Below, one piece after another: positions 1 through 14,080 of a stretch of DNA of 14,080 nt. Source of the stretch: Pseudobacteriovorax sp. (lineage in GTDB: Bacteria; Bdellovibrionota_B; Oligoflexia; Oligoflexales; Oligoflexaceae); assembly GCA_050293845.1 (NCBI GenBank), contig JBNKNM010000099.1, forward strand, positions 5,161 through 19,240, in the 5' to 3' direction. Under the pieces are notes generated by a model, which ran no database searches, was not told the origin of the DNA, and worked only from the letters and a program-made list of their open reading frames with translations. How positions within the stretch are numbered: position 1 is the first letter of the stretch; every line of letters begins with the position of its first letter. The translations under genes were made by a program, and so were the position numbers.

Positions 1-112
1 TGAAGACGATCCTCTGGTTGCAATGGATCAGGGTGAAGACGATCCTCTGGTTGCAATGGATCAGGGTGAAGACGATCCTCTGGTTGCAATGGATCAGGGT
101 GAAGACGATCCT
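1..112 (+). repeat. 33-bp in-frame tandem repeat (at least 3.4 perfect copies; encodes EDDPLVAMDQG)
   Basis: TGAAGACGATCCTCTGGTTGCAATGGATCAGGG at 1-33, 34-66 and 67-99, plus a partial copy at 100-112; no spacers. Confidence 0.97.
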
Positions 113-1717
113 TTTACCCAACTGACAGATGAACCTACTCTAGAACAGGCCAGTGATGACTTTACTCACAATAATAACTCTGACCTCACTATGGACAATG
201 AATTAACTCCTACCAAGCTAAGTAGCCTTGCTGAAGAGCTATCATCCCTTGATATTGACCCGAAGGATGAGCTAGGTGATCTGCTCCAAGAAAATAAGCC
301 AGCCCTGTCAGACCATGACGGTTCCGATCTAGTTGACCAGCTGGTAACCAAGATGGCAACTGCAGAGCCACAGGAGAAAGAGCAAAGCGATCTGGATTCA
401 TTGATGGAAGAACCGCAGACGGAGTCAACACCCCAACCCTCCGCCACCGCGGATAATTTTCTTGATTCCGAAGATAGTCAACATGATGAGCCAACCCCAC
501 CAGAAGATATGAGTGCCCTAAATCTCGAAGAGGGGCAAGGAGATAGAACATCGCTACTTTCTGATGACACTAATGATTTACTTGCTGAAGAAAATCCTTC
601 TGAGCAACTTCATACCGACTCTTCCCTGGACACCCTAAAGTCAGCCTTGGAGAGTCCTGATACGGGCCTACCAACTCCATCACCTCCTACTGAAAATGAC
701 TCAGAGTTTGACCTGGAGGATCTAGAAGATCTAGAAGATCTAGAAGATCTAGAAGATCCCTCCCCTACGGGTCCTGATGAAATCCCTGAGAGTAGTGAGA
801 ACCCCAACCAAGAGCCAAGCGATGAATCCTTTGCCATTGACCAAGAGTTATTGAGTGACCCCGCCTTAGCGGAAATGGAGCACAGTGACTCTGTGGTCAC
901 TTCAGGTTTGGAAAACGATCCTAGCCCTATGGTAAACCTTGATTCATTATCAGAAGGTTATGAGCCTAGCATTGATGACCTCTCTGCAGATATTACAGCT
1001 GACCAAGCTGTACTTGAAGATATTGATATCCCAGAAGATGTAATGCTTCCCAAAGAGCCTGAAGTGGCATTAGATGTGGCCACAGGAGCTACCGATAGCC
1101 CTATTCTCAAGACTCAGGTTAGTAAGTTAAATGAAGAAGACACGCCTATTCAAAGCCTACATGCCCAAGACTTAGAAAATGAAAATGTCATGGCAGACTT
1201 GGGACAAAATGATCTAACCATTACCTCAGAGCCACCAACAACCCTACCATCTCCAAGCTCTTTAAGGAATCAAACCACAACAAAAGAAGCATTGATCAGT
1301 CGGGCTTCAGCAGCAAAAATCAATAGTGGTCTCATCAAGCTCAGTTTATGCAGTTCCCAAGATAAGGCTATCCAGGTTGCCGCAGACCATCTCCGCTCCG
1401 GCTTTAGCAGTGCAGCACTCATGCTGGTAACACAGAATCAAACCCTCACCCGCATCTGGCACCAAGGTCAAAAATTGAACTGGGATGACTCTTTAGGAGC
1501 AGCTCTCCTGAATCAATTACAAGGCTCTCCCGATCAATGGCACACTTTCCATTGCAGCCACAAATCGTTAAGTTTTTTAAACCACACGCCTAGTATTAGT
1601 TTAGAATTTCCTGGAAAAGTTCAGATATTTTTTTGTGGGCAAGGTCATGAACCTCTTGGGGAACATATGAAAAGCTCGGTCCAAGAGCTTTTAAAAGCTC
1701 TTGGTCGCAAACTATAG
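1..1717 (+). CDS. Highly acidic, low-complexity protein with a small C-terminal folded domain; 5'-truncated by the window edge
   Basis: The frame is open from position 2 (GAA GAC GAT CCT...) through the ATG at 23 to TAG at 1715-1717. That ATG lies inside a tandem repeat, so the true start is probably upstream of the window. About 420 aa are D/E/S/P-rich; the last ~140 aa look globular. Confidence 0.8.
   Translation, partial: EDDPLVAMDQGEDDPLVAMDQGEDDPLVAMDQGEDDPFTQLTDEPTLEQASDDFTHNNNSDLTMDNELTPTKLSSLAEELSSLDIDPKDELGDLLQENKPALSDHDGSDLVDQLVTKMATAEPQEKEQSDLDSLMEEPQTESTPQPSATADNFLDSEDSQHDEPTPPEDMSALNLEEGQGDRTSLLSDDTNDLLAEENPSEQLHTDSSLDTLKSALESPDTGLPTPSPPTENDSEFDLEDLEDLEDLEDLEDPSPTGPDEIPESSENPNQEPSDESFAIDQELLSDPALAEMEHSDSVVTSGLENDPSPMVNLDSLSEGYEPSIDDLSADITADQAVLEDIDIPEDVMLPKEPEVALDVATGATDSPILKTQVSKLNEEDTPIQSLHAQDLENENVMADLGQNDLTITSEPPTTLPSPSSLRNQTTTKEALISRASAAKINSGLIKLSLCSSQDKAIQVAADHLRSGFSSAALMLVTQNQTLTRIWHQGQKLNWDDSLGAALLNQLQGSPDQWHTFHCSHKSLSFLNHTPSISLEFPGKVQIFFCGQGHEPLGEHMKSSVQELLKALGRKL
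710..757 (+). repeat. 9-bp in-frame tandem repeat (DLE x5)
   Basis: GATCTAGAA x4 at 719-754 followed by GAT, preceded by the synonymous variant GACCTGGAG at 710-718. Confidence 0.95.
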
Positions 1718-2059
1718 AAGGAAGCTGGTTAGCTTAAGGGAAAGTTTTGGGATCAGCAATACAGGCAAGAGATCAACAGGAACATCAACGACAGTTTAAA
1801 AATATTTTTTTCTCATTTAAACCAAAGTGGACAGCTAACCTTTGCTTCCTAGAGCATAATGTGACAGCTCTCTCTTTCCCATGCAGTCCCTATGCCAGAA
1901 GTTGGCAGTCAATCAAATTAGGATGTTAAATTTTAAGGAGCGATAAATTCCATAGGCAAAAAGCTCCCTTTTACCAAGAGATTCTCTGATTCAAGATCAG
2001 ATGAAAAGATTCTAGACACCTTTTTCCTTAGCGTTTCCATCTACTTTTCCTATTTACTT

Positions 2060-3160
2060 TTAAAGTAGCGACGAACTTACGACTAGGGACGACAAGTCAA
2101 AATAACACCTAGACAAAGCCGATTGACCGGCTGCAATGGGTTCACCGCTATCTGAAGCTTCACGAATGGCTCCAACAAGAGGGATGCGTGCAATCACTGG
2201 TAGGTTGCTACCTGCAGAAAACTCATCTATATGGTCACCAAAAACTCTGTCTTCATGACCGCAAGCTGAACACACGTGGAAGGCCATATTTTCTACAATC
2301 CCTAAAACCGGAACTCCCAGCTTTTGAAACATGGCTAGACCTTTGTGGGCATCTAACAATGCAACGTTTTGGGGAGTGCTGACTATAATAGCACTGTGGA
2401 TAGGCAAACGTTCAATCATAGTTAGCTGGACGTCGCCAGTTCCTGGGGGCATATCTACAATCAAATACTCCAGATCTGACCAAGCCGTTTGATAAAATAA
2501 CTGCTCTAAGGCTCGGGAAACCATAGGCCCCCGCCAAATGACAGGATTTTTTTCATCCGCCATAAATCCAAAAGACACACATTCGACGCCGAAACCCACT
2601 AATGGCTTAATTTTGTTTCCTCCCACAACTGCCATGGGACCTCGCAAACCGAGCATCAGGGGAGCAGAAGGCCCGTATATATCAGCATCAAGCAGACCCA
2701 CTTTTTTGCCTTGTCGTGCCAAAGAAACAGCCAAATTGACACTTACCGTTGACTTGCCAACCCCCCCCTTTCCTGAGGAGACCGCTATGATGTGCTGTAC
2801 GCCAGGAACGGCCTTCTTACGGAGAGGAAAGCCAAAGGGACCCCTGTCTTTTTTAACTGCGGTGAATGCAGCAGGACGGCGGCGCCCCTGAGGTCCCTGA
2901 TTTAATTTTCTCTTGAAATAAATGAGTACATTACCGAATGCTTCTGCACCATCAAGAAGGTAGCTTTCCAAAGCCACCTTATGGGAAGTCTGCAAATTTT
3001 CACCTGAAAGTGTTACCACAAACCCATCATCCTGACCTTCAATGGCAAGCAACCGCGCCAAAGGGTCATGATCTTCTTGTAGGCCCAATATCTCTTTGCT
3101 AGGCGCTTTTTCTAACTTTTCACTGATGAAGTCTTTGAGACTTTGGTAATTTTGCTTCAT
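2060..3160 (-). CDS. mrp: Mrp/ApbC/NBP35-family P-loop ATPase, Fe-S cluster carrier
   Basis: Motifs SSGKGGVGKST, LLDADIYGPS, VIWRGPM, VDMPPGTGD and ENMAFHVCSACG. Start placed at the ATG at 3160 (MKQNY), which has AAGG just upstream; the ORF track extends to 3217. Confidence 0.93.
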   Translation of the reverse strand: MKQNYQSLKDFISEKLEKAPSKEILGLQEDHDPLARLLAIEGQDDGFVVTLSGENLQTSHKVALESYLLDGAEAFGNVLIYFKRKLNQGPQGRRRPAAFTAVKKDRGPFGFPLRKKAVPGVQHIIAVSSGKGGVGKSTVSVNLAVSLARQGKKVGLLDADIYGPSAPLMLGLRGPMAVVGGNKIKPLVGFGVECVSFGFMADEKNPVIWRGPMVSRALEQLFYQTAWSDLEYLIVDMPPGTGDVQLTMIERLPIHSAIIVSTPQNVALLDAHKGLAMFQKLGVPVLGIVENMAFHVCSACGHEDRVFGDHIDEFSAGSNLPVIARIPLVGAIREASDSGEPIAAGQSALSRCYFDLSSLVVSSSLL

Positions 3161-3243
3161 TATAACCTTGTGATAAATATTATAACAGTCGGGCGAAACA
3201 GCGTCCTGCGACCTCATTACTAAAAATTGGAGTACATCTCAAG

Positions 3244-3486
3244 GTGAAGAATATTGTGATCTACACAACCCGCTACTGTGGATTCTGCAACATGACAAAA
3301 ATGCTATTGAAACGTCTCAACCTAAGTTATAAGGAGATTCCTGTCGATAACGACCCAGAATTACGTAATAAAGTTTCCGCCGCACATGGGAACTTCCCTA
3401 CCGTACCTATGATATTTATCGACGAGCAATTTGTAGGGGGGTACACAGATCTGGTCGATTTTTATAAGAATGGAAAGTTAAAATGA
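3244..3486 (+). CDS. grxC: Glutaredoxin (Grx3/GrxC-like), CGFC active site
   Basis: 80 aa; IYTTRYCGFC, TVPMIFI and VGGYTDL motifs; GTG start with GGAG upstream. Confidence 0.9.
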   Translation: MKNIVIYTTRYCGFCNMTKMLLKRLNLSYKEIPVDNDPELRNKVSAAHGNFPTVPMIFIDEQFVGGYTDLVDFYKNGKLK

Positions 3487-4850
3487 GGGCTTTTGTCGTC
3501 TGTCTGGGTTTGGGAATTACAAGCCTTTTTTTTATCTCGCTGTTTCATCAGGTACCACCCGAAACAGCGCCCCTTTCGGATACCATAACTTTGCCAACGC
3601 AAAAACACCCTGAGATCGAGCCGCAACAGGCTGAAATCAACCAGTCAGAGACTCTTCAAAAGGAGAATATCCAATCAGCTTTCGTAAAAAAACATTTTAA
3701 GAAAGCCCTTGCATTAGTTCATGCCGAGCTTGACTCCTATGGCATCAGTACATCCTATCGCAATTGGTTGACCCGACAAATTCCAATCATATACTCCTCT
3801 CAAGGATGGCAACTTCTACAGGACCAGAAATGCGACGAGGCTTTTATCATGTTTGATAAAGCGCTCCACCATGGTTCCGCCCCCTTTGCTTTCAAGGGTA
3901 TAGGAACCTGCGCCTACCAAAACCAGGATTACTGGCAAGCGGAACTCTATCTGCGAAAATTTTTTGAAGTCCATGGATTTGAGCTTGATGGTCTTCTTCT
4001 GCTGCTAGATGTCCTTGAGTCCCTGAATCAATTCGATCAAGCCGAACAGCTACTGGCGCGTTCCATCAAACAAAAAACTCTCAAGGTTGATGAACGCGAT
4101 ATCTTAACTCAAAAGCTAGCAAGTATGCGTGAAAAGCATCGTGAAAGCTATCACCAGACGAGTTTATCCGGCTCCTATATCACCATCTCCTACCGTGCCA
4201 TCGAACATGATGAGTTGGGCCCATGGGCCCTTCAGGAACTAGAGCAGTCCGTTGACGAATTTTTTCAAAATTTCTCTCTTCCCAGACCTACAGGTACCAT
4301 CGAAGCCGTACTTTATCCTGTAGAGGCGTTTAAAAAGTTGTCCCATACCCCGTTCTGGGTATCGGGTTTATTCGACGGACGCATTCGTATCCCTGTCCCC
4401 CTGCAACAAGAGAATATTGACTATAACAAAGTAAGCCGTATCCTGCGTCACGAGTTAACTCATGCTTTACTGACGGAAGCTTCCGGAGCTGGTATTCTTC
4501 CCACTTGGTTCCACGAGGGTCTTGCCTCTTTATTGGAATGTCACCCCTATTGCCAGAATAGACCATTCTCCCCTTCAGTAAATAGAGATCAATTTCTTCC
4601 CATGGAAAAGTTAGAATCCTCTTTCTTTGCCCTGTCCCAACTAGAAATTAATACTGCGTATGCGCAGAGCTATCATTTAATTCAAACGATCATTAAAATC
4701 GAAGGTACTAGTGGTATTCGTAGCCTTATCGAAAACATTCAACCCAATATTCCACAAAATTCGCAGACTCTACTAAAGCCTCTCGGCATGAGCGCAGATG
4801 ATGTATTTCACATGGCAGCAAAGAATTGGCTGAGCGAAAAAAAATTTTAA
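3483..4850 (+). CDS. Membrane-anchored or exported protein with a TPR-like region and a peptidase MA-like zinc metallopeptidase domain
   Basis: N-terminal hydrophobic segment, helical TPR-like middle region, and HELTH followed by PTWFHEGLA (gluzincin pattern). ATGA overlap with the grx stop codon. Confidence 0.8.
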   Translation: MRAFVVCLGLGITSLFFISLFHQVPPETAPLSDTITLPTQKHPEIEPQQAEINQSETLQKENIQSAFVKKHFKKALALVHAELDSYGISTSYRNWLTRQIPIIYSSQGWQLLQDQKCDEAFIMFDKALHHGSAPFAFKGIGTCAYQNQDYWQAELYLRKFFEVHGFELDGLLLLLDVLESLNQFDQAEQLLARSIKQKTLKVDERDILTQKLASMREKHRESYHQTSLSGSYITISYRAIEHDELGPWALQELEQSVDEFFQNFSLPRPTGTIEAVLYPVEAFKKLSHTPFWVSGLFDGRIRIPVPLQQENIDYNKVSRILRHELTHALLTEASGAGILPTWFHEGLASLLECHPYCQNRPFSPSVNRDQFLPMEKLESSFFALSQLEINTAYAQSYHLIQTIIKIEGTSGIRSLIENIQPNIPQNSQTLLKPLGMSADDVFHMAAKNWLSEKKF

Positions 4851-4976
4851 GCCCTAAACATTCTCGCCTTGTCCTGCAAATATTACCCTCCTATATACAA
4901 ACCGAGCCATTCGGCATAAAATAGTAGACATTGGCACCGACTCACCTTATCCATTCGTTCAAATCGGAGGCAGGCT

Positions 4977-6368
4977 ATGAAACGCTTTCCCCAATACTAT
5001 TGGTTGATTAGTATCGTCGTCCATCTATTGATGGCCCCCACCCTTAGTTATGGGAAGGAAGAAAGCAGTGATCCTGATCCCAGTGCAGTAAATGCCGTCA
5101 CCACAAGTGGTGACACTACAGCAACAAGCTCTGAATCTTCCAACGAACCTGAGACCCCTCCTCCGCGGAAGTTCTATGCAGCGGTTGGGTCTGGAAAAAC
5201 CCTGCCAGCAAAAGTACTGCGAGTCCGTCTTCCTTATCAAAACCTTTATGGTAAAGAAGGATTCGATGAGAATGGCAATAAAGAAAGCCTTGGTTTCGAA
5301 ATCAATATCGATGCCCTAGCTCTAGCAGCTGAATATGGACTCACCGATAAAATATCACTTGCAGTTGTTGCCCCCTTTGTGGTCAACAGTGAAGCTGGGC
5401 TTAACGCCAACACCATCCGCTTAAACAGCCGCAAATTTCATCGTGAGTTTGGTCGCTACAAGGATGCCGTAAAGTCTCTCATGCAGTCTCAAAACCTGTG
5501 CACTACCGATTCTGACTGTGAAGCGAAGATTTATTCCAGCAATTATGCGATACCTGCTAACCAAGAAGTTACAACAACTACTGGAGAAAAAGTTCTTGCC
5601 AGCTCCCATGAGCCTGTCGCTCGGCAGATCGACTCTCTTCTGTTTCGCTCCATCACACCCAAAGATGGTGAAACGGGACTAGGTGATGTAACCGTAGGAG
5701 GTCTCTACAATTTTTACTCTGCCAATAACCTGTCACTATCAACAGGACTGGGAATACGACTCCCCACAGGCAAGTTTAAAAATGTGCCGTCAGGTCAACG
5801 TGCCATAGGAGGGGGTGTTACGGACCTAGGCATCCGCTTCAACGTTGACTATCACTTCGCCAATTGGGGGGTCGTCGCCTTGCAACACCAGATTGAGCAG
5901 ATGATTATCAAAGGAGAATCTATTAAAGATTCTTCCATTTATAACGATCGCACCAATACCGGTGATCCTACCGATCCCCTCGCTATTGCTATTGGTGGTG
6001 ACGGCTTCGATAACAATCAAGAATTCGAAAGATGGGGCCTCGGTCATGATGGATTTCTGCGTTTCAACTTTGCTCTGACCCCTTTAGCCGACACCCTCCA
6101 GCCCATGGGCATAGGACTCAGTTACCGTTGGTATGAAGGGCGGGAGACTCGATATGATGGCCAAGCTTTTGACGGCAACGGCTGGCGCTATGATGAAATC
6201 ACCCGTCTGAGGTTTGCCGGATTCGCCATGAGCTGGGACGGACTCGGCATGAATCCTTTAGTGCCTTTATCATTTAAATATGAATATGAAACACCTATCA
6301 GTGGCAGCCTGGCTACCGTGGCACCTACCACCAATCGCATCCAATTCATCGGCTACTATAAGTTTTAA
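4977..6368 (+). CDS. Probable outer-membrane beta-barrel channel (phenol-degradation/MetA-pathway 'transporter'-like)
   Basis: Signal peptide; GGAGG RBS at 4966-4970; AAEYGLTDKISL, TGLGDVTVGGLY and GIRLPTG motifs; alternating amphipathic strands; C-terminal IQFIGYYKF with terminal Phe. Confidence 0.7.
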   Translation: MKRFPQYYWLISIVVHLLMAPTLSYGKEESSDPDPSAVNAVTTSGDTTATSSESSNEPETPPPRKFYAAVGSGKTLPAKVLRVRLPYQNLYGKEGFDENGNKESLGFEINIDALALAAEYGLTDKISLAVVAPFVVNSEAGLNANTIRLNSRKFHREFGRYKDAVKSLMQSQNLCTTDSDCEAKIYSSNYAIPANQEVTTTTGEKVLASSHEPVARQIDSLLFRSITPKDGETGLGDVTVGGLYNFYSANNLSLSTGLGIRLPTGKFKNVPSGQRAIGGGVTDLGIRFNVDYHFANWGVVALQHQIEQMIIKGESIKDSSIYNDRTNTGDPTDPLAIAIGGDGFDNNQEFERWGLGHDGFLRFNFALTPLADTLQPMGIGLSYRWYEGRETRYDGQAFDGNGWRYDEITRLRFAGFAMSWDGLGMNPLVPLSFKYEYETPISGSLATVAPTTNRIQFIGYYKF

Positions 6369-6377
6369 GGAGGGGCC

Positions 6378-8312
6378 ATGAAACAGACACAAAAATTCTC
6401 CCTTATGGGGCTAGCTATTTCCCTGCTATCCTGTGGTCGCATACCCGAAAACGTCGACCTCTATAATGATTCAGCAAGGGATAATTACTACGAAGACATC
6501 TCGAGTCAAGATTCCGTGAAGCATGTTTGGAATGATGTAGCTAATTTTTTTGGGTTTGCCGTAGCTGACAGCTCTTCGTCTGCCGATATTGCCACTGCAT
6601 TAGGAACAACGCCAACCCTTTATGACAAGAACATTAGTGCCAGTGAGCCATCGACCAATTACACATCCCTACTACAAGCTGTTGGTGCCAAGCTGGTCCC
6701 CAGTGCCATCACCTCCCAATGCGGCAATGTTGTCGGTATTGGTCCTGCGAACACAGGGTTCACCACTTCAGGGGCCCTTCCGACGGTGGAATACCGTTAC
6801 TTTAAATATCAGTTAAAAGATGCCAACGGTGCCACTGAGAGCGCCGTACGCACCGCCCTTCTCACGATTCCCACAGCGGGAAACAACTATCCATTGGTGC
6901 TCTATGGTCATGGATCTGTTATTGGCTTGGGATACCGCGAAGTAACGGGGATCTTTAGCACCTTGCAAACCAAGATAATCTCAGCCTCGCCTACCTTTCC
7001 TGGGGAAAAAATGTGTGGACCCACAGATGAATTGAGTACTGCGACTTGCGCTAGTAATACCACCGTAGCCGATGCGATTACGACTCAGGCTGGTTCCCAT
7101 ATTTGGGATCAAGATGCTAACGAGTTCTTAGGGCTTTATAGCTGCTTAGCCACAGCTCTAAAGCAGGGCAGCATCAACGAGTTGAACGCAACCCTTTCCG
7201 CTAATAGCGGCACTTTTAATACGGCGAGTGGGATTGCCGCAAAACTTAAGACCGTGGATAATGCTTTTGCCACAGACCAACCTTACGTATTGTTTGCGGG
7301 GGCCGATCGAGGAGCGTTAACCGCACAACTGGCTTTAGCAAGGGCTGGCTACTACCTATACGATACCTCCTTAGGGGATAGTTCCAATATCAAAGCTTAT
7401 AAAACGCAGATCAGCGATTCTTCGGCCCAAATTTACCCCTTTGTTAATGGCATCCTAAATCTGGGGGGGAACTACAGCATGACCATGGGGAGAAATCAGG
7501 TTACCCTACATTCCCTGATCACCGATAACACTCTTTTCGATAGCCTTCCTGGCTGGGCATTGCTAAGGGCTTCCCTGTTCCATACCTACCGAGACCCCGA
7601 TGACACAACAGCGATAGCCACCATAGCTGCAGAAATCGCCACCCGAGATATGGTATTTATGGAGCAATTTGTACCGGTAGCGCTCAGACACTGGGGACAT
7701 GCCAGCGATACCGCGGATGCAGCAAAAGGACTTTCCATCACCCTCCACGGAACTGAGGACTTGGTTGTCCCCTTCTCCCAAGCTCAAATCGGGGATGGTA
7801 CGAGAACTGCAATTCAAGCCGCAGTTGCAGCCAAAAATGCCAAAACGCAAACCCTTCCTGGATACAATCATGTTACCTATGCCTTTCAAGCTAAAACTAA
7901 CTGGAACGATTGTAATAGCGCCACGGATGAAGATATCCTCGCATCCTGTGCCGAAGATGCTGACGGCTGGGTATGGTCGGATGATAGTGATGACTATAAT
8001 CATGTTGCCGACGATAGTTTCCTTACAGGAGAACTCGTCGGTATTACAGACGCCCAATCGTCCATCATTAACAACACGCAAGACTCTTCGATAAATATCG
8101 ATAACTTTAATTCTGCGGCGACATGTATCGGGAACCAGGATAGCAATCTATCTGGAGTCGCTCGTTATTTTGCAGCACCCGCATTCAATCGCCTATCCAC
8201 TGAATCGGTGTATAATGGGGCCTATAGCAGTTCCCCAAGCGCAAATATCACCCCATCTGCTATCGCGGCAGCGTTTATACTCTATCACGTAGAGTGCGGA
8301 GGCACCGAATAG
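6378..8312 (+). CDS. Lipoprotein with probable alpha/beta-hydrolase fold
   Basis: Lipobox LLSC (Cys19); RBS AAGGAGG; YPLVLYGHG, an elbow-like FAGADRGA, ITLHGTEDLVVP and a candidate His in YNHVADD. Confidence 0.7.
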   Translation: MKQTQKFSLMGLAISLLSCGRIPENVDLYNDSARDNYYEDISSQDSVKHVWNDVANFFGFAVADSSSSADIATALGTTPTLYDKNISASEPSTNYTSLLQAVGAKLVPSAITSQCGNVVGIGPANTGFTTSGALPTVEYRYFKYQLKDANGATESAVRTALLTIPTAGNNYPLVLYGHGSVIGLGYREVTGIFSTLQTKIISASPTFPGEKMCGPTDELSTATCASNTTVADAITTQAGSHIWDQDANEFLGLYSCLATALKQGSINELNATLSANSGTFNTASGIAAKLKTVDNAFATDQPYVLFAGADRGALTAQLALARAGYYLYDTSLGDSSNIKAYKTQISDSSAQIYPFVNGILNLGGNYSMTMGRNQVTLHSLITDNTLFDSLPGWALLRASLFHTYRDPDDTTAIATIAAEIATRDMVFMEQFVPVALRHWGHASDTADAAKGLSITLHGTEDLVVPFSQAQIGDGTRTAIQAAVAAKNAKTQTLPGYNHVTYAFQAKTNWNDCNSATDEDILASCAEDADGWVWSDDSDDYNHVADDSFLTGELVGITDAQSSIINNTQDSSINIDNFNSAATCIGNQDSNLSGVARYFAAPAFNRLSTESVYNGAYSSSPSANITPSAIAAAFILYHVECGGTE

Positions 8313-8360
8313 GTCCCCGATAAAATGCCTCTTCCCCGTATGGATTTGGGAGTTCGTTTC

Positions 8361-9344
8361 TCAGATTTCTGCTGTGGGAGGTATGGAGTCCCAAAATGAC
8401 GTCATATCATGGGGCTCCGGGCATCTCACATAGCAAAGCTGTTGTGTTTCCGGGTGCACAAAGGTCACAGCAGCAGCATGAAGCAAGCACCGATCATAGC
8501 CTGTCTGGCTTTTCACCCAATGACTTTTGCCGTTAGCGAACCACTCTAAAAAAACAGCTTCGTTAGGATGGTAAGTGATATCACCGACAAGGTGGTGGCC
8601 AACATGGGCAGCATGGATGCGGATTTGATTCGTACGGCCCGTTTTTGGAAATACCCGCAAACGGGAAAAAGCGCCCTTACGTGCGATAGTCTCAAACGCA
8701 GTCTCGGCCGCTTGACCACCGGGAACGACCCATTTTTTAATCCGAATTTTACTATTTTCAAGGTCACCAATAGCCCCCATATGCTCCCATTGATCATCTT
8801 TAACGGTGCCATGAACTATCGCTGTATATTCCTTCCCCAGATTTTTTTTCGCCAGGGATGCTGATAGGCCCTGCCGCACTTCGTGGCTGGCTCCACATAG
8901 AACGATGCCGCTGGTTTCGCGATCCAGTCTGTGAACAGCAGCCCATTGCTCACCTATTTTGTCCCGAATAAGCGCTGCAAAGGTATTATTGCGATAAGGA
9001 CCGTTTTCATGCATGGGTAGATTGCCCGGCTTAAAAACCGCCATGACCTGCCCCTGCTTCCAAATAGGATAGATGCCGTTATCTACCGCTGGTTCATGAA
9101 GCTGTGGGTGATGAATCTTGATGACTTGACCTAAAACAAGTCTATTTGACGGCTTAACAGGCTTACCATCAACCAGTAAGCGACCTTCTTTCATCCGCTT
9201 TTGCCAAGTAGCTCTTGAATAAAAAGGAAAGTTCGTGGAAAGATAAGCATCGATACGCAGGCCAACAGCTTCTTCCTTTATGGGTGAGCCTAAGGGTCGA
9301 AACTCGTCGGATTTAGGGTCAAATTCTTTAATAATATCTGGCAT
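8361..9344 (-). CDS. RluA/RluD-family RNA pseudouridine synthase with an N-terminal S4 domain
   Basis: GLRIDAYLS...SRATWQK (S4), FKPGNLPMH, catalytic VHRLDRETSG, TGRTNQIRIH and LLHA. Confidence 0.93.
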   Translation of the reverse strand: MPDIIKEFDPKSDEFRPLGSPIKEEAVGLRIDAYLSTNFPFYSRATWQKRMKEGRLLVDGKPVKPSNRLVLGQVIKIHHPQLHEPAVDNGIYPIWKQGQVMAVFKPGNLPMHENGPYRNNTFAALIRDKIGEQWAAVHRLDRETSGIVLCGASHEVRQGLSASLAKKNLGKEYTAIVHGTVKDDQWEHMGAIGDLENSKIRIKKWVVPGGQAAETAFETIARKGAFSRLRVFPKTGRTNQIRIHAAHVGHHLVGDITYHPNEAVFLEWFANGKSHWVKSQTGYDRCLLHAAAVTFVHPETQQLCYVRCPEPHDMTSFWDSIPPTAEI

Positions 9345-9403
9345 TTAAATCCATTACCTCGAGTGAGCAGCGAGGTGCAACAAGTTAGCATACTAAAGGT
9401 GCC

Positions 9404-9853
9404 ATGGGAATCAAAATAATTAGCAAGAACCGTAAAGCGTTTCATAACTTTGAAATCGGCGACAAATGGGAGGCTGGAATTGAGCTTCTTGGTACTGAAG
9501 TCAAAGCTTTACGGGCAGCAAAAGTCAACTTAGGAGACGGCTGGATCGATATCACCAAAGATGGGGAGGCCATTATGAAAGAGGTACATATTGGCCACTA
9601 TAACTTTGGCAACCGCATGAACCATGAGGAACGTCGCGACCGTCGGCTGTTGCTCCACAAAAGGGAAATCAACAAGCTGAATCGCGCCATATTAGAAAAG
9701 GGCTTCAGTGTAGTCCCGATTAAAGTTTACTTCAAAGGACGCTATATCAAAGTAGAGATCGCCCTCGGTAAAGGAAAAAAATCCTACGATAAACGGGAAT
9801 CGGATAAAAAGAAAACAGCCAACCGCGAGATTGAGAGAGCCCTCAAACGATGA
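9404..9853 (+). CDS. smpB: SsrA-binding protein SmpB
   Basis: NRKAFHNF, EAGIELLGTEVKALR, RRLLLHKREI and GKGKKSYDKRE. Confidence 0.98.
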   Translation: MGIKIISKNRKAFHNFEIGDKWEAGIELLGTEVKALRAAKVNLGDGWIDITKDGEAIMKEVHIGHYNFGNRMNHEERRDRRLLLHKREINKLNRAILEKGFSVVPIKVYFKGRYIKVEIALGKGKKSYDKRESDKKKTANREIERALKR

Positions 9854-11008
9854 CTATTTGAGGTGGATTTGATCCACCCGGTCCTCTTTCATGTGGTAGA
9901 GCGAGACTGTCCCAAAACTGTCATCGGTTATATTTTTAGTAATGACAATAGCCCACGGGCTATGGGGCAGAAGCTCAAGAAGCGCCACATATTCCCCTTG
10001 CGGGGCCTTAATACGCCTAATTCCTTGACCTGTCCCCCCATGAACTATTTCAGCATCACGCCAGTCTCTGGCGATCTCCTGGTGGCGGCCGGATAGAAGT
10101 CCTACTCCTGTTTCGAAATCAACGGACAGCCGCACTTTCTCTATAGGAATCACCGAACTTTTAAAACTGAACTGAGCCTTTTCATTTCCAGTCCAGCCTC
10201 TTACAGCATTCACTTTTATCAACTGATTTTCAGGATCGAGATAGGCCACAGCAAACTTTTCTTGCTGTTGAATAATACGCATCCCTTTAGCCAGTCTGAG
10301 CTCTCCTTTGAGTTGATTTTTTTTGCTGAGATCAAATCTTTTCAAAATTCCGTTTCTATCGCGATCAAAGTGAATCGACTCGTTACTATTCAGATCCAAA
10401 TAAAGGGGAATTCCAGTATCCGGAAGGGTTGCGAGCAAACGACGCTGCATACTGCGCAAATCGAAAATGCGGACTCCATTATCATTACGGTCCACAAGCT
10501 CATGCCCGGTGGATGCGCGGAGAATCTTATAGCGGCTTGGTATAAAGCTTTTTACGACCTCCTGTTTGCCAGTCCACCTGACTCCTACTCCTGACGACAC
10601 CCCCTGGCCACAAGCAAAGCTAGCCTTTTTAAAGTTCAAAACTGTCACCGCTTCCGTGGGTTCACGATCCGCTATTAGACTAGCTGTATCGCTTACTTTC
10701 AGCAAGAGTCGCTTCTTAATAGTCCGATCTTTCAAATGAAGTTCCATAACATAGGAGCGAGCCTTTTCCCCCGTAGGTAGGGTTTTATTTTTCCCAAAAA
10801 AGTAAATCGTTTTTGCAAATGGATTGTATCCGATATAGCCATGCTCAGGGTTAAGATGATACTGATGGCAGTCACCATCAGGGTCCTGGAACTGGGGGAT
10901 CTTATACTTGACGCCAGGACCTGGGTCTTTACCACGGGGGAGCGCCCCCTCTTCAGCAGCGTGCACCAAGTAAGGAGAGAGCAAAAAAATCCAAAAAAAT
11001 ACCTTCAC
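9854..11008 (-). CDS. Secreted hypothetical protein, beta-rich
   Basis: 384-aa ORF; GTG start with AGGAGGGG RBS upstream; signal peptide ending VHA-A; no recognisable catalytic motif. Confidence 0.75.
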   Translation of the reverse strand: MKVFFWIFLLSPYLVHAAEEGALPRGKDPGPGVKYKIPQFQDPDGDCHQYHLNPEHGYIGYNPFAKTIYFFGKNKTLPTGEKARSYVMELHLKDRTIKKRLLLKVSDTASLIADREPTEAVTVLNFKKASFACGQGVSSGVGVRWTGKQEVVKSFIPSRYKILRASTGHELVDRNDNGVRIFDLRSMQRRLLATLPDTGIPLYLDLNSNESIHFDRDRNGILKRFDLSKKNQLKGELRLAKGMRIIQQQEKFAVAYLDPENQLIKVNAVRGWTGNEKAQFSFKSSVIPIEKVRLSVDFETGVGLLSGRHQEIARDWRDAEIVHGGTGQGIRRIKAPQGEYVALLELLPHSPWAIVITKNITDDSFGTVSLYHMKEDRVDQIHLK

Positions 11009-11105
11009 TGATGTCCCCTCCTATAGCCCGGATGTGAAGATCACCCCCTACTCTGTACGACTCCAGAGAAAAGCCACCTTTAGGGACGCTGTAGACTCTA
11101 CAAAA

Positions 11106-12095
11106 TTAATGTCCTAATTGATCCTCGGTGACAAATTTCATGATGCGACAGATTTCTTTGGGACGTTGGGAGCCTGAACTATCTCTCAAATACTTTGGAA
11201 ACAGAACAGGCCCAGAACAGGGGGCGATAATATCTTTACCATTATTGCCAATACCCAAACGCTGATCTTTTTCAACCCACTTAAAATTATACCATCCTTC
11301 GTCGAGCCTCGCCTCTTCTCCGTCAGGATAGGGAATCACTTCAGCCCAAGTTAAAATTTCTGGCTCTAGCTCTGATACCGTGAGTTCTTGACCTGTGATC
11401 TCCTTATTGACGCTGTTAAAGGCTTCCAAACATACCTTTAGACCCACACCTTCTTGGTAGGGGTGAAAGCCCTTTTTTCCCAGCTCCACCGTAATACCGA
11501 CTCCACCATATTTATTAACATATTCATCGGTACAGGCTCCATCTCGGGAAAACCCTCCGCCCCAATGTGTAACTATGGGAATATCATCAGCGAGGCTGCG
11601 AGCAAATCGATAGCATTTGGCGTTGTATGGGAATATAAAAAATGGCCTATCCGATGCTTCAATGGTCTGATGGATATCAACAAAAAATGCGGTTGTCTGC
11701 AAAACCGTTTCCAGCTCTCGGGCACGCCGATCTTCGTGCTGTGCCTGCTTATCCCTGGCAAAAGAGCGGTTAAGATCTCTTTCCAGATATCGTTTTTCCT
11801 CAAGGGAAGCCCATGGATTCCCTAATGCCAGCACAAAGGAAAAGTTAGGCTGCCACATACCACTGGCCAATAATTCAAGCAATCTATTCAGTACCCGAAT
11901 TCCTCCTACTTCATTGCCATGGGTAACAGCCATTACTGTTAGAGCAAGCTCTTTCCCAGGAATCTTCTCAGGTCTTCGATTCTTCGGGCTCAAGCGATAC
12001 ACATAGGGGCAAAGATTATCGACTAGGAATGGTAATCTTTGGGATTCCAGAACCTGAGTAAATAATTGAATTTGCTTTTTTATATTTGCTTTCAT
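11106..12095 (-). CDS. Succinylglutamate desuccinylase/aspartoacylase (AstE/AspA, M14) family zinc hydrolase
   Basis: THGNE, LGNP, DLNRSF, VDIH and ITVELG motifs. Start placed at the ATG at 12095; the ORF track extends to 12167. Confidence 0.88.
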   Translation of the reverse strand: MKANIKKQIQLFTQVLESQRLPFLVDNLCPYVYRLSPKNRRPEKIPGKELALTVMAVTHGNEVGGIRVLNRLLELLASGMWQPNFSFVLALGNPWASLEEKRYLERDLNRSFARDKQAQHEDRRARELETVLQTTAFFVDIHQTIEASDRPFFIFPYNAKCYRFARSLADDIPIVTHWGGGFSRDGACTDEYVNKYGGVGITVELGKKGFHPYQEGVGLKVCLEAFNSVNKEITGQELTVSELEPEILTWAEVIPYPDGEEARLDEGWYNFKWVEKDQRLGIGNNGKDIIAPCSGPVLFPKYLRDSSGSQRPKEICRIMKFVTEDQLGH

Positions 12096-12249
12096 AAGTT
12101 TATAACCCCTATGTGAAACCTGTTGACGTCCCCATGATAGAGAAGGACCAAGATTTGGCAATATCAATGTTCTCAGACAGTCCTTTGGCCTAGCTGCAAA
12201 CCATGCCAGATTATGATCATAAAACAGTAAGTTTATTAGCTTCTAGTGA

Positions 12250-12280
12250 TTGACAAGCGAGCACTTCATGGGTTTAGGAT
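12250..12280 (+). promoter_or_regulatory. Possible sigma70 promoter for the element/pfk transcript
   Basis: Perfect TTGACA at 12250-12255 and TAGGAT at 12275-12280. The 19-bp spacer is longer than optimal. Confidence 0.35.
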
Positions 12281-12290
12281 AGACACAACA

Positions 12291-12501
12291 GCTACTTACC
12301 CCCCACCTAAAGGAGGGGGCCTGTGAGGTGACTTACAAGGGAGACTAGTTGACCAGACCTCTGACAAGAAAGGATGTGCAGTACAATATGTTATTAGACG
12401 TTAACCGCAATGGAGAATTTCGCATCTACGATTCGATGCTCGCCGCAAGGCGTCTCCATTCCTCCCGGCCCTAAAGAGACCGGGTTTCTTGGAGAAATTT
12501 G
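12291..12501 (+). mobile_element. Non-autonomous miniature IS200/IS605-type element with HEARO/IscB-like ends and no nuclease or transposase ORF
   Basis: The left end has the hairpin CCCCCACC-TAAA-GGAGGGGG followed by TAGTTGACCAGACC, and 12300-12359 matches 14013-14072 at 56/60. The right end has TCTCCATTCCT-CCCGG-CCCTAAAGAGA-CCGGG-TTTCTTGGAGA, with a TAAAG-loop hairpin, followed by AATTTG and then ATGA. Confidence 0.7.
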
Positions 12502-13593
12502 ATGAAAATAGGTATCTCAACAGGGGGGGGTGATTGCCCTGGCCTAAACAGCATTATCCGAGCCGCTGTACGCTGCGCTAAAGAGCGGTTCAACTATGAA
12601 ATCTGGGGAATTAAAGATAGCTTTAATGGATTATTCGCAAAACCCTACGGAGTCTGGGAATTGGATGTCGAAAAGGTTTCGGGCATCCTCAGTCGTGGGG
12701 GAACCATTCTGGGAACGACCAATGCAGGTAATCCATTCAGTCTCAAGAATGATAATAACCAAAGGAAAAATAGTCATAACGTAAGCCAAAGTGTTGTTTC
12801 AGCTTATAAAGAGCTTGGACTTGACTGTATTATCGTAATCGGGGGAGACGGCACTCAAGGTATCGCCTACGAATTATCAAAGTTGGGGATCAATATCATT
12901 GGCATTCCCAAAACTATCGACAATGATCTTGCTTCTACCGACCAGACCGTTGGCTTTGATACCGCTGTCCAAGTAGCTGCTGATGCCATTTCTCGCTTAC
13001 AAACGACAGCGGAGTCTCACGCAAGGGTCATGATTCTTGAGGTGATGGGGAGAAATGCAGGTCATATAGCCCTTCATGCTGGCATTGCTGGAGGGGCCCA
13101 TTGCATCCTTATCCCGGAGATACCTTTTGCATATGAGGCCATCGTACAAAAAATCCATGAGCGACAACAAAGGGGGAAAAATTTTAGCGTCGTTGTCGTC
13201 GCCGAGGGCGCCTTCCCTAAAGGGGGCCAGGAAATGTTTAAGCAGGAGGTATCCGGGCGACAAAATTTAGGTGGGATTGGTCAAATGGTGGCCCAAGAGC
13301 TATATAATCGGATCAAATTAGAGACTCGTGTTACAGTATTAGGCCATATACAAAGGGGAGGAACCCCCACACATTATGATAGAATACTGGGAACTGCTTA
13401 TGGCGTTAAGGCCATTGAAATGGCGAGCCAAAAAAAATATGGCAAAATCGCTTCATTCCGCGGCGGTCGCATGGAAGAACTGGATTACAAGGCTGTCGCT
13501 GGTAAGTTTCGGCCCATTGCTGCCAACGACCTCCATTTAGAGACCGCTAAAGCGATTGGTATCTGCGTCGGTGAAGCATACACAAGGAGTTAA
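12502..13593 (+). CDS. pfkA: 6-phosphofructokinase (PfkA family, group III-like, probably ATP-dependent)
   Basis: TGGGDCPGLN, GGTILGT, IGGDGT, PKTIDND, EVMGRNAGH and LGHIQRGG. GGDG rather than GGDD suggests ATP use. ATG at 12502 with GGAG at 12491-12494; the ORF track starts at TTG 12499. Confidence 0.95.
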   Translation: MKIGISTGGGDCPGLNSIIRAAVRCAKERFNYEIWGIKDSFNGLFAKPYGVWELDVEKVSGILSRGGTILGTTNAGNPFSLKNDNNQRKNSHNVSQSVVSAYKELGLDCIIVIGGDGTQGIAYELSKLGINIIGIPKTIDNDLASTDQTVGFDTAVQVAADAISRLQTTAESHARVMILEVMGRNAGHIALHAGIAGGAHCILIPEIPFAYEAIVQKIHERQQRGKNFSVVVVAEGAFPKGGQEMFKQEVSGRQNLGGIGQMVAQELYNRIKLETRVTVLGHIQRGGTPTHYDRILGTAYGVKAIEMASQKKYGKIASFRGGRMEELDYKAVAGKFRPIAANDLHLETAKAIGICVGEAYTRS

Positions 13594-14004
13594 AGTTGCG
13601 AGCACTCTACAGCTTTAATGCGTCAGAGTATTCTTACAGACAAGTCCCGAACCAGTAGTACCTGGGCGGGCTCACAACTACCTCATTTTAACGCAGTATT
13701 AACAGCGTTTTCCATGGGGGCTCAGACGTTTTTTACGTAAAACGCGTGCTTTTTTCTTGGCGCGTAGTTTGGCCGTCTTTCTTCTATTACGGGGTGGTCT
13801 ATTTTTTTTCATGCTCTACTATCCCTACCAATTCAAAGCAATTTGTATTTTTTACTCAGCTTGTCAAACCGAAGCGAGGGGAGACTATACATGGTATACA
13901 GGATGAGAGCAAGCAATTACTTCGTCCTCCTCCTGCCCTGGAAATTTGTGAGTTTTTCTGGTTAATTATTGCATGATAACCATTTTAGCGAGGGGATACT
14001 GAGG

Positions 14005-14080
14005 GTCAATTACCCCCACCTAAAGGAGGGGGCTTGTGAGGTGACTCGCAAGGGAGACTAGTTGCCCAGACCACTAGCAA
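14005..14080 (+). mobile_element. Left end / 5' part of a HEARO-omegaRNA-like (IscB-associated IS200/IS605) element, truncated by the window edge
   Basis: Begins GTCAATTA, which can pair with TAGTTGCC at 14059-14066. This stem encloses the hairpins CCCCCACC-TAAA-GGAGGGGG and CTTGTGAG-GTGA-CTCGCAAG and is followed by CAGACC. The layout resembles HEARO/IscB omegaRNA 5' ends as I recall them. Confidence 0.7.

Follow-up and report, generated by a model that had tools for sequence, protein, structure and literature searches.

Transposons that encode IscB (ISC transposons) belong to the IS200/IS605 superfamily and are the closest described relatives of the locus studied here. As described by Kapitonov, Makarova and Koonin (2016, PMC4810608), these elements have a 5'-GTCA terminus and subterminal imperfect hairpins at both ends, and they insert between N and ATGA, coming to lie 5' of the ATGA without duplicating the target. 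That source also gives a length of 1.3-1.7 kb for the ISC elements of K. racemifer and describes termini that ISC elements share with antisense tnpB (IS605B) elements. A second relevant group was reported in Geobacillus stearothermophilus, where PATE-like minimal, ORF-less IS200/IS605 elements occur beside the ISGst elements that encode IscB or TnpB (Meers et al. preprint, PMC10055086). According to that preprint the wild-type TAM of the G. stearothermophilus IscB is TTCAT, and the terminal motif of IS200/IS605-type elements is the cleavage site recognised at excision.

The segment at 12291-12501 of the window (the whole stretch of 14,080 nt that was analysed) is very probably an internally deleted, non-autonomous copy of an ISC transposon, a reading to which we assign a probability of roughly 85%. 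The segment, hereafter the mini-copy, agrees with the ISC transposons of Kapitonov et al. (PMC4810608) in having an imperfect subterminal hairpin at each end, both in one orientation and with no terminal inverted repeats, in having no direct repeat in its flanks, and in lying immediately 5' of ATGA. A sister copy at 14005-14080 also has the GTCA-type 5' terminus, and antisense tnpB elements have termini in common with the locus. The mini-copy differs from the ISC transposons described in that source in its 5' terminus (GCTA, not GTCA), in its length (211 bp) and in its iscB, of which only the last 34 codons remain; it does not encode an IscB with RRXRR/RuvC and HNH domains, which makes it a derivative rather than a full member of the group. 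With two transposon ends and no coding capacity it fits a known class, the non-autonomous PATE-like derivatives, and it is no new kind of system. The sequence-only reading had noted that no long ORF lies inside, and a scan of both strands agreed with this, since the longest contained ORF is 41 aa. Like the PATE-like elements of G. stearothermophilus as the preprint presents them (PMC10055086), the mini-copy has two ends and no protein-coding gene and would depend on TnpA in trans, and the TTCAT TAM of that species is the ATGAA found at the mini-copy, read on the other strand. It differs from those elements in its visible iscB coding remnant and omegaRNA fragment, so that its descent by deletion can be read directly. 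The features of the locus are as follows.

12291..12298, plus strand: degenerate terminal octamer; HEARO P1 5' strand and transposon-encoded cleavage motif, at the right end in the TnpA convention
12300..12319, plus strand: subterminal imperfect hairpin 1, of the Y1-transposase type and also the first HEARO/omegaRNA hairpin (RNA fold; identical 21-mer at 14013-14033)
12320..12340, plus strand: second HEARO hairpin (fold; aligned to the second hairpin of the HEARO model)
12345..12359, plus strand: HEARO P1 3' strand, ending in TAGTTGAC, then the CCAGACC pseudoknot strand (alignment block; match to the Rfam consensus)
12360..12397, plus strand: junction zone with the deletion breakpoint somewhere inside; its left part is possibly still omegaRNA-derived
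12398..12502, plus strand: iscB remnant, the last 34 codons and a TGA stop at 12500-12502 (29/34 identity to the C-terminus of protein P0002)
12453..12495, plus strand: subterminal hairpin 2, the left end in the TnpA convention as reverse complement (DNA fold; blastn matches beside tnpB; alignment with the 3' ends of the IscB elements L011-L014)
12491..12494, plus strand: GGAG, likely the present Shine-Dalgarno sequence of pfk (read from the sequence; 7 nt before the ATG)
12502..12506, plus strand: target or transposon-adjacent motif ATGAA, its ATG being the pfk start (same motif 3' of the plasmid elements L011, L012, L013 and L014)
12502..13593, plus strand: pfk, ATP-dependent 6-phosphofructokinase, directly downstream (NCBIfam PRK03202, 366 bits, cut-off 253)
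14005..14080, plus strand: second, better preserved HEARO-type end, cut by the window end (RF02033 match; blastn to the 5' ends of L011 and L013)

The identity of the right third of the segment comes from its translation. Positions 12398-12499 encode 34 residues, 29 of which are identical, in a gapless alignment, to residues 409-442 of P0002, a 442-aa protein with an RRXRR domain (203 bits) and HNH domains that is 53% identical to annotated IscB genes. The similarity stops exactly at the common stop codon. The protein search used 12365-12499 as query, with one TAG read as X, and was restricted to proteins longer than the query; among 5.77e9 proteins P0002 was the sole candidate and the sole match (E=4.7e-10), and pairwise comparison of the remnant with P0002 gave E=6e-20. 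A tblastn search of the 34-aa remnant against plasmids returned one record, at E=3, which was rejected. On this alignment, the right third is the 3' end of an iscB gene and is co-linear to the stop, and its TGA takes its last base from the A that opens the target ATGA, as is also the case in the plasmid elements L011, L012 and L014. It had been proposed that the element lost iscB together with most of the RNA. The RNA is indeed mostly gone, but iscB was not wholly lost, and the 102 nt of its 3' end were retained because the end hairpin sits inside the coding sequence.

The left part of the segment recurs at the end of the window. Positions 12300-12367 and 14013-14080 form a direct repeat of 68 nt with 90% identity (7 mismatches), and weaker similarity extends outward to 12291 and 14005; the window ends at 14080, the equivalent of 12367, and the rightward extent of the repeat is thus only a minimum. 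The window contains exactly two occurrences of the 21-nt hairpin core, compared to none in 200 shuffles. The left-end module that the sequence-only reading had assigned to both places is therefore real. The second copy matches positions 1-66 of the HEARO model RF02033 (26.7 bits, E=0.0012, a 3'-truncated match under permissive thresholds), and blastn aligns it to the 5' ends of L011 and L013 with E-values of 7e-5 and 2e-4. The covariance-model check that had been suggested for the mini-copy therefore supports its neighbour, but the mini-copy itself has no significant match (15.8 bits at E=0.45, the gathering score being 83 bits), and its alignment forces deletions in which stretches of 16 and 116 model positions are reduced to 4 and 5 nt. 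When the stretch was cut at 12367, imitating the truncated mode of the second copy, no HEARO match was obtained at E<=1, and nothing in the whole window attains an Rfam gathering score. The covariance model may thus be said to back the mini-copy indirectly, via its 90% identity to 14005-14080. The first ~70 model positions, comprising P1, two hairpins and the 5' strand of the pseudoknot, are recognisable in the mini-copy, and the block at 12345-12359 is invariant or nearly so in an alignment with the second copy, L011, L012 and L013. With about two thirds of the RNA missing, the mini-copy is a fragment and not a member of RF02033. From its start, 411 nt past the pfk stop, the second copy continues out of the window. 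It is possibly a full-length IscB element, and pfk would then have an element on either side, both with the same orientation.

Full-length elements on plasmids show what both ends look like when the middle is present. A Polaromonas JS666 plasmid (L011) carries a complete element with a HEARO of 117 bits at 432-675 and iscB at 787-2223. A tblastn search of P0002 against plasmids gave 82 records, 60 of them with at least 80% query coverage, all below 60% identity and the best at 53%. Three of these records were fetched, from Pseudoalteromonas translucida pMEGA (L012), Shewanella aestuarii (L013) and Pseudoalteromonas sp. KG3 pPsKG3_1 (L014). The HEARO scores of L012 and L013 are 102 and 103 bits, and in L011, L012 and L013 the HEARO sits upstream of an annotated iscB gene; the IscB proteins of L012 and L013 are ~53% identical to P0002, the relative of the mini-copy remnant. 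These three elements are like the mini-copy in their 5' start and P1 block and in the hairpin in the 3' end of iscB, and they differ from it in retaining a complete HEARO (102-117 bits) and an iscB of 412-478 aa. At the 5' end, the mini-copy agrees with L011, L012, L013 and the second window copy in the hairpin, in the 3' strand of P1 and in the CCAG block. At the 3' end, L011-L014 and the mini-copy all have a hairpin within the last iscB codons and then end in TG directly before ATGAA. Blastn between these distant full-length elements and the mini-copy was weak, with a best E-value of 0.024 at each end. Together with the iscB remnant, the alignment of both ends to elements that have HEARO and iscB bears out the internally deleted, non-autonomous IscB-type element that was originally proposed. 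In L014, the 5' half of the HEARO (640-810) was found to be replaced by a group II intron end: Intron_gpII scores 63 bits at 647-723, ltrA lies upstream, and HEARO positions 93-175 alone remain.

The second hairpin of the mini-copy begins ~85 nt past the final base of the shared module and consists of an inner stem (12464-12468/12480-12484) and an outer stem (12453-12458/12490-12495) with CTAAAG in the loop. Folded as DNA, the region 12420-12510 has a free energy of -17.2 kcal/mol (z=-2.96; 2 of 200 shuffles do as well). An imperfect hairpin with this loop had been predicted from the sequence, and the hairpin itself held up. The hexamer is not diagnostic; CTAAAG occurs 19 times in the window where 8.9 occurrences are expected and carries no weight alone. 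The predicted ATGA directly after the element lies at 12502-12505, and all four fetched full-length elements are likewise followed by ATGAA. What had to be changed is the naming of the ends, since the TnpA convention takes the HEARO end as right and the end beside ATGA, with target TCAT, as left (Meers et al. preprint, PMC10055086).

The data suggest the following anatomy and history. In iscB orientation, an omegaRNA/HEARO end of ~75-105 nt, containing the terminal octamer, the Y1-type hairpin, the second hairpin, the P1 3' strand and the pseudoknot strand, is joined to the final 102 nt of iscB, which hold the other Y1-type hairpin (the left end in the TnpA convention). Judged from the comparators, ~1.3-1.6 kb is missing, namely everything else of the omegaRNA gene together with iscB codons 1-408. 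The deletion breakpoint is between ~12360 and 12398. It is not placed more finely because the sister copy ends at the equivalent of 12367 and the HEARO alignments are at best marginal: local alignment of 12358-12400 to three HEARO genes showed no significant similarity beyond ~12360, the observed score being reached by 174 of 500 shuffles for L012, 25 of 500 for L013 and 453 of 500 for L011. The element would have entered by single-strand 'peel-and-paste', either as the present segment or as a full-length ancestor, and landed immediately 5' of the ATGAA whose ATG is the pfk start, with no target duplication. The present copy would make no IscB product and no complete omegaRNA scaffold; it is most likely a decaying relic that is transcribed within the pfk leader, to which it would donate the GGAG. 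Shown directly are that both ends are homologous to those of such elements, that the C-terminal part of iscB is retained and where the segment lies with respect to pfk, whereas the mechanism of the deletion, the loss of mobility and the part played by the GGAG are inferred.

The state of the 5' terminus bears on whether such a copy can still move. The first five bases (12291-12295) are GCTAC, whereas GTCAA is found in all six comparators (the second window copy, L011, L012, L013, L002 and L005) and the Rfam HEARO consensus starts with GUCAa. The erosion of this terminus, which had been suspected from the start, is thus evident, and the terminal motif differs at 3 of 5 bases compared to 7 of 68 in the following stretch. 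The true 5' boundary could lie at ~12296 if the first bases are flank, which would shorten the element by ~5 nt. The terminal motif is the cleavage site and it is altered in the mini-copy, so a Y1 transposase can probably no longer excise the element properly, and we infer from the sequence that mobility is reduced or lost. No transposase family was found among 12 window ORFs with NCBIfam or 6 window ORFs with Pfam, and no tnpA was seen in the 14,080-nt window. The mini-copy is ~10% diverged from its neighbour and the iscB remnant is 15% diverged from P0002 at the protein level, and it is therefore not recent.

One different explanation is that the deletion did not occur in place, and that the mini-copy belongs to a PATE/MITE-like family that is active and multi-copy, having already had its junction when a Y1 TnpA acting in trans moved it in. 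Both hairpins of the mini-copy are intact, ORF-less minimal elements do accompany IscB/TnpB elements in G. stearothermophilus (Meers et al., PMC10055086), and PATEs have been placed in the IS200/IS605 superfamily (Kapitonov 2016, PMC4810608). However, the altered terminal motif and the ~10% divergence from the neighbouring copy do not agree with an active family, and, as a weak argument, no second mini-copy or parent element was documented in the one contig scan, which matched six loci with the source genome not among them. An active family is thus an unlikely source of the mini-copy, although it is the alternative that survives best.

The segment is most likely an ordinary decayed mobile element that now makes up the leader of pfk. 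NCBIfam PFK profiles align from residue 1-2 when pfk starts at the ATG at 12502, and since the element lies between the upstream region and this ATG, transcription of pfk from upstream would place it in the leader. A consensus scan of 12050-12600 found no sigma-70 promoter on the plus strand and no terminator. The GGAG is encoded within the Pro-Gly-Glu codons of the iscB tail and is also present in P0002. In addition, an upstream ORF of 30 codons (12410-12502) has a TGA that overlaps the pfk ATG as TGATG. A similar arrangement was seen in L011 (2221-2225), L012 (2170-2174) and L014 (2083-2087), where the iscB TGA ends on the A that opens ATGAA and this ATG is the annotated start of the next CDS (TGATGA), so that these elements, like the remnant in the window, are placed directly on a host start codon. 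L013 is the exception, as its ATGAA is not a gene start.

These observations allow the idea that the remnant is exapted, that is, kept as the putative ribosome-binding site of pfk, perhaps with translational coupling through the 30-codon upstream ORF. Within 20 nt of the ATG there is no Shine-Dalgarno-like motif other than the GGAG, which belongs to the element. The upstream ORF terminates in a TGATG that spans the pfk start, and in three of the four fetched full-length elements the next CDS starts at the stop-overlapping ATG. However, there is no Shine-Dalgarno motif before the ATG at 12410, the GGAG is explained by the codons of the iscB tail with no need for selection, it is not conserved at other element ends, and the L013 element did not land on a gene start. 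Exaptation is therefore doubtful, a little more so than an active family. The same degree of doubt applies to the broader proposal that this IscB clade is organised for insertion at ATGA(A) start codons and couples host translation to itself, with the last ~100 nt of the pfk remnant as an exapted initiation region. If this were true, an iscB stop completed by the target (TG plus A) and overlapping the host ATG would link translation of the host gene to the element, and the hairpin, the GGAG and the TGATG overlap would be the working translation start of an essential glycolytic gene, not debris.

It could also be asked whether the mini-copy is a working stand-alone guide-RNA gene, in which a truncated omegaRNA, with the 5' flank as its guide, serves an IscB made elsewhere, for example by the element at 14005. 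Stand-alone omegaRNA loci have reportedly been described, and the 5' domain of the RNA and a would-be guide flank are both present here. This is very improbable, however, because the mini-copy has only the first ~70-95 of 211 HEARO model positions and so no complete scaffold, it lacks the large central and 3' helices as well as the pseudoknot partner, its P1 contains two additional mismatches, and the covariance score is far below gathering.

The hairpins themselves are not confined to IscB elements. A contig scan with the 21-nt hairpin core gave six loci (Oscillochloris, Peribacteria, Loktanella, two Woesearchaeota contigs and a Chlamydiae MAG); the remainder of the module was present in none of the six, and none had a HEARO at E<=1. 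In L002, the hairpin is preceded by GTCAACTA and lies 10 nt beyond the stop of an opposite-strand gene for a 456-aa OrfB_IS605/TnpB. This antisense arrangement identifies the HEARO 5' end as the IS200/IS605 right end, read as its reverse complement. When the segment was compared to plasmids by blastn, 16 records came up, the right-hairpin matches having E-values between 5e-3 and 8; four of these records were fetched (L007, L008, L009 and L010). In Deinococcus wulumuqiensis pDrdI (L010), the right-hairpin match lies 70 nt upstream of an opposite-strand tnpB start and is followed by ATGA, and the record additionally has the upstream small hairpin and a TCTCCATTCCTCCC block, so that the 3' end of the mini-copy is similar to the left end of this Deinococcus tnpB element; in Polaromonas JS666 plasmid 2 (L008), the match lies just past a tnpB stop. 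The same hairpins are thus found antisense to tnpB in L002, L008 and L010. No transposon gene is annotated beside the match in Geoalkalibacter (L007, H11). The Acinetobacter match (L009, H13; E=8) lies inside a phage HNH endonuclease gene and is probably due to chance, and blastn against phage records gave 12 records with a best E-value of 0.2 and nothing usable. While the two hairpins alone are common to tnpB elements, a TnpB-type (IS605B) origin or a chance resemblance is barely credible, since a P1 3' strand and pseudoknot strand of this kind belong to HEARO specifically, the right third is a sense-orientation IscB C-terminus and therefore excludes both, and chance is further contradicted by the remnant E-values and by the 21-mer that occurs twice against 0 in 200 shuffles.

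Some of the loci that contain the hairpin deserve mention in their own right. In the Chlamydiae MAG contig (L005, ~4850-5030, minus strand), GTCAACTA and the identical 21-nt hairpin occur with no adjoining iscB or tnpB ORF, and this is possibly another ORF-less IS200/IS605 end fragment. L004 and L006 (around 5021, minus strand), from one Woesearchaeota MAG, have ~80 nt in common around the same hairpin and also share a second hairpin with a CTAAAG loop; their neighbours are unrelated genes (GatD/GatE in L004), and the likeness suggests that an archaeon has a small repeated element. The L004 ORF that adjoins the hairpin was considered as an IscB and ruled out, as it is GatD.

The rest of the window holds a few further features. 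Perfect 33-nt tandem repeats, in at least 3 copies, occupy 1-112 and reach the window start, and 9-nt tandem repeats lie at 710-758. Both are inside a 5'-open ORF (2-1717) that has no NCBIfam or Pfam match, which suggests a repeat-rich protein without a family match. A 28-nt AT-rich inverted repeat (12051-12078/13835-13862, 82% complementary, with 1756 nt between the arms) brackets the mini-copy and pfk and may be due to chance. Between pfk and the second element end, a 37-codon ORF on the minus strand (13699-13812) would encode an extremely basic, Lys/Arg-rich peptide.

The locus is a readable example of how a transposon with an RNA-guided nuclease decays, in that both transposase-binding ends remain while the nuclease and most of the guide-RNA gene are gone. 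For annotation it is useful to know that neither Rfam nor protein-domain scans pick up such remnants, and that they can pass for riboswitch-like leaders. What is left of the element sits exactly on the start codon of a housekeeping gene, and this bears on how IscB elements spare the genes that they insert in front of.
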